From: Roseiarcus sp.
GTDB lineage: Bacteria; Pseudomonadota; Alphaproteobacteria; Rhizobiales; Beijerinckiaceae
DNA length: 64,000 nucleotides
Reading direction: 5' to 3'
NCBI GenBank assembly: GCA_036489975.1
Contig: DASXES010000053.1
Span: 21,506-85,505, forward strand
The position numbers and the translations under genes were made by a program. The notes beneath the pieces are model-generated. The model did not search any database. It was not told the DNA's origin and saw only the letters and a list, made by a program, of their open reading frames with translations. Numbering within the stretch: the stretch's first letter is position 1; every line of letters begins with the position of its first letter. This document shows, one piece after another, positions 1-64,000 of the stretch.

Positions 1-543
1 GGATTGGCGAACGTCACCGACTTTCACACCTTCACCCTGGCTTATACTCGACAAATCAACGCCAACTTTTCTGTGAGCGCGTCAATCGGATTGGTCGGGA
101 CGACGAACGCATTCACTCTGGGTCTGCCGAGGACGCTTCTGCCGATCTATACACTCGGGTCGACGTGGTCGCTGACGCCGAAACTGGCTCTGAATGCATC
201 CGCGTCAAAAACGATTTCGCCTCCGACAACGGTGATCGCCAACGCCGAAACGGCCTACGATGCTCAGATGAGTCTAACCTATGCAATGACACCCAAGGTC
301 GCCATCAATGTCGGAGGCTCGATCAGCTACACGAATGGGGCGTTCACGCCGGCGGTGCTGACCGACCTGGCGCCCGTGCTGACCGGCGCTTCGGATTTTT
401 ACAGCGTGAACGCCGGCTTGAGCTACACCATCACGCCGTTCCTGTCCGCCGGGCTGAACGCCTCATATACCGAGCGCGTCACGGACCACACGATTACTCC
501 GCAAGATTTGGTGACCGTAAGTCTGAACTATAGACCGTACTAG
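1..543 (+). CDS. Outer-membrane beta-barrel protein of an EPS cluster (5'-truncated by the window edge)
   Basis: Alternating amphipathic beta-strands and a C-terminal aromatic residue (VSLNYRPY). Lies directly upstream of the polysaccharide export genes. Confidence 0.7.
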   Translation, partial: GLANVTDFHTFTLAYTRQINANFSVSASIGLVGTTNAFTLGLPRTLLPIYTLGSTWSLTPKLALNASASKTISPPTTVIANAETAYDAQMSLTYAMTPKVAINVGGSISYTNGAFTPAVLTDLAPVLTGASDFYSVNAGLSYTITPFLSAGLNASYTERVTDHTITPQDLVTVSLNYRPY

Positions 544-569
544 CAGTCCGAAGTGGGAGAACGGAAGCG

Positions 570-1394
570 ATGCTGACAACGATGCGAATGGCCCGGTCCA
601 GGACGCCATGGCCGGCGATCCTGACCATTGTGGGCCTTCTCCTTCTGGTGGTCGGAGTGGTCGCTCCCGATTTGGCGCGCGCCGGCGGGCGGATCCTCAC
701 GCCGCAGGACGTCGTCTCCATTAAAGTTGTCAACCAGCCGGACATGGACACGACGGCTCGCGTCGAGACCGACGGAACGATCGACTTCCCTTACGTCGGC
801 CGGATCAGGGCTGCGGGGTTGACCCAAGACCAGGTCGCACGGGCGATTGAAAGACAGTTGGCGTCGCGACAAATCGTCACCGAGCCACATGTGCTGGTCG
901 AGATCTCTACCTTCGGCACGCAAGCCAGCGTGCAGGGCCAGGTCGGCGTGCCAGGGGTCTATACGCTCGATCGCCCGACGAATCTGACGCAGCTGATCTC
1001 CCGGGCTGGGGGCCTCAGGGATTCCGCCATTGGCGGAACGATCACGGTGCGCCGCGGTGCGACGATCAGAAGGTTCGACTCAAGGGACATCCAGGCTGGC
1101 CGTGGCCCTGGCGCTGAATTTCGGATCGCCAATAACGATGAGGTTTTTGTCGACCTGGCGCCGTTTTACTATCTTTACGGCTACGTGAACAAAGCGGGGG
1201 AGTACCCGCTGCTGCGTCCTCTTACGGTCCAGCAGGCGATCTCGGTTGCCGGCGGATTGGCGGCCGTGGGATCAGAATGGCGCATCAGGATCAAGCGCAA
1301 GTCAGGCAACGGCCAAACGTACGAAGTCCCCGCTTCGCTTGACGATCAGGTCGAGGCAGGCGATACGATTATTATCAGCGAGCGCATATTCTAG
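570..1394 (+). CDS. Polysaccharide export protein, Wza/EpsE family (Poly_export + SLBB domains)
   Basis: N-terminal TM/signal; motif DGTIDFPYVGRIRAAGLT; SLBB repeats (GQVGVPGVY, GYVNKAGEY..ISVAGG). Confidence 0.9.
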   Translation: MLTTMRMARSRTPWPAILTIVGLLLLVVGVVAPDLARAGGRILTPQDVVSIKVVNQPDMDTTARVETDGTIDFPYVGRIRAAGLTQDQVARAIERQLASRQIVTEPHVLVEISTFGTQASVQGQVGVPGVYTLDRPTNLTQLISRAGGLRDSAIGGTITVRRGATIRRFDSRDIQAGRGPGAEFRIANNDEVFVDLAPFYYLYGYVNKAGEYPLLRPLTVQQAISVAGGLAAVGSEWRIRIKRKSGNGQTYEVPASLDDQVEAGDTIIISERIF

Positions 1395-1450
1395 TCACCA
1401 AACTCTGCTATGCATGGTTTTGGATTTGGCTGGAGCGCAGGAGGCGGGTC

Positions 1451-2848
1451 GTGTCGGTAAGCCAAATTCTGACCATCCTTTTGCGTCGGGGGTGGATTGT
1501 CGTGCTGTCGCTCCTGACGACGACGATCGTGGCTGGAGCGGTGTTGCTGTTCGTGCCGGGCCGCTACGACGCGGTCGCGACCGCGAGCATCGACCCGGGC
1601 AACGTTGATCCGATCACCGACGCGACAAACGGCGCCGGCATGATCGGGCTGATGCAGGGCAACATTCTTGCGCTTGTCGGCAGCCAAAGGGTCGCGACAG
1701 ACGTCGTCAGGCGATTGAATCTGAGCGAGAATCCTCAGGTTCAGGAAAATTTCCGGAAGTCCAGCTCATTTGGCCGCGAGAGCATCGATGAGTGGATGGC
1801 CGCCAGTTTAGTGGCGAATGTCAAGCCTGAGTTCACTATGGGTACGAACGTCCTGGCGATCAAATATAAGTCAGGCGACCCGAACCAGGCGGCGCTGATC
1901 GCCAATGCGTTCCTCGCGGCGACAATCGACGGCTCGGTTGCGATGAAAGCCGCTGAAGGCGACCAAAGCGCGCGGTGGTTCGCGCCGCAACTCGACGAAT
2001 TGCGTAAGGAGTTGGAGGACGCCCGCGCGGCGCTGGCGTCTTTCCAGGCGAAGACGAATATCGTGGCCCCGAGCCAGGGCGGGGATCGCGAAACCAGCCA
2101 ATACATGGCGATCAGCGACCAATTGTCGAACGCCAGGGGCGCGTTGACTAGTCTCCGGAGCCGCCTGACAAGTGGCTCGACCGACCTGTCGAACGATCCC
2201 CAGGACCCCGATCTGCAAATTCTCTCCGGTTTAAAAGAAAAGCTGGCGAACGAGGAAGGCAATATTGCGGCCTCCAAGGGCGTCCTCGGCACGAATAATC
2301 CGAAGATGGTGGCCGAACAGGCTAATATGGCCTCGGTTCGCAGGCAGATTGGCGAAGCCACCGAGAAGATGCGCCGACACCTGAAAGATCGCATCGACCT
2401 GGCGCAAACCCAGATCGATTCCCTCGAGGCCGAGCAAGCCCAAGCGCAGAAGTCGTTGATCCAGGTTCAAGCGCAGCGCGACCGGCTGAGCCAGCTGCAG
2501 CGCGATGTCGACTTCCGCGCCGAACAGCTCAACGCTCGGGAGAAGGCGGCGGAAGATGCGAAGCTGAAAAGCAAGCTGACATTTTCCGATATGACCGTTC
2601 TCGACAAGGCGTCTCCACCCGTCGCGCCCGCATTTCCAAAACCGTTTGTCGTGCTGCCTGTCGGGATCGCCGCTGGGCTCGCGCTCGGGCTAATCCTCGC
2701 GCTTCTCGCGGAAGCGGCAGATCGGAGGGTCCGCTTCCCGGTCGATCTGGAACATGCGGCCTCCGCTCCGTTTTTGGGCGCCCTCGACGGCGCGCGTCGC
2801 TCGAGGGCGCGCATTAGCGCGTCAAACCGCAGCCTGCGACCCGTATGA
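1451..2848 (+). CDS. Polysaccharide chain-length determinant / co-polymerase (EpsF/GumC/Wzz-like)
   Basis: Two TM segments flank a long coiled coil; C-terminal VLDKASPPVAPAFPK motif. Confidence 0.88.
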   Translation: MSVSQILTILLRRGWIVVLSLLTTTIVAGAVLLFVPGRYDAVATASIDPGNVDPITDATNGAGMIGLMQGNILALVGSQRVATDVVRRLNLSENPQVQENFRKSSSFGRESIDEWMAASLVANVKPEFTMGTNVLAIKYKSGDPNQAALIANAFLAATIDGSVAMKAAEGDQSARWFAPQLDELRKELEDARAALASFQAKTNIVAPSQGGDRETSQYMAISDQLSNARGALTSLRSRLTSGSTDLSNDPQDPDLQILSGLKEKLANEEGNIAASKGVLGTNNPKMVAEQANMASVRRQIGEATEKMRRHLKDRIDLAQTQIDSLEAEQAQAQKSLIQVQAQRDRLSQLQRDVDFRAEQLNAREKAAEDAKLKSKLTFSDMTVLDKASPPVAPAFPKPFVVLPVGIAAGLALGLILALLAEAADRRVRFPVDLEHAASAPFLGALDGARRSRARISASNRSLRPV

Positions 2849-3020
2849 GTCGATGATACGCGACCGTATATTCCACGGTCGAACGGCTGTCGGGTCGCCA
2901 CGGCTCCGCCCAAAGGCCCAGAATGGTTTGAAAAACAAACAAATTATGGGGTAACGTCCTTAGCGGGATCCCGTCGGGGAGTAGACGGATCCACACAGTT
3001 GAGTATTGAAAGCTTGAGCC

Positions 3021-3914
3021 ATGGCGAGCAAACCGAGCTATAACAAGGATGTAGACAACATCGTCGCGGTGCAGACGTCGAAGGACCCGATCGAGCAGCA
3101 GATCTTGGCGGCCGGCAATCTGAGCGAGGCTCAGGTCGAGGCGATCCGCGGATTTCAGCGGCGCAAAGGGCTGACGTTTGGGGAAGCGGCGATCGCGCTG
3201 GGCTTGGTGCGCCGCGACAGTTTGTTTCTCGCGCTGTCGAAGCGCTACAATTATCCAGTTCTGAATTTCGGCGTCGACGAGGCCCGGTTTTCGCGCGAGC
3301 TGGTCGTCGGGTACCAGCCCTTCAGCGCCGCGGCGGAGGCCTTCCGCTCCGTGCGGTCTGCCCTTGCAACAGGGCCGCTGTCGCAGGGGAAGAACGCATT
3401 CGCCGTCATCGGGCCCCATGCCCGGGTCGGGGTGACCTATTTCGCCGCCAATCTGGCTCTGTCCTTCGCCCAGATGGCGGTTCCTACGCTCCTTGTCGAC
3501 GCCAACCTAAGGAAGCCGAGACTCACGGCCCTGTTTGGCGTCGATCCGAAGACGGAGGGCTTAGTCGAGGCCTTGACTCATGGCGAGGCCGAACTGCCGC
3601 CCGTCACCATCGACATCGTCCCCGGTTTGTCGCTGCTCGTCGCCGGGGCGACCCCGCCCCATCCTCAGGAATTGCTGAGCTCCAAGGAATTCCTCACCCT
3701 ATCGCAGAACGCCCAGCGCAATTACGGCGTGGTCATTTACGACACGCCTGCGGCGCTTGAGAGCGCCGACGCCTATGTTGTTGCGTCCCGGGTGGGCGCC
3801 GCTATCGTCGCGGCTCGGCGGCATCGAACGAAAGTGAGAGACATAACCAAAATCGCCCGAGCGCTGGAGGGCTTCCAGTGCGACATCGTGGGCACGGTTC
3901 TCTCGCGCTTCTGA
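3021..3914 (+). CDS. EpsG/CpsD-CapB family tyrosine-kinase-like protein
   Basis: AEAFRSVRSAL, LLVDANLRKP, PPHPQELL and VVIYDTP motifs. Walker A is degenerate. Confidence 0.85.
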   Translation: MASKPSYNKDVDNIVAVQTSKDPIEQQILAAGNLSEAQVEAIRGFQRRKGLTFGEAAIALGLVRRDSLFLALSKRYNYPVLNFGVDEARFSRELVVGYQPFSAAAEAFRSVRSALATGPLSQGKNAFAVIGPHARVGVTYFAANLALSFAQMAVPTLLVDANLRKPRLTALFGVDPKTEGLVEALTHGEAELPPVTIDIVPGLSLLVAGATPPHPQELLSSKEFLTLSQNAQRNYGVVIYDTPAALESADAYVVASRVGAAIVAARRHRTKVRDITKIARALEGFQCDIVGTVLSRF

Positions 3915-3944
3915 CGGCACAGCTCGTCCCATCGAGCCGCCGGC

Positions 3945-4232
3945 CTATCGCGCCAGCTTGTGCAGATAATCCCAAGTGTAGAGGCCGGTGTCGTGGCCGT
4001 CGTCGAACACGATCTTGATCGCGTAGTTGCCAACCGGCTCGATCGCGATGATGGCGACGTTCTCCTTACCCGTGACCGTCCTTTTCTGGCTCGGCGAATG
4101 GCCTTGCACCTCAGCGCTTGGGCTCTCCACCCGCAGCAGCTCGGCGGGGAGGCGGATGACCTGACCGTCGTCGAACGCGACTTCCAGCACGCGCCCTTTC
4201 TCCATCGCGGTAATATCAGTCGGCCAGGCCAT
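3945..4232 (-). CDS. DUF971 / gamma-butyrobetaine hydroxylase N-terminal-like protein
   Basis: LRVESPSAEVQGH and EPVGNYAIKIVFDDGHDTGLYTWDYL motifs. Confidence 0.9.
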   Translation of the reverse strand: MAWPTDITAMEKGRVLEVAFDDGQVIRLPAELLRVESPSAEVQGHSPSQKRTVTGKENVAIIAIEPVGNYAIKIVFDDGHDTGLYTWDYLHKLAR

Positions 4233-4243
4233 CGCGGTTCACT

Positions 4244-5389
4244 TCACTCGAGGATACGGATGCGCGGCGCTGGCTTTGCGCCCGTTGCGCCGGTTGCGAG
4301 CGTGTCCGCCACCCGTCGCGCGATCTCGAGAAAAGCGTTGGCTTGCGGGCTCTCCGGCATGCTCGCGACCACGGGTCGCCCGTCATCGGAATTCACGCGA
4401 ATGGTGATGTCGAGCGGCACTTCGCCGAGGAACGGAACGCCAAGCTTTTCGGCCTCCTTGCGCGCCCCACCGTGCGAAAAAACATCTGTTCGTCCGCCAC
4501 AATGCGGGCAGACGAAATAGCTCATATTCTCGACCACGCCGAGCAGCGGAATTTTGACCTGGTTGAACATCGCAATGCCTCGACGGGCGTCGATGAGCGC
4601 CAGATCCTGGGGCGTCGACACGATAACCGCTCCCGCCAGCGGCACGTTCTGGGCCATCGTCAGTTGCGTGTCGCCAGTGCCCGGCGGCATGTCGACGACG
4701 AGCACGTCGAGTTCACCCCAAACGACCTCCCGCAAGAGCTGGTTTAGCGCCGAGACCACCATCGGTCCGCGCCAGACCACCGGCGCGCCCTCGTCGATCA
4801 GGAACCCGATCGACATCACCTTGACCCCGAAGCTTTCGAGGGGAATGAGCCTCTTGCCGTCGGGCGCCAAGGCTGGCTTGGAGTTGATCCCGAACAGCTT
4901 GGGCATGGAGGGCCCGAAGAGATCAGCGTCGAGAACTCCGACTGCAAGTCCGAGTTTGGCGAGGCCCACGGCCAGATTGCAGGCCACGGTCGACTTCCCC
5001 ACGCCGCCCTTGCCCGAGGCGACTGCGATGATGTGCTTAACCCCGGGCAGCGGTTCGCTCGGGCGCCCGTGCCGGACTGGCGGCGCCTTGCTCTCATGGG
5101 CGTGCCCGGCATGGGCATGACCCGGCGATCCGCTCAGGGTCCGCGCCGACTCGGCGGTCAGTGTCACGACTGCGCCCGCGACGCCCGGAATTGCTCTGAT
5201 CGCGGCCTCGGCCTGAGCCCGCATCGGCTCCATCGTCTTGGCCCGCGCCGGATCGATGGCGATCGCGGCGAAGACTTTGCCCTCACGAATGGTGATGCCG
5301 GAAATCGCCCCGGAATCGGGCAGAGAGGCGCGTCCGTCCGGGCCGGGAATCCCCGCCAGCGCCGTCATGATCTCGTCGCGAGAAACCAC
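4244..5389 (-). CDS. mrp: Mrp/ApbC Fe-S cluster carrier ATPase
   Basis: VASGKGGVGKST, WRGPMV, DMPPGTGD and ENMSYFVCPHC motifs. Confidence 0.95.
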   Translation of the reverse strand: MVSRDEIMTALAGIPGPDGRASLPDSGAISGITIREGKVFAAIAIDPARAKTMEPMRAQAEAAIRAIPGVAGAVVTLTAESARTLSGSPGHAHAGHAHESKAPPVRHGRPSEPLPGVKHIIAVASGKGGVGKSTVACNLAVGLAKLGLAVGVLDADLFGPSMPKLFGINSKPALAPDGKRLIPLESFGVKVMSIGFLIDEGAPVVWRGPMVVSALNQLLREVVWGELDVLVVDMPPGTGDTQLTMAQNVPLAGAVIVSTPQDLALIDARRGIAMFNQVKIPLLGVVENMSYFVCPHCGGRTDVFSHGGARKEAEKLGVPFLGEVPLDITIRVNSDDGRPVVASMPESPQANAFLEIARRVADTLATGATGAKPAPRIRILE

Positions 5390-5390
5390 T

Positions 5391-6827
5391 TCAGTCCTTC
5401 CCGGCCGCGGCGGCGGTCTCGGCCGCCAAACAGGGCGCGGCCTCAGAGCGCCAATCGAGCTTGTCCCGCAACGTTACCACCGTCCCGACAATGATGATCG
5501 AGGGGCCGGTCAGTTCGGCCTCACGCGCTTTTGCGGCCAGCGTCGCCAGCGAGCCGATGACGACCCGTTGATCCGGCCGGGTCGCGTTGTCAATGATCGC
5601 CGCTGGCAAATCCGGGGCGGCGCCCCGCGCAATGAACTCGCGCATCAGCGCCTCGACGTTGCGCAGGCCCATATAGATCGCGACCGTCTGGCGCGGTTGC
5701 AAGAGCGCCGTCCAGTCAAGATCGATTTTGCCGTCCTTCCCGTGGCCGGTCACGAATACGCAGGCCTGCGCGTGCTCGCGATGGGTGAGGGGAATGCCGG
5801 CATAGGCCGCCGCGCCAATCGCCGCCGTGATACCGGGGCAAACCTGAAACGGGATGCCCTCCGCGGCGAGGGCTTCGATCTCCTCGCCGCCCCGACCGAA
5901 CACGAAAGGATCACCGCCCTTGAGCCGCAAGACCCGCTTGCCCTCTTTGGCGAGCCTGACCATCAGCGCGCTGATGTCGCCTTGCGGCAGTTCGTGGTCC
6001 TCGGGCTGCTTGCCGACGTAGATGCGCTCGGCCTCCCGGCGCACCAAGTTTATCACGTTCGGGTTGGTGAGCCGGTCGTAGAGCACGACATCGGCCTTTT
6101 GCATGAGCCGGAGCGCGCGGAAGGTCAGAAGGTCGGGATCGCCGGGCCCAGCGCCGACCAGATAGACCTCGCCGCGCGGCGCCTCCGCGGTCTCCGCCAC
6201 GCATGCGATGGCGCGGCCAAGTTCGGCCGAGGCGGCGTTGTGGTCGCCCGAAAGCGTCCGCTCGGCGATCGGTCCTTCGAGCACCGTCTCCCAGAATCGA
6301 CGGCGCATGATTGGCGAGGCGATCGCCTTGGCCACCGCGCCGCGAAATCCGCCCATGAGGTCTGCAAGGCGGCCGTAAGCGGCAGGGATGGAGCTTTCCA
6401 GGCGCGCCTTCAGCATACGGCCCAGAATCGGCGAGGCGCCGCCAGTCGAAATCGCGATGACGAGCGGGTCGCGGTCGATAATTGCGGGCATGATGAAGTC
6501 GCAGAACTGCGGCCGGTCGGCGACATTGACCAGAGCGCCGGCTCCCTTTGCCGTCGCCCAGGTCTCCGCAGACAAGCCCTCGTCTTCGAGCGCGACGAAG
6601 CAGATCGCGGCGCCGTCGAAATCTTTGGGTTCGGGATCGCGAGCCTCATGGCGAAAGTTCGGAGCTTCGAGGAGCTCGCGAAAATCATCGGTGAGAGAGG
6701 CCGCGAACGTTGTGACGCGGGCGCCCGCCCGGATGAGATGCTCCGCCCGTCGCGCGGCCACCGCGCCGCCACCGACGACGATTGCGGCCTTGCCGTCAAG
6801 CTCGAGAAAAACCGGCAGATGGCGCAT
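5391..6827 (-). CDS. cysG: Siroheme synthase (precorrin-2 dehydrogenase/ferrochelatase + uroporphyrinogen-III methyltransferase)
   Basis: VVGGGAVAARR; VYLVGAGPGDPDLLT; RLKGGDPFVFGRGGEE. Confidence 0.95.
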   Translation of the reverse strand: MRHLPVFLELDGKAAIVVGGGAVAARRAEHLIRAGARVTTFAASLTDDFRELLEAPNFRHEARDPEPKDFDGAAICFVALEDEGLSAETWATAKGAGALVNVADRPQFCDFIMPAIIDRDPLVIAISTGGASPILGRMLKARLESSIPAAYGRLADLMGGFRGAVAKAIASPIMRRRFWETVLEGPIAERTLSGDHNAASAELGRAIACVAETAEAPRGEVYLVGAGPGDPDLLTFRALRLMQKADVVLYDRLTNPNVINLVRREAERIYVGKQPEDHELPQGDISALMVRLAKEGKRVLRLKGGDPFVFGRGGEEIEALAAEGIPFQVCPGITAAIGAAAYAGIPLTHREHAQACVFVTGHGKDGKIDLDWTALLQPRQTVAIYMGLRNVEALMREFIARGAAPDLPAAIIDNATRPDQRVVIGSLATLAAKAREAELTGPSIIIVGTVVTLRDKLDWRSEAAPCLAAETAAAAGKD

Positions 6828-7017
6828 GGCTCAAGGAACGCTGAACGTCATTGGGCGACGTAACGGCCGGGTGGCGGGGCGGGCCAAAGGAGATACCGGG
6901 TTCATGGCGGACCGCGATTCTAGACGCTTCAGCTTCGAGATTAAAGGAAAACCGCAGTTCCGGATCCAAAGCTGGAGCCTCTCGTCCGCTCACCGCACAT
7001 AGACAGCGCGATGGGGA

Positions 7018-8046
7018 CTATTCAACGAGCGGGGCGGCTGCGCCCGGGGCCGCCGTCTCCTCCGCCAGCACGCCGCGGCGCTGGCGGCGCTCGGCGGCCT
7101 GGACCGCGAGGCCGACCGCCAGAATCAGCATCGAACCATTGAACAGAGGCTCGACAAAGAACGGCGCGCCGAGCTGGTTGAGGCCGGCGACGGTTACGGC
7201 GAGGACGGCCACGGCGAGCACCGTCCCCCAGACATTGACCCGGCCGGGGCGGATCGAGGTGGCGCCGAGCAGCGCCGCGGTGAAGGCGGGCAGCAAATAT
7301 TCCTGGCCGACCGAGCTTTGGCCGACCTGCAGTTGCGACTGGAGCACGATTCCGGCGAAGGCGGCGAGCGTTCCGGCGGCGACGAAGGCGAGCGTCACGT
7401 ATCGGTTGGCCGAAATGCCGTTGAGCTCCGCGGCGCGCGGGCTCGCGCCGAGCACATAGAGATAACGGCCGAGAGGCAGGTATTCGAACACGATCCATAA
7501 GGTGAGGCTGACGACCAGCCCATAGATCGCCGGCGCCGGCACGATCCACACGCTGCCGGAAATGGCCAGGAACTCGGGCGGCAGGGAAGCGAGCACCTGC
7601 TGGCCGCCGGTGTACCAGGCGTTGAGGCCATAAAGAATCGTGCCCGTGCCAAGAGTGGCGATGAACGAGTCGATCTTCACCCGGGTGACCAGTATCCCGT
7701 TCATGAACCCGACCGCCGCGCCCATGAGCAGCACCGCGCATACCGCCGCCGGCCACGGCAGGCCCTGGCCCTGCAGCCCAATCGCCAGCACCTGGGAGAT
7801 GCCGACGTTGAAGCCGGCCGAGAGATCGAACTGGTTGGCGACCATCGGGATGAACACCGAAAGCGCCACCAAGAGCTGCACCGACTTGTTGCTGAGGATC
7901 GAGCGAATGTTGAAATAGGTGAGAAACGTGTCCGGCTTCAGCAATGAAAACGCGATGACCAGGAGCACGAACAATACCAGCAAGCCCCACACGGAGATCG
8001 CCCGGGTTAGCGCGGCGCCGAAAGAGCGGGCGGCGCCGCGGCTCAT
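7018..8046 (-). CDS. Sugar ABC transporter permease
   Basis: About 9-10 TM helices, FDLSAG and SFIATLG motifs. The ATG at 8046 overlaps the ATPase stop (ATGA). Confidence 0.9.
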   Translation of the reverse strand: MSRGAARSFGAALTRAISVWGLLVLFVLLVIAFSLLKPDTFLTYFNIRSILSNKSVQLLVALSVFIPMVANQFDLSAGFNVGISQVLAIGLQGQGLPWPAAVCAVLLMGAAVGFMNGILVTRVKIDSFIATLGTGTILYGLNAWYTGGQQVLASLPPEFLAISGSVWIVPAPAIYGLVVSLTLWIVFEYLPLGRYLYVLGASPRAAELNGISANRYVTLAFVAAGTLAAFAGIVLQSQLQVGQSSVGQEYLLPAFTAALLGATSIRPGRVNVWGTVLAVAVLAVTVAGLNQLGAPFFVEPLFNGSMLILAVGLAVQAAERRQRRGVLAEETAAPGAAAPLVE

Positions 8047-9584
8047 GACGCCGACCAACGGCCGGCGGTCGACTTTCCTCCGGACGCCGCCGAAGTCAGC
8101 GCGGCAACGGTCAGGGCGTGGCTCGGAATCTCCGCCGCCACCTGACCGCGATTGAAGACCAGCGCGCGATGGCAGATTCGCTCGACCTCCTCGAAATCGG
8201 ACGAGATCAAGAGAACCGCCAACCCCTTGCGCAGCGAGGATTGCAGCAGGTGATAGATGTCGGCCTTGGCGCCGACGTCGACGCCGATGGTCGGCTCCTC
8301 GAGAATGAGCAGCCTCGCGTCGGCCTCCATCCAGCGTGCGAGCACCACCTTCTGCTGGTTGCCGCCGGACAGGGTCGCAACGGGCTCATCCACGCCAGCC
8401 GTCTTGATGGAAAAGCGCATGACTGCGGCTTGCGCTTCGCCAAGCTCCCTCGCTCGGGGAATCCATTCGAGCACCCCTCTGCCGCTCGCCGCCGGGTTCA
8501 GGTAGATATTCTCGCGTACGTCCAGGTTCGAAGCGAGGCCCTCCTCGGCTCGCCTGCTCGAGACGAAGCCGACGCCGCTGGCCATCGCTTCCGCGGGATT
8601 TGAGGGCGCGATCGGCTGGCCGTCGAGGATGAGGCGCCCGGAGGCCATCCGCGTATGACCGAAGATCGCGCGGCCGACCGTGTGATGCCCGGCGCCGCGC
8701 AAGCCCACGAGCCCGAGGGTCTCCCCGGCGGCGACGGAGAAGGAGACCGGACCGACGTGCTCGGCGACGAGGTCCGCTACCGAGAAGGCGCTCAGCTCGG
8801 AAGGCGGAGCAGGCCTTACGAAGGCGTCGCTCATCGAGCGCCCAACGATCATCTGCACCAGTTCGTCGGCATTGGTTTCCCGCGCTGCGACCGTCGCCAG
8901 CCGGCGCCCGTCGCGAAGAACCGTGACTCGATCGGCGATGCGCAGGACCTCGTCCAGCCGATGGGTGACGTAGACGACGCCGATATTGCTGGCGCGCAGG
9001 CGCCGCAGCGTCTCGAGCAGGCGTTCGACATCGGCCTCGGGAAGCGCCGCGGTCGGCTCATCCAATACGATGATGTCCGATTTGATCGCCAGCGCCCGGC
9101 CGATGGCGACGAGCGAGCGCTCGGCCGCCGGCAGTGAGGCGACCGGCGCCTCCGGATCGAGGTCGCTGCTCATGATCGCGAGCGCCCGCGCGGCCGCGCT
9201 TTTCACTCGCGGCCACGACACGAGGCCAGTCCACGACCGCGGATAGCCGGTCTGAATGGCGACGTTCTCGGCGACCGTCATCCATTCGACGAGCCCCAGA
9301 TCCTGGTGGATGAAGGCGATCGGCAGAGGATCCGCTCCCGGTTGGGTCGGCCTTCCGTTAAACACAATGTCGCCGGCGTCGGCTTTGTAGACCCCGGCCA
9401 GCACCTTGATCAGCGTCGACTTGCCGGCCCCGTTCTGGCCGAGAAGGGCGTGAACCTCGCCGCGGCGGACGTCGAAGTCGACTTGATCTAGCGCAAGCGT
9501 GCCGGTGAATCGCTTGACGAGCCCGGTCATCACGAGCAGCGGCGCCGATCCCCCTTCGGAGCGGATTTGCTCAACACGATCCAC
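8043..9584 (-). CDS. Sugar ABC transporter ATP-binding protein (double ABC domain)
   Basis: GQNGAGKSTLIK, LDEPT and LSGGNQQKV motifs. Confidence 0.93.
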   Translation of the reverse strand: MDRVEQIRSEGGSAPLLVMTGLVKRFTGTLALDQVDFDVRRGEVHALLGQNGAGKSTLIKVLAGVYKADAGDIVFNGRPTQPGADPLPIAFIHQDLGLVEWMTVAENVAIQTGYPRSWTGLVSWPRVKSAAARALAIMSSDLDPEAPVASLPAAERSLVAIGRALAIKSDIIVLDEPTAALPEADVERLLETLRRLRASNIGVVYVTHRLDEVLRIADRVTVLRDGRRLATVAARETNADELVQMIVGRSMSDAFVRPAPPSELSAFSVADLVAEHVGPVSFSVAAGETLGLVGLRGAGHHTVGRAIFGHTRMASGRLILDGQPIAPSNPAEAMASGVGFVSSRRAEEGLASNLDVRENIYLNPAASGRGVLEWIPRARELGEAQAAVMRFSIKTAGVDEPVATLSGGNQQKVVLARWMEADARLLILEEPTIGVDVGAKADIYHLLQSSLRKGLAVLLISSDFEEVERICHRALVFNRGQVAAEIPSHALTVAALTSAASGGKSTAGRWSAS

Positions 9585-9659
9585 GATCGATTCTACCGTC
9601 TGGGGCGGGATGGAGCGGGAATCCTGGCGGGAGCCGATCCCGCCCGGGCTGCCCAGAGC

Positions 9660-10766
9660 CTACTTCACGCCCCAGATCTCGAGATACTGCTGCTTATAGT
9701 TGTTGCTGGGAATGAAGGTGTTCTGGTCGCCGCCCTCGGAATGAATGTTGTCCCTGGTGACCAGGAATGGCGGCTGCACGAATCCGCTTTGCGGCTCGTT
9801 GTGGAACGCGCGGTTGAGTTCGTCGACCGTCTGCCACGCCTGGAGTTCGATCGGCTCGCTGACCGTGACCGTCTGATATTGACCGCCTTTGCGGATGCGA
9901 TCGTAGGCCGAACGATTGCCGTCGGCCCCGATCAGCTTCACCTCGTCCGGCTTGACGCCGCCCGAGCGCAACACAGGTACGGCGAAATCCCAATCGTTGT
10001 CGCCGACGGACGTCGCGTAGAGCGGCAGACCGAAGCGCTGAACCCAGCTCGTGGTCAGCTGCGGCTGGCGCTGGGCCGCTTCGGAAGCGGGCGAGTTGAC
10101 ATAGTCGAGCACCTTGCAACCGGGGCATTTCTCGATCTCGTCCTTGGTCGCCGTCGACTTGACCTTGGCGATTGCATATTCGTTGTGGCTAAGAACGACG
10201 ACATGCGCCTTGCCGTCCGAATCGGCGATAGCCCAGTCGGCCTCGGCCTTGCCGATCTCGCGCGGATCCTCCTGGATGTTGACGAACAGATGCAGGTCGG
10301 GCTGCGGCCCTGGCAGGCCTGCCGCATGGAGGCCGACGAATTTGATTCCCTGCGCCACTCCGGCCTTGATCGGGTCTTGCAGACTGGCGGCGTCGGCGAA
10401 CAGCGCGATGCCATCCGGCTTGAGCGCGATCGCCTGATTCATGCCGGAGAGCCAGGAGGTCGGGCTGCCCTTGCCGTCGATGACCGTGACGTTCCAGCCG
10501 AGCTTCTCGCCCGCCTGCTTGATGTAGACGCCGTAGAGATGAGAAATATCGTTTTGCTCGTCGCCGGACAGGAACACGATCTTCTTGCCGGGCTCAGGCT
10601 TCGGCGCCTTGGTTGGCCCCTCCCAGGTGGTTTGCGGGCCGGCGTATTTGGCGACCGCGGCCTTGGCGTCGGAAACCGCGTCGGCGCGGACAGGCGCGAC
10701 GGCGAACAGCGCCGCCAGCGCAACCGCGCCGCCTAACAGGGCATGGGAATTGACTTCAACCTTCAT
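9660..10766 (-). CDS. Sugar ABC transporter periplasmic substrate-binding protein
   Basis: Signal peptide (AVRA-DA), Peripla_BP_4-like fold, first gene of the ABC operon. Confidence 0.88.
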   Translation of the reverse strand: MKVEVNSHALLGGAVALAALFAVAPVRADAVSDAKAAVAKYAGPQTTWEGPTKAPKPEPGKKIVFLSGDEQNDISHLYGVYIKQAGEKLGWNVTVIDGKGSPTSWLSGMNQAIALKPDGIALFADAASLQDPIKAGVAQGIKFVGLHAAGLPGPQPDLHLFVNIQEDPREIGKAEADWAIADSDGKAHVVVLSHNEYAIAKVKSTATKDEIEKCPGCKVLDYVNSPASEAAQRQPQLTTSWVQRFGLPLYATSVGDNDWDFAVPVLRSGGVKPDEVKLIGADGNRSAYDRIRKGGQYQTVTVSEPIELQAWQTVDELNRAFHNEPQSGFVQPPFLVTRDNIHSEGGDQNTFIPSNNYKQQYLEIWGVK

Positions 10767-10863
10767 CGCGCGCCTCCCTTTTTCGAGTTCACGCTTTTGC
10801 GTGCAACCGGACCTTTATCTCGAATTGCCGTCTTGCGCCGCAGCTTGCGCGATTGCCCTGCTT

Positions 10864-10897
10864 CGCGATTCCTTCGATGTCGCGATTCCTCCGATGT
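10864..10897. repeat. Tandem 17-bp direct repeat upstream of the sugar ABC operon
   Basis: cgcgattccttcgatgt followed immediately by cgcgattcctccgatgt (16/17 identical). Confidence 0.7.
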
Positions 10898-11151
10898 CGA
10901 ATGCGCCGGCGGCGTCGGCGCCTGCCGATGCGTCACGCCTTCGGGGATAGAGTCAATTCTATGAAAGGCGCATCGCGCGCGAGGGCCCCTCCCAGATCAG
11001 ACGGACGCAAGGGCGGTCTGGTCTCAAATCAGATCATTACTGGGGAAACTATCCCGCGCATGAAATCAACGTCAATCGGCGATTCGGAAGAAACTAATAC
11101 TTCTCCTGCCCAAACGGCTGCGCGCTCGTTAGAACGAGCACCTCGCCGCCG

Positions 11152-11511
11152 TCAGTGACCCGAGCCGTCCCGCATCCTGGCTACCGGAACTCTTACTGAA
11201 TATCTGTCGCGCACGGCTCCTATCAGAGCGACGCCGAACAGCACGAGGGAGAGCGCGAGCATCAGCTCGCCGAAGAGGAAAGGCGGGCTATGATTCAACA
11301 AGACATTTAACATCATCGCGACTCCAACCAAGATCGCTAGGGTGAAACGCCGCGATAAAGACCGGGTTCCAGCAGCCCGCGAAAACGATCGCTTTTTCCT
11401 ACCTTTTGCTAATCTCCGGCGCCTCTGCGCGAGACGGGGTAATGCGGGCGGCGCCCATGGCGATCGCCACGACTGAGCCTGAGAAGCAGGCGCGGCGGCG
11501 TCGCGATGCAC
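11152..11511 (-). CDS. Possible small membrane protein (true start uncertain)
   Basis: The C-terminal half has two hydrophobic segments (FTLAILVGVAMMLNVLL; LMLALSLVLFGVALIGAV). The N-terminal half looks non-coding. Confidence 0.35.
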   Translation of the reverse strand: MHRDAAAPASQAQSWRSPWAPPALPRLAQRRRRLAKGRKKRSFSRAAGTRSLSRRFTLAILVGVAMMLNVLLNHSPPFLFGELMLALSLVLFGVALIGAVRDRYSVRVPVARMRDGSGH

Positions 11512-11612
11512 CGAGCTTAGGTAGTACAGCGGCGGCTGGTTTCAAGGATGGCCGTTTTGAGAATGGACTCAATCCATGCGATCAGTTTCATTCCAGCAGC
11601 GAGCAGGCTGAC

Positions 11613-12590
11613 ATGAGTTCACAGAGCCAGATTTCCCAACGCGTCGAGACGACGCAGGCGAATTCGCTCGCCGACATGGTCTTCGTGCCGGGTGGCGAGT
11701 TTCGGATGGGCTCGGACGGGCACTATCCCGAGGAGGCGCCAGCGCACCGGGTCAGCGTCGGCGCTTTTTGGATCGACAGCGCGCCGGTGACGAACCGCCA
11801 GTTTCGCAGATTCGTGAATGCGACGAAGCATGTGACGTTCGCCGAGATCACGCCGAAGGCGGAGGATTATCCGGGCGCGCTGCCGCACATGCTGAAGGCG
11901 GGGTCGCTCGTCTTTTCACCGCCGAAAGAGCCGGTCGATCTCAAGGACTGGTCGCAATGGTGGCGTTTCAAATTCGGCGCCGACTGGCGACGGCCGTATG
12001 GCCCCCGCTCTTCGATCAGCGGAATGGACGATCATCCTGTCGTGCATGTCGCCTATCGCGACGCCGAGGCTTACGCCCGCTGGGCCGGCAAGGAATTGCC
12101 GACCGAGGCCGAGTGGGAGTTTGCCGCGCGCGGCGGGCTTGATGGCGCGGAATATTCCTGGGGCGATGAATTCACGCCCGATGGAAAACAGATGGCCAAC
12201 ACGTGGCAGGGCGCGTTTCCGCAGCAGAACCTGAAAGAGGACGGCTTCGAGCGCACCTCGCCGGTCAGGTCGTTTCCCGCCAACGGCTACGGCGCCTACG
12301 ACATGATCGGCAATGTGTGGGAGTGGACGAGCGACTTCTGGTCGACCCGTCACCCGGCGGATGCGCCGAAGGCCTGCTGCGTGCCGCAGAACCCGCGCGG
12401 CGGCCCGGAGGCGCAGAGCTACGACCCCTGCCAGCCCGAGATTCGCATTCCGCGCAAAGTGCTGAAAGGCGGCTCGCACTTATGCGCGCCGAACTATTGC
12501 AAACGCTACCGGCCGGCCGCGCGTCACGCCGAGCCGATCGACACGTCGACGAGCCACGTCGGCTTTCGTTGCGTGGTGCGTGGGCCCTAA
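11613..12590 (+). CDS. Formylglycine-generating enzyme (SUMF1/FGE family)
   Basis: LPTEAEWEFAARGG, DMIGNVWEW, GGSHLCAPNYCKRYRPAAR and HVGFRC motifs. Start refined to ATG 11613. Confidence 0.92.
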   Translation: MSSQSQISQRVETTQANSLADMVFVPGGEFRMGSDGHYPEEAPAHRVSVGAFWIDSAPVTNRQFRRFVNATKHVTFAEITPKAEDYPGALPHMLKAGSLVFSPPKEPVDLKDWSQWWRFKFGADWRRPYGPRSSISGMDDHPVVHVAYRDAEAYARWAGKELPTEAEWEFAARGGLDGAEYSWGDEFTPDGKQMANTWQGAFPQQNLKEDGFERTSPVRSFPANGYGAYDMIGNVWEWTSDFWSTRHPADAPKACCVPQNPRGGPEAQSYDPCQPEIRIPRKVLKGGSHLCAPNYCKRYRPAARHAEPIDTSTSHVGFRCVVRGP

Positions 12591-13837
12591 GTCGCTTTGG
12601 CGTCGAACACGATCAGATCGTGCTCCCACAGTCGCGTGAAAAATAGGCGGCCTTTCTCTTCTTCCATCCTTCCCGCGCCATGCAGGATCTCGCCAAGCGA
12701 GCGCTCGCCGTCGATCGCCGTAAACAGCCGCTCCTGAGCCGCGTCGATGAAGAGCGCAAGATCGGGATAGGTGTGCCTCGGATTGATGAGCGCGGCGGCG
12801 ATTCCGCGCGGCGCGCGATCCTTGACGGTCAGCATCCAGGGGAGCCGTACGGGCACGAAACTGCGCCAGGCTTCGCCGTCGAATGCGATGGGCTGGGCCT
12901 CGCGTTCGCGATCGTCGCGGTAGGCGACGAAGCTGTGCCTGTCCATCGTTCCGCGCAGGAGCTCGATCGCCCCATGTTGAGCGGGCGGACGAAGCGCTGC
13001 AAGGCGCGCGCCATGGGACGCGTCTTCGATCGCGCCGCACTGCGGAAGATAGGCCGCCTGCTCGTACCAGCGCCCGAACTTGAGGCCGCATCGCTCGAGC
13101 CAATCGTAAATCTGCGGCACGGAATAGGCGCGTTCCTGCGGGTTCAGCAACGCGTCGGCGAGCGCGTCGGGTCGTGCAAAGTCCTTCGCCCGCTTGACGA
13201 TTCCAGCGATCGGATGGTCGATGGGCAGCGCTTGCACCGTCTGCCCCAGGTCGCGCAGCTCTTCATCCCGGACGCCGATGCCCAACAGCCGGCAATAATC
13301 CTGCATCATGGTGATGCCGGCGCGCCCGTAAGGCGCGTAGACCATGATGTGCATTGCGCCATCCCGCGTAAGGACATCGCGCAGCGCGCGAAGACTGGCG
13401 TCCGGGTCGCTCAGGTGGTGGAGCACGCCCGTGCAGACAATCTGGTCGAAGGTCTCGCCAAGCTCCGCGATCCGCTCGATCGCCAGCCGGTGTAGCTGCA
13501 AGTTTCGGATGTGATGCTTCTGTTGAAGGTCGCGCGTATGGCGCAAGCTGGTTTCGCTGACGTCGATCGCGACGACACGCGCGTCAGGCTCCATAAGCGC
13601 ATGACGCGCAGCCTGCGAGGTGCCGCAGCCCGCGATGAGGATCGTGCGATCTGGGCGCGGCTTCTCCAGAGGCCACAGCAGGAGAGACTGCGCGCGCCGC
13701 CGCTGCGGATCGCGGTAGCGATCGAGGCGCTGCTCAAGGCTGCCGACAGGTGGCGGATAGGGATGCGCTTCGTAGAACGCGCGAATCACTTGGGCGCGAG
13801 CGTCGCGCGTTGTCGCGTTTTCCTCCATTGTCGACAT
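12587..13837 (-). CDS. Class I SAM-dependent methyltransferase
   Basis: ILIAGCGT motif I, FDQIVCTGVLHH motif. Convergent 4-bp overlap with FGE. Confidence 0.85.
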   Translation of the reverse strand: MSTMEENATTRDARAQVIRAFYEAHPYPPPVGSLEQRLDRYRDPQRRRAQSLLLWPLEKPRPDRTILIAGCGTSQAARHALMEPDARVVAIDVSETSLRHTRDLQQKHHIRNLQLHRLAIERIAELGETFDQIVCTGVLHHLSDPDASLRALRDVLTRDGAMHIMVYAPYGRAGITMMQDYCRLLGIGVRDEELRDLGQTVQALPIDHPIAGIVKRAKDFARPDALADALLNPQERAYSVPQIYDWLERCGLKFGRWYEQAAYLPQCGAIEDASHGARLAALRPPAQHGAIELLRGTMDRHSFVAYRDDREREAQPIAFDGEAWRSFVPVRLPWMLTVKDRAPRGIAAALINPRHTYPDLALFIDAAQERLFTAIDGERSLGEILHGAGRMEEEKGRLFFTRLWEHDLIVFDAKAT

Positions 13838-13865
13838 CCCCTATGCTTCCTGAGGATCCAGGCTA

Positions 13866-14525
13866 TTGCAGGCAAAAAGCCGCTCGAAGGCGGCTTTGAC
13901 ATGCGGTCTCCCAGGGACTAATCGATACCCGGCGATGACCGTTAACATTGGGTGCGATCGCGGTCGCAAGATGCTAGCCTTGCCGCAAACGGATCTATTC
14001 GATGCCGAGCGTTCGCATTTGACTGACGCGCCGTCAAAAACCCAAGTCCTACAGGCGCGCATCGCGCTCTTGCTCGTGCTTGGCCTCTTCGCTCTCGGGG
14101 TGGCCTGGTATGGAGTTACTGAAGAAAGCCTCGGCCGTCTTTGGACCGACGTTCTTGATCGGCCCGGCGGGCCAATGACCTTTCGCTTCATCCTGCAGCC
14201 GGCGATGGCGATCATTGCTGCACTTCGCGACGGGTTCCACGACGCGCGACTCGGACGCAGGCCCTATATCTGGGCCTTGATCCACGGCGTTCGGGACTCC
14301 GAGGGGCGGAGGGGCCGCTTGTGGGAGGGCATTGTCGCGACGGCGCGCATCCTGATTCTTGGGGTCGTAATGGATATCATCTACCAATGGAAGGAGCTGG
14401 GCACATTCTACCCGGCCCAGTCCGCGGTGATCGCAATTCTGCTGGCGTTTATCCCTTATTTGCTTTTGCGCGGCCCCTTCGAGCGAATCGCGCATCATTG
14501 GGTCGCGCGGCCCGCATCCAATTGA
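13866..14525 (+). CDS. Hypothetical membrane protein (start probably 13935 or 13971)
   Basis: 3-4 TM segments, GPMTFRFILQP motif, co-oriented with the sulfatase genes. Confidence 0.7.
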   Translation: MQAKSRSKAALTCGLPGTNRYPAMTVNIGCDRGRKMLALPQTDLFDAERSHLTDAPSKTQVLQARIALLLVLGLFALGVAWYGVTEESLGRLWTDVLDRPGGPMTFRFILQPAMAIIAALRDGFHDARLGRRPYIWALIHGVRDSEGRRGRLWEGIVATARILILGVVMDIIYQWKELGTFYPAQSAVIAILLAFIPYLLLRGPFERIAHHWVARPASN

Positions 14526-14548
14526 GCCATGAAGTCGCGGAGAGGACG

Positions 14549-14998
14549 ATGGCGAGCCCCGATCTGAAATTCGACACCAATACCGAGCTCTCGTCGCGGC
14601 GCACCGGCATGTCGTTTCAGCGCACACGAATGAGCGCCGACCGCACGCTGATGTCGGTGATCCGCACTTCCCTGTCGCTGATCGGTTTCGGCTTCACCAT
14701 CGCGCAGGTGTTTCAGAAGCTGCGCGATCAGGATATCATCACCAAGGCCGCTGCGCCACGTAACTTCGGCCTCGCGCTGGTTGGACTGGGTATAGTGATG
14801 CTCGTTATCGGCATCGCCTATCACGTGCAGTTCATGTTGGGGCTGCGTCACTTGCGAGAGTCGATGCGGGAGGAAGGGCTTGTCCACGGCGAGACCATTT
14901 TTCCCCTCTCGTTCACTCTGGTTACGGCGCTTGTTCTTCTCTTGATCGGCTTGGCGGCGATCATGAGCATGGCGTTTCACGTTGGCCCGTTCAACTAG
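14549..14998 (+). CDS. YidH/DUF202 family membrane protein
   Basis: RTRMSADRTLMSVIRTSLSLIGFGF signature. AGAGGA RBS before ATG 14549. Confidence 0.88.
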   Translation: MASPDLKFDTNTELSSRRTGMSFQRTRMSADRTLMSVIRTSLSLIGFGFTIAQVFQKLRDQDIITKAAAPRNFGLALVGLGIVMLVIGIAYHVQFMLGLRHLRESMREEGLVHGETIFPLSFTLVTALVLLLIGLAAIMSMAFHVGPFN

Positions 14999-15100
14999 GG
15001 AAGCGCGTCACTCAAGCTTGAAAGTCGTTTTGCGCTTTCGTAAGGCGCGCCGGATCAAATCTCCCGGGCGAAATTCAGTTCGAAAGTAGGAGAAAAAAAA

Positions 15101-16660
<1,560 letters not shown>

Positions 16661-16675
16661 CGGAACTCCAATGAC

Positions 16676-16701
16676 GGTCGGGGCGCCAGTCCGCCCCGAC
16701 C
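16676..16701 (+). terminator. GC hairpin after the arylsulfatase gene
   Basis: ggtcggggcg-N6-cgccccgacc, a perfect 10-bp stem with no clear U-tract. Confidence 0.5.
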
Positions 16702-17017
16702 TAACCCGAAAACGTCGACAAATATACTTATAAAAAATGTGTAAATGGAGATGGTGCTGGAAGCCGGAAAGGTGACTCGCTAATCGCGCCGCAACCCGTT
16801 GGAATTGCTCAAAACGGACTCGCTAATGCGCCCCTGGCCGGGCGACATCAGAATCTGGCGGGGAGCGGCGCAAAGCGGCGGTGACCTATAGACCGCGACC
16901 TATAGGAACGCGGAACAGCCTGAGACTAGCGAGTTGCGGCGCGGCCTTTGCCGTTCCGAACTTACCTCACCAGGATGGTCCATTTTGCCCGTTGGAGCAT
17001 GATAGGGTCCGCAGGCA

Positions 17018-18451
17018 ATGAGCTCCGCACGTCTGCGCGATCTGCCAGCGGTTGCCGCGGTCCTGAATACGCCTGCTGCTGGAATCCTCATCGAGCGATA
17101 CGGTCGCCCGGCCGCCACGGACGCTATTCGCGCGGCGCTCAACGACGCACGCGCGATGTTGCAGGCCGGAGGGCGTTCCGTCCCAGGCGGTGAGCGTATC
17201 GCCGCTCAGGCTCTCGCCTGGCTTGAGAAGGAAGGTCGCCCGGCATTGCGACCGCTGTTCAATCTCACCGGCACCGTGCTGCACACCAATCTCGGCCGCG
17301 CGGTGCTCGCTGAAGCGGCCGTCGGGGCGGCCGTCGCGGCTATGCGGAATGCCGTCGCGCTCGAGTTCGACTTGGAAACCGGCAAACGTGGCGAGCGTGA
17401 CGACCACATCAGATCCTTATTGTGCTCGTTGACAGGCGCCGAAGACGCGACGGTCGTCAACAACAACGCCGCCGCAGTGCTCCTATGCCTGAACACGTTC
17501 TCCAATGGCCGCGAGGCGGTGGTGTCGCGCGGTGAGCTCATCGAAATCGGGGGCGCCTTTCGCATGCCGGAGATCATGGCGCGCGCCGGGGCGCGGCTTG
17601 TCGAGGTCGGCACGACCAATCGCACGCACGCAAAGGACTATCTTTCGGCGTTTAACGCGGAAACCGGCGTGATTCTTAAGGTCCACACATCGAACTATCG
17701 CATCCAGGGCTTCACCTCCGAGGTCGGAACGCGAGAGCTCTCGACGATCGCCAAAAAGGCGGGCGTCCCCCTGCTGCACGACCTGGGATCGGGCACGCTT
17801 GCTGATCTCACGACCTATGGGCTAAAGCGCGAGCCGACCGTGCGCGAGGCTCTGGCTCAGGGCGCCGACCTCGTCACCTTCTCCGGCGACAAGCTGCTGG
17901 GGGGACCTCAGGCGGGCTTTATCGTCGGCAAGCATGAACTGATCGCCACGATCAGTCGCAATCCGATGAAGCGGGCGCTTCGAGTCGATAAGATCCGCCT
18001 GGCGGCGATCGAAGCCACGCTTAAGCTTTATCGAGACCCTGATCGACTCGCTGACGATCTCCCAACGCTGCGGCTCCTCGCGCGACCGCGACAGAGCATC
18101 GAGGCGAGCGCGGCTCGTGTATTGCCCTATGTCGCCCAGGAGCTCGGCGATGCGTTCGTGGTCGAACTTTGCGAATGCCAGAGCCAGATCGGCTCTGGCG
18201 CACTGCCGCTCGAGACGATCGAGAGCGTGGGTCTTTCGATCCGAGCATCGGCAAGCGGCGCGATCGTGGACTTGGCGCGCAGGCTGCGGGGCTTGCCGAC
18301 GCCGGTGATCGGACGCATCGAGAAAGACCGCCTGGTGCTCGACTTCCGCTGCCTCACCGAAGAACAGGCTTTCCTGTCTAATCTGGCGCATCTGAGAAAC
18401 GACGCGGCGGCTTCGTCCAAGCCGCGTGCTTCGCCGGACGGACGGCCGTGA
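17018..18451 (+). CDS. selA: L-seryl-tRNA(Sec) selenium transferase
   Basis: [36 protein letters not shown] and [13 protein letters not shown] (PLP lysine) motifs. Confidence 0.97.
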
Positions 18452-20529
18452 TCGCCGGGCTCGCCGGGCATATCGACCACGGCAAAACGGCTCTGGTGAG
18501 GGCGCTGACTGGAGTCGAGGGCGATCGCCTCAAGGAAGAGAAGGCTCGCGGCATTACGATTGACCTCGGTTTCGCTTACATGTCCGTCGCGGCAGGGCGG
18601 CCGATCGGCTTTATTGACGTTCCGGGCCACGAGCGCTTTGTGCACACCATGCTCGCCGGCGCCGCTGGCGTCGACTACGCGATTTTGACGATCGCGGCCG
18701 ATGACGGCGTGAAGCCCCAGACGCTTGAACATCTGGCGATCCTCGACTTGCTCGGCGTGGACCGCGGCGTTGTCGTGCTTACCAAAGCGGATCTGGCGTC
18801 TCACAAGCGTCTCGGCGAGGTCGACCGGGAGGCGCGAGCGATCATCCGCGGGACTACCCTCGCGAAGGCTCGCGTGCTGACCGTCTCGACGATGACGGGG
18901 CGGGGCGTCGACGCGCTGCGCGCCCACCTCGAAGCCGCGAGCAGCGCCACGAGCGATCGCTCTCAGGGGACCCGCTTTCGTCTTGCGGTCGACCGCGTCT
19001 TCACCCTGCAGGGCGTCGGCCTGGTGGCCACCGGCACAGTCTATTCCGGATTGGTGCGGGTGGGCGACCGACTCCAGATCAGCCCATCCGGGCTCGAGGT
19101 GCGCATTCGGTCCTTGCATGCGCAAAACAGGGCAGCTGAAACCGCGCGGGCCGGCGATCGCTGCGCGCTCAACCTCACGGGTCTGGGGGTCGGAAAGGAG
19201 GCGATTCGCCGCGGCGATATGGTGCTCGATCCCGGCCTTCATGCGCCTACGGACCGCGTCGATGCGATTCTGCGCCTCTTGCCGAGTGAGAAGAAGCCGC
19301 TCAGGCAATGGTTTCCGGTGCGTCTCCACCACGGCGCGTCGGAATTGAGCGCGCGCATTGTTCTGCTCGACGACAAGCCCGTCGCATCGGCAGAGGGGGC
19401 GCACGTCCAACTCGTGCTCGATCGGCCGATCGCGGCGGCAGCCATGGATCGCTATGTGATCCGCGACGCATCGGCGCAGCGGACCCTGGGCGGAGGCGTT
19501 TTCCTCGATCTTAGGCCGCCGGCGCGCAAGCGGCGCACGGCGGAAAGAGAGGCTCAGCGCGCGTCGCTTGCGATCCGCGATCCGGCCGCGTCCTTCGCCG
19601 CGCTCCTGGACTCGGCGCCGTTCGCCGCCGACCTCGCCGCCTTTGCGCGCGACCGCGCTCTCACGGCGGAGCGAACCGCCGAGCTTGCGTCCACCCTCAA
19701 CCTCGTCGTTCTCGAAACAGCGGATTCGAGAATGGCTCTCGCGCCCGGTCAATGGAGCGAGTTCACATCCAGGGCTGTTGACCGGATCGCGGCCTATCAC
19801 ACCGAAAACCCTGACCTTCAGGGCATGGGGCGCGAAGAGCTGCGCATGGCGCTTAGCCCACGGCTACCGAAGCCAGCGTTTGACGCCGCCTTGCAGAAGC
19901 TCGCCCGCGTGAACGAGCTCGCCTTGGAAGGCGCCTTCGTCAGACTGCCCTCGCATGAGATCAGGCTGACCGCTGAGGATATGGACGGTTGGCAGATCGT
20001 CGCGCCGCTGCTCGGGGGAACGGAGCGGTTCCGGCCGCCGCGGGTGCGCGACATTGCGGCGGCGACCGGCCGGCTGGAAGTGGATGTTCGGCGGATTCTG
20101 AAACGTGCTGGCCGTATGGGGTGGGCGGACGAGGCCGCGCACGACCATTTCTTCCTGCGCTCGACAGTGGGCGAGATGGTCGCGATTGCCGCAGATCTGA
20201 CCGCCGGGGCCGGACATGCCGGTTTCTCCGCCGCAGAGTTCCGCGATCGGACGGCGAGCGGGCGCAAAGTCGCGATCCAGATTCTCGAATTCTTCGATCG
20301 TCGGGGCGTGACCCTGCGCAAGGGGGATCTACGTCGGATCAATCCGGCTCGCCTCGACCTGTTTGGCCCCCGCGGCGAAACCTGTGACGATGGCCCCGGA
20401 GGAGAATCGTCCCCGGTGGGGCGCCCGGACTTCAAATCCGTGTGGGGCGGCGAGCCTGTCCCGGGTGGGTTCGACTCCCACTCTCTTCCGCCAGCCTGCA
20501 AGCCCGCAGGCTCTACTTCACCACGATAA
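18448..20529 (+). CDS. selB: Selenocysteine-specific elongation factor with a C-terminal extension across tRNA-Sec
   Basis: [25 protein letters not shown] and the SECIS-binding [13 protein letters not shown] motif. GTGA overlap with selA. Confidence 0.95.
20398..20493 (+). tRNA. selC: tRNA-Sec (anticodon UCA), 96 nt, CCA encoded
   Basis: 8-bp acceptor stem GGAGGAGA/TCTCTTCC plus GCCA; anticodon arm GGAC-TTCAA-ATCC; long variable arm; GGGTTCGACTCCC T-arm. Confidence 0.97.
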
Positions 20530-21556
20530 CCGGTTCGCCCCGCTCCGCCTTCCCGATGATCGCCGCGCAAGGATCGCCTTCCCGGATGCGCTCCAGGATG
20601 GCGGGCGCGGCTTGAGCCTCACAGGCGACGAGCAGACCGCCAGAGGTCTGCGGATCGGTCACCAGCAGGCGCCGCCAGTCTTCGAATCCGGGCGGCAGGA
20701 CGACGGCTTCGCCGTAGCTCGCCCAATTGCGGTGTGAGGCGCCGGTGACGAACCCGGCGCGGGCGAGAGCCTCGGCCAGAGAGAGCCGCGGCGCGTCGTC
20801 GACGTGCAGGCGGAGGGTCAGGCCCGCGCCCCGCGCCATTTCGAGCGCATGGCCGAGCAGGCCGAAGCCGGTGACGTCGGTCATCGCATGGACCGCTTGG
20901 TCGCGCCCGAGATCGGCGCCGACCGCGTTGAGGCGCGTCATGAATCCCAGCATCTCGCGATAGCCCTCATGGGAGAGCGCGCCCTTCTTAATGGCCGCCG
21001 AATAGATTCCGACGCCGAGAGGCTTGGTCAGGATGAGCGCGTCGCCAGGGCGAGCTTCCGAGTTGCGTCTGAGCCCCTTCATCGAGACAAGGCCCACGAC
21101 GGCAAGTCCGTAGATCGGCTCGGGCGAATCGATGGAGTGCCCGCCCGCTATGGGAATTCCCGCTTCCGCCGCCTTAGCCGCGCCGCCGCGCAGGATCTCG
21201 CGGATCACGCTGGCAGGCATTTTGTCGACTGGCATGCCGAGGATCGCCAGCGCAAAGATGGGCTTAGCTCCCATCGCGTAGACGTCCGAAAGTGCGTTGG
21301 TTGCGGCGATTTGGCCGAAGTCAAACGGATCGTCGACCATCGGCATGAAGAAGTCAGTGGTTGCGACAATGCAATTGTCGTCGTCGAGGCGCCACACCCC
21401 CGCGTCGTCGCCGGTCTCCGTGCCGACGATGAGGTTGACGAAGGGCGCAGCCGTGGGCTCGCCACTCAGCAGTTCGCGCAGCAACGCGGGCGACAGTTTG
21501 CAGCCGCACCCGCCGCCATGGGCGAGGGAAGTTAAACGGATGATGGGAACGTTCAC
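20513..21556 (-). CDS. selD: Selenide, water dikinase (Cys-type active site)
   Basis: [37 protein letters not shown] and DPQTSGGLL motifs. GGAGG RBS before GTG 21556. Confidence 0.96.
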
Positions 21557-21663
21557 GAGCTTCGTCCTCCTCCATTCTTGGCTGCCCACGCCGCCGACCC
21601 GGGCGTCGTGACCTGGATGCAACCTCCGCAGGAACTGCTTTCGGCCTAGCGAGGGGCTGACCG

Positions 21664-21722
21664 ATGCAACGATACGCGCTGCACGGCGATCAGTGGAATC
21701 GGATCAAGGACATTCTGCCGGT
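21664..21722 (+). mobile_element. IS5-family (IS427 group) transposase N-terminal remnant
   Basis: Translates as [19 protein letters not shown], resembling the remembered MRRYALRDDQW.RIKDLLP start of this family. The resemblance stops after about 19 codons. Confidence 0.55.
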
Positions 21723-21927
21723 CCTCCACATTCGGATCGCGCGGCCTCGAAACCCGCGCGGCGCTTCCGCTGCGCGGACCGTACTCGATTGCCTGCCGAT
21801 CATTTGACCCGAAACAGCCTGGCCGCTCGCGAAAGAGCCGACAAACAAGGTCGCCGGACCGCGGCGCAGAGACAAAGGTCAAAGTCGCCGCCAAAGCCGC
21901 ACGCTGAAGCCGACCGGCGCTTCTATG

Positions 21928-22554
21928 TTACCCGCCGCCCGCATCGCCGTTGGTCAGCGCGGCGAGCCGGGCTTCCTCTTCCGGACTCAAAGCAGGGGTC
22001 GCGCGGGGCGCGCGGCGCCGCGCGTATAAAGCGGCGGTGACGCCAAGGCCAAGAACGATCGCTGGGCTCAGCCACAACAAGAGGGTGTCCGCCTGAAACG
22101 GAGGCTTGAGCAGAATGAAGTCGCCGTAGCGGGAGACCAGATAGGCGCGCACCGTGTCGTTGCTCTCGCCCTTGCCGATCCGCTCGCGAATGAGAAGGCG
22201 AATGTCGCGCGCCAGCGGCGCCTCGGAATCATCGATCGATTCGTTCTGGCAGACGAGGCAGCGCAATTCGCTGGAAAGCGCGCGCGCGCGGGCTTCGAGC
22301 GCCGGATCTTTCATCACTTCGTCCGGCTCCACGGCGAGCGCGGGACCGGCGAGGCAGGCGAGGAGGGCGAGTCCTGCTCCCAAGGAAGCCAGTGTTTGCC
22401 CCCACGACCTCGTCCTGAGGAGCGGCGCCGAAGGCGACGGGTCTCGAAGGACGGTCCCGCGGGCGCCATTGGGGCGACTGGAGCGTCCTTCGAGACACCC
22501 GCTTTGCGGGCTCCTCAGGACGAGGCGATCACGCAATTGGGCAAGCCAGCGCAT
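21928..22554 (-). CDS. ccmH: Cytochrome c biogenesis protein CcmH/CycL with a repeat-derived N-terminal insert
   Basis: LRCLVCQNESIDDS..LARD and RYGDFILLKPP motifs. ATG 22554 lies 4 nt after the ccmF stop. Confidence 0.92.
   Translation of the reverse strand: MRWLAQLRDRLVLRSPQSGCLEGRSSRPNGARGTVLRDPSPSAPLLRTRSWGQTLASLGAGLALLACLAGPALAVEPDEVMKDPALEARARALSSELRCLVCQNESIDDSEAPLARDIRLLIRERIGKGESNDTVRAYLVSRYGDFILLKPPFQADTLLLWLSPAIVLGLGVTAALYARRRAPRATPALSPEEEARLAALTNGDAGGG
22408..22525. repeat. 118-bp nested palindromic repeat element (REP/RIME/RPE-like)
   Basis: Perfect 16-bp outer IR cctcgtcctgaggagc (22408-22423 / 22510-22525) and perfect 13-bp inner IR gtctcgaaggacg (22441-22453 / 22484-22496). 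Confidence 0.92.
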
Positions 22555-22558
22555 GCGT

Positions 22559-24544
22559 CTACTCTGCCGGTTGCGCCAGCGCGCGGGCGCCAGCTTTCGC
22601 CCTTTTGGCGACACCGAAGCGAAGGCGCCGGTCGGCGAGCGACAGCCCGCCACCGAGCGCCATCGCGGCGGCGCCGAACCAGATCAGGGTCACCAGCGGC
22701 TTCCAGTAGAGACGGGCAGGCACGGAGCCGTCGGGCGCCGGGTCGGCGATCGCGACATAGACCTGGCCGAAATCAAGCGTCGCCAGACCCGCCTGAGTGG
22801 TGGTCATCTGGCGGGAGGCGAATTGGCGCCGCGCCGGCTCAAGCTGGGCGACGACGGCGTCGCCGGAGCGCACGGTCACGGATGCGACCGATTCCTTGTA
22901 ATTCGGCCCGACCTGTTCGCCGACCGAATCGAGGGTGATCGAATAGGGACCGACGAGTGCGGGGACGCCCTTGTGCAGGCTGGCGATAGTCTCGGCTCCG
23001 AAGCCGAGGCCCGAGAGTCCAAGGAGCGTCACGCCCAGACCGAAATGCGCGAGCGCGGCGCCGAAGAACGACAGCGGCAGGCCGAAAATACGCTTCAGCG
23101 CCACGCCAGCCGTCAGCCCCGGGCGCCACGCGCGCATGACGACTTCGATCAGCGTGCCGACGATGACGAAAATCGCAAGCCCCATGGCGAACGGCGCAAA
23201 TAACGGCGCGCCGCTGAGCCACGCCGCGCCAATGATCGCGGTCACGGCGCCGATGATGATGGCGAACGCCAGCCGCTGCACGACGCCGAACAGGTCTCCG
23301 CGCTTCCACGCCAGCGAGAAGCCGAACGGCGCGGCAAAGCAGGCGGTGAGCAACAGCACGCCGCAGGTCAGGTTGAAGAAGGGCGCGCCGACGGTGATCT
23401 TTTCGCCCGTCAGCTGCTCGAGCGCGAGCGGATACAGGGTGCCGAACAGCACGGTCGCGCACGCCGTCGTCAAAAGCAGATTGTTGACGACGAGGGCGCC
23501 CTCGCGCGACACCGGTGCGAACAGTCCGCCCTGCTTGAGCATGGGCGCACGCCACGCAAAGAGGGCCAACGAACCGCAAATGAACATCACCAGAATCGCG
23601 AGGATGAAAACGCCGCGGCGCGGATCGTTTGCGAAGGCGTGCACGGAGGTGAGCACGCCCGAGCGCACGAGGAACGTGCCGAGCAGCGAAAAGGAGAAGG
23701 CGAGGATGGCGAGAAAGATCGTCCAGACTTTCAACGCGTCGCGCTTCTCCATCACCGCGACGGAATGGACGAAGGCCGTGCCGGCGAGCCATGGCATGAG
23801 GGAGGCGTTCTCGACCGGATCCCAGAACCAGAAGCCGCCCCAGCCGAGCGTGTAATAGGCCCAGAACGAGCCGGCGGCGATGCCAAGCGTGAGGAAGCTC
23901 CAGGCGACGAGGGTGAACGGCCGGACGAAGCGCGCCCAGGCCGCGTCGATGCGCCCCTCGATCAGCGCCGCGGCGGCGAACGAATAGACGATCGAGAAGC
24001 CGACATAGCCGAGATAGAGCAGGGGGGGATGGATCGCGAGCCCGGGGTCCTGCAGAATTGGATTGAGGTCGCGTCCCTCGAAAGGCGCGGGCGTGAGCCG
24101 CTCGAACGGGTTCGAGGTCAGGAGAATGAAGGCGAGGAAGGCGAGGCTGATCAGGCCCTGAACGGCGAGCGCGTCGGCGCGTAAGGCGCGCGGCAGCGCG
24201 CGGCCAAACAGCGCGACGAGCGCGCCGAAAATCGCCAGAATGAAAACCCACAGCAGCATCGATCCTTCGTGGTTTCCCCAGACGCCGGAGATCTTGTAGA
24301 TCGCGGGCATTGCGACGTTGGAATTCTCGGCGACGTTGAGAACGGAGAAGTCCGAGGTCAGGTGCGCATTGACGAGCGCGGCGAAGGCGACCGCGATCAA
24401 GGCGAGCTGGATCAGCGCGGCGTTGCGCCCGACATTCATGAGTCCGTGGTCGCCGATCCGCGCGCCCCAGAACGGGATCAACGTCTGGGCGAGCGCGGCG
24501 GCGAACGCCAGCACAAGAGCGAAATGGCCGATCTCGACGATCAT
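22559..24544 (-). CDS. ccmF: Heme lyase CcmF/NrfE
   Basis: [21 protein letters not shown] (WWD domain) and [12 protein letters not shown] motifs. Confidence 0.97.
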
Positions 24545-24990
24545 TGTGTAGCCGTTATTCCTTCCTGCCAGCGCCCCTGTTTCTTCAAGGCGTCGACGAC
24601 CTCGCGCGGCATATAGCGCTCGTCATGTTTGGCGAGAATCGTCTCGGCCCGCATCTCGCCTCCCGGCTCCAGAACCCCTTCGGCGACCACGCCCTGGCCT
24701 TCGCGGAACAAGTCCGGCAGCAGACCCTGATAGGCCACTTTGAGATCATGCGCGCCGTCGGTGAGGACGAAAGCGACGTTTTGGTCTGCGGATTTGACGA
24801 CCGAGCCCATCTTGACGAGGCCGCCGATGCGCAGGCGCGCGCCCGGTGCGACCGCTTTCTGGGCGACTTCGGACGGACTGTAGAAGAACACGATGCTGTC
24901 GCTCAGCGCGTAAAGCGAAAGACTAGCCGCCGCGCCGACGACGGCGAGCGCTGCGCCGATGAGAGTGAGGCGGCGGCCGCGGCGGGTCAA
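24541..24990 (-). CDS. ccmE: Heme chaperone CcmE
   Basis: [12 protein letters not shown] and LAKHDERY motifs. Confidence 0.96.
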
Positions 24991-26081
24991 TTGGCGTCTC
25001 CGAGGCCGAGGTTGTGCGCCAGCGCGTCGAGGCTCGCGACGGCGTTGGCGTCGGGCGCGAGCGCCTTGCGCGCGCTGACGAGAGCCGCTTTGGCCTTATC
25101 GGCCTCATGCAGCACCGCATAGGCGCGAATAAGGCGCGACCATTCGTCGACGCCGCCGCCATTGCTGGCGAGCCGGGTCGCGAGTCGGTTCACCATGCCC
25201 TCGATCATCGTCCGCTGCGCCGCGGGAAGGGCGGCGGCGTCCTCCGCGGGGGGCAGTTCGCCCTTGAGCGCCGCCAACCGGGCGTTCACCACGCTCCGCC
25301 AGGGCGCCTCGGGCGGCGAATCGGCGAGCAGCGACTGGTAGTCCCGGATGGCATCCGCCTTCTTGCCGTCCTGTTCGGCGGCGAGCGCGAGATAGTAACG
25401 CGCCTGCGGCTGGCGGGGCTGATCGGTCAGCGCCCGATCGAACGCCTGGTGGGCTTCGTCCGTGACCACGCCCCCGGCGCCCGCGACCAGAGCCTCGCCG
25501 TAAGCCGCGCGGCGCAAGGGGTCCTCGCCTAGAATGCGCAGGGCCTCCGCATAGGCGTGCGCCGCATCGTCATAGCGGCCAAGGCGCATGTAGACAGGCG
25601 CGATGACCGCCCAGCCCTTGCCGTCGTCGGGCCTGGCGGCCAGGCGCGCCTCGACCGCGGCGATCGCCGCCTCGATCCCGCCCGTGGTCTCAAGCGTGGG
25701 CTTGCGGCTCGCCAGCGGCTCGTCGGGCATCGAGGGCCGGCCGAGGCGCGCATAGAGGGGAAAGGCGATTGCCGGCAGTCCGACCGCGATCAGGACCGCG
25801 GCCGCCAGTCGATAGCGCGGCGCGGGCGCGGCTGCTTGTACGGGGCTGGAGGCTGTGGCGATGAGGCGACGCGCAGTTTCGGCGCGGGCGCTTTCCGCCT
25901 CACCCTGCGGCAAGAGGCCACGATCGATATCGCGCCTGATCTCCTCGAGTTGAGCCTTGTAGAACGCTGCTTCGTTGACCGCCGGGTCGCAATTGGCGCT
26001 CGAGGAGGCGCGGAACAGCGGCCAAGCCACCGCGAGGACCACGCAAGCGGCCATTCCTGCAAGGACGAACCACACCATCAA
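24987..26081 (-). CDS. ccmI: Cytochrome c biogenesis protein CcmI/CycH (TPR)
   Basis: N-terminal TM; [17 protein letters not shown]; TPR repeats; [13 protein letters not shown]. Confidence 0.92.
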
Positions 26082-26404
26082 ACGAACCTCGGGCGCCCTT
26101 CACGGCAAGGCGCAGAAAAGTCGGCGCTTTGTTATCGCAAAGCAAAGTTGCGGTCTCGTCAAACCGACGCAAGCGGCCAAAGTCAAACTTGGACAGTTTC
26201 GGAATCTAGACCTCGTTAGCGGTCTGATCGTGGCGGCGACCTGTCTTGAGGCTCGCATCGGCCGGCAAGTTCGACACATAGCATTTCTGCTCGCCGGTCG
26301 ATCGGCGTTCGCCGATGAGCCATCCTCTCAGACAGGAGACCACATCACGACCGCCCCGCTTCTCCCGCGAAAGCAGGTTCGTTAATCTTGAATCTCAACA
26401 ACCC

Positions 26405-28375
26405 CTAGTCGAAGACCCGGCGGAACACCGATCCCGCCACGCGCCAGAGTTGAATCGACCCGAGCGGCTTCAAATACCCGCCGGCATAGAAGTGCCGGAT
26501 GGCGCGAACGCGCGACCTCACCGAGTGGTCGAAAACGACCGCGAACGCATCCGCTTCACGGCGGACGATCTTCGCCGAAACGCGAAAGCTTGGGAGCTCC
26601 AGTTCGATCGTGTCTCCGGGCGCGCCTGGAGGAACGCCAAAAATGCGCGCGCCGGTGATCGAGAAGTCGGTAAGTTGCATGAGCTGCGCGCGATCTCCCG
26701 TCCGCACCGACACCAGCTCTCGCGACGCGAACCGCTCGGCGCCGCGCTTGCGCGGCCGCTCGACGCAGACAAAGCAGAGCACGACAAGGACAATCAGATT
26801 GTACCACGTCCAGGCAAGCGCCGGGCTCGAATAGTGGATCTCGGCTGCCCCGCCATTGACGTAGAAAGCCCACAGGAGCGCCGCGAGCGACAGCACGATC
26901 AAGCCCACGAAGGGGCGCATCACCCCCCATTCGACGAAGCCGCGATTGCGATCCCCGCCCTTCGCGGTGACCTGGAATTTCTGCCGTTGCGGCTGAGCCA
27001 GGCCAAACAGGGCAGCCTTCAGGATCTGGGGCATCACGATGATCTGGCTGACGTCGAAAAGGATCAGCGTCACTCTTCCCCCCGAGAGCCAATGCATCAC
27101 GAGGCCGCACCAGAACCAGTAGGGCAGGAAGCGGATCGCGAGATCGTAGAGCGAAGCGTGGAAGGGATGGAGGCCGAAGGCCAGCGAAACGGGCGGAATG
27201 ATGAGGGCGACGGCCCGTGACAAAGGGACCGCGGTCCAGTTGAGAAACACCTCCGTCAGCGACAGACGGTCGATGAACGCGAGCGGCGAGCCGAAAGACA
27301 GCGGGCCGCTGCGCCCGCGCGCGATCTGCATGAAGCCGAGACACCAGCGGCTGCGCTGGGCGATGTATTCCTTGAGGCCCTCGGGCGCCAGGCCGTAGGT
27401 CAAGGGCTCGTTCAGATAGGCCGTCAGAAAGCCCTTCTCCTTGAGCCGCAGGCTCAGGAGATAGTCCTCGGTCACCGAGTCGACAGGGAAGCCGCCGATC
27501 TCCATCAGAGGCTGCATGCGGATGATCGACGACGTGCCGCAGCAGAAGGCGGCCGACCATGCGTCCTTGGAAGGCAGCACGATATCGAAGAAGTAGCGCT
27601 GCTCGTCCGGCCAGAACTTGGTTGCGCCGAGGTTGATCTGAATGGGATCGGGATTGATGAAATGCTGCGGCGTCTGCACGACCCCGACCGCGGGGTCGTG
27701 AAACAGCGACATTGCGCGCTTCAGGAAGCGCGGCGTCGGGACGAAGTCCGCATCGAGGATGGAGACGAAATCGGGAGGATCGGGCAGCGCGCTGATATGC
27801 TTGAGCGCCTGGTTTATGTTTCCGGCTTTGGCGTGCGCGTTGTCCGACCGCGAAAGGTAGTGGCAGCCGAGCTCGGCGCAAAGCGTCTTCACCCCATCCC
27901 GGCGACCATCATCGAGCATCCAGACGCGAAAATTCGGATAGTCCATGCCGAGCGCGCCGACGATCGTTCGCTCCAGGATCGCCTTCCCTTCATTGTAGGA
28001 GCAGATGAGCACATCGATTGAAGGCGGTTTCGCCTGCGAGGGAAGCCAATCCGTGTTCGCGTCCGCTTCAGGCGATCGATCGCGCGTTCGGGCGAGGAAC
28101 ATGAGCGAGAGCGCGGCGGTGAGGATGCCGACGAGCTCGGCTGTGAGAAAGACGAGCGCAAGCCCATATTCGAAGCTGAAGGCCGGCGCGGGCAGCGTCT
28201 CCGTGGTCCGCCACCAAGCGTATTGCGCCATCATGGCGAAGCTGCCGGCGACCATGAAGGCTCGGCCGGTCGCCACGGGCTTCGGCCAGATCGCCGCGCA
28301 AGCAAAGAAAGCGCCGAGGGTCGCAAGCGCCGGCCGGGCGGCCGCGATGATGGAACTGTCGATGACGCCAAACAC
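26405..28375 (-). CDS. GT2 beta-glucan synthase (CrdS/BgsA-like) with a C-terminal PilZ-like domain
   Basis: DDG, HAKAGN, LDADF, QTPQ, FCCGT, TED and QRSRW motifs; PilZ RGAER and DFSITG motifs. Confidence 0.9.
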   Translation of the reverse strand: MFGVIDSSIIAAARPALATLGAFFACAAIWPKPVATGRAFMVAGSFAMMAQYAWWRTTETLPAPAFSFEYGLALVFLTAELVGILTAALSLMFLARTRDRSPEADANTDWLPSQAKPPSIDVLICSYNEGKAILERTIVGALGMDYPNFRVWMLDDGRRDGVKTLCAELGCHYLSRSDNAHAKAGNINQALKHISALPDPPDFVSILDADFVPTPRFLKRAMSLFHDPAVGVVQTPQHFINPDPIQINLGATKFWPDEQRYFFDIVLPSKDAWSAAFCCGTSSIIRMQPLMEIGGFPVDSVTEDYLLSLRLKEKGFLTAYLNEPLTYGLAPEGLKEYIAQRSRWCLGFMQIARGRSGPLSFGSPLAFIDRLSLTEVFLNWTAVPLSRAVALIIPPVSLAFGLHPFHASLYDLAIRFLPYWFWCGLVMHWLSGGRVTLILFDVSQIIVMPQILKAALFGLAQPQRQKFQVTAKGGDRNRGFVEWGVMRPFVGLIVLSLAALLWAFYVNGGAAEIHYSSPALAWTWYNLIVLVVLCFVCVERPRKRGAERFASRELVSVRTGDRAQLMQLTDFSITGARIFGVPPGAPGDTIELELPSFRVSAKIVRREADAFAVVFDHSVRSRVRAIRHFYAGGYLKPLGSIQLWRVAGSVFRRVFD

Positions 28376-28380
28376 GGGCT

Positions 28381-29871
28381 TCAGCCCCTTGAGATCGAGC
28401 CCTTGAGAGGCCCGCGGCTTTCGCTTCCCGCGTGCGTGGAGGCCGCGTCGTCCTCTCCGAAGGTGACCGTTCCGGTTCGACCGATCGAGCAGCCGGCTTC
28501 GCCCATGTCGTCCATCGCGATCGTCACATAAAACGGGCTTTTGCGCATGGTGATCGGCGGAACCGCAAGATTCCCCGGCGCCCCCGCGGCGCCGGTCAGA
28601 TTGATGACGCTCCCATGATAGGCTTTGCCGTCCTGGAGTGGCTGAAACGTTGCGGGACTCCCGACTTCGAGACGGTTGTAGACCCGTTCGTCGACGCTCG
28701 CGCTGACGATCGGGTGCGAGCAGTTGAGCACGCGCAAGAGATCCTGACCCTTGTTCACATACTCGCCTGGGCCAACCAGAATCTCCCAGAGCCGCCCTTT
28801 GGTCGGCAGGCCGACCAAAGCTTCGGATCTGCGCCGGTAACGCTCGTCCTCCGCCGAAATCTGATCGCCGACGTCCCTGATTTGAGTTCGCACGGCCGCG
28901 AGCTGGGCGTCGAGTTCGCCCTTTTTGAGCTTGAGCTCGGTTTCACGTTGAGCCGAGCTTGGGGCGTCATTGTAGCTGTCGCCGATAAACACCCCGTCAG
29001 CGATCGCGTCTCGCTCGACCTTCGTTTCCTCGAGGCGCTTCTCAGCCGCAGCTTCGGCCGAGGTCGCGGCGCTCCATTCGTATTGCACCCGATCGCTCTC
29101 GGCCCCTGAAATGTCGCCCGTTCGCTGCAGATGGTCGCTGCGCCGCTTGCTCGCTGTGGCCTGCGCTGTCTTTGCGGTGGCGGCCTGAAGCTCGGCCGTT
29201 TGCGCCGCGAGCCTTGCGTCGATCAGCTTGAAGCGCCCGGTGCGGTATTTCTCCGCCTGGACGTCGATGGCGTCGAGGGCTGTCTGCGTCAATTGAGATT
29301 CCCGCTCAAGCGTCTGCTTTTGCGATTCAAGCGTATTGAGTTCGCGCCGAAGCTCGTCGAGGCGGCTTCGGTCGGCGTAGGGGTCGACTACGACCAGTCT
29401 TGGAGGGGCGGTCGAGCTCCAGCTTGCGGTCTTCTCGGCGGGGGTTTGAACGATCCCCTCGATGGGCGAGCGGATCGTCTCGATGCGGGCGTTGACGATC
29501 GCCTCGACGCTCGTCGTCGCGAGCATAGCTCGAAGCGGCGCCCAGCCGAAGGCGACGACGAGCCCGACCCCAAGAGCGATCTTGACCGAGCGCCGAATTG
29601 TCGTTGCATAAGCGAAACCTGCCCTTTTCGGCGCCGCGTCATTGGCGATCGCGACGTCTTCCTCGGCGCCCGGTAGAAAGCTGCGCTCCAGGATGGATTG
29701 GACCGATCGCGCGTCTGCAGGCTGGGGTTTCGCTCTCGTTCCGTCAGTGCGCGAATCGGGCGCCTCCTTGACGGCGTCGCTTCGCGCGCCCGGGACAGGG
29801 CTAGGCGTCCCAATCGGGGCGTCTGCCGCAAGTCGCGAGCCTTGTGCGTATCTGGAGTTGGACGACGGCAT
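28381..29871 (-). CDS. HlyD-family membrane fusion protein (BgsB-like)
   Basis: Single TM; EAIVNARIETIRSPIEG; long alpha-hairpin; GEYVNKGQDLL lipoyl half. Ends 5 nt before the GT2 start. Confidence 0.85.
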   Translation of the reverse strand: MPSSNSRYAQGSRLAADAPIGTPSPVPGARSDAVKEAPDSRTDGTRAKPQPADARSVQSILERSFLPGAEEDVAIANDAAPKRAGFAYATTIRRSVKIALGVGLVVAFGWAPLRAMLATTSVEAIVNARIETIRSPIEGIVQTPAEKTASWSSTAPPRLVVVDPYADRSRLDELRRELNTLESQKQTLERESQLTQTALDAIDVQAEKYRTGRFKLIDARLAAQTAELQAATAKTAQATASKRRSDHLQRTGDISGAESDRVQYEWSAATSAEAAAEKRLEETKVERDAIADGVFIGDSYNDAPSSAQRETELKLKKGELDAQLAAVRTQIRDVGDQISAEDERYRRRSEALVGLPTKGRLWEILVGPGEYVNKGQDLLRVLNCSHPIVSASVDERVYNRLEVGSPATFQPLQDGKAYHGSVINLTGAAGAPGNLAVPPITMRKSPFYVTIAMDDMGEAGCSIGRTGTVTFGEDDAASTHAGSESRGPLKGSISRG

Positions 29872-30040
29872 TGAGACGACGCGAAGTTAGGGTGGAGGCG
29901 CGCGGCGGCGACAAAATTGGCGAACCGCGTCGCGCGTTTTGAGCGACTCAAGACCATCCGAGCCGGCTCATATTTGCCGGCTATCCTCTAAAGAAACAAA
30001 TAACTAAACCGCGCAGATAATAATGATTGATCGCGGTGGC

Positions 30041-31213
30041 TCACGCGCTCTTCTCGAACAATTCGCGCCCGATCAGCATGCGACGGATTTCGCTTGTTCC
30101 CGCGCCGATCTCGTAGAGCTTGGCGTCGCGCAACAGGCGCCCGAGCGGATAGTCGTTGGTGTAGCCGTTTCCACCGAGAACCTGGATCGCATCGAGGGCG
30201 ACGTGGGTGGCGCGCTCGGCGGCGTAGAGGATCGCGCCCGCCGCGTCCTCGCGGGTGGTCTCACCGCGGTCGCAGGCCTTGGCGACGGCGTAGACGTAGG
30301 CCTTCGCCGCATTCATCGTCACGTACATGTCGGCGAGCTTGCCCTGCACCAACTGGAATGTCCCGATGGCCTGGCCGAACTGCTTGCGCTCGTGGACGTA
30401 AGGCAGGACGACGTCGAGCGCCGCCTGCATGAGGCCGAGCGGCCCCGCAGCCAGCATCACGCGCTCGTAGTCGAGGCCGCTCATCAGCACGTTGACGCCC
30501 TTGCCGACCTTGCCCAGCACGTTCGCGGCGGGAACTTCGCAGTCGGCGAAGATGAGTTCGGCCGTGTCGGAGCCGCGCATGCCGAGCTTGTCGAGCTTCA
30601 CGCCCGACGAAAAGCCCTTCATGCCGCGCTCGATGATGAAGGCGGTGATGCCCCGCGCGTTCGCCGCGGGATCGGTCTTGGCGTAGACGACGAGGGTCTC
30701 GGCCGAGGGGCCGTTGGTGATCCACATCTTCGCGCCATTGAGGACGTAGCGGTCGCCCCTCTTGTCGGCGCGGGTCGTCATCGACACGACGTCAGAGCCT
30801 GCGTTCGGCTCCGACATCGCGAGCGCCCCGACATGCTCGCCGGAGATCAGCTTCGGCAGATAGCGCGCCTTCTGCTCATCATTGCCGTTGCGCACGATCT
30901 GGTTGACGCAGAGGTTCGAATGCGCCCCGTACGACAGTCCGACCGAGCCGCTCGCACGCGAGATTTCCTCCATCGCCACGCAATGATCGAGATAGCCGAG
31001 ACCCAGCCCGCCATACTCTTCCGGCGCAGTGATCCCGTGCAGGCCGAGCGCCCCCATCTTCGGCCAAAGGTCGGCGGGAAAGAGGTTGTCGCGGTCAATT
31101 TGCGCGGCGCGCGGGGCGACCTCCTTCTCGGCGAACGCCCGGGCGCTGTCGCGGATCATCGCGGCGCTCTCGCCGAGGTCGAAGTCGAAGGCGCGGGGCG
31201 TGTTGGGGATCAT
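30041..31213 (-). CDS. ivd: Isovaleryl-CoA dehydrogenase
   Basis: [41 protein letters not shown] and [12 protein letters not shown] motifs. Start refined to ATG 31213. Confidence 0.93.
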
Positions 31214-31401
31214 GGGCGAGGCGCTAGGCAGGGGAAGCGGGGAAACGACCTTGTGCGCGATCGGCGGCGCTGTCCAGCCTTTCGCGCAAGCCAGGCGCAG
31301 ACGGGGGGAGCGCGGCGCCATTAGCGAGTCCGAATCGAGACTTTTCAAAGGGATGGGGCGTGATTAGCGATCCAAGCGCCGGACAGGGGCCAGAGCGACA
31401 A

Positions 31402-31428
31402 TATTGAACATGTATAATTTGTTCAATA
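31402..31428. promoter_or_regulatory. AT-rich palindromic operator candidate upstream of ivd
   Basis: TATTGAACA-N9-TGTTCAATA, a perfect 9-bp IR in an otherwise GC-rich region. Confidence 0.6.
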
Positions 31429-31643
31429 GACCTGTCACATATGGCGGGATCGCGCGGACCGCCGAGCGGGGGCGCGCCCCCGCCAGTCGGGCTCCGGCGC
31501 GAAAGCGCGTGGGCTGCGCCATGAGAGCCGACGGGCGCGTTGGGGATCGCGGCCCCTTGGGGGCGCTCGCGGCCGCAAGACCGGCCCATCCTCGCTCGTG
31601 CAAGGCTAGGCCGGTCGCAAGTCCAAGACCTTACTGGCGGGCC

Positions 31644-32309
31644 TTACTGGCAGGCGTCCCAGAAGCCCTGCTGCCGGCTCGGGTCGGTGTAGAACCAGCA
31701 CAAGCCCGGCCCTGGAGCGGCGCCGGCCCAGGACGCCGCCGCCGCCGCGCTGACGAAGCCGAGCGCTGCGCCCGCTGCGATGGCGCCGCCAGGCGCCCAG
31801 CCGTACCCGGGACGAGTCCAACCGCCATAGCGATAAACCCCGCCGGCGCGATAGGCGCCGCCGCGATAAGCTCCGCCGTGGTAGGCGCCGCCGCGGTACG
31901 CGCCCCCGCGGTAGGCGCCGCCGCGATAAGCGCCGCCGTGGTAGGCGCCGCCGCGATAGGCCCCGCCGCCACGGTGGGCGCCGCCACGGTAGGCCCCGCC
32001 GCCACGGTACGCGCCGCCACCGCGATGGGCGCCGCCGCCACGATACGCTCCGCCTCCGCGGTGCATTCCCCCGCCGCCGCGATGCATGCCCCCGCCGCCG
32101 CGGTGTCCGCCCCCGCCGCGATGCATGCCGCCTCCACGACCGCCCCTCACCTGAGTGATAAGGCCGTCGTCCATGTGGGCTGCGGCGCCCGGCGGGGCGA
32201 AGATCTCGAGGGCTTCAGCCTCGGGTAAACCAAGACAGAGAAGCGAAACGCCAAGCAGCGCGTTTCTGGCCAGACGTGTCCATCGCATAGGCGCCTCCCT
32301 TTTTATCAC
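31644..32309 (-). CDS. Secreted Gly/Arg/Tyr/His-rich repeat protein with a conserved C-terminal 2-Cys module
   Basis: Signal peptide; many GG(G)AYR/GGGMHR repeats; C-terminus GPGLCWFYTDPSRQQGFWDACQ. GGGAGG RBS suggests start at ATG 32288. Confidence 0.8.
   Translation of the reverse strand: MIKREAPMRWTRLARNALLGVSLLCLGLPEAEALEIFAPPGAAAHMDDGLITQVRGGRGGGMHRGGGGHRGGGGMHRGGGGMHRGGGAYRGGGAHRGGGAYRGGGAYRGGAHRGGGAYRGGAYHGGAYRGGAYRGGAYRGGAYHGGAYRGGAYRAGGVYRYGGWTRPGYGWAPGGAIAAGAALGFVSAAAAASWAGAAPGPGLCWFYTDPSRQQGFWDACQ
31838..32124 (-). repeat. Intragenic 15/18-nt tandem repeats encoding GGAYR/GGGAHR/GGGMHR
   Basis: Repeated ggcgccgccgcgRtag-like units are visible on the + strand. Confidence 0.85.
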
Positions 32310-32442
32310 GGGGCGCGACCAAGCCGCGGATTGGATACTCCAGCATCCGCGCGACGCGGTCGCTCGACCCGACAGTGATACTCTACCTCAGCCGCGCAAG
32401 ACTTTCCAAGAGCGCCGACGGGATTCGAGACTGGGGCCGCCA

Positions 32443-32806
32443 GTGAGCATTTTGAGGTCGAGCGGCGCAAAAGAAGCCGGACGGCGCAAGTGGCTTCCTG
32501 GTCTGGCTAGTCTACAAAACTACGAATCCGGATGGCTCACGCACGATTGGGTCGCCGGAATGGCGTTGACGACCATGCTCGCGCCGGTCGGCGTCGCGTA
32601 TGCGCTCGCGTCTGGCGTCGGCGCCATCTACGGCCTCTACGCCACCATCGCTTGTTTGCTGGCCTACGCGCTTTTCGGACCCAGACGGATCCTGGTTCTC
32701 GGTCCCGACTCTTCCCTGGCGGCGGTGATTTTTGGGGTCCGGGGCGATCCTCATCATCGCCGGGATCGCCCGGCTCGGTTTCGTGACCGAGCTTTTGTCG
32801 AAGCCG
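32443..32806 (+). pseudogene. SulP-family anion transporter remnant (internal deletion, frameshift, 3' truncation)
   Basis: KWLPGLASLQNYESGWLTHDWVAG..YALFGPRRILVLGPDSSLAAVI in one frame, then IIAGIARLGFVTELLSKP in another frame, after which the SulP-like sequence ends. Confidence 0.85.
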
Positions 32807-33060
32807 TCGACGAATATGAGCAGGGGCGCAGGTCGATCACCAAGCCACGTTCTAACCGGCAGGACAGGCGCCGCCGCTGCCGCATTGACGGCAGATCCGA
32901 TCAGATCGGAGTTCGGCCGAGCCCCCTGCGGGCGGCAAGAGCGCCGGCGTCAAGAAAACTGGTCAGTAAAAGCGCCCAAGTCGCACAACGAAATTGGCCG
33001 CCGGCTCGCTTGGGGAGCGAACGGGCGGCCAAGTTGCGATTGAAAGAGGGAGCCGAATTT

Positions 33061-33579
33061 CTACTGGCAGGCGTCCCAGAAGCCGTTGCGGTAGCTCGGA
33101 TCCGTGTAATACCAGCACAAGCCCGGTCCAGGCGCCGCGCCCGCATAGGCGGCCGCCGCCCCTGCCGCGAGCACGCCGACAGCGGCGCCGGCCGCGATCG
33201 CGCCGCCCGGTCCCCAGTGATACCACCCGGGGCGGGCCCAGCCGCCATATCGGTAGCCGCCGCCCCGATAGACCCCGCCGCCGCGATAGACGCCGCCCCG
33301 ATAGACCCCGCCGCCATGATAGCCCCCCCCGCGGTAAGCGCCGCCGCGGTAGGTTCCGCCGCGATGGTAGACGCCGCCGCGCGGACCCACAGCGGTCGCG
33401 CCGCGGTGGACCATCACCACCTTCGAGATCATGCCCTCGCCCGGCTGCGCCACCGGGTTCGACCCCTGCATTTCAAGCGCGCCGGCCTGCGGCAGAGAGA
33501 AGCCGGACAACGCGATCGCCACGCAGGCGCTCTTGACCAAACTCGATCGACTCATGGATTTCCTCCTTGCGCGCCCCAC
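33061..33579 (-). CDS. Second secreted Gly/Arg/Tyr-rich paralog
   Basis: Signal peptide; GGVYR repeats; C-terminus GPGLCWYYTDPSYRNGFWDACQ, nearly identical to 31644-32309. AGGAGG RBS before ATG 33555. Confidence 0.8.
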   Translation of the reverse strand: MGRARRKSMSRSSLVKSACVAIALSGFSLPQAGALEMQGSNPVAQPGEGMISKVVMVHRGATAVGPRGGVYHRGGTYRGGAYRGGGYHGGGVYRGGVYRGGGVYRGGGYRYGGWARPGWYHWGPGGAIAAGAAVGVLAAGAAAAYAGAAPGPGLCWYYTDPSYRNGFWDACQ

Positions 33580-33692
33580 CCTGCGGCCCGCCCGCGACGC
33601 GACTTATCGCACAAAACCGCCGCCGACGCGACGGCCCCGCCCGCGGCCGCGCTGTGATGGGCGCCGTCTCAGGCGACAATTCGCGACGCCCC

Positions 33693-35540
33693 TCACGTCG
33701 CTGTCGCGCCCGCCGTCGTCTCTGGTTGAGCGGCGCCATCTTTCTGCGAGCGCAGGCGAGCCGCGCCCGACGCGGTGCTCAGGCTGTGCGCCGCGTTGAT
33801 GAGCGCGAGATGCGAGAACGCCTGCGGGAAGTTGCCAAGCTGACGGCGCTCACGGGGATCGTATTCCTCGGCCAAGAGCCCGACATCGTTGCGCAGCGCC
33901 AGCAATCGCTCGAATAGCGCGACGGCTTCATCGTAGCGCCCGAGCAGCACATAATTGTCGACCAGCCAGAAGCTGCAGGCGAGGAAGGCGCCTTCGCCGG
34001 GCGGCAGGCCATCCACTCCGGCGCCCGTGTCATAGCGCAGCACGACTCCGTCGTGAAGGAGCTTGCGCTCGATTGCGGCGACAGTGCCCGCGACGCGCGG
34101 GTCGTCAGGCGGGAGAAAGCCGACGATGGGAATGAGCAACAGGCTCGCGTCCAGCGTCGTGTCGCCGAACGACTGCACGAACGTGTTTCGCTTGGGGTCG
34201 AACCCATGCTCGCACACTTCCGCATGAATCGAATCGCGAACCTCCCGCCAGCGCTCCAGAGGCCCATCGAGCCCGAATTCCTCGATCGAGCGCACCGCGC
34301 GATCGAAGGCGACCCAGGCCATGACCTTCGAGTGGGTGAAGTGGCGGGGGCCCCCTCGCACTTCCCAGATGCCTTCATCGGGGTCGCGCCAGATTTTCTC
34401 GAGGTGCAGAACGAGGCCGCATTCCAGCGCCCAGGTCGCCTCGTTGGCGCACAGACCCGCGCCGCGCGCGACATAAAAGGCGTCGAGCACTTCGCCGTAG
34501 ACGTCGAGCTGGAGCTGCTTGACCGCCCCATTCCCGATTCGGACCGGGGCGGCGCCTTCGTAGCCCGGCAGCCAGGGAATCTCGTATTCCTCGAGCCGCC
34601 GTTCGCCGCCGACCCCGTAGACGATCTGCAAGTCGTCCGGAGATCCGGCGACCGCGCGCAGGAGCCACTCGTGCCACGCCTTTGCTTCGTCCAGGATGCC
34701 CGACCCGATCAGCGCGTAAAGGGTGAAGGTCGCGTCCCGAAGCCAGCAATATCGATAATCCCAGTTGCGCGGGCCGCCCAGTTGTTCGGGCAGGGACGTC
34801 GTCGCAGCCGCGACAATGCCCCCGGTCTCCCAGTGCGCGAGCGCTTTCAGGGTGAGGAGCGAGCGCAGAACAGCGTCGCCCCAGCTGTCCGCCGGCTTGA
34901 AGGCGGCGGCCCAGTCGGTCCAGAACGAATGGATCTGTTTGCGCGCTTCATCGAGCTCCTCGCCCGATAGGGGAGGGGGAGCGGCCCGGAACGACGCCGA
35001 CCAGTTGAGGACGAAGCTCGCCTCCTCCCCCTCGCGGACGGTGAAATCCCCGACGGTGCGAAGATCCTCACCGTGCGTCTGCACGTTGGTGTCGAGCAGC
35101 ACTTTGTCGGGGCCGGCAATGAATTGGAGGCGCCCGTCGTCCTGCTGACTGACCCACGGCACGATCGCGCCATAGTCGAACCGCACGATGACCTCGGTCC
35201 GCATGGAGACCTCGCCCTGAAGGCCCTTGACGATGCGCACGAGCTCGGAGGAGCCGTTGCGCCTGTACATGAAGTCGGTGAGGGAGACCGAACCCTCCGC
35301 GGTTGTGAAAATTGTCTCGAGGACCAGCGTGTCGCCGACATATCGCCGCGCGCTCCGGGCGTCCTTTTGGGTCGGCGCGATCAGCCACCGTCCGTGTTCC
35401 GGGCCGCCAAGCAGCGCGGAAAAACACGCGGCGCTGTCGAACCGGGGCAGGCAGAGCCAATCGATCGAGCCGTCGCGCCCGACCAACGCCGCGGTCTCGC
35501 AGTTTCCGATAATGGCGTAGTCTTCGATTCTCAACGGCAT
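33693..35540 (-). CDS. Glycoside hydrolase family 15 (trehalase/glucoamylase-like)
   Basis: IEDYAIIGNCETAALV, GGPRNWDYRYCWLRD, DEGIWEVRG and LGNFPQAFSH motifs. Confidence 0.93.
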   Translation of the reverse strand: MPLRIEDYAIIGNCETAALVGRDGSIDWLCLPRFDSAACFSALLGGPEHGRWLIAPTQKDARSARRYVGDTLVLETIFTTAEGSVSLTDFMYRRNGSSELVRIVKGLQGEVSMRTEVIVRFDYGAIVPWVSQQDDGRLQFIAGPDKVLLDTNVQTHGEDLRTVGDFTVREGEEASFVLNWSASFRAAPPPLSGEELDEARKQIHSFWTDWAAAFKPADSWGDAVLRSLLTLKALAHWETGGIVAAATTSLPEQLGGPRNWDYRYCWLRDATFTLYALIGSGILDEAKAWHEWLLRAVAGSPDDLQIVYGVGGERRLEEYEIPWLPGYEGAAPVRIGNGAVKQLQLDVYGEVLDAFYVARGAGLCANEATWALECGLVLHLEKIWRDPDEGIWEVRGGPRHFTHSKVMAWVAFDRAVRSIEEFGLDGPLERWREVRDSIHAEVCEHGFDPKRNTFVQSFGDTTLDASLLLIPIVGFLPPDDPRVAGTVAAIERKLLHDGVVLRYDTGAGVDGLPPGEGAFLACSFWLVDNYVLLGRYDEAVALFERLLALRNDVGLLAEEYDPRERRQLGNFPQAFSHLALINAAHSLSTASGAARLRSQKDGAAQPETTAGATAT

Positions 35541-35735
35541 CGCGGGTCTCCCGTGGGCGCACGCGTGGGCGCAAAGGGCCGCCTATACCAGACTTGGCGC
35601 AATTTCGCCGGGTCGAGCGAATCGGGAAACGCCGCGCGCCAGGTGGATATTTGGCAATCCGGGCAAACTTGGCGCTTGAGAATCGCGAGCCGCGGTCCAC
35701 AAGCTGCACGGCCCTTTGCCCGCGCTGGAGTCGCC

Positions 35736-36917
35736 ATGTGGTCTCGCCTGTTCGCTCTCGCCCTGCTCCTCATGCCCGCGCCGGCCCTGGCCGACCTCAA
35801 GGAGAAGATCGCGGCCCTTGCGCCATCGGCGGCTGTGCTCGTCGTGGACGCCAAGGGCGACGAACTGTTCGCCCAGAACGCCGACCAATCCTTCGTTCCG
35901 GCCTCGGTCGCCAAGATCGTGACGGCCTGGCTCGCGATGGAGGTCCTTGGCGGCGACTATCACTTCGAAACCCGCTTCTACCTCGACAACAAGCGGGTGC
36001 TCTACGTGCGCGGAGGCGGCGATCCTTTTCTGGTCTCGGAGGAGCTCAAGCCGCTCGCGGCCGACCTGGTCGCCAGGATCGGCAAGGCGCCGATCGCCGG
36101 CATCGTGGTTGACGGCGGCTACTATCCCTCGAACCTCCGCATTCCGGGCATTGAGGACGACGACGAGGCCTATGATGCGCTGAACCTGGCGCTGGCGGTG
36201 AATTTCAACACGGTCTACGCCGTGCGCAGCGGAAACAAGGTGCGCTCCGCCGAGGACCAGACCCCGATCACGCCGATCGCGATCGCGCGCTTCCGCGCCA
36301 AGGGCCCGGACGGAGAAGGCCGCATCAGTCTCGGCGAGGACCCGGCGCTCGGCCTCCGATACGCGGGCGAGCTGATCGGCGCCTTCATCGCGCGGGCCGG
36401 CGGCCGCGTACAGGGCCCGGTCTCAACCGGAACGGTTCCCGAGGGGCTGAAGCCGGTCTATGTCCATCGGCAGTCGCGCGCCCTGTCGGACATCCTCGCC
36501 GAGATGCTGCTCGACTCGAACAACTTCACCGCCAACCAGGTCTTCCTCGAGATCGGCGCTCACCGTCTCGGCGGGCCGGTCAGCCTCGAGAAGTCGCTTC
36601 AAGTGGCGAACGCAATGCTCGCCGCGAATGGCTTGGCGGGGGATATCCATCTCATCGAGGGGTCGGGCATCAGCCGCGACGACCGCTTCACGCCTCGCGG
36701 CCTCACGAAGGTGCTGGCGCTCTTCGCGCCCCACGCCGATCTGCTCCACGGCCATGACGGGGGCATGGACAAGACCGGCACCATGGCAGGAGTCCGCACG
36801 CTTGCCGGTTATGCGGACACCGCCGCCCACGGGCGCGTCCATTTCGTGATCTCGCTTGCGGGCGATGACAGCGAGATGCGCTTCCGGCTGCTGCAGGCGA
36901 TCGAGTCGGAGCTTTAG
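35736..36917 (+). CDS. dacB: D-alanyl-D-alanine carboxypeptidase/endopeptidase (peptidase S13)
   Basis: Signal peptide; SxxK (PASVAK); SNN; EGSGISR; KTG. Start refined to ATG 35736. Confidence 0.88.
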   Translation: MWSRLFALALLLMPAPALADLKEKIAALAPSAAVLVVDAKGDELFAQNADQSFVPASVAKIVTAWLAMEVLGGDYHFETRFYLDNKRVLYVRGGGDPFLVSEELKPLAADLVARIGKAPIAGIVVDGGYYPSNLRIPGIEDDDEAYDALNLALAVNFNTVYAVRSGNKVRSAEDQTPITPIAIARFRAKGPDGEGRISLGEDPALGLRYAGELIGAFIARAGGRVQGPVSTGTVPEGLKPVYVHRQSRALSDILAEMLLDSNNFTANQVFLEIGAHRLGGPVSLEKSLQVANAMLAANGLAGDIHLIEGSGISRDDRFTPRGLTKVLALFAPHADLLHGHDGGMDKTGTMAGVRTLAGYADTAAHGRVHFVISLAGDDSEMRFRLLQAIESEL

Positions 36918-38389
36918 AATCCGAACGCGTAGGCTTGTCCGCCGCTCGCGGCGTAGAGGCGGTCGCCGGCGGCGATGATCGTCTCATACCGGCGGAAGCC
37001 GCGCATAGGCTCCGGCGGGCAAGCGAGGAGTTCGCCCGTGTCGCCGCGAAAGGCGTAGAGCCGGTTGTCGGCCTCGGCGCCGACGATGAACACGATTGGA
37101 TTCGCGGTCCCGTCCGTGGTGGTGACGATCGGCGATCCCCGATTGCCGGGAACGGCCGCGCACCAGGCGGTGTCGATCGAAGGCTTGGGATCGACGCTGA
37201 TCTTGAGCGCGACAAGTCCCTTCCCCGCCTTGTCGGGGGGACAATTCGCGCCATAACCCTGCAGTGCGACAAACACCGAATTGCCCGCGCGCCAGACCGC
37301 GGGCGAAGTCATGGTCACGTTCGCCATGACATGCGCGACCGAAAGCGGGTGGCCGATCCCGCCAAGATTGTCGCGGTCGAGCAGGTAGGCGTCGCCAGAC
37401 TTGCCGATGGCGAAGATGAGCCTTCGAACGCCTTTGGCGCTGGGAACGTCGAGCGGAATCGGGGCGGTCCCGCCAAGGTCCCGATCGGTTCCATCGAGGA
37501 AGCTCCAGTTCGAGGGGGCGAAATAGTCGCGCGAGTCGACCGGGTGGGCGAGACCGGGGCCCAGGCGAAGCACCGCTTCGCCGTCGCCCCAGGCGCGCGC
37601 GTTGAACGTGTTGCCGGTCGCGACGAACAGCGACTTGCCGTCGCCGACGACTCCGCCCTGTCCCCAGATGCCTCCGCCGCGCGCCCGGGTCGCGAAGCTC
37701 TCGACCTTGGCCGGATCGGTCTGGGAAACGCCGACGACGAAGCCGTGATAGTCGCCGCAATCGCCATAGTGCCCGCTATAGGGGACGAAGACGCGACCGG
37801 CGAACAGCGCCAGCGCCCCGCGCTCGTTCTGCACTGACGGTATAAAGCTTCCTTTGAGCGCCGCCGCCACATCGACCGGCCAGCCGGGCTCGCTCGATCC
37901 ATCGGCGAGGGCCAGCGCATGGATCTCGTGGCGCGGCTCGTTTCCGCGCATGACCATGGCGTCGAGATAGAGCGTCGCGCGCTTGGGATCGATGACCGGC
38001 GCGCCGGTCACGCCGAGGGTCGGAAGATTGCCGCAAGGGAGCGCAGAGCGCGACACGGGTTCGCCGAGCGTGCGCTCCCAGATTTGCGCCCCGCTCTTGG
38101 CGTCGATCGCGTGGACCTCGTCCTGGTCGGTCGCCACGATCAGCATGGCCCTGTCCGATCCGGGCTCGCGCCACAGCAGCGGCTGCGCATAGACGGCGCC
38201 GCGAAATGACGCATGGAACGAGGCGTCGAGATGCAGGCCCCGCGCGCGCTCATAGGTGAGACCGGGGACGACATAGAGGCCCGAGCGGTCGAGCGCGTTA
38301 TGATAGGTGAGCACGGAGGGATCGGCGCGAGCTGCGCCGGCGACGGCGAGCGTCGCGGCGAGCGCGCCGGCGAGTAAAGCGATGCGCAT
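36914..38389 (-). CDS. Secreted PQQ-binding-like beta-propeller protein
   Basis: Signal peptide; VLTYHNALDRSG; GVTGAPVID; GGGIWGQGG; DRDLGGTAP. Confidence 0.75.
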   Translation of the reverse strand: MRIALLAGALAATLAVAGAARADPSVLTYHNALDRSGLYVVPGLTYERARGLHLDASFHASFRGAVYAQPLLWREPGSDRAMLIVATDQDEVHAIDAKSGAQIWERTLGEPVSRSALPCGNLPTLGVTGAPVIDPKRATLYLDAMVMRGNEPRHEIHALALADGSSEPGWPVDVAAALKGSFIPSVQNERGALALFAGRVFVPYSGHYGDCGDYHGFVVGVSQTDPAKVESFATRARGGGIWGQGGVVGDGKSLFVATGNTFNARAWGDGEAVLRLGPGLAHPVDSRDYFAPSNWSFLDGTDRDLGGTAPIPLDVPSAKGVRRLIFAIGKSGDAYLLDRDNLGGIGHPLSVAHVMANVTMTSPAVWRAGNSVFVALQGYGANCPPDKAGKGLVALKISVDPKPSIDTAWCAAVPGNRGSPIVTTTDGTANPIVFIVGAEADNRLYAFRGDTGELLACPPEPMRGFRRYETIIAAGDRLYAASGGQAYAFGF

Positions 38390-38532
38390 CGTGAACCTTA
38401 GGAAGCGGCGAGCCGCCGAGGGCCGCCGCGCCATTATCGGCTAGCGGCCCTTGCGTGTCCACGCTTGGGCGCGCGAGCGCGAAGACATGGCCGCCGCGAC
38501 GCTTCCGGTCGTCCGCGCGGGCTTCGGTTCTG

Positions 38533-39420
38533 TCAGACAGGCAGCCGTTCGAGATCGGCGATCAACGAAGGGCCGGTCGGCCGCCATCCGAGCTTCTTCT
38601 GCGTCTTCTCGCTCGAGGCGGGCATGTCGCGCGCGGCCAAATGCGCAAGCCAGCCGAAATAGCCTCCCGCTTCTTCCGGCGTGATCGATTTGGCCGGCAG
38701 CTTCAGGCGTCGGCCAACGGTTTCCGCGATATCGCGCGCCGCCACGCCTTCCTCTCCGACCGCGTTATAGATCGCGCCCGGCTCCGACTTTTCGATCGCC
38801 AGCCTGTAGAGCCGAGCGACATCGGATATGTGCCCGGCGGCCCAGCGGTTCCGCCCCTCTCCGACATAAGCGAAGACGCCCTTTTCTCGCGCGATGGCGA
38901 TCCAGGGGGAGATAAGCCCCTGCCGCTCTGGATCGTGAACCTGGGGCAGGCGGACGACGGATGTGTTCACGCCATTCGCGGCGGCCTCGGCGGTCGCCTC
39001 TTCGGAAGCTGCGCGCGGGAAGTCATTCGCGCTGATCGAGGGCGCGTCCTCGGTCGCGACTTGACCGGGCGCGACCCTGGCGATCGCGGTCCCGGAGGTC
39101 ACGATCAAATGCCGGTCGGAGCCTTTGAGGACCGAGCCCAGCGCCTCAATGACGCGTCGATCGGTTTCGCAATTCGCCGCGAATTGCGAAAAGTCGTGGT
39201 TGAAGGCGAGGTGAATCACGCCGTCCGAGCGGGCGGCGCCGTCCTTCAGGCTGTCCGGATCGTCGATCGACCCGCGATAGGCCTCGGCGCCCGTGGCGGC
39301 CAAAGCCGGCGCCTTCTCGTCCGAACGATAGACGCCGATCACCTGATGGCCCGCGCCGATGAGTTCCTTGACGACGAGCGAGCCGATGAATCCGGTCGCA
39401 CCGGTGACGAATATGCGCAT
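38533..39420 (-). CDS. NAD-dependent epimerase/dehydratase (atypical SDR)
   Basis: MRIFVTGATGFIGS, GVIHLAF and VRLPQVH motifs. Confidence 0.9.
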   Translation of the reverse strand: MRIFVTGATGFIGSLVVKELIGAGHQVIGVYRSDEKAPALAATGAEAYRGSIDDPDSLKDGAARSDGVIHLAFNHDFSQFAANCETDRRVIEALGSVLKGSDRHLIVTSGTAIARVAPGQVATEDAPSISANDFPRAASEEATAEAAANGVNTSVVRLPQVHDPERQGLISPWIAIAREKGVFAYVGEGRNRWAAGHISDVARLYRLAIEKSEPGAIYNAVGEEGVAARDIAETVGRRLKLPAKSITPEEAGGYFGWLAHLAARDMPASSEKTQKKLGWRPTGPSLIADLERLPV

Positions 39421-39460
39421 GAGGAACCTCTATGGGTTGTCGAGTGATTGAGAAATCGTT

Positions 39461-40435
39461 CTAAGCCGCGGCGGCCGGAGCGACGGACCGGAAATAATGA
39501 GCATCCACGTCGGCGATGAGGCCTGGACCCTCGGGGCGCCAACCCAGCGCATTCCGGGTCCATTCGCTGGACGCCGGATTATCGAGACCGACGAAACTGC
39601 TGATGATCCCGAAATGCTTGCCGGCCTTTGCGGCTGGAATGCCGGCAGTCGGGATTTTCAACCTGGCCGAGATCAGGGATGCGATCTCGCGGAAAGGGAT
39701 TCCAACCTCATCGACGCCGTGGAACTTCGCGCCCGCTTCTCCTTTTTCAAGCGCGAGCCGAAAGAGGCGCGCCACGTCGGACACGTGCGCCGCAGGCCAT
39801 CGGTTTGCGCCGTCGCCGATATAGGGCGAAACGCCTTTCTTCCGCGCTGCCGCGATGATGCGGGCCATGAAACCGTGATCCCCGGCGCCATGCACGGACG
39901 GCGAAAGCCGCACGATTGAAGAACGGACGCCGCGTGCAATCAGGCCCAGTGCCGCGGTCTCGGAGAAAGCCCTGTTTGGACCGGTCGGCGCATGGTTGTC
40001 GCGTTCGGTCGAGACCTTGCCCTGCGGCAGTCCGAGAAGCGCCGACGCCACGACCAAAGGGCGCCTGGAGCTTTCGAGACCGGCGCCCAAAGCCCGGATG
40101 GCCCCCGACTCCGTTTCCGCAAGGATTTTTACGAAGCTCTGGACGATCCCGCCTGTCAGGGCCCCGGTGAACAGTCTGAGGCGGGTCGGCATACTCATGT
40201 TCGACAATCCGTGGATGAAGGCCAGGTGGATCACCCCGTCCGACTCCGCTGCGCCCTCGCGCAGCAGGGCGTGATCCTGAAGTCTTCCAACACGCGGCCT
40301 GGCGCCGACCGCTTGCAGCTTCCGCGCTCCATCCGTCGTTGTCGTCAGTCCTGTGACCTCATGGCCTGACGACAGCAAATCCTTCACGACCGCCGAGCCG
40401 ATCCAGCCTGTTGCGCCAGTGACAAAAACACGCAT
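39461..40435 (-). CDS. NAD-dependent epimerase/dehydratase (tandem paralog)
   Basis: MRVFVTGATGWIGS, GVIHLAF and RWPAAHVSDVARL motifs. Confidence 0.9.
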   Translation of the reverse strand: MRVFVTGATGWIGSAVVKDLLSSGHEVTGLTTTTDGARKLQAVGARPRVGRLQDHALLREGAAESDGVIHLAFIHGLSNMSMPTRLRLFTGALTGGIVQSFVKILAETESGAIRALGAGLESSRRPLVVASALLGLPQGKVSTERDNHAPTGPNRAFSETAALGLIARGVRSSIVRLSPSVHGAGDHGFMARIIAAARKKGVSPYIGDGANRWPAAHVSDVARLFRLALEKGEAGAKFHGVDEVGIPFREIASLISARLKIPTAGIPAAKAGKHFGIISSFVGLDNPASSEWTRNALGWRPEGPGLIADVDAHYFRSVAPAAAA

Positions 40436-40514
40436 GAACTGTCTCCGGTTTTCGTTGGAGACAAATCTGTGCTCCTGCGCTATTGTAGTAAAGTAGTGAT
40501 CTTATCGTATTATA

Positions 40515-41354
40515 ATGGCTAACAGGATGAGCGAACCCGCCACGAACGAGAGTCGGCTCGGCGGCTATCTGAAGGACCGGCGCACGAAGCTCGATCCGGC
40601 CGCGTTCGGCTTTGCCGCGGAGCGGCGCCGCACGCCCGGCCTGCGCCGCGAGGAAGTGGCGCAGCGCGCCAATATCAGCCCGACCTGGTACACGTGGCTC
40701 GAGCAGGGGCGTGGCGGAGCCCCCTCGGCCGACGTGCTCAACCGGATCTCGCGCGCCCTCATGCTGACCGAGGTCGAGCGCGAACATCTTTTCCTGCTTG
40801 GCCTCGGCCGTCCGCCCGAAGCGCGCTACCGCAAGAATGACGGCGCCACGCCCCGCCTGCAGCGCGTGCTGGATGCGCTGGACCCGAGTCCTGCGCTGAT
40901 CAGAAATGCGAAATACGACGTCGTGGCCTGGAACCGGGCGGCGACTGTGATGCTCGTCGACTACGGATCGCTGCCGCCGGATGAGCGCAACATCCTGCGC
41001 TTCATCTTTCTCGATCCGCGCGCCCGCGCGGCGCAATACGACTGGGCGAGCGTGGCGCGGTTCGTGTTGGGCGCCTTCAGGGTCGACGCGGCCCGCGCCG
41101 GCGCCGCGGCCGAGGTCGAGCCACTCGTCGATGAGCTCCGCCGCCTCAGTCCCGAGTTCAAGGCGATGTGGCGCGACAATGATGTTCCCACTCACCATGG
41201 TGAGGCGGTCAAGCAGATCCGGCACCCGGTGCTCGGCGCGCTCGCCTTCGAATTTTCGACGTTTGCCGTCGATGGGCGAACAGACCTTGCCATGGTCGTC
41301 TACAATCCGGCGACGCCCGAGGACGCCGAGCGGATCAAGTCGCTGCTTGACTGA
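40515..41354 (+). CDS. XRE-family HTH regulator with an MmyB-like ligand-binding domain
   Basis: RRRTPGLRREEVA..ISPTWYTWLEQGRG and DVVAWN motifs. Divergent from the SDR pair. Confidence 0.92.
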   Translation: MANRMSEPATNESRLGGYLKDRRTKLDPAAFGFAAERRRTPGLRREEVAQRANISPTWYTWLEQGRGGAPSADVLNRISRALMLTEVEREHLFLLGLGRPPEARYRKNDGATPRLQRVLDALDPSPALIRNAKYDVVAWNRAATVMLVDYGSLPPDERNILRFIFLDPRARAAQYDWASVARFVLGAFRVDAARAGAAAEVEPLVDELRRLSPEFKAMWRDNDVPTHHGEAVKQIRHPVLGALAFEFSTFAVDGRTDLAMVVYNPATPEDAERIKSLLD

Positions 41355-41383
41355 CGGCCTTCGCTGGAAGCAAGGGAGCGCCC

Positions 41384-42181
41384 ATGCGGGACGAACACGG
41401 CGGCGGGGGCGAGCTCAGGCGTTTCTCGTCGGATGGCGTCGACATCGCCTTCATCGACGTCGCCCCTCCGGCGGATGACCTTGGCGAGCCGATCCTGCTG
41501 ATCCATGGCTTCGGCTCGAACCATCGCATCAACTGGGTCAACCCGCGTTGGGTCGAAACTCTGACGCAAGCCGGGCGCCGCGTCGTGGCGTTCGACAATC
41601 GCGGCCATGGCCAGAGCGCAAAGCTCCACGCGCCTGCAGACTATCATCCTGATCTCATCACCCGGGACGCGGCGAACCTGCTCGCGCATCTGCGGATCGA
41701 GCGCGCCGACGTGATGGGCTATTCGATGGGCGCGCGGATCGCGAGCCTGCTCGCGCTCGCCCATCCTGGCCTTGTGCGCTCGCTCGTGCTCGGCGGCCTG
41801 GGCGACCGGCTGGTGCGCGACGAGGGCTTGCCAGCGGCGATCGCCGCAGCGATGGAGGCGCCGTCGCTCGACGACCTCGCCGACCCGACGCAGCGGCTCT
41901 TTCGCGCCTTCGCCGAGCAGACGAAGAGCGACCGCGCCGCGCTCGCCGCCTGTGCGCGCGGGTTCCGCCGCCGCCTGACGTCGGAAGAGGCGGCGCGCCT
42001 AATACAGCCGACGCTGGTCGCGGTCGGCGAGCGGGATACGCTGGCAGGCGATCCCGCGAAGCTCGTCGCCATGCTGCCACAGGGGGAGGAGCTCTCGATC
42101 CCCGGCCGCGATCACAATCTCGCGGTCGGCGACAAGGCTTTCAAGGCGGGCGCGCTCGATTTTCTCGCTCGCAGGCCATGA
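41384..42181 (+). CDS. Alpha/beta hydrolase
   Basis: LIHGFGS, FDNRGHG, nucleophile GYSMG, and RDH motif. Confidence 0.9.
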   Translation: MRDEHGGGGELRRFSSDGVDIAFIDVAPPADDLGEPILLIHGFGSNHRINWVNPRWVETLTQAGRRVVAFDNRGHGQSAKLHAPADYHPDLITRDAANLLAHLRIERADVMGYSMGARIASLLALAHPGLVRSLVLGGLGDRLVRDEGLPAAIAAAMEAPSLDDLADPTQRLFRAFAEQTKSDRAALAACARGFRRRLTSEEAARLIQPTLVAVGERDTLAGDPAKLVAMLPQGEELSIPGRDHNLAVGDKAFKAGALDFLARRP

Positions 42182-42310
42182 GCGCTCCGCAGGCTCGCGC
42201 CATCGACTAAAGTCCTAATAACAAAGCAGGTGACAAGAGAGCCCGAAACGTCAAGACTGCGACCAGCGATCCGCCTCGACGAGCGGGACGATGACGGGAA
42301 CGGGAAGCCC

Positions 42311-43128
42311 ATGGAGCTGGCCGAGGCGAGAGCCGAAGGCGCGGGTCATGATGCGGACCTCCAGGCCTCCGCTCTGCTGGCGGTTCAGGGGCTGACGATC
42401 CGGTTCGGCGGCGTGACCGCGCTTGACGACGTCTCCTTCGCGGTCGCGCGCGGCGCGATCTGCGGCTTGATCGGCCCGAACGGCGCTGGCAAGACGACGC
42501 TCTTCAATTGCATTTCGCGCCTCTACGATCCGCACGCCGGGTCGATCATATTCGACGGGCGTCCGCTTTTGAGCTGCACGAGACACGAGCTCGTTTCGCT
42601 CGGCGTTGCGAGGACGTTCCAGAACGTCGCTCTTTTTGCGACCATGACCGTGCGCGAGAACGTGTGCGTTGGCGCGCACGCGATGGGAAACGGCGGATTT
42701 CTGGCCAATGCGCTGAACCTTCCGCTCGCAAGGGGCGAGGAGAGAAGGATCGCCGAGCGCGCCGACGCGCTGATCGAGGAATTCGACCTCAAAAGCGTTG
42801 CGGACCGTCCGGCGGGCGCGCTGTCGTTCGGGGTTCGCAAACGGGTCGAGCTCGCGCGCGCGCTCGCCAACGCCCCTAAACTCTTGCTGCTGGATGAGCC
42901 GGCCGGGGGGCTCAATCATTCGGAAGTCGACGGTCTCGCCGACGAAATCCGCGCCATCCGCGACCGGCGCGGCGTCGCCGTGCTGCTGGTCGAGCATCAC
43001 ATGAATCTGGTCATGCGGGTGAGCGACCAGGTGGTCGCGCTCGACTTCGGCCGGGTGATCGCCGATGGCAGGCCCGACGAGGTTCGCGCCAATCGCGAGG
43101 TGGTGCGCGCTTATCTCGGGAGCGCCAA

Positions 43129-43132
<4 letters not shown>
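42311..43132 (+). CDS. livG: Branched-chain amino acid ABC ATP-binding protein (LivG-like; start uncertain, ORF open from 42230)
   Basis: GPNGAGKTT, RTFQN, LLDEPAGG and VEHHM motifs. Confidence 0.9.
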
Positions 43133-43845
<713 letters not shown>

Positions 43846-43862
43846 GGGAGCGCCTGGGAAGC

Positions 43863-44735
43863 GTGGGCGAGTTCCTGCATCAAGTGGCTTCCGGCCTCGC
43901 GCTCGGTGGGGTCTATGCGATCATGGCGCTGGCGCTGGTGATGATCTACCAGGCGACCCAGCTGATCAATTTCGCTCAAGGGGAAATGGCGATGTTCTCG
44001 ACCTATTTCGCCTGGAAGCTGATGGATTCCGGCTGGCCGTACTGGGGCGCTTTCGCGGTGACCATCGTCGCCTCGTTCATCGGCGGAGTCCTCATCGAGC
44101 GTCTGGTCGTGCGGCCTTTCGCCAACGCCCCAGTGCTCGCTTCGGTGATCGTGTTCATCGGGCTCGCCTTCATCTTCAATTCGCTCGCCGGCTGGCTCTA
44201 TGGCTATTCGGTGACCTCGTTCGACTCGCCGTTCACCGGGCGTCCGTGGTTCGGCGCAGGCTACATGTCGGCGCATGAGGCGGGCTCGATCGTTGTGACC
44301 TTGTGCGTGCTGGCGCTGGTTTACGCGTTCTTCCGCTTCACGCCGCTCGGCCTCGCCATGCGGGCGGCGGCGCAGAATCCGGTGTCAAGCCGGCTGGTCG
44401 GCATCCGGGTCGGGTGGATGCTGGCGATCGGCTGGGGGCTCGCGGCGGCGATCGGCTCGGTCGCCGGCATGATGGCGGCGCCGATCGTCTATCTCGATCC
44501 CAACATGATGGGCGGCGTTCTGCTCTACGCCTTCGCCGGGGCGGTGCTCGGCGGCGTCGACAGCCCGTTCGGCGCCGTCTTTGGCGGGATTGTGGTGGGC
44601 GTGCTCGGCAACCTCGTGGGCGCCTATGTGGTTGGCGACGAGGTCAAGCTCTCGGTCGCGCTCGCGATCATCATCGCCGTCCTGGTGTGGCGGCCCTCCG
44701 GCCTGTTCGGGCGCAAGCTCGTGGCGAGGGTGTGA
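43863..44735 (+). CDS. livH: Branched-chain amino acid ABC permease (LivH-like)
   Basis: INFAQGE and GLAMRAAAQN motifs, multiple TMs. Confidence 0.9.
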   Translation: MGEFLHQVASGLALGGVYAIMALALVMIYQATQLINFAQGEMAMFSTYFAWKLMDSGWPYWGAFAVTIVASFIGGVLIERLVVRPFANAPVLASVIVFIGLAFIFNSLAGWLYGYSVTSFDSPFTGRPWFGAGYMSAHEAGSIVVTLCVLALVYAFFRFTPLGLAMRAAAQNPVSSRLVGIRVGWMLAIGWGLAAAIGSVAGMMAAPIVYLDPNMMGGVLLYAFAGAVLGGVDSPFGAVFGGIVVGVLGNLVGAYVVGDEVKLSVALAIIIAVLVWRPSGLFGRKLVARV

Positions 44736-44737
44736 CG

Positions 44738-45787
44738 ATGGCCGAGCCCGGCCGCGCCCTCGGCGTCCTTGTCGCCATCGCAGTCGGAGTCTTCGCGCTC
44801 GCCTTCCCGTTCGCCGCGTCGGGCTACCATCTCTACCAGGGCGCGCAGGTGCTGATCCTGATGATCGCGCTCATCGGCCTCAACCTCCTGACGGGGTTCA
44901 ACGGTCAGATCTCGCTCGGGCACGGCGCGTTTTTCGCCATTGGCAGCTACGGCGCCGCGATCCTGATGGTGAAGGCCGGCCTGCCGTTCTGGGCGGCGAT
45001 CCCGCTCGCCAGCGTTGTTTGCTTCATCGCCGGCTTCCTGTTCGGCTTTCCTGCGCTGAGGTTCGGTGGGCTTTATCTCGCGCTCGCCACTTTCGCGCTC
45101 GCGGTCGCCACGCCGCAGATCCTCAGCTACAACGGGATTGATGCGCTCACCGGCGGCTCACAGGGCCTCACGATCGCCAAGCCCGCCCCCCCGGTCTGGA
45201 CTGGGCTCAACTCCGACCAGTGGCTTTATCTCGTCTGCCTCGCTTCAGCTGGCGCGCTCTACTGGGCGGCGCGCAACCTCGTGCGCGGGCGGGTCGGGCG
45301 CGCGCTCATCGCCATTCGCGATCAGCCGATCGCGGCCGAAACGATGGGAATCAATGCAGCGCTCTACAAGACCACCTGCTTCGGCGTCAGCGCGCTCTAT
45401 GCGGGCGTCGCGGGGGGGTTGAGCGCGATTGCTGTCGGCTTCGTTTCGCCGGAAAGCTTCGGGCTCGCCCTCTCGCTCGCCTTTCTCGTGGGCATCGTCG
45501 TTGGCGGCCTCGCTTCGCTGGGCGGCGCGCTGTTCGGCGCCTTGTTCATCGAGTTCGTGCCCAACATCGCCGACCAGCTCACGGTCAGTTTCGGCGAAGG
45601 CGCCAAGGCCCTGCCGGGCGCAATTTACGGTGTATTGTTGATTCTGGTTATGGCCGCGATGCCGACTGGAGTAGCGGGCGTGGCGCAGGCGGCGGCGCGA
45701 GCGCTCATGTCGTCTTGGCGGCCGAGCCATGAAAAAGGCGGCGTCAATGTCGCCGCAAATTGCCAAGGTAAGGGAGAAGCGCCATGA
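44738..45787 (+). CDS. livM: Branched-chain amino acid ABC permease (LivM-like)
   Basis: GQISLGHGAFFAIG and GRALIAIRD motifs. Start refined to ATG 44738. Confidence 0.9.
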   Translation: MAEPGRALGVLVAIAVGVFALAFPFAASGYHLYQGAQVLILMIALIGLNLLTGFNGQISLGHGAFFAIGSYGAAILMVKAGLPFWAAIPLASVVCFIAGFLFGFPALRFGGLYLALATFALAVATPQILSYNGIDALTGGSQGLTIAKPAPPVWTGLNSDQWLYLVCLASAGALYWAARNLVRGRVGRALIAIRDQPIAAETMGINAALYKTTCFGVSALYAGVAGGLSAIAVGFVSPESFGLALSLAFLVGIVVGGLASLGGALFGALFIEFVPNIADQLTVSFGEGAKALPGAIYGVLLILVMAAMPTGVAGVAQAAARALMSSWRPSHEKGGVNVAANCQGKGEAP

Positions 45788-46989
45788 TCAATCGACGGAC
45801 ATTTCTGCAATCGAGCGCCGCCGTCGCGGCGTTCGCCGCCAGCGCCGGTTCGGCGCGGGCCGAGACGCCCGGGATCACCGACACCGAGATCAAGATCGGG
45901 CAAACGATGCCCTATAGCGGGCCTGCCTCCGCTTATGGCGTGATCGGCCGCACCGAGAGCGCCTATTTCAAGATGATCAACGATCAGGGCGGAATCAACG
46001 GCCGCAAGATCAACCTCATCAGCCTCGATGACGCCTACAGCCCGCCGAAGACGGTCGAGCAGGTGCGGCGCCTGGTCGAAGACGAGAAGGTGGCGTTCCT
46101 GTTCCAGACGCTTGGCACGCCTTCGAATCTTGCCATCCGGCCCTATTGCAACGCCAACAAGGTGCCGCAGCTGTTCGTGGCGACCGGCGCCAGCGTGTTC
46201 TCGGATCCTGAGCATTTCCATTGGACTATCGGCTTCAATCCGAGCTACCAGACGGAAGCTCGCATCTACGGCAAGCACATTCTGGCGACCAAGCCGAACG
46301 GCAAGATCGGCGTCCTCTACCAGAACGACGGTTTCGGCAAGGAGTACTTGACCGGCTTGAAGGACGGTCTCGGCGCGGATCACGCCGGCATGATCGTGAA
46401 GGAGGCTTCCTACGAGACCTCCGAACCAACGATCGATTCGCAGGTGGTGACGTTGCAGGGCTCAGGCGCCGACATTTTGCTCATCGCCGCAACGCCAAAG
46501 TTCGCCGCGCAGGCGATCCGTAAGTCCTACGATCTCGGCTGGAAGGGGGTGCGGTACGTCACCAACGTCTCGGTCTCGGTCACCACCATCCTCAAACCCG
46601 CCGGCCTCGAGAAGTCGAAAGGTCTGATCACCGCCTATTACGGCAAGGACCCGACCGACGCGCGCTGGAAGGACGATGCCGGCATGAAGGAATGGGCGGC
46701 CTTCGTCGGCAAATATATGTCGTCGAAGGAACTTAGCGACGCCAACGCGTCCTACGCCTTCGGGGCGGCGCAGACGATGATTCAGGTGCTCAAGCAGTGC
46801 GGAAGCGATCTCTCGCGCGATAACGTGATGAAACAGGCCGCCAACCTCAAGGATCTCGAGCTTCCCCTTTTGCTGCCCGGAATGAAGATCAACACCTCCC
46901 CGACCAATTACAGCCCGATCCGCCAGATGCAGCTCGCGAGCTTCGACGGCCAAAGCTGGCAGCTGTTTGGGGAGCTGCTGATGGGATGA
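45784..46989 (+). CDS. ABC substrate-binding protein (Liv-type) with a Tat signal
   Basis: NRRTFLQ twin-arginine signal; IKIGQTMPYSGPASAY; DDAYSPPKT. Confidence 0.92.
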   Translation: MINRRTFLQSSAAVAAFAASAGSARAETPGITDTEIKIGQTMPYSGPASAYGVIGRTESAYFKMINDQGGINGRKINLISLDDAYSPPKTVEQVRRLVEDEKVAFLFQTLGTPSNLAIRPYCNANKVPQLFVATGASVFSDPEHFHWTIGFNPSYQTEARIYGKHILATKPNGKIGVLYQNDGFGKEYLTGLKDGLGADHAGMIVKEASYETSEPTIDSQVVTLQGSGADILLIAATPKFAAQAIRKSYDLGWKGVRYVTNVSVSVTTILKPAGLEKSKGLITAYYGKDPTDARWKDDAGMKEWAAFVGKYMSSKELSDANASYAFGAAQTMIQVLKQCGSDLSRDNVMKQAANLKDLELPLLLPGMKINTSPTNYSPIRQMQLASFDGQSWQLFGELLMG

Positions 46990-47036
46990 TCGCATTGGGC
47001 CGCGCATTCCTCCGCGCGCGGCCTGAAGCTTTTGCT

Positions 47037-47435
47037 TCACCAAATTCGGGCGAGGACAGCGTCGAACACCGCATCGGCCGATACGATCGCGATCCCGCGG
47101 CGAATTGCCGATGCGGCGAGCAGGCGATCGAATGGGTCCCGATGTGACCATTCCATCGCGCCAGCCATGAGACTATCCGCGGCCTCGAGCGCGGTTGCGA
47201 TGCCGCGCTGTCCTTCAAGGAGATCGGAAAGGCGGTCGACATACGGCCCCATTTCCGGCCATTTGCCGAGTCGGACTTTCTGGGCGATCTCGAAAAACGA
47301 GATGGCGCTTACGAGAATTGTCTGGGCCTTAGTCAGTTCGCCAAGCGCGCGATCTGTGATCCGGCGATCCTTTGTCAGCGACCAGGCCCAGACGTGGGTG
47401 TCGAGCAGGAGGGTCGTCAGCGCAGACCCTCCCAA
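47037..47435 (-). CDS. vapC: VapC-family PIN-domain toxin
   Basis: LLLDTH, SAISFFEI..K..LGK and HRDPFDRLL motifs. Start may be CTG 47420 or TTG 47435. Confidence 0.9.
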   Translation of the reverse strand: MGGSALTTLLLDTHVWAWSLTKDRRITDRALGELTKAQTILVSAISFFEIAQKVRLGKWPEMGPYVDRLSDLLEGQRGIATALEAADSLMAGAMEWSHRDPFDRLLAASAIRRGIAIVSADAVFDAVLARIW

Positions 47436-47653
47436 GCGGCGAGTTCGTCTTCGTCCATTGGCGCGAGAAAGTCAGGTCCGTCTCCCAAGGCGCCCGCTGC
47501 GAGAACGCCGAGCTTGAATTGTCCCTGAGGAATGGCGACGAGGCGAACCACGGGCTTGTCGCCCTTTGCGATCACCACCTCTTCCCCAGCAAGCGCCGCC
47601 TCGATAAGCTTGGAAAGCTGCGTCTTTGCGACGTGAATCGTTACTGTTCGCAT
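47417..47653 (-). CDS. Phd/YefM-family antitoxin
   Basis: VTIHVAKTQLSKLIE..GEEVVIAKGDKPVVRLV; directly upstream of the PIN toxin. Confidence 0.92.
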   Translation of the reverse strand: MRTVTIHVAKTQLSKLIEAALAGEEVVIAKGDKPVVRLVAIPQGQFKLGVLAAGALGDGPDFLAPMDEDELAAWEGLR

Positions 47654-47667
47654 GCCTCGCCCAAAAC

Positions 47668-47705
47668 ACTAGATTAGCTAATTTAGCTAACCCGGCTAAT
47701 CTAGT
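47668..47705. promoter_or_regulatory. TA autoregulatory operator candidate
   Basis: Perfect 11-bp IR actagattagc / gctaatctagt, with internal palindromes attagctaat and ttagctaa, just upstream of the antitoxin. Confidence 0.75.
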
Positions 47706-47728
47706 CGGCGCCCGCTGTCAAGCGTCGC

Positions 47729-49210
47729 TCACGCCCATTGCTTGAGCAGAGCGAAGCGGTCTGGTTTCTTGGCGCGATGGCGGTCCATGCGGCTGAGGGC
47801 GTCGCGCAGGAAAGCGACGCCTTCGGCGAGATACGGCCCCTTGTTGAGCATCACGCATTCGGCGGCTCGCGCCATCGCCGTGTCGCTCATCTCGGCGCGG
47901 CTCGCCACGCCGTCGCGCACGAAATTGTCGAGCACCTGCGTCGCCCATATCACTGGCGTGTGCGCCGCCTCGCACAGCCACAAGATTTCTTCCTGCATTT
48001 CGGCGAGCCTGGCGAAGCCGAACTCGGCCGCGAGGTCACCGCGCACGAACATCACCGCGGTCGGATTGTGCGCAGCCGATTGAAGGACGAGGGAGGGTAG
48101 ATTGCGCATTGCGAGCGGCGTCTCGATCTTGAGCACGAGCCCCGGCGGCTCGCGCTTGGGTGCGCGCGCCACCAGATGGTCCTGCAACAGTTCAATGTCG
48201 TCGACCCGCTGCACGAACGAATAGCCGATCAGGTCGGCGTGCCCGGCGATGAAGTCGAGATCGCGGAAGTCCTTCGAGGTCAGCGGCGGCAGATCGAGTT
48301 CGGTCGAGGGAAAACTGACGCTCCTGCCGGGCTTCAGCCGCACGCCCTTCTCGCGCGCCGCGTAGACTTCAAGCTCGGCCCGGCCAATCGATTTGGAGAC
48401 AACCCGGGCCGCCGCCCTCCCGTCGTCGATGAAGACGTCGGCGCCGACGGCGAGCTGGTCAACGAGTTCGGGAAAGTTGAGCGAGAACGCGATCGGCTCC
48501 CTGGTCTTTTCGCGCAGTTCGTCGATCAGGACGATCCGGTCGCCGCGCAGGAGGCGCGTTTTCGGCGGCGCCTTCAGTCTGAGGATGCGGCACTTCGGGC
48601 CGGCGATGTCCATCATGACCCGACAGGGGCGCTCGCGTCGCGCCGCGGCCCCGCGCACGTTGTCGATCATTCGTCCCCACATTTCGGAATCGTCGTGGGC
48701 GCAATTGATGCGCGCGCAATCCATGCCGGCTGCGATCAGTTTGTCGACGAATTCCGGCTCCGCCGCTTCGGTTGGCAGGGTCGCCATCACCCGGGCGCGC
48801 GGGCCGCCCCTCTGGCGCTTGCCGAACAGCCGGTCGGCCTCCGTCTCCAGCTCCGCCGCGTCCGTCCTCGCCAGCGTCGGCGCGGGATAGGGCGCGTTGG
48901 GTTCGCCGGTCAGGCGCTTAAGCGTCGCAATAAGCGCATCGAGCGCCTGCGCGACATGGTTCTCGCTGCGGCCGAGTGAAGAGAGGCCCCGCGCCGCGAG
49001 CCGGCGCTGCAAGTCGGCGAGGTCATGCTCGCGCAGCGCGACATAGAGGGAAATATTGAGAACCTGGGGCGTGGACTTCGAGTTGCCCCCATCGACGCCC
49101 CACGCGATCCTGAGTTCCGCGGCCTCGTCCCCGACAGCCTTGCGCAGCGCCTTCACCTCAGCGAGAAGGGCGCGGAGTTCTTCGAGGTCGCTTCCGGGTT
49201 TTCCAGCCAT
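47729..49210 (-). CDS. pyk: Pyruvate kinase, divergent long-N-terminus type
   Basis: RVMATLP, GMDCARINCAHD, MDIAGPK, LKIET, RGDL, WATQVL and ECVMLNKG motifs. Confidence 0.8.
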   Translation of the reverse strand: MAGKPGSDLEELRALLAEVKALRKAVGDEAAELRIAWGVDGGNSKSTPQVLNISLYVALREHDLADLQRRLAARGLSSLGRSENHVAQALDALIATLKRLTGEPNAPYPAPTLARTDAAELETEADRLFGKRQRGGPRARVMATLPTEAAEPEFVDKLIAAGMDCARINCAHDDSEMWGRMIDNVRGAAARRERPCRVMMDIAGPKCRILRLKAPPKTRLLRGDRIVLIDELREKTREPIAFSLNFPELVDQLAVGADVFIDDGRAAARVVSKSIGRAELEVYAAREKGVRLKPGRSVSFPSTELDLPPLTSKDFRDLDFIAGHADLIGYSFVQRVDDIELLQDHLVARAPKREPPGLVLKIETPLAMRNLPSLVLQSAAHNPTAVMFVRGDLAAEFGFARLAEMQEEILWLCEAAHTPVIWATQVLDNFVRDGVASRAEMSDTAMARAAECVMLNKGPYLAEGVAFLRDALSRMDRHRAKKPDRFALLKQWA

Positions 49211-49378
49211 GGGCGCCGCTTCGCGTGAGCGAATCGTCGGCGGGATCACGCATTTCCCTGCCGGACCGGTCTTTGACGCGCAAATATGACGCCTGTGCAA
49301 CAGGGGTGGAACGTTGCGTCAGCGAGAAGCGATTATAGAAGAGGAATTCGATCAAGCGGCGCGTACGGGGAAATCGTG

Positions 49379-50287
49379 ATGACGATCCAGTTTCACGGCA
49401 GAGTGGCCATTGTTACCGGCGCCGGATCCGGTCTCGGACGCTCCCATGCTCTTGGGCTCGCGGCGCGTGGCGCGAAGGTCGTCGCCAACGACCTCGGCCG
49501 AAACGGCGTCCCCTCGGAGAATGCCCTGAAGGTCGTGGAGGAAATTCGCGCAGGCGGCGGGACAGCGATCGCCGACCCGGCCGACGTCGCCAATTTCGAG
49601 CAGGTCTCCGCGATGGCGGCGCGCGCCGAAAAAGACTGGGGCCGCGTCGACATCCTCGTCAACAACGCCGGCGTGCTGCGCGACAAGACCTTCGCCAAAA
49701 TGGAGATGGCGGATTTCGAGTTCGTCCTTCGCGTGCATCTGATCGGCTCGGCCAATTGCGCGAAGGCCGTATGGGTTGGGATGCGGGAACGCAATTACGG
49801 ACGCATCGTGCTCACATCGTCGGCGTCCGGCATCTACGGCAATTTCGGCCAGGCGAATTATGGGGCCGCAAAGGCCGGCATGATTGGGCTCATGAACGTG
49901 CTGAATCTTGAAGGCGTGAAGAACGACATCCGCGTCAACGTGCTCGCGCCGACGGCGCGCACCGGCATGACCGAGGGCCTGCTCACGCCGGTCGCTGCTG
50001 AGTTGATGACGCCCGAATCGGTGACGCCGGGCGTGCTCTTTCTTGTGAGCGAAAACGCGCCCTCGCGCGTCATCTTAGGCGCGGGCGCCGGTGTCTTCGC
50101 GGTGACGCATATCGGCGAGACGCCGGGCGTCTATCTCGACGAGAGCGAGCGCACGCCGGAGACGATCGCGGCGCGCTTCGCGGAGATTTCCGATTCGGCA
50201 ACCGCAGCGCCGCTCAAGGACGCCTTCTCGCAGACCATGAAGTTCGTTACGACCGCGGCCAAGGCGAAGGGACTGAAGCTTGAGTGA
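49379..50287 (+). CDS. SDR oxidoreductase (MFE-2 / 3-hydroxyacyl-CoA dehydrogenase-like)
   Basis: VTGAGSGLG, NNAGVLRDK and NFGQANYGAAK motifs. Confidence 0.92.
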   Translation: MTIQFHGRVAIVTGAGSGLGRSHALGLAARGAKVVANDLGRNGVPSENALKVVEEIRAGGGTAIADPADVANFEQVSAMAARAEKDWGRVDILVNNAGVLRDKTFAKMEMADFEFVLRVHLIGSANCAKAVWVGMRERNYGRIVLTSSASGIYGNFGQANYGAAKAGMIGLMNVLNLEGVKNDIRVNVLAPTARTGMTEGLLTPVAAELMTPESVTPGVLFLVSENAPSRVILGAGAGVFAVTHIGETPGVYLDESERTPETIAARFAEISDSATAAPLKDAFSQTMKFVTTAAKAKGLKLE

Positions 50288-50507
50288 CGATGAGGCGGCT
50301 GATCGCTGAGCGCCGCTATCAATTATGATGCCTCCAAACGCGATAGCTCCGCAAGGTCATCCATCCACTTGCGATTCGATGACGTAGGTCCCACAGTCAA
50401 CGTCAGCAAATATGAGTTCGCGTTGCTGCGCGTATCAAGGAGCAGCAACTCTCCCGCGTAGCGTCTTATCAGGCTGAATACGCAGCGATCTGAGTTGGCT
50501 GAATTGG

Positions 50508-51791
50508 ATGTTAAAGCGAAGAACGAACTTGTTAATTCTTGGTTCTGGCGCGCGGGAGCACGCGTTGGCTCGCGCGTGCGCTAAATCCCCTTTAGCCGGC
50601 AATCTTTTCGTAGCTCCAGGCAACCCCGGTTGCACTGCTGTGGCCCGGACTGTGCCGTTGAGTCTGGACAAGCATGCAGACGTGATCGCCTTTTGTCAGA
50701 GGGAAGACATTGATCTGGTGGTGGTTGGGCCCGAAGCACCCCTGGTGGCGGGATTAGCCGATGACCTGTTAGGCGCTGGCATATCGTGCTTCGGGCCAAC
50801 GAGAGATGCGGCTCGGCTCGAAGGATCGAAGGGGTACGCCAAGGACTTCTGCCGGGAGTTTGGCATACCGACAGCCGACTATCGGCGCTTCCAACATCCC
50901 GATGAGGCGAAGCGCTATATCCGCAGTCGTGGCGCGCCGATTGTCGTCAAAGTTGACGGGCTGGCCTCGGGCAAAGGGGTCGTCGTTGCGAATACGGTTG
51001 ACGAAGCCGAGGCCGCAATCGAGGCCGCGTTCGAATCTCCGGGAGCCGAAGTCGTCGTTGAGGAGTTCCTCGAAGGTGAGGAAGTTTCTTTCTTCGCGTT
51101 GTGTGATGGCGCAGTCGGGATCCCGTTTGACAGCGCCCAGGATTATAAGCGCGTCCACGAAGGCGATAACGGTCCCAATACGGGTGGGATGGGCGCCTAT
51201 TCCCCGCCGAGCATTATGACACCGGAACTGGGTCAGCGCGTAATGCGTGAAATTGTGGAACCGACATTGCGAGGAATGTCTGAACGAGGCTCGCCGTTTC
51301 GAGGGGTGTTGTTTGTAGGTTTGATGATCGGCGAGTTTGGGCCAAAAGTGATCGAATTTAATGTTCGATTTGGGGATCCTGAAGCGGAGGTTATCCTGCC
51401 GCGCTTAAGGGACGACCTGCTGTCTCTGTTAGTCGCCTGTGCGAGCGGCGCTCTGCGCGGCGGGCCGCCGAGGTTTTGCTCCGATGCCGCGCTCGCGGTC
51501 GTGATGGCGGCGCAAGGCTATCCAGCCGAGCCGCTACGCGGATCCGAGATCAAAGGACTCGACGAAGCCGGGGCGCTGCCAAGAATTGCCGTTCTTCACG
51601 GAGGCACGCGTGAAATCAATGGCGCAATCTACTCGGACGGGGGACGAGTCCTCACAATTACCGCGCTCGGCGATGATGTTGCTGACGCACGGAAACGAGC
51701 CTATGCGGCAATCGAGCGGATAAAATGGCCGGAAGGATTTTTCCGACGCGACATTGGTTGGCGTGCGACAGCTCGGGATGGCAAAAAGTAG
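50508..51791 (+). CDS. purD: Phosphoribosylamine-glycine ligase (compositionally atypical copy)
   Basis: LGSGAREHAL, VGPEAPLVAG, LEGSKGYAK, GPNTGGMGAY, EFNVRFGDPE, GGRVL and FRRDIG motifs. Confidence 0.92.
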   Translation: MLKRRTNLLILGSGAREHALARACAKSPLAGNLFVAPGNPGCTAVARTVPLSLDKHADVIAFCQREDIDLVVVGPEAPLVAGLADDLLGAGISCFGPTRDAARLEGSKGYAKDFCREFGIPTADYRRFQHPDEAKRYIRSRGAPIVVKVDGLASGKGVVVANTVDEAEAAIEAAFESPGAEVVVEEFLEGEEVSFFALCDGAVGIPFDSAQDYKRVHEGDNGPNTGGMGAYSPPSIMTPELGQRVMREIVEPTLRGMSERGSPFRGVLFVGLMIGEFGPKVIEFNVRFGDPEAEVILPRLRDDLLSLLVACASGALRGGPPRFCSDAALAVVMAAQGYPAEPLRGSEIKGLDEAGALPRIAVLHGGTREINGAIYSDGGRVLTITALGDDVADARKRAYAAIERIKWPEGFFRRDIGWRATARDGKK

Positions 51792-51797
51792 GCGCTG

Positions 51798-51963
51798 CGG
51801 ACAGGAGTTGGGCCCGAACAGCAGATATTCTTTGGCAGGCTGCTGAAGAAGTGGCACGGAAGGGCTCTGGTGTTTGCCTTTGGGGCGTGATTCGCTGGCG
51901 TCGGCGAGGCGAATCGCGGGCGATGCGGGGCTGACCAACGCGGCGCTGGCTGAGCTCGATGGC
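51798..51963 (+). mobile_element. Possible degenerate IS66 tnpB remnant
   Basis: With frameshifts it reads ADR..ILW..GSGVCLW..AMRLTNAALAELDG, echoing TnpB ADR.KILW..GL.L..MRL..AQLAALFEG as recalled from memory. Confidence 0.3.
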
Positions 51964-51967
51964 CGGG

Positions 51968-52726
51968 TCAGTCAGCCGTTCCGCCGGGACGGTCAAAAGC
52001 CGCCAGCGCGGCCAGGATCAGCGCCGGCGCCGACAGCACGAGCGCGCCGAACCGCGGCGTCGCGGCGCCCGACAGAAGCGCGCCCCCGAGGAATCCGGCC
52101 CAGATGCGCGCCAGCATCATGGCCCGGCGCAGATGGGTGTCCCACGGCCCCTCAGCGTCGCCGAGAGGCGCGCGCCGGGCGGCAAACGCCAGATGCGATC
52201 CGACGCGGCTCAGCGTTCCGGTCACGAAGGTGAGGCTCACAGACTGCGCGCCGACGCGCGAGAAGGCGCTGTTCATCACCCCCATCACGAAGCTTATCGC
52301 TGCGATCGCGCCGCCTCCGGACAGCAAATGAGGTTCCGTGAAGCCGATGATCGCGGCGAGCCCGGCTGCGACCACGCCGAACACGGCCCGCCGCGCGTAG
52401 CCGCCCGCGGACTGCACGAGTAGGGTCCCGGCGAACGAACCGATGACAAAGGAGACGATCGCGAGGCCCGAGAGCGTGGCGACGCCGAACAGGCCCTCCG
52501 CGGTCTGGTAGCCGGTCTGCGTGGTGTTCCCGCTCATGAACGACACGAAGACGCCATAGGTGATCATGCCATAGGCGTCGATGAAGCCGGCGATGAGCGC
52601 CAGAGCGATGGCCAAGAGCTCTGCGTTTCGAGCGTTGGCGCGCGGCGAATGCGCGCTGTCATCGAGGGCTCCAGATTCGGCGATCGAAGAGCCTCCCGGC
52701 GCCCGCTTTGTCAGTTCATCGGCCAT
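51968..52726 (-). CDS. YoaK/DUF1275 family membrane protein
   Basis: AGFIDAYG, FVSFMSGNTT and TFVTGTL motifs. Start refined to ATG 52726. Confidence 0.9.
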   Translation of the reverse strand: MADELTKRAPGGSSIAESGALDDSAHSPRANARNAELLAIALALIAGFIDAYGMITYGVFVSFMSGNTTQTGYQTAEGLFGVATLSGLAIVSFVIGSFAGTLLVQSAGGYARRAVFGVVAAGLAAIIGFTEPHLLSGGGAIAAISFVMGVMNSAFSRVGAQSVSLTFVTGTLSRVGSHLAFAARRAPLGDAEGPWDTHLRRAMMLARIWAGFLGGALLSGAATPRFGALVLSAPALILAALAAFDRPGGTAD

Positions 52727-52956
52727 GACCGCACTTCGAGCTTGTTCCGTGAGATCCCGCAAATCCGGGCGCATCATAGCCGACCCCGCAGGACGCTTCG
52801 ATGAGACGGCGCCGGGGCAGAGCCGTCCATGAAGCCGACCGTGCTCCGTCCCTCGAGCCCTTACGCCTCGGGGGCTCGGCTTGACCCGGCGGGCGTTCGC
52901 GCCGCAAGCTCTAAGGCTGCCCGGCCATGAGAAGCGGGGCGGCGAGGGAGGGTCCA

Positions 52957-53172
52957 ATGGCGGAGAGCGTCTACAAAGTGGTTGAACTCGTGGGCACGAG
53001 CTCGGAATCGTGGGAGAAGGCCGCCGCGGCCGCCGTCGCACGCGCATCGAAGAGCCTGAGGGACCTGCGCGTCGCCGAGGTCGTCGAGCAGGACCTGGTG
53101 ATCGAAAACGGCAAGATTGAAGCCTATCGCACCAGGCTCAAGGTCTCGTTCAAGTATGAAGGCAAGGACTAA
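52957..53172 (+). CDS. Dodecin family flavin-binding protein
   Basis: VYKVVELVGTSSESWEKAA..SLRDLR..YRTRLKVSFK; GGAGG RBS. Confidence 0.92.
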   Translation: MAESVYKVVELVGTSSESWEKAAAAAVARASKSLRDLRVAEVVEQDLVIENGKIEAYRTRLKVSFKYEGKD

Positions 53173-53221
53173 ATAACTCGGGCGCCGGTCGCCGTTCAGG
53201 AACCGCGATGACGGCGCCCCC

Positions 53222-53875
53222 CTAAAACTCGACTTCGAGCTCCTCGATCGCCTCCTCTTCGGCCCCCGCGGCGGCGCGCCACTCCTGCATCGCCGGCAGG
53301 TCCCACACGCGCTCGGCGTAGGCTTTCAATTCGCCGTCGAGTTTGATTCCATAGGTGCGAAAGCGGCTCACCACCGGCGCATACATCGCGTCCGCCATAC
53401 TGATCTTGCCGAACAGGAACGGCCCCCCATAGGCCTGCAGGCACTCGCTCCAGATGATGACGATGCGGTCGATGTCGGCGCGCGCCTTCGACCAGATCTT
53501 GAAGCGTGGGAACTCGGCCTTGATGTTCATCGGCAGCGCCTGCCGGAGCGAGACGAAGCCGGAATGCATCTCGCCGCAAATGGACCGGCAGTGCGCGCGG
53601 ACTGCCTGATCCTTAGGCAGAAGTCCGGCTTTTGGCGCGATTTCGTTCAGGAATTCCCCGATCGCCAGGGTGTCCCAGACGCGAACGCCCTTGTAGGTGA
53701 GACAAGGGACGAGGATCGACGGCGACAGCAGCAGAATCTCGGCCCGAGCGCCCGCGTCGTCCGGGGCGACAATGATCTCCTCGAAATCGATCCCAGCGAG
53801 CTTGGCCATCAGCCAGCCCCTGAGGGACCAGGAGGAGTAATTCTTGCTGCTCAAAGTCAGCGTGGTTTGCGACAT
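53222..53875 (-). CDS. Glutathione S-transferase family protein
   Basis: SKNYSSWSLRGWL, SILVP..VWDTLAI and EMHSGF..LR motifs. Confidence 0.92.
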   Translation of the reverse strand: MSQTTLTLSSKNYSSWSLRGWLMAKLAGIDFEEIIVAPDDAGARAEILLLSPSILVPCLTYKGVRVWDTLAIGEFLNEIAPKAGLLPKDQAVRAHCRSICGEMHSGFVSLRQALPMNIKAEFPRFKIWSKARADIDRIVIIWSECLQAYGGPFLFGKISMADAMYAPVVSRFRTYGIKLDGELKAYAERVWDLPAMQEWRAAAGAEEEAIEELEVEF

Positions 53876-53926
53876 TGAGGCGGTTCCCCCGCGGATAAGT
53901 AAAAGAAATCAAGCCGATCGGAATTT

Positions 53927-53942
53927 AGCAAAGGACGTGCCA
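53927..53942 (-). promoter_or_regulatory. Sigma54 (-24/-12) promoter for gst
   Basis: The minus strand reads TGGCACGTCCTTTGCT, a full match to TGGCACG-N4-TTGCW, 52 nt from the gst ATG. Confidence 0.85.
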
Positions 53943-53950
53943 CGAGCCGC

Positions 53951-53966
53951 TGGCATATGCTTTGCT
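53951..53966 (+). promoter_or_regulatory. Sigma54 (-24/-12) promoter for phaZ
   Basis: TGGCATATGCTTTGCT has exactly 10 nt between GG and GC. Confidence 0.7.
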
Positions 53967-54099
53967 ACCTTAGAGCGCGCAACGAAAGAGTGGACGCCGG
54001 TTTTTCGCGGATCAAAACGCGCGAGATCAGGGGAGCCAGAGCCTGCTGCGATTCGATCGAGTTGCGGGGGACGCTAGCGGGCCAGAGCACGGGCGATTC

Positions 54100-55314
54100 A
54101 TGATGTACGACGCATATCAGGGGATAGCCGACGTCGGCGATCGCGTGCGTCTCTTGGCCCGGAACGCGCACGGGATCCTGTCGGCGTGGTCGGCGCAACC
54201 GACCGCATCGCCATGGGCGCGGATGAGCGCCTATTACGAACTGGTCGCCCTCGCCGGTTTCACTCACGCGCGCCCCGACTACGCGATCGACAGCGTTGAG
54301 ATCAACGGCAAGCCCGTATCCGTCGAGGAGAGCGGCGTCATGTGGACGCCGTTCTGCCAGCTGCTTCGCTTTCGCAAAGCCGGCGGCGCGGACGATCCCA
54401 AGATCCTTCTGGTCGCGCCGATGTCGGGCCATTTCGCCACGCTCCTGCGCGGCACGATCCGCACGCTGTTGCGCGACCACCAGGTGTTCATCACCGACTG
54501 GATCAATCCGCGCAACGTCAAGCTCGAGGCTGGCGGCTTCACGCTCGAGGACTATACCCAGCATCTGATCGATTTCGTCCGCTTCATCGGTGAGGACTGC
54601 CATATCGTCGCCGTCTGCCAGCCGACGGTCTCGGCGCTTGCGGCGACCGCGGTCATGGCGCGCGACCGCGATGGGGTCCAGCCGGCGAGCCTCACCTTGA
54701 TGGCCGGACCCATCGATGCGCGCGTCTCGCCGACCAAGGTCAACGAACTCGCCCAGGAAAAGCCGATCGAATGGTTCCGCTCGAACATGATCGGAACCGT
54801 GCCGGCCAAATTCGAGGGGCGGGGGCGGCGCGTCTATCCGGGGTTCCTTCAGCTCTGCGCCTTCATGAGCATGAACGCCGAGCGGCACTCGAAGTCCTTC
54901 GTCGACCTCTTCCACCATCGCGTCGCCGGCGACATGGAGAAGGCGGACGCGATCCGGGACTTCTACAGGGAATATTTCGCGATCATGGACATGAGCGCGG
55001 ACTTCTATCTCGAAACCGTCGATCAGGTGTTCCAACGCTATCTCCTGCCGCTTGGGAAGATGCGCTACAAGGGCGAGCCGATCGACTTGCGTGCAATCAA
55101 GAAGACGTTCCTTTTGACGGTCGAAGGCGAGAAGGACGACATCTGCGCCGTCGGCCAGACGCTGGCCGCGCAGGACCTGTGCTCGGGGCTGCGGCCCTAC
55201 ATGAAGACCCATCACTTGCAGGCCGGCGTCGGCCACTACGGCGTCTTCAACGGCAAGCGCTGGGAGGGGCAGGTCTATCCGGTGCTCCGCAACCACATCC
55301 AGGCGAGCTGCTGA
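54100..55314 (+). CDS. phaZ: Intracellular polyhydroxyalkanoate depolymerase
   Basis: LLVAPMSGHFATLLR, VAVCQP (catalytic Cys), VYPGFLQL, EGEKDDI and VGHYGVFNG motifs. Confidence 0.95.
   Translation: MMYDAYQGIADVGDRVRLLARNAHGILSAWSAQPTASPWARMSAYYELVALAGFTHARPDYAIDSVEINGKPVSVEESGVMWTPFCQLLRFRKAGGADDPKILLVAPMSGHFATLLRGTIRTLLRDHQVFITDWINPRNVKLEAGGFTLEDYTQHLIDFVRFIGEDCHIVAVCQPTVSALAATAVMARDRDGVQPASLTLMAGPIDARVSPTKVNELAQEKPIEWFRSNMIGTVPAKFEGRGRRVYPGFLQLCAFMSMNAERHSKSFVDLFHHRVAGDMEKADAIRDFYREYFAIMDMSADFYLETVDQVFQRYLLPLGKMRYKGEPIDLRAIKKTFLLTVEGEKDDICAVGQTLAAQDLCSGLRPYMKTHHLQAGVGHYGVFNGKRWEGQVYPVLRNHIQASC
55256..55308 (+). repeat. Direct repeat copy 1 (phaZ 3' end)
   Basis: 48/53 identical to 55873-55924. 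Confidence 0.9.
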
Positions 55315-55396
55315 CGGATTGGACGCTCGCGTTTCAGCGGGCTAGGAACGACTCGCGCGGCGATTCGCTGCCGTATGCAATTGGGCTTGGGGTTAC

Positions 55397-55874
55397 ATGA
55401 TCGGAAAATTTGGTTTTCGGCCCGCGGCCGGCCGCGCTCGCGCTTGCGGGCTGCAACTCGGCCTCGACTCCGATTCCGATCCAGGCGCCGACCGCTCAGA
55501 GCATCGCGGGCCTGACCCCCTCGGGCAAGGTCACAATGACGCAGGTCTTCGCTGGCGGCATTGGGGTCGGAACGGGCGCGCTGACGTTCAACGGCAAGAC
55601 CTATCCCTTCAAGATGCTTGGAACCGTCGTCGGGCCGGGCAGCATCGCGAAGATCGCTGTGAGAGGCGATGTCTACAAGCTTGACGATCCCTCTGAGTTT
55701 TCCGGCTTATGGGTCGAGGGAACGGGCCCGGTCGGCCTTGAGACTGCGCAGACGAGCGACCTCTGGCTCCAGAACAAGGCCGGCGTCGTCATGCACCTCA
55801 CGGGAACGCAAACCGGCGTGACGCTGAGCCTCGGTAAGGACGAGATCTACATCAGGCTCGGCCAATCGAACTAG
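55397..55874 (+). CDS. Hypothetical lipoprotein, apparently frameshifted near 55430
   Basis: The lipobox LAGC and the body are in the frame of ORF 55410-55874. Removing one base near 55430 joins ATG 55397 to give MIGKFGFRPAAAALALAGC. Confidence 0.7.
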
Positions 55875-55924
55875 CGCTGGGAGAGGCAGGTCTATCGGGT
55901 GCCGCGCAACCCATCCAGGCGAGC
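55873..55924 (+). repeat. Direct repeat copy 2 (degenerate phaZ 3' end)
   Basis: agcgctgggagaggcaggtctatcgggtgccgcgcaacc-catccaggcgagc. Confidence 0.9.
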
Positions 55925-55947
55925 CAGTAGGCGAAGGAGACGGGACT

Positions 55948-56559
55948 TCAGGGAGCCCTGACGGCCCGGGCGCCCGCGGCCCAGTCGAGCCCCTGTTCGA
56001 GCCGGTCGTTGCCCCAGAAGACTTCGCCGTCTTCCGTGATGAGAGAGGGCGCGCCGATGATTCCGATCTCGACCGCGCGGGCGCATTCGGCCTTGAGGAG
56101 CGCTTTGGTCGACTCGCTTTGGGCGCGCTCGAACGTGGCCGCCGGATCGACCCCGCACGCGGCCAGTAACGCGCCAAGAATCGCGCGATCGCCGATCGCC
56201 ATGCCTTCCGCGAATTCGGCGGCGAAGACGCGGCGCGAGAAATCCGCGCGCGCGGCGCCCTCGAGCGTGAGCGCGACCCGCGCGGCGAGCAGGCTCGGCT
56301 GTGGAAAAGGTTCAGGCCGCCTGAGCGGAACGCCCATCGCCGCGCATGTGCGCTGAAGATCGCGCCACATGTAACGGCCTTTGGCGGGAAAAATGTTGAA
56401 CGGCGAGTCGCGCCAGCCTTGCGCCGCGAAGATCGGCCCCAGCAGGAACGGGCGCCAGACAAGGCTCACGCCGCGCTCATCGGCGAGCGCGGCGATCCTC
56501 AGCGCCGCCGGATAGGAATAGGTGCTCGCGAACTCGTACCAGAATTCCGCGCTCGGCAT
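55948..56559 (-). CDS. 2-hydroxychromene-2-carboxylate isomerase / DsbA-FrnE family protein
   Basis: EFWYEFASTYSY, WRPFLLG, KGRYMWRD and GEVFWGNDRL motifs. Confidence 0.9.
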   Translation of the reverse strand: MPSAEFWYEFASTYSYPAALRIAALADERGVSLVWRPFLLGPIFAAQGWRDSPFNIFPAKGRYMWRDLQRTCAAMGVPLRRPEPFPQPSLLAARVALTLEGAARADFSRRVFAAEFAEGMAIGDRAILGALLAACGVDPAATFERAQSESTKALLKAECARAVEIGIIGAPSLITEDGEVFWGNDRLEQGLDWAAGARAVRAP

Positions 56560-56632
56560 CGCGCTTCCTTAAAAGACTGCGCGACTTTGACATGGGCCGG
56601 GCGGGGCCGGAAGGCCCAAGGCCGCCCGCGAT

Positions 56633-56664
56633 AAAAAGCCGCCCCATCGGTGGGATGGGGCGGC
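56633..56664 (-). terminator. Intrinsic terminator of the small secreted-protein gene
   Basis: 11-bp stem gccgccccatc/gatggggcggc followed by T5 on the minus strand. Confidence 0.85.
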
Positions 56665-56684
56665 CTTTGGCGTTCGCTCGGCGA

Positions 56685-56939
56685 TCAGTTCTTCGGCGCG
56701 TCGGCGGGAGCGGCCGGCGCCATGGCGCCTTCCGCCGGCTTCTTCATTTTTTTGGCCATGTGCTTCTTGGCCATGTGCTTCTTGTGAGCCTTCATCGAGT
56801 CCTTGGCCGGCGCCATGTTGTCGGTGGCGGCCGGGGCCGCGCCGGCGGCCGGCGTCGTCGTGTCAGTCTGGGCAAGCGCGGCAAGAGGCGCCAAAGCGAT
56901 GGCGGCGCTGATCCCGATCGCGGCGAGTGTCTTGTGCAT
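56685..56939 (-). CDS. Small secreted Ala/Lys/Pro-rich protein
   Basis: Signal peptide (ALA-QT); KKHMAKKHMAKKMKK repeat; GGGAGA RBS; own terminator. Confidence 0.8.
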   Translation of the reverse strand: MHKTLAAIGISAAIALAPLAALAQTDTTTPAAGAAPAATDNMAPAKDSMKAHKKHMAKKHMAKKMKKPAEGAMAPAAPADAPKN

Positions 56940-57112
56940 TTTACATTCTCCCTGTCGTCGTTCGACTCATGGCCGTGACGGGGCGAGGCAATGCGCCCCT
57001 CAACATGAATTGGCAATGAATGCAGAATGGCCGGAATTAGGCGCAGTTCCGCAGGCGAAACGCGCAGTTTGACGCAGCGGCGGGCTCTCCCTATGTAGCT
57101 TGAAGGGCCGCC

Positions 57113-58204
57113 ATGTCGCACAATACGTTCGGACATCTCTTTCGCGTCACCACGTTCGGCGAAAGTCACGGGGCCGGAATAGGGTGCGTCGTCGACGGCT
57201 GTCCGCCACGCATCCCCCTGGATGTGACTGACATCCAGGCCGAGCTCGATCGCCGGCGTCCAGGAACGTCGCGCTTCACCACCCAGCGGCGCGAGCCGGA
57301 CGAAGCGCGCATTCTCTCCGGCGTGACGATCGAGGAAGAAACCGGCCGTCAGGTGACGACCGGAACGCCGATTGGCGTGTTCATTGACAACGTCGACCAG
57401 CGATCGAAGGACTATAGCGACATCAAGGACAAGTACCGTCCGGGCCACGCCGATTACGCCTATGAGGCGAAGTACGGCATCCGTGACTATCGCGGCGGTG
57501 GCCGTTCCTCAGCGCGCGAGACGGCTGCGCGCGTCATCGCCGGCGCGATCGCCCGCAAGGTCATCCCCGCCGTTCGCGTTCAAGGCGCGCTCGTGCAAAT
57601 GGGCAAGCTCAAGATCGACCGGACGCGCTGGGACTGGGACGAAGTCGGCCGCAACCCGTTCTTCACCCCCGATGCCGCGGCGGCCGAGCGTTTCACCAAT
57701 TATCTCGACGAAGTGCGCAAGGCGGGCTCCTCGGTTGGCGCCGTGATCGAGATCGTCGCCGAGGGTGCGCCGGCCGGGTGGGGCGCGCCGATCTACGGCA
57801 AGCTCGACGCCGAACTGGCCGCGGCGATGATGAGCATCAACGCGGTCAAGGGCGTTGAGATCGGCGACGGTTTCGGGGCGGCGGAGCTCTCGGGTGAAGA
57901 AAACGCCGACGAGATGCGCTGGGGCAACGAGGGCGCCCCGCGCTTTCTCTCCAATCACGCCGGCGGCGTTCTCGGCGGCATCTCGACCGGACAGCCGATC
58001 GTCGCCCGCTTCGCCGTCAAGCCGACATCGTCGATCCTCGCGTCGCGCCGCACCATCACGCGAGACGGCGAGGAAACTGACATCGTCACCAAAGGCCGCC
58101 ATGACCCTTGCGTCGGCATTCGCGCCGTGCCGGTCGGCGAAGCGATGGTCGCCTGCGTGCTGGCGGATGCGTTCCTGCGTCACCGGGGGCAGGTGGGCGC
58201 ATAA
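57113..58204 (+). CDS. aroC: Chorismate synthase
   Basis: [37 protein letters not shown] and RHDPCV motifs. Confidence 0.97.
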
Positions 58205-58345
58205 GCCGACCCGCGTCGCGCGTCGCGTCTCCAATCCCAACGCAAGAAGCGGAGTGTGACGCCCCCGCGCAACGCCTAGTCCTTCGCTCGGGGATCAGCG
58301 AGCGACTTCGATGATCCTCGGATACGAGCGAGAGGATCCATTTCC

Positions 58346-58795
58346 ATGAGCAAGCAAAACGACAACAAAGCCGTGGTGGGCCGATGGTTCACCGAATTCT
58401 GGGGCAAGACCGTCAATCTCGCGGTCGTCGACGAGATCGCCGCGCCGGACATGCTCTTGAAATATTCGCTGCACGCGCCTCGCCGCGGACGCGACGACAT
58501 AAGAGCGTTCATTACCGACTTTCGCGCGGCGTTCCCCGACCTCAACTTCTGGGGGACCGCCGATCTGATCGCCGAAGGCGACTATGTGGTCGGCCAGTGG
58601 GAGGGCGGGGGAACCCACACCGGTCCTGCCTTCAAGGACTTCCTGGTCGGAAGCCTCCCCGCCGCCACTGGTCGCAAGATGCGCTTCACCGGCATCACGG
58701 TTCTCAAGGTGGTCGACGGCAGGATCGCAGAGGAGGTCGGCCTCGACGACGGCGTCACCGCGCTGACCCAGCTCGGTCTCATCAGCGCCGCATGA
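58346..58795 (+). CDS. SnoaL-like ester cyclase family protein
   Basis: FRAAFPDL, LIAEGDYVV..W..GGTH and GRIAEE motifs. Confidence 0.88.
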   Translation: MSKQNDNKAVVGRWFTEFWGKTVNLAVVDEIAAPDMLLKYSLHAPRRGRDDIRAFITDFRAAFPDLNFWGTADLIAEGDYVVGQWEGGGTHTGPAFKDFLVGSLPAATGRKMRFTGITVLKVVDGRIAEEVGLDDGVTALTQLGLISAA

Positions 58796-58834
58796 TCGAG
58801 CCGTCCAGAACGTCCATGTCGCGAATGTTTTAAG

Positions 58835-58866
58835 AAAAGCCGGGCGCCAAGGCGCTCGGCTTTTTT
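58835..58866 (+). terminator. Intrinsic terminator
   Basis: gccgggcgcc..ggcgctcggc stem followed by T6 and preceded by A4 (possibly bidirectional). Confidence 0.85.
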
Positions 58867-59011
58867 GTGCGGGCGCCTGGAAAAGCAGGCTCGATCCCCC
58901 CCTCGATTCCGCATATTCGAGTTGCGCCTTACGGTACAATGGCCGGGTCGGTTCATGGCGCCGTCACCCTCGATCTATTTCCTGTGGGGACGCGAATCGG
59001 AGGTTGGGGAA

Positions 59012-60736
59012 ATGTCGGAGCACCATGGCTATGGATTCACACGCCGCGGCGTGCTGACCGGAGTTGCGAGCGGCCTTGCGTTGGCGGCAACGGAGTCGCA
59101 GCGGGCTCAGGCGCAAGCGGCGCCGGCGCAAGTTGCCGGCCGAGTCTCGGGCCAAGATTCGGGACAAGTCTCGGGAATCGTGTTCGAGGACAGGGACGGC
59201 TCGGGCGTGGCCAGCGCAAATCCTGGGCTCGCCGGCGTGCTTGTCTCGAACGGCCGCGATGTCGCCGTGACCGGCGCCGATGGCCGCTACATGCTGCCGC
59301 TGCCGGACGAAGCGACGATCTTCGTCATCAAGCCGGCGGGGTTCATGGCGCCGGTCGAGCGCGAGACCAATCTGCCGCGATTCTACCGCCATCACTATCC
59401 CAAGGGCTCGCCGGCGGAACTCAACCTGCGCTTCGAGGGCTTAGGCCCGACCGGGCCTCTGCCCGCATCGGTGGATTTCCCGCTTCGCCGACAGGACGAA
59501 CCAGAGGCGTTCAACGCCGTGATGGTGAGCGATCCGCAGCCGGAGACGGGCGCCGAAGTCGACTTCGTTCGCGAAGACCTGATCGAGGCTCTGGCGGGCG
59601 CCGACGCCAAGTTCGGCCTGACCGCCGGCGACATCATGTTCGACGATCTCTCGCTCTATCCGCGGTCGAACGCGATCATGGGCTCGATCGGGCTCACGTG
59701 GTGGAATGTCGGCGGCAACCACGATCTCAATCTCGACGCGCCGGACCGGCGATATAGCCGCGAGACCTACAAGCGCGTGTTCGGCCCGAACTACTACGCG
59801 TTCTTCTATGCGAAGACGCTCTTCCTTATGCTCGACGACGTCAATTATCTCGGGCCCGACCCGCGCAGGCCCGGCGGCAGGTACGAGGGCCGGTTCGACG
59901 AGGGGCAGCTTGCGTTCGTGCGCAACGTGCTCAAGCACACGCCCGGTGACACGCTGATCGTCATGGTGATGCACATCCCCATCCGCACCTTTTTGGGCGA
60001 CGAGCCCTATCAGAATCTTCAGGGTCGCGAGGCGTTCTTCGATCTGTTCGAGGGGCGGCGCTTCGCCGTCAGCTTCGCCGGCCACACGCACACGACCGAG
60101 CATCATTATTTCGATGGGTCTGACGGCTGGAAGGGCGCGGCGCCGCTTCATCAGCACATCCTGACGACGCTCTCGGGCTCATGGTGGAGCGGGCCGTCCG
60201 ACCATCGCGGCGTGCCCTCGGCCGACAGCCGCGACGGGACGCCGAACGGCTTCCATATCCTGTCGGTCGACGGCAACGGCTATACGACCCGCTTTGTTCC
60301 GGCGAAGGAGCCGAACGGAAGGCAGATGCGGCTTTCGCTGCTCAGCCGCTCTCATGGAATCGGCAAGGACATCGACCGCGATTTCCGTCAGGTGCGCCTT
60401 TTGGGCTCCCCCGTCCCGCGCGAGGCGCTGAGCGCTTCCACGCTCGTCGCCAATGTGTTCGACGGCGGCGACAAGACGAGGGTCAAGATGATCATCGGCG
60501 ACCTGGCGCCGATCGAAATGATCCGAAGCGCCCGACCCGATCCCTTTGTGCAGGAAGTGTTCGCCCGCAACGAGGCCACGAAAAAAGCGTGGGCGAGCGC
60601 CGACATTTCCTCGCACATCTGGACCGCCCGCCTGCCGCGCGACCTCAAGGCCGGAACCTATCAGGTGATCGTCGCGGCCACGGGAGAATACGGACAGCCG
60701 TTGAGCGGGCGCCTCGCGCTCGAGGTGAAGGGGTAG
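59012..60736 (+). CDS. Tat-exported calcineurin-like metallophosphoesterase with an N-terminal SdrD/Cna-like module
   Basis: TRRGVL Tat signal; GVLVSNGRDV; SDPQ, AGDIMFD, GNHD, HIP and GHTH metal motifs. Start refined to ATG 59012. Confidence 0.88.
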   Translation: MSEHHGYGFTRRGVLTGVASGLALAATESQRAQAQAAPAQVAGRVSGQDSGQVSGIVFEDRDGSGVASANPGLAGVLVSNGRDVAVTGADGRYMLPLPDEATIFVIKPAGFMAPVERETNLPRFYRHHYPKGSPAELNLRFEGLGPTGPLPASVDFPLRRQDEPEAFNAVMVSDPQPETGAEVDFVREDLIEALAGADAKFGLTAGDIMFDDLSLYPRSNAIMGSIGLTWWNVGGNHDLNLDAPDRRYSRETYKRVFGPNYYAFFYAKTLFLMLDDVNYLGPDPRRPGGRYEGRFDEGQLAFVRNVLKHTPGDTLIVMVMHIPIRTFLGDEPYQNLQGREAFFDLFEGRRFAVSFAGHTHTTEHHYFDGSDGWKGAAPLHQHILTTLSGSWWSGPSDHRGVPSADSRDGTPNGFHILSVDGNGYTTRFVPAKEPNGRQMRLSLLSRSHGIGKDIDRDFRQVRLLGSPVPREALSASTLVANVFDGGDKTRVKMIIGDLAPIEMIRSARPDPFVQEVFARNEATKKAWASADISSHIWTARLPRDLKAGTYQVIVAATGEYGQPLSGRLALEVKG

Positions 60737-60782
60737 GGCGGGACGGCGAGCGCCGCCTCGCCTTTAAGTCCGCGTTACGCGC

Positions 60783-61013
60783 TCAGCAGGGGGCGCACCA
60801 GCAACGCCAGCGGCCGCACACCCGGTGGTGCCACGGGCCGCAGAACCGGCCCCAATGAGGACCGCAGGCGGCCTTTTCTACGGGGGTGAAATTCTTGGCC
60901 GGCGCCGCGAGCGCCGCGGGGCCGCGCTCCATCTGGGCGCTCGCGCCCGAAATCAGCGCCCCGCCCATCGTGAGCGCCGCCGCGCTCGCGAGCGCAATCG
61001 CCAGTCTTCGCAT
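60783..61013 (-). CDS. Small secreted peptide with a 6-Cys, Trp/Arg/His-rich C-terminus
   Basis: GGAGGA RBS; signal peptide; CGPHWGRFCGPWHHRVCGRWRCWCAPC. Confidence 0.75.
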   Translation of the reverse strand: MRRLAIALASAAALTMGGALISGASAQMERGPAALAAPAKNFTPVEKAACGPHWGRFCGPWHHRVCGRWRCWCAPC

Positions 61014-61221
61014 GCCTCGTCCTCCTCGATCCGTTTCGCCCCGAGGCGACCCGCGCGCCGCTCAAGCCGGCGTCCGCCGCGGGGTCGCTCCGCAGCGCCA
61101 GTCTCCGCCGGGCCTCGCAGTTTTCGCAACCCTGCAAAAGTGTTGATGGATAACCGCTTGGCGTTTTGCAGCGGCGTTCGGGCGGGGCGTCAGCGCCTCG
61201 GGCTGTCGCGCCGGAGCAAGC

Positions 61222-61788
61222 TCACGAGCTCGTGTAACTGATCGCGGAGTAGAAATTGTGCCCGTACATGGCGATCGCCCGCGCTTTGTCCAGACCGTTG
61301 ATGATCCTACGGGCGTTCACCCAGTCCTCTCTCGTCGTGCTGAAATAATCGCTCAAGGACTTGCCGGTGAACAGTCCCTTGAACATGCCAAGGAACATGA
61401 TGTTGGTCGCGTTGCCGACCTCGAGCGCCATCTCGGGATGGTCGACGAAGTCGACGCCCAGCAAGTCTGACATGGTTTTGTAATTGCGCTCCCAGGTCAA
61501 TTGCACGAAACCACGGCCATAATAGACGGCGCCGGTCGCCGGATCAGGCTTTCCGTATGGCGTCCCGCGACCTTTGCCGTATTCCTCGATCGGCTGCATG
61601 TGCTGGTCGGTTTCATGGTACGTCGTTGCCAGCGCGTAGGCGAGCCAGCGGTCGTCGCTGTTGGCATATTTGGCCTCCCAACCATCGAGAATCGCATTCA
61701 TCCCATCGACCTGCGATTGCTGGAGGGTGTTGGCGAACATCACCCGGCGCGCCTGAGTGAAGAAAAACCCACGATTGATCCGAGCCAT
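61222..61788 (-). CDS. Glycoside hydrolase family 19 phage-type lysozyme/endolysin (orphan)
   Basis: LAYALATTYHET, YYGRGFVQLTWERNY and ARRIING motifs; no signal peptide. Start refined to ATG 61788 (ORF open to 61860). Confidence 0.85.
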   Translation of the reverse strand: MARINRGFFFTQARRVMFANTLQQSQVDGMNAILDGWEAKYANSDDRWLAYALATTYHETDQHMQPIEEYGKGRGTPYGKPDPATGAVYYGRGFVQLTWERNYKTMSDLLGVDFVDHPEMALEVGNATNIMFLGMFKGLFTGKSLSDYFSTTREDWVNARRIINGLDKARAIAMYGHNFYSAISYTSS

Positions 61789-61866
61789 TCGAGCCCCCAA
61801 AAGACAGGCGATATCATTTGTGATTATCAGCATATTATTCTCACCTCCTAAATATCGCAAGAAAAT

Positions 61867-61881
61867 GTTCCGTATTTGTTC
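61867..61881 (-). promoter_or_regulatory. Alphaproteobacterial LexA (SOS) box upstream of the GH19 lysin
   Basis: The + strand reads GTTC-cgtattt-GTTC (GAAC-N7-GAAC on the lysin sense strand), in an AT-rich promoter region. Confidence 0.85.
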
Positions 61882-61982
61882 TAATCAGCGTTAACCGTGG
61901 ATCTCGGCGCCGGGAGTGGCTAAGGCTGCGGCTGATTGGCTCGCCTTCGCCGGATGCGAGGCCGGGATTAGGGAGGCGCCCC

Positions 61983-62474
61983 ATGGTGCGGCTGAACGAA
62001 GTGCGGAGGAACGAGGTCGCGGTCGCGGCGCCGGCGGCTTTCGACGCCGGCATCGTGTTCATCGGAATCATCCGCACGCCCTGGACGTCGCGGCTCGAAT
62101 GCCCCCGGCAGGGCCGCGCCGACGGGCCGATCTGCCGCGTCGAAGTCGCCGACCCCTGGGTTCAGGCGCTCGACGGGATCGAGGCGTATGAGAGGATCGA
62201 GGTCCTCTACTGGCTGCACGAGTCGCGCCGCGATCTCGTGCGGCAAAGCCCGGCCAATGACGGGGCGACGCGGGGCACGTTTGCGCTGCGCTCCCCGGTG
62301 CGCCCGAACCCGATCGGCACGGCGCTCGCGACGCTGGTCAGGCGCGAAGGTGCCGCGCTGCGGGTCAGGGGGCTTGACTGTCTCGACGGCACGCCGTTGG
62401 TCGATCTCAAGCCCGACCGCTGCCAGTTCACGCCCCTTGCTCCGCCGCAAGCGGGGGATTTCGAGGCGGGGTGA
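61983..62474 (+). CDS. tsaA: tRNA m6t6A37 methyltransferase TrmO/TsaA family
   Basis: [23 protein letters not shown] and [15 protein letters not shown] motifs. Confidence 0.9.
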
Positions 62475-62951
62475 AGCGGCGCCGCTCTCCCCGTCAGGGA
62501 GCCGGAAAGGCCCGGTTTGCGAGTCCATTTCGAGCGATTTCAGAGACTTGCGACCCAGTTAGCGAGTCGCTTCGGCGTCCGCTTGGGCCTGCGGCGCAAG
62601 GCGCGCCGGGTCGGGACGAAGGCGGGAGCCCGGCCAACGAAACGGCAGGGTTTCGCGTCGATCTCAAGCCATTGAGATGATTGGGGGAGACGAAATCAGC
62701 CGTTTCGCGGTATCGTTTGTTTTCAAAGGCTAGGAGAGCATTGGTTTCGCCGTTTTCGCGGATCGCGTGATTTCAGCGGCTTGGCTCGTCCCTCCGTTTC
62801 GGCAGTGGCAGTTTTCGCGCCATTGGCCGGCGGCGCCCGCGCGCACGCTCATTGGAGAACTTCTGAAAAACAGTATTAAACCTGATGGGCGCGATGGCAA
62901 GGAAAAGTCGATTCTGGGCGGGGCTCGTCGAGCTGGCGCCGCCTTCGCCCT

Positions 62952-62969
62952 CTGGAGCGCCTTCGAGAC
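62952..62969. repeat. Partial copy of the palindromic repeat found in ccmH
   Basis: ctggagcg-ccttcgagac versus ctggagcgtccttcgagac at 22478-22496. Confidence 0.55.
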
Positions 62970-63083
62970 TTAGCCTTCGGCGGCCCTTGAGGCGCGAGGG
63001 CGGGTATGGAAACGGGTCGTTAACGATTGAGGATCGTGCCCTGACCTTCGCCTTGACTCTCGCCTTCCTTCGGTCCAAAACAA

Positions 63084-63098
63084 GAACATAATGCGAAC
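63084..63098 (+). promoter_or_regulatory. LexA (SOS) box upstream of imuA
   Basis: GAAC-ataatgc-GAAC, 18 nt before the imuA ATG. Confidence 0.9.
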
Positions 63099-63116
63099 TT
63101 ACAGGACGCGGACCGA

Positions 63117-64000
63117 ATGTCGCCAGGCGGCAGAGCGGAGGGGATGGCGCGTCTCAGGCGCGTCATCGCCGAGATCGAGGCGGAAGCCGGCCCGGCGGGC
63201 GGCCCCCCGGGCGACCGGCCCGCGCGGCGCCTGCCGCTCGCGCGCGCTTTTGATTCCGCGCTGAGCGGCGGGCTCGCCGGCGACGCCCTGCATGAGATTG
63301 TCCCGGCCAAGCCTCAGGACGGGGCGGCGGCGATGGGCTTTGCGCTGGCGCTCGCCGCGCGGTTCTTGAGCCGGCGGCCGGCCTCGGCCCTCATCGTCAG
63401 CGAAGGCTTCGCCGATCAGGAGTCGGGCGCACTCCATGGGCCGGGCCTGGCCGCGCACGGGCTTGTCCTAAGCCGCCTCGTGTTCGTGCGCGCCCCCGAC
63501 GCGGCCATGGCCTTCTGGGCGATCGAGGAGGCGCTTAAATACGGCGCGCCGGCCGCGGTCGTGGGCGAGATCTGGAATCTCAAGGGCTACAGCCTCGCCG
63601 CCTCGCGCCGCCTTCTGCTCGCGGCGCGGAAGGGCAGGGTCCCCGCGCTCCTCGTCCTCGCCAGCGCCTATGGCCAGGCCGGGCGCCTCTCGAGCGCCGC
63701 CGAGACGCGGTTCGAGATCGCCGCCGCGCCGAGCGCGCGAATTCCGGCCGCCGCCGGCCCCGACCTGCCCGGGCCCTTCGCCTGCGGGGCGCGGCTCGTC
63801 AAGGCGCGGCTCGCGCGGGCGGGGCCTTTTCAGGCTTTCGATGCGGATCGCGTTATTCGTCTCGAATGGCGAAGCCAGGACCTGACCTTCAAGGACCTGA
63901 CCCTCCAGGATCTGGCCCTCAAGACCACGACTTTCAGGGATGCGGCCTTTGACGACCCGGCGATTTCTCTCCCTCTGGCTGCCGCGTCTGGCGACCGACC
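63117..64000 (+). CDS. imuA: ImuA mutasome protein (runs to the window edge; missing from the ORF track)
   Basis: My translation gives FDSALSGGLAGDALHEI, GPGLAAHGL..RLVFV, WAIEEALK, AVVGEI, AASRRLLLAA and SAAETRFEI. SOS box upstream. Confidence 0.88.
   Translation, partial: MSPGGRAEGMARLRRVIAEIEAEAGPAGGPPGDRPARRLPLARAFDSALSGGLAGDALHEIVPAKPQDGAAAMGFALALAARFLSRRPASALIVSEGFADQESGALHGPGLAAHGLVLSRLVFVRAPDAAMAFWAIEEALKYGAPAAVVGEIWNLKGYSLAASRRLLLAARKGRVPALLVLASAYGQAGRLSSAAETRFEIAAAPSARIPAAAGPDLPGPFACGARLVKARLARAGPFQAFDADRVIRLEWRSQDLTFKDLTLQDLALKTTTFRDAAFDDPAISLPLAAASGDR

Follow-up and report, generated by a model that had tools for sequence, protein, structure and literature searches.

Can a protein-coding frame that runs through a complete tRNA gene be of use to the cell, or is such a run-on simply inherited and tolerated? 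The question is raised by the selenocysteine (Sec) locus of Roseiarcus sp., in which the ribosome must read a linker, the tRNA-Sec gene (selC) and 11 further codons before it meets the stop codon of selB. The window referred to here is the whole stretch of 64,000 nucleotides analysed (contig DASXES010000053.1 of assembly GCA_036489975.1, positions 21,506 to 85,505 of the forward strand). An initial annotation of this sequence had described selB as continuing without a stop beyond its last winged helix, through all 96 nt of selC, and ending at 20529, and had suggested that release of the tRNA and synthesis of full-length SelB may compete, giving a control of their stoichiometry. The nesting of selC in selB is already known, having been published in 2021 with an identical proposed mechanism, and the window contains this published arrangement in an uncultured soil alphaproteobacterium.

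Organisation of the sel locus

The genes selA, selB and selC are arranged head to tail and are followed by a convergent selD (Table 1). Genes for a sulfatase, an FGE-sulfatase, a methyltransferase and a DUF202 protein are situated upstream of the locus, and ccmH and ccmF lie past selD. The stop codon of selA overlaps the GTG start of selB (GTGA), and the 3' end of selB overlaps the 3' end of selD by 17 nt. The read-through, this overlap and the out-of-frame TGA at 20385 are all found where the initial annotation had placed them.

Table 1. Features of the sel locus and the Sec-containing formate dehydrogenase of the same genome. Positions are those of the window unless a contig is named.
Feature	Position	Strand	Basis or remark
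selA (selenocysteine synthase, 477 aa)	17018..18451	+	Pfam SelA PF03841, E 2.6e-164; ORF list
selB ORF, 693 aa	18448-20529	+	ORF list, translation
selB core, aa 1-640, ending ...ARLDLFG	18448..20367	+	Pfam domains; alignment end q=640
Linker, 10 codons	20368..20397	+	Translation, comparison with relatives
Out-of-frame TGA in linker	20385..20387	+	Stop scan; 11 nt before the tRNA
selC = tRNA-Sec, anticodon UCA, 96 nt including encoded G73 and CCA	20398..20493	+	ARAGORN, Rfam RF01852
Post-tRNA selB tail, 11 codons and TAA stop (20527-20529)	20494..20529	+	ORF list, translation
Small hairpin GCCTGC-AAGCCC-GCAGGC, between tRNA 3' end and selD stop	20494..20511	.	Sequence; stem in MFE fold
selD (selenophosphate synthetase)	20513..21622	-	Pfam AIRS and AIRS_C; translation
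Sec formate dehydrogenase alpha subunit	L112, G000 contig C4:2191-5370	-	On a contig other than that of selABCD

The core of selB comprises a GTPase, domain II, a beta-barrel and winged helices, to which the Pfam families PF00009, PF03144, PF25461, PF09106, PF21214 (below its cut-off) and PF09107 have been assigned. The protein therefore has the EF-Tu-like GTPase, the domains II and III and the C-terminal winged helices of the SECIS-binding class that define a bacterial SelB. The last winged helix (PF09107) covers residues 590-630. Following residue 640 the frame is without a stop over the 10 linker codons, the 32 codons of the tRNA and 11 codons more, up to a TAA. A frameshift upstream would make the TGA at 20385 end SelB before the tRNA.

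The tRNA-Sec itself is genuine. ARAGORN reports a tRNA-SeC (tca) at 20397-20493, and the Rfam family RF01852 is matched at 20398-20489 over all 91 positions of the model, its score of 77.1 bits exceeding the gathering score (47); the full-length match above the gathering score and the UCA anticodon assign the gene to the tRNA-Sec class, which has a long variable arm. The first nucleotide of the tRNA, G1, occupies codon position 1, as (20398-18448)/3 equals exactly 650, and selC corresponds to the codons 651-682 of selB, exactly 32 in number. The first of these is GGA, read as Gly, and the last is the CCA end, read as Pro, so that the tRNA-encoded peptide is GGE...LPP.

The small hairpin that follows the tRNA has no T-run, and no terminator was called there; it may be a 3'-end or processing element common to the two convergent units. 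The RNA fold of 20340-20545 is not more stable than that of shuffled sequences (z = -0.74), the tRNA and this 3' hairpin alone being notable. The SelD protein is of the Cys form, not the Sec form, in the motif GGGCGCK. The TTG start listed for selD adds about 25 residues before the conserved N-terminus, and translation probably begins downstream of it, at the GTG of VNVPIIRLT.... The genome makes use of Sec: codon 237 in the gene for the alpha subunit of a formate dehydrogenase, a protein that carries a Tat signal, is an in-frame TGA (...FDNQARVUHGPTVASL...).

Relation to the nests described earlier

Mukai (2021, Int J Mol Sci 22:4605, PMC8124441) described selB ORFs that contain the whole tRNA-Sec in a variety of Rhizobiales and in some members of the Rhodobacterales, Rhodospirillales and Caulobacterales; the first residue of the extension is Gly (GGA) and the last is Pro (CCA). 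The same work reported a partial overlap of selB and selC in Dyella, Luteibacter and Nitrospirae, found that some lineages have lost the overlap, which was graded 'highly conserved but not essential', and stressed that the selB stop 'in many cases' overlaps the start codon of an ORF1 or ORF2 lying downstream on the same strand. It was hypothesised there that tRNA processing leaves a non-stop selB mRNA, SelB and tRNA-Sec being alternative products. The initial annotation had mentioned similar SelB tails in other Alphaproteobacteria, and both this publication and the loci analysed below bear it out. Its model of non-stop mRNA and SelB/tRNA homeostasis is identical to that of Mukai (2021, PMC8124441) and hence not new; judged from the sequence, it is logically sound and describes a possible mechanism. 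A search of the literature found no wet-lab test of the nest, and the reviews of 2022 and 2026 cite Mukai 2021 without experimental follow-up.

The window resembles the published nests in that the entire 96-nt tRNA-Sec is contained on the sense strand of the selB ORF with the same Gly GGA start and Pro CCA end, and in that its SelB belongs to the clade of the Hyphomicrobium, Xanthobacter, Mesorhizobium and Roseomonas-type sequences. It differs from them in the position of the selB stop, which lies 17 nt inside a convergent selD and does not overlap the start of an ORF1 or ORF2; no co-directional ORF of at least 60 aa starts near this stop. The sel locus is moreover not beside fdoGHI, the Sec formate dehydrogenase being encoded on another contig, and the host belongs to an uncultured genus of soil Alphaproteobacteria. 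The partial overlaps of the Dyella/Luteibacter/Nitrospirae type share the tRNA frame of the window, and the SelBs concerned branch inside the alphaproteobacterial clade, but in these SelB is terminated within the tRNA by a TGA at its positions 46-48 (loci L050, L069, L074 and L076), whereas in the window the whole tRNA is read.

Chance level in a single genome

The tRNA-Sec of the window has no TAA, TAG or TGA in any of the three forward frames. The remark of the initial annotation that the tRNA is free of stop codons in the frame of selB is thus correct, but this property is not special to that frame. Among the tRNA genes of the genome (64.8% GC), 49 of the 132 tRNA-by-frame combinations (37%) are free of stops, and a random stretch of 44 codons is stop-free with a probability of about 0.32 as calculated from composition and 0.50 as determined empirically in the genome. 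As the tRNA is open in all frames and stop-free stretches are common, the read-through taken in one genome is within chance. Its conservation across relatives is beyond chance.

Conservation of the frame and the tail

The tRNA-encoded peptide is present in all of the 120 top database homologues (67-92% identity). Genomic loci were collected from a genome search (11 loci) and a related-locus search (80 loci). Among these 91 loci, which were picked by similarity to a query containing the tail and therefore slightly favour nested forms, selB runs through the whole tRNA in 70, stops inside the tRNA in 9 and stops before it in 12. Isolate genomes are included among the nested loci, namely those of Hyphomicrobium facile DSM 1565, Xanthobacter, Mesorhizobium and Tardiphaga. 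The loci are related to each other and the counts are not independent, so that weight is placed on the distinct linker lengths and on changes mapped on a tree and not on raw proportions.

Frame 0 is used by every one of the 79 ORFs that reach into the tRNA. Their linkers range from -3 to 90 nt with 17 distinct lengths, each an exact multiple of 3. Where selB stops ahead of the tRNA (12 loci), the frame relation is scrambled, with 5 loci in frame and 7 out of frame, as would be expected if indels were unconstrained. Since most of the tRNAs are open in all three frames, the conservation of the frame reflects the removal of frameshifts by selection in a region that is translated. The first stop past the tRNA is found at a median distance of 20.5 nt in the selB frame, and within 52 nt in 67 of the 70 nested loci; for the two remaining frames the medians are 104 and 141 nt. 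The frame kept through 17 linker lengths, together with the stop soon after the tRNA, indicates that the tail is genuinely translated and kept short.

Both the length and the sequence of the linker are hypervariable among relatives, and Ala, Ser, Pro and Asp are abundant in it; the tail has a Gly/Pro/Ser-rich composition and no conservation outside the tRNA-encoded part. The GC content at the first, second and third codon positions is 0.75, 0.52 and 0.76 in the SelB body, 0.70, 0.59 and 0.64 in the linker and 0.61, 0.66 and 0.63 in the post-tRNA tail, so that the coding signature of the SelB body fades in the last two. In-frame stops in the linkers number 13 as compared with about 29 expected from composition, a depletion of about 2.2-fold, the other frames having 20 and 32. 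This deficit is the sole hint of selection for read-through itself, and shared ancestry could explain much of it.

Two loci have unusual tails. In Xanthobacter sp. VTT E-85241 (L070:4966-5206) the SelB tail extends 145 nt past the tRNA as a Pro/Asn/Gln-rich repeat (NPNPQKPNPQNPGPQN...) and ends in an ATGA overlap with the next ORF. In a MAG of an uncultured alphaproteobacterium (L096:4960-5533) the selB frame departs from the usual reading of the tRNA in the T-arm (...GGFELPLSS...) and continues for 477 nt, selB being apparently fused to the downstream ORF; the departure is due either to a change of 1 nt in the tRNA or to an assembly error.

The same comparisons bear on the reliability of the window sequence. 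The genome is a metagenome bin of 144 contigs, and the out-of-frame TGA close to the tRNA could suggest that an indel introduced in sequencing or assembly has removed the real stop of selB by putting this TGA out of frame. The frame and the tail are, however, shared by all 120 top homologues, which come from many samples, and by 70 of the 91 loci, isolates included. Proteins from other samples that are 88-92% identical to this SelB are likewise 693 aa long and carry the same tail, the sampled 31-mers are present at 100% in two soil DNA runs and at 85% in a third, and the nest has been published for cultured species (Mukai 2021, PMC8124441). An indel of this kind, which the initial annotation had named as one circumstance that would overturn its reading, is very unlikely; with the homologues, the genomic loci and three DNA runs against it, an assembly error is effectively refuted and its probability is close to nil.

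Changes of state on the SelB tree

The SelB tree consists of 88 sequences, 68 of which are fully nested. The SelB of the window falls in the alphaproteobacterial clade that carries the trait, within a starred clade together with species of the same genus and as sister to Hyphomicrobium. The nest persists across many alphaproteobacterial families and over long branches. To account for full nesting and its absence, the tree requires at least 6 state changes, and branches with good support impose 5 of these. The changes concern Rhodoblastus, Ancylobacter, the clade of Dyella, Luteibacter and Rhodanobacter, the clade of L008 and L009, the pair of L040 (a MAG of an uncultured alphaproteobacterium) and Mesorhizobium atlanticum, and the locus L033 in the subclade of the window itself. 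The stop lies just before the tRNA in L033 and Rhodoblastus and inside it in Dyella, Ancylobacter and Mesorhizobium atlanticum. With at least this number of changes, the nest is dispensable in evolutionary terms, the outcome that the initial annotation had allowed as telling against its proposal. Such dispensability weakens the case for an essential role and is compatible with a modulatory one.

An alignment across Alphaproteobacteria had also been proposed in the initial annotation as a means of detecting stop avoidance in the selB frame of the tRNA. Of the 91 loci, 16 have stops within the tRNA in frame 0, as against 7 for frame 1 and 4 for frame 2. Stops in the selB frame are no rarer than in the other frames, and more than a third of the tRNA-by-frame combinations in the genome are stop-free in any case; stop avoidance has therefore been rejected.

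In the genus of the window, selB was detected in only about 9 of the 24 species sampled. In two species of the genus, L011 (G014) and L012 (G015), internal stops (TGA, TAA) interrupt the selB matches or the match lies on a very long branch (L012), which points to a decaying Sec machinery or to poor assembly. A contig labelled Candidatus Eremiobacteraeota (L047) encodes a SelB that groups, with its partially overlapped tRNA-Sec, inside the Dyella/Rhodanobacter clade; contamination of the bin or a recent transfer is likely.

Transcripts and promoters

Searches of sequencing runs for the locus of the window returned soil DNA runs only, RNA runs sharing just 6-8% of the sampled words. Four RNA runs were aligned, and their contigs derive from other organisms and align with the window only at two conserved places, the tRNA and a stretch of the winged helices. 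A scan for the sigma-70 consensus over 16700-21900 (5.2 kb) found no site, not even upstream of selA; in this GC-rich genome the scan carries little information, and selC may have an internal promoter.

RNA-derived contigs of 443 and 989 nt that span the tRNA-Sec and both its flanks were found for two cultured relatives (RNA runs X26 and X29). They hint at unprocessed co-transcripts, though they may also stem from carry-over of DNA. In both of these relatives a TAG directly abuts G1 of the tRNA, and RNase P would be predicted to cut immediately past the stop codon.

Origin and possible role of the nest

The explanation that we favour, with rather more confidence than doubt, is that the nest is an inherited, translated and tolerated run-on through a stop-free tRNA and that the mutual exclusion of its two products is a by-product. 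selA, selB and selC would be co-transcribed, and RNase P together with 3' nucleases would cut the tRNA from the selAB-selC transcript. The cut transcript would be devoid of the SelB stop codon, and its ribosomes would be rescued by tmRNA; an alpha-type tmRNA is encoded in the genome (288.6 bits), so that this step of the model is available. A transcript under translation would in turn be unable to fold the tRNA, which the ribosomes would mask. Because the one transcript would be non-stop and the other unable to fold the tRNA, release of tRNA-Sec would exclude completed SelB on any single RNA molecule. The run-on may have originated in an ancestral loss of the selB stop before a tRNA in which, by chance, none of the frames contains a stop. 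Selection would then only keep it harmless, by removing frameshifts that lead to a long junk tail and by retaining a stop soon after the tRNA. The openness of the tRNA in three frames, the lack of a frame-0 stop deficit within it, the minimum of 6 state changes, the hypervariable linker and the fading GC signature all speak for this explanation. Against it, the depletion of linker stops and the persistence of the nest could reflect selection for read-through itself.

Selection of that kind is assumed in the proposal made by Mukai (2021) and by the initial annotation, according to which the nest has been kept since SelB and tRNA-Sec are alternative products of one transcript. We regard this as possible though doubtful, and view with the same reserve its further element, that the product of the non-stop selB mRNA would be tagged by tmRNA and degraded, keeping SelB from exceeding Sec-tRNA-Sec. 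The logic follows from the anatomy of the locus, and tmRNA is present; the nest has been retained for long across many alphaproteobacterial families, in-frame stops are depleted in an otherwise unconstrained linker, and the nest persists beside a convergent selD, where coupling to a downstream ORF does not exist. Close relatives have nevertheless changed state repeatedly and stop before or inside the tRNA, there is no avoidance of stops in the tRNA relative to the other frames, and no experiment was found in the literature. A stop placed before the tRNA would moreover still leave an mRNA whose 3' end is stripped by RNase P, and the added regulatory gain is doubtful. A more specific form of the proposal, which we hold to be somewhat less probable again, is that of a selected switch: each selAB-selC transcript would yield either mature tRNA-Sec or terminated SelB, the SelB made from processed transcripts would be SsrA-tagged and destroyed, and the frame and the position of the stop would tune the time for which ribosomes mask the tRNA. 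The preferred interpretation remains that of a by-product, and the nest is not read as a tuned controller of stoichiometry. The interpretation given in the initial annotation is on the whole partly supported.

It could also be argued that the extension serves translational coupling to a downstream gene, since the stop of selB and the start of ORF1 or ORF2 overlap in many Alphaproteobacteria. An overlap of stop and start (ATGA or TGATG) with a co-directional ORF of 126-159 aa is present at about 23 of the 91 loci, and the point has been stressed by Mukai (2021, PMC8124441). The window has no co-directional gene downstream. A convergent selD is adjacent to selB in 21 of the 91 loci, including the window and Hyphomicrobium, and the nest has been kept in the window and in the 20 others. 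The gene order thus refutes coupling as the cause of the tail at the locus of the window and, with a convergent selD downstream, coupling cannot explain the tail in its lineage; we consider this explanation very improbable.

Comparison with other systems

A complete sense tRNA within a protein ORF is likewise found in the mitochondrion of Armadillidium vulgare, in which a tRNA-Lys is located in cox1 and excision of the tRNA and an intact mRNA are alternatives (Doublet et al. 2015, cited by Mukai 2021). That case concerns a compact organelle genome under pressure on size, with the tRNA inside a folded enzyme, whereas the genome of the window has 5.5 Mb and the tRNA is read into a disordered C-terminal tail. 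In E. coli, SelB is limited relative to Sec-tRNA-Sec, as it would be under the proposed control, through autoregulation by a SECIS-like element in the selAB mRNA (Thanbichler and Bock 2002, cited by Mukai 2021). The E. coli mechanism has been shown experimentally, SelB binding its own mRNA and selC being unlinked with its own promoter, whereas the control in the window is a hypothesis drawn from sequence.

Significance

In bacteria it is rare for a working tRNA gene to lie within a protein-coding frame, and such a nest obliges one stretch of RNA to act either as a tRNA or as a message. The window adds one more carrier, and quantitative comparative evidence, to a published bioinformatic prediction; the comparison adds that the tail is translated, kept short, dispensable and persistent without translational coupling downstream. 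The idea of a selected switch is already in print and its proof alone would be new. If true, it would be the first demonstrated case of a bacterial tRNA excision that controls the output of the protein using that tRNA. If cells do exploit the nest, it would provide a simple way of keeping an elongation factor and its dedicated tRNA in proportion.

Follow-up and report, generated by a model that had tools for sequence, protein, structure and literature searches.

The window, as we call the whole 64,000-nt stretch of Roseiarcus sp. DNA that was analysed, carries on its minus strand a gene for a GH19, phage-type endolysin (hereafter, the lysin). This gene is flanked on one side by aroC, a SnoaL-like gene, a metallophosphatase gene and a gene for a Cys-rich secreted peptide, and on the other side by trmO and imuA. 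As the initial annotation had stated, no phage genes surround the lysin: all named neighbours are host genes, no holin, spanin or integrase lies close by, and the general annotation of the flanking genes recognised no spanin-like gene among them. No intrinsic terminator or structured RNA was found between the lysin and the peptide gene (z = -0.75). The GC content of the lysin is 57.3%, compared with 64.8% for the window. The perfect GAAC-N7-GAAC box that had been described 79 nt upstream of the lysin ATG was recovered at exactly that position; the plus strand there reads GTTCCGTATTTGTTC, which corresponds to GAAC-N7-GAAC on the lysin sense strand. The features of the gene and of its upstream region are listed in Table 1.

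Table 1. Positions in the window of the lysin gene, its predicted operator and its putative expression signals
Feature	Position	Strand	Basis
Predicted LexA operator GAACAAATACGGAAC on lysin sense strand, context tAGAACA...GGAACAT	61867..61881	-	Exact match; matrix score; conservation
Putative -35 hexamer TTGCGA, 6 nt downstream of box	61855..61860	-	Conserved block in 18 upstream regions; cluster promoters alike
Putative -10 hexamer TAATAT, 17 nt after -35	61832..61837	-	TATGAT/TATAAT block conserved in orthologs
Conserved 5' leader block GATAATCACAAAT (consensus rAAATCAGAAt)	61816..61828	-	18 aligned upstream regions
Probable ribosome-binding site GGGGG (GAGG in orthologs), 5 nt before ATG	61794..61798	-	Alignment of orthologs
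GH19 / phage-type endolysin CDS, 188 aa	61222..61788	-	ORF list; start from alignment of 14 homologs
Catalytic region, H-E-T (general acid Glu59) to I-E-E-Y-G (Glu68/Glu69)	61576..61617	-	Invariant in alignment A1; chitinase C alignment

The minus-strand open reading frame enclosing the gene spans positions 61222-61860. Its best-read start, with the N-terminal sequence MARINRGFFF, lies at 61788 and its stop at 61222; MxxINR forms the N-terminus in all 14 aligned homologs (alignment A1). We also considered an upstream ATG at 61836, accompanied by AGGAGG, as the start of an N-terminal extension or SAR domain. This candidate was rejected: the homologs begin with MxxINR, other species have the extension out of frame or not at all, and the ATG sits in the conserved -10 block. 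Judged by these alignments, the ATG at 61836 and the AGGAGG preceding it probably lie inside the promoter, and the ATG is probably not a start codon.

Database searches identified the encoded protein as a phage-type lysin. The endolysin family PHROG_181 matched it with an E-value of 4.9e-30 over residues 21-209, nearly its whole length. Its sequence matches in the PDB were GH19 chitinases, with E-values down to 1e-7, and its PDB matches included the T6SS effector TseP. The motifs HET (E59), IEEYG (E68/E69) and YYGRGFVQLTW are invariant in A1 and were aligned to chitinase C and 2cjl; the catalytic Glu pair and the YYGRGxxQL(S/T)W signature of GH19 membership are both present. The Pfam match to PF00182 is partial (residues 108-145) and, at 24.4 bits against a gathering cut-off of 25.5, falls below threshold. 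Because most of the close homologs carry a precomputed PF00182 match, we take this as a borderline score and not as the sign of a different family. In an AF2 model of the lysin (pLDDT 80), every listed PDB fold match was GH19 or GH19-like, the best (TM 0.60-0.65) being 9ms7 (a soil phage endolysin), 7f88 (a loop-less chitinase) and 4ok7 (the SPN1S endolysin), with Foldseek E-values no better than 2.5e-3.

Among phage genomes, 312 records contain homologs of the lysin that are annotated as endolysin or GH19, and in 295 of these the match spans 80% or more of the query; full-length relatives with 43-45% identity occur in Rhizobium, Sinorhizobium, Ruegeria and Acinetobacter phages. These PHROG_181 endolysins have the same single-domain architecture over their full length; theirs are genes of phage genomes, whereas the gene studied here is a fixed chromosomal gene with a predicted host repressor site. 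No signal peptide, transmembrane (TM) segment or N-terminal hydrophobic segment was detected on the lysin, and it has neither a carbohydrate-binding module nor a T6SS context. Taking the searches and the structural model together, the lysin is a single-domain, globular phage-type GH19 peptidoglycan hydrolase that is predicted to be catalytically intact. The PHROG_181 match, the GH19 matches in the PDB, the fold search and the lack of a hydrophobic N-terminus thus bear out the earlier description of a GH19 phage-type lysin without a signal peptide.

We then asked how the box upstream of this gene compares with other candidate LexA sites. GTTC-N7-GTTC is the published alphaproteobacterial LexA motif (PMC3323433), which agrees with the identification made in the initial annotation. 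The window contains five perfect boxes against 1.9 expected, and 5 out of 100 shuffles reached five. As this raw count is only marginal, the weight of the case rests on the matrix score and on conservation. In the whole genome (5.53 Mb, 64.8% GC) there are 164 perfect box matches, about 30 of which have an AT-rich spacer and the extended consensus aGAACA-N5-rGAACAt. Extended-consensus sites precede recA, uvrA/ssb, parE, imuA, two DnaE-type polymerase genes, rmuC/def and a radical-SAM gene; the site of lexA itself has a GC-richer spacer and is accompanied by a second, imperfect site. The scoring matrix was built from ten of the genome's own SOS sites, among them those of recA, uvrA/ssb, parE, imuA, dnaE, rmuC and lexA, with the boxes of the lysin and of a phage-like cluster (described below) left out. 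With this matrix, the lysin box scored 23.8 bits and ranked 20th genome-wide; the imuA box scored 23.9 bits and the lexA site 19.3 bits. The lysin box had also been said to share both spacing and orientation with the imuA box (63084-63098; imuA ORF start at 63117). The orientation is indeed the same, but the spacing is not, the distance to the ORF start being 78 nt for the lysin and 18 nt for imuA.

To follow the box among relatives, we scanned a genome collection and obtained 27 close orthologous loci with at least 79% identity, two from Roseiarcus sp. and the rest from soil MAGs. A perfect sense-strand GAAC-N7-GAAC was present in 20 out of 27 loci, 74-98 nt before the ATG, with spacers that varied between loci (AAAAACA, AAACACA, AAAAAGT, AAAACAT, AAATAGT and others). 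Alignment of 18 box-type upstream regions showed that GAACAA and GAACATTTT are invariant and their flanks scrambled; the eight core bases and the ATTTT following them are likewise invariant in these 18 regions. Across 255 pairs of lysin coding sequences, the median dN/dS was 0.079 at a dS of 1.07. Neutral sites are thus saturated (dS of about 1) while the box is conserved, which indicates that the box is held by selection; the low dN/dS indicates that the protein is held by purifying selection as well. On the conservation of the box and of the orphan context of the gene in homologous loci, a point raised in the initial annotation, 20 loci bear the box, and the host-gene order aroC-SnoaL-metallophosphatase-(peptide)-lysin-trmO-imuA is kept in most of the orthologous loci. 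By its score and its conservation, the lysin box is no chance match.

In the window, trmO is divergent from the lysin and starts 102 nt beyond the box, and we therefore considered the box as a regulator of trmO. The distance between trmO and the lysin amounts to 0.7-1.1 kb in seven loci, and at a further one (L065) neither trmO nor imuA is close by; in every such locus, the box is still found about 90 nt before the lysin, and none precedes trmO. Two syntenic loci in which the lysin has another promoter show no box before trmO. In one lysin-less relative (G024), about 1 kb separates trmO from the peptide gene, which is followed by the metallophosphatase gene, and there is neither a lysin nor a box. 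Because the box keeps to the lysin wherever trmO is far off or missing, and is absent from this empty site, we rejected trmO as its target and assign the operator to the lysin. Taken together, sequence comparison could make no stronger case than this for the lysin as a member of the SOS regulon. The earlier proposal that a single lysin gene has been domesticated and placed directly under LexA finds good in silico support in vertical inheritance, a dN/dS of 0.08 and a box that is present in 20 out of 27 loci and tracks the lysin.

Conserved blocks in the same upstream regions outline a putative sigma-70-type promoter for the lysin (TTGCGA, 17 nt, TAATAT). Reading from the box, the layout comprises 6 nt (ATTTTC), the -35 element (ortholog consensus CTGGCA), 17 nt, the -10 element (consensus TATGAT), the leader, GAGG and the ATG. 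A strict consensus promoter scan called no promoter at the lysin. The box lies upstream of the putative -35 element and not over it, a position that we counted against LexA repression.

Close orthologs of the lysin occur in about 25 of the 101 genus genomes sampled and are confined to the subclade nearest to the window genome, as judged by the identity of the large terminase subunit TerL. In a protein tree, the lysin clade is monophyletic (99/98 support) and its sister is a Lichenihabitans sequence. When homologs outside this clade (from other Alphaproteobacteria, Bacteroidota, Acidobacteriota and others) were scanned for the alpha-type motif, none had such a box before it. The lysin may have entered the chromosome between trmO and the block of Cys-rich peptide and metallophosphatase genes in the ancestor of one Roseiarcus-like subclade, and would have been inherited vertically since then. 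Among the 27 loci, seven lack the box, and six of these carry TGTGA-N6-TCAC, a CRP/FNR-like site, instead. Five of the seven boxless loci are outside the syntenic block, and one of them adjoins a tRNA gene. In the protein tree, the boxless copies branch from within the box-type sequences, which indicates that one promoter has replaced another within the genus. Four lysin copies are broken, by the same Q3-to-TAA change in two genomes and by frameshifts in the other two.

How such an enzyme would reach the periplasm had been described as unexplained, and this is a real problem, as no conserved holin partner turned up. At the lysin, we found no holin, pinholin or SAR domain; the only nearby ORF bearing a TM segment is that of the Cys-rich peptide, where the segment is the signal peptide. 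The gene thus has neither the adjacent holin or pinholin nor the SAR or signal sequence of a canonical holin-endolysin-spanin cassette. Across 53 distant homolog loci, no conserved partner gene was shared beyond close kin. Two holin candidates were examined and rejected. The first encodes a 114-aa protein with three TM segments behind a LexA box on contig C105 and is present in only 2 out of 101 genus genomes. The second, a 109-aa ORF with three TM segments located after TerL, is found only in the window genome and, in broken form, in one other (G074). A second LexA-boxed endolysin was also sought and rejected: there was no PF00959 match, and a single GH108 gene, representing the only further family of phage-type lysins found in the genome, has neither a box nor a holin. 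The Cys-rich peptide and the lysin do not form one module, since the peptide gene is present in 25 out of 101 genomes, of which 15 have no lysin, and about 15 genomes that have the lysin yielded no peptide gene.

A search for gene transfer agent (GTA) genes revealed a phage-like structural cluster on contig C96, at about 32.8-64 kb. In order, this cluster comprises a small-terminase-like gene (206 aa), TerL, an Xre/RES toxin-antitoxin pair, portal, protease/scaffold, a capsid-like gene (490 aa; phrog_13692), adaptor, tape measure, tail proteins with a GTA_TIM domain and an NlpC/P60-like protein, and a fibre-like ORF of 2369 aa. The assembled part of the cluster revealed no integrase, replication, repressor or lysis gene; the contig ends 1.2 kb past it, so that the cluster might still have a lysis cassette of its own. 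There was no HK97 capsid Pfam match in the cluster, and its head module is not detectably similar to that of RcGTA, the GTA of Rhodobacter capsulatus. TerL was found in 96 out of 101 genus genomes, at 66-93% identity, and a host gene flanking the cluster is conserved in two relatives (G044 and G054), which together point to vertical inheritance of the cluster.

Perfect LexA boxes precede the first gene of the cluster (rank 4) and its protease gene (rank 1); these are the best-scoring LexA boxes among sites not in the matrix. The box and promoter of the first gene are near-invariant in 27 out of 30 relatives (GAAC-N7-GAAC, aaaagc, TTGCGC, 17 nt, CATAGT). Of the 28 top-scoring sites, only three have the layout of a box, 6 nt, TTGNNN, 17 nt and a -10 element: those of the lysin and of the two cluster promoters. 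LexA sites have been reported in silico for the GTA cluster of D. shibae, as has a genetic dependence of RcGTA on LexA (PMC6473078, PMC9638019).

The reading that we favour, with a probability of roughly 0.6, is that the gene encodes a LexA-repressed, damage-induced lysin that lyses its own cell, the likeliest use being the release of cell contents, possibly including GTA-like particles. Beyond the purposes proposed in the initial annotation (sub-population suicide, eDNA supply or wall remodelling), a more specific candidate is co-induction of the lysin with the LexA-boxed phage-like cluster described above. The computed support covers the enzyme family, selection, the quality and conservation of the operator and its link with the lysin; from these, we infer LexA repression, lysis and the coupling to particles. 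In an undamaged cell, LexA would be bound where the promoter begins and would silence the lysin gene. DNA damage would lead to RecA-stimulated self-cleavage of LexA and leave the promoter free. The lysin would then be made in the cytoplasm and, once the inner membrane had been breached, either by a holin-like or membrane-damaging factor or by the damage itself, would cut the wall, and the damaged cell would lyse. The contents released may include the phage-like particles, whose two operons carry LexA boxes and a promoter geometry like that of the lysin.

A narrower alternative, which we consider possible at odds clearly short of even, is that the lysin is the dedicated release enzyme of LexA-controlled GTA-like particles, an off-cluster locus of a multi-locus GTA with no other role. 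The promoter geometry common only to the lysin and the two cluster promoters would fit such a role, as would the lack of any lysis gene seen in the assembled cluster; an off-cluster lysis locus also has a precedent in RcGTA (PMC5026251). By contrast, TerL is present in 96 out of 101 genomes and the lysin in about 25, so that most clusters must exit the cell otherwise.

The co-occurrence of the lysin with the capsid-like gene bears on this alternative from both sides. The capsid-like gene was found in 60 out of 101 genomes, many of the copies being fragmented. At a genome completeness of 90% or more, an intact box-type lysin was in all eight cases accompanied by the capsid-like gene (an intact copy in six genomes and a damaged one in two), and the capsid-like gene is lacking in five out of six genomes with a CRP-type, neither-type or nonsense-bearing lysin, all of these genomes being kin. 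Two genomes (G054 and G073) have a deleted head module and have lost the box at TerL; in G054, the lysin is under a non-SOS promoter, which we count in favour of this alternative. Against it, no capsid-like gene was found in five out of six box-type lysin carriers among the less complete MAGs, whose assemblies are fragmented, and in one genome (G112) the capsid-like gene is intact and the lysin promoter is of the CRP type. Because the compared genomes are kin, the co-occurrence counts are not independent. The coupling of the lysin to the phage-like cluster is plausible from sequence comparison, but the case for it is not strong. We put forward only tentatively, and regard as rather doubtful, the full proposal that the Roseiarcus-like lineage runs GTA-like particles under direct LexA repression, with two operator-promoters on the cluster and, as the exit step, a later-recruited, distant GH19 endolysin of the same design whose holin either does not exist or is yet to be found.

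It is improbable, in our estimate, that the SOS-induced enzyme is non-suicidal, serving as a weapon against neighbours that is delivered from a few dying cells, in wall remodelling or recycling during filamentation, or as a chitinase-like enzyme. Such uses would be compatible with the lack of a detected export route or holin, with the inclusion of chitinases in GH19 and of TseP among the PDB matches, and with the CRP/FNR-like promoter swap in six loci, which suggests that the gene is useful under other signals. The closest characterised relatives, however, are phage endolysins and not chitinases, the protein has no signal peptide, T6SS context or carbohydrate-binding module, and a muramidase confined to the cytoplasm would have no obvious substrate. 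Finally, we disfavour as highly improbable the notion of a decaying prophage or tailocin remnant whose box is a leftover, a chance match or an element serving the divergent trmO: the low GC content of the lysin (57% against 65% for the genome), the four broken orthologs, the marginal box count in the window and the trmO start 102 nt from the box could be read in this way, but dN/dS is 0.08 while dS is saturated, the core and ATTTT are invariant in 18 box-type upstream regions with randomised flanks, the box follows the lysin where trmO is not near and is missing from the lysin-less empty site, and host genes are in synteny on both sides.

The self-lysis that we favour can be compared with known systems. 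In Pseudomonas aeruginosa, induction of the endolysin Lys runs through a PrtR/PrtN relay. Lys (PA0629), a GH19 endolysin of the R/F-pyocin cluster, drives explosive cell lysis, and its induction is RecA-dependent (PMC4834629). Both Lys and the Roseiarcus lysin are chromosomal, phage-derived endolysins of the GH19 fold without an export signal of their own, proposed to lyse a sub-population of cells and release contents or particles. Lys is expressed in the DNA-damage response, and the Roseiarcus lysin is predicted to be so from its LexA box. Unlike Lys, which belongs to a tailocin cluster with the holin Hol, the Roseiarcus lysin stands alone among housekeeping genes with its own predicted LexA operator, and no holin was found for it. 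The structure of the P. aeruginosa GH19 endolysin (9eoi) is a weak fold match to the lysin model (TM 0.47) and is not among the sequence matches at E-values up to 1.

In Rhodobacter capsulatus, the RcGTA lysis locus rcc00555/rcc00556, consisting of an endolysin gene and an adjacent holin gene, lies off-cluster, and RcGTA is regulated by GafA and CtrA, with LexA acting indirectly through cckA (PMC5026251, PMC9638019). The Roseiarcus lysin resembles this locus in lying between host genes and far from the structural cluster of a phage-like particle system that seems to be vertically inherited; co-regulation is read here from the shared LexA boxes and promoter layout. It differs in that no holin was found and in that predicted LexA boxes lie directly on both the lysin and the cluster. 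The colicin operons of enterobacteria are LexA-repressed and include lysis (kil/BRP) genes; they are plasmid-borne and have a gamma-type LexA box, and their lysis protein, a small phospholipase-activating lipoprotein, is not a muramidase. The feature in common is a direct LexA operator, here a predicted one, controlling a gene through which the producing cell is lysed and a product set free. By analogy, the Roseiarcus lysin would work like Lys and the RcGTA lysis locus yet belong to neither, having no cluster, no holin that was found, a direct predicted operator and only distant sequence similarity.

SOS-linked self-lysis by domesticated lysins is thus already known from Pseudomonas pyocin clusters, and the release of GTAs is known to depend on lysis; in both settings, a holin accompanies the lysin and the role of LexA is only an indirect one. 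Our literature search found no paper linking LexA with GH19. Here, a lone endolysin among housekeeping genes keeps its own predicted LexA operator across about 20 species, in a genus whose phage-like particle cluster also retains predicted LexA operators. If confirmed, the lysin would provide a minimal model, amenable to genetics, for altruistic lysis set off by DNA damage in soil Alphaproteobacteria, and would make it possible to test how an endolysin gets to the wall when it has no cognate holin. If the coupling to particles is true, this would be the first GTA-type element with production and lysis both wired directly to the SOS response, such that damage would lead to altruistic lysis and DNA donation. 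The exchange between a LexA box and a CRP/FNR-like site also shows the regulation of one gene being rewired within a genus.

Promoters of the GH19 lysin gene were compared across 27 close orthologous loci. Six of these (L046, L047, L053, L056, L057 and L082) lacked the LexA box and carried in its place a CRP/FNR-like sequence, TGTGA-N6-TCAC, whose distance to the ATG of the lysin, on its upstream side, was 90-140 nt. The promoter has been swapped inside one genus. Several lysin copies of the TGTGA-N6-TCAC type had been relocated from the syntenic site between trmO/imuA and the Cys-rich peptide/metallophosphatase genes, and one of these adjoined a tRNA gene.

The lysin was also broken in some relatives. 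An identical nonsense mutation at codon 3 (CAA to TAA) was present in two species (loci L062 and L064, both at 5007-5009, from genomes G055 and G042, respectively), in which the frame was otherwise open, and two more species (G003 and G103) carried frameshifts. The shared nonsense mutation, together with the frameshifts in two further species, suggests that lysin inactivation has been recent or recurrent.

Two conserved blocks flanked the lysin promoter, of which gATTAA resembles a CtrA half-site; their positions are listed in the table together with those of the other features. The Cys-rich peptide encoded downstream was rejected as a member of a lysin module: it occurred in 25 of the 101 genus genomes sampled, 15 of which had no lysin. 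Its distribution is independent of the lysin, and the peptide therefore lies outside any such module. Between the end of the LexA box of imuA and the annotated start of that gene (63117) there were only 18 nt. The true start may lie further downstream; alternatively, the imuA mRNA may be nearly leaderless.

Features around the lysin and elsewhere in the same Roseiarcus genome (C, contig; L, locus)
Feature	Position	Strand	Context
76-aa Cys/Trp/Arg-rich secreted peptide	window 60783-61013	minus	downstream of lysin
Conserved 5' leader block, rAAATCAGAAt	window 61816-61828	minus-strand sense	downstream of putative -10
Conserved gATTAA	window 61889-61896	minus-strand sense	8-9 nt upstream of lysin LexA box
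imuA LexA box	window 63084-63098		
High-scoring LexA box family	C76:53661, C52:7740, C22:29502, C70:90927, C69:62599, C37:6082, C41:3178, C105:2341		
114-aa protein, three hydrophobic segments and charged tail	C105:1942-2283 (L194)	minus	
Phage-like (GTA-like) head-tail cluster	C96:32854-64000 (L126, L127)		outside window
Perfect LexA box	C96:32854		before first cluster gene
Perfect LexA box	C96:39254		before protease gene
Xre-like HTH antitoxin and RES-domain toxin	L126:5105-6240 (C96)		between TerL and portal

Elsewhere in the genome, members of a high-scoring LexA box family shared an approximate 15-letter motif 8-15 nt after the box, and several copies had no obvious gene behind them. These copies may represent either an SOS promoter element that is repeated in the genome or a family of small SOS genes that lack annotation. 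The gene for the 114-aa protein on C105 was preceded by a TTGACG -35 element and a LexA box overlapping the -10. This protein, detected in just 2 of the 101 genomes of the genus, might be a holin-like protein or a division inhibitor of the SidA kind.

TerL of the phage-like cluster on C96 was present in 96 of the 101 genomes of the genus. The LexA box before the first cluster gene was retained in 27 of 30 relatives. The head module had been deleted in G054 and G073. A GTA-type cluster under direct predicted LexA operators may constitute a separate finding. The toxin-antitoxin pair inside it occurred in at least three species (our C96, G044 and G073).
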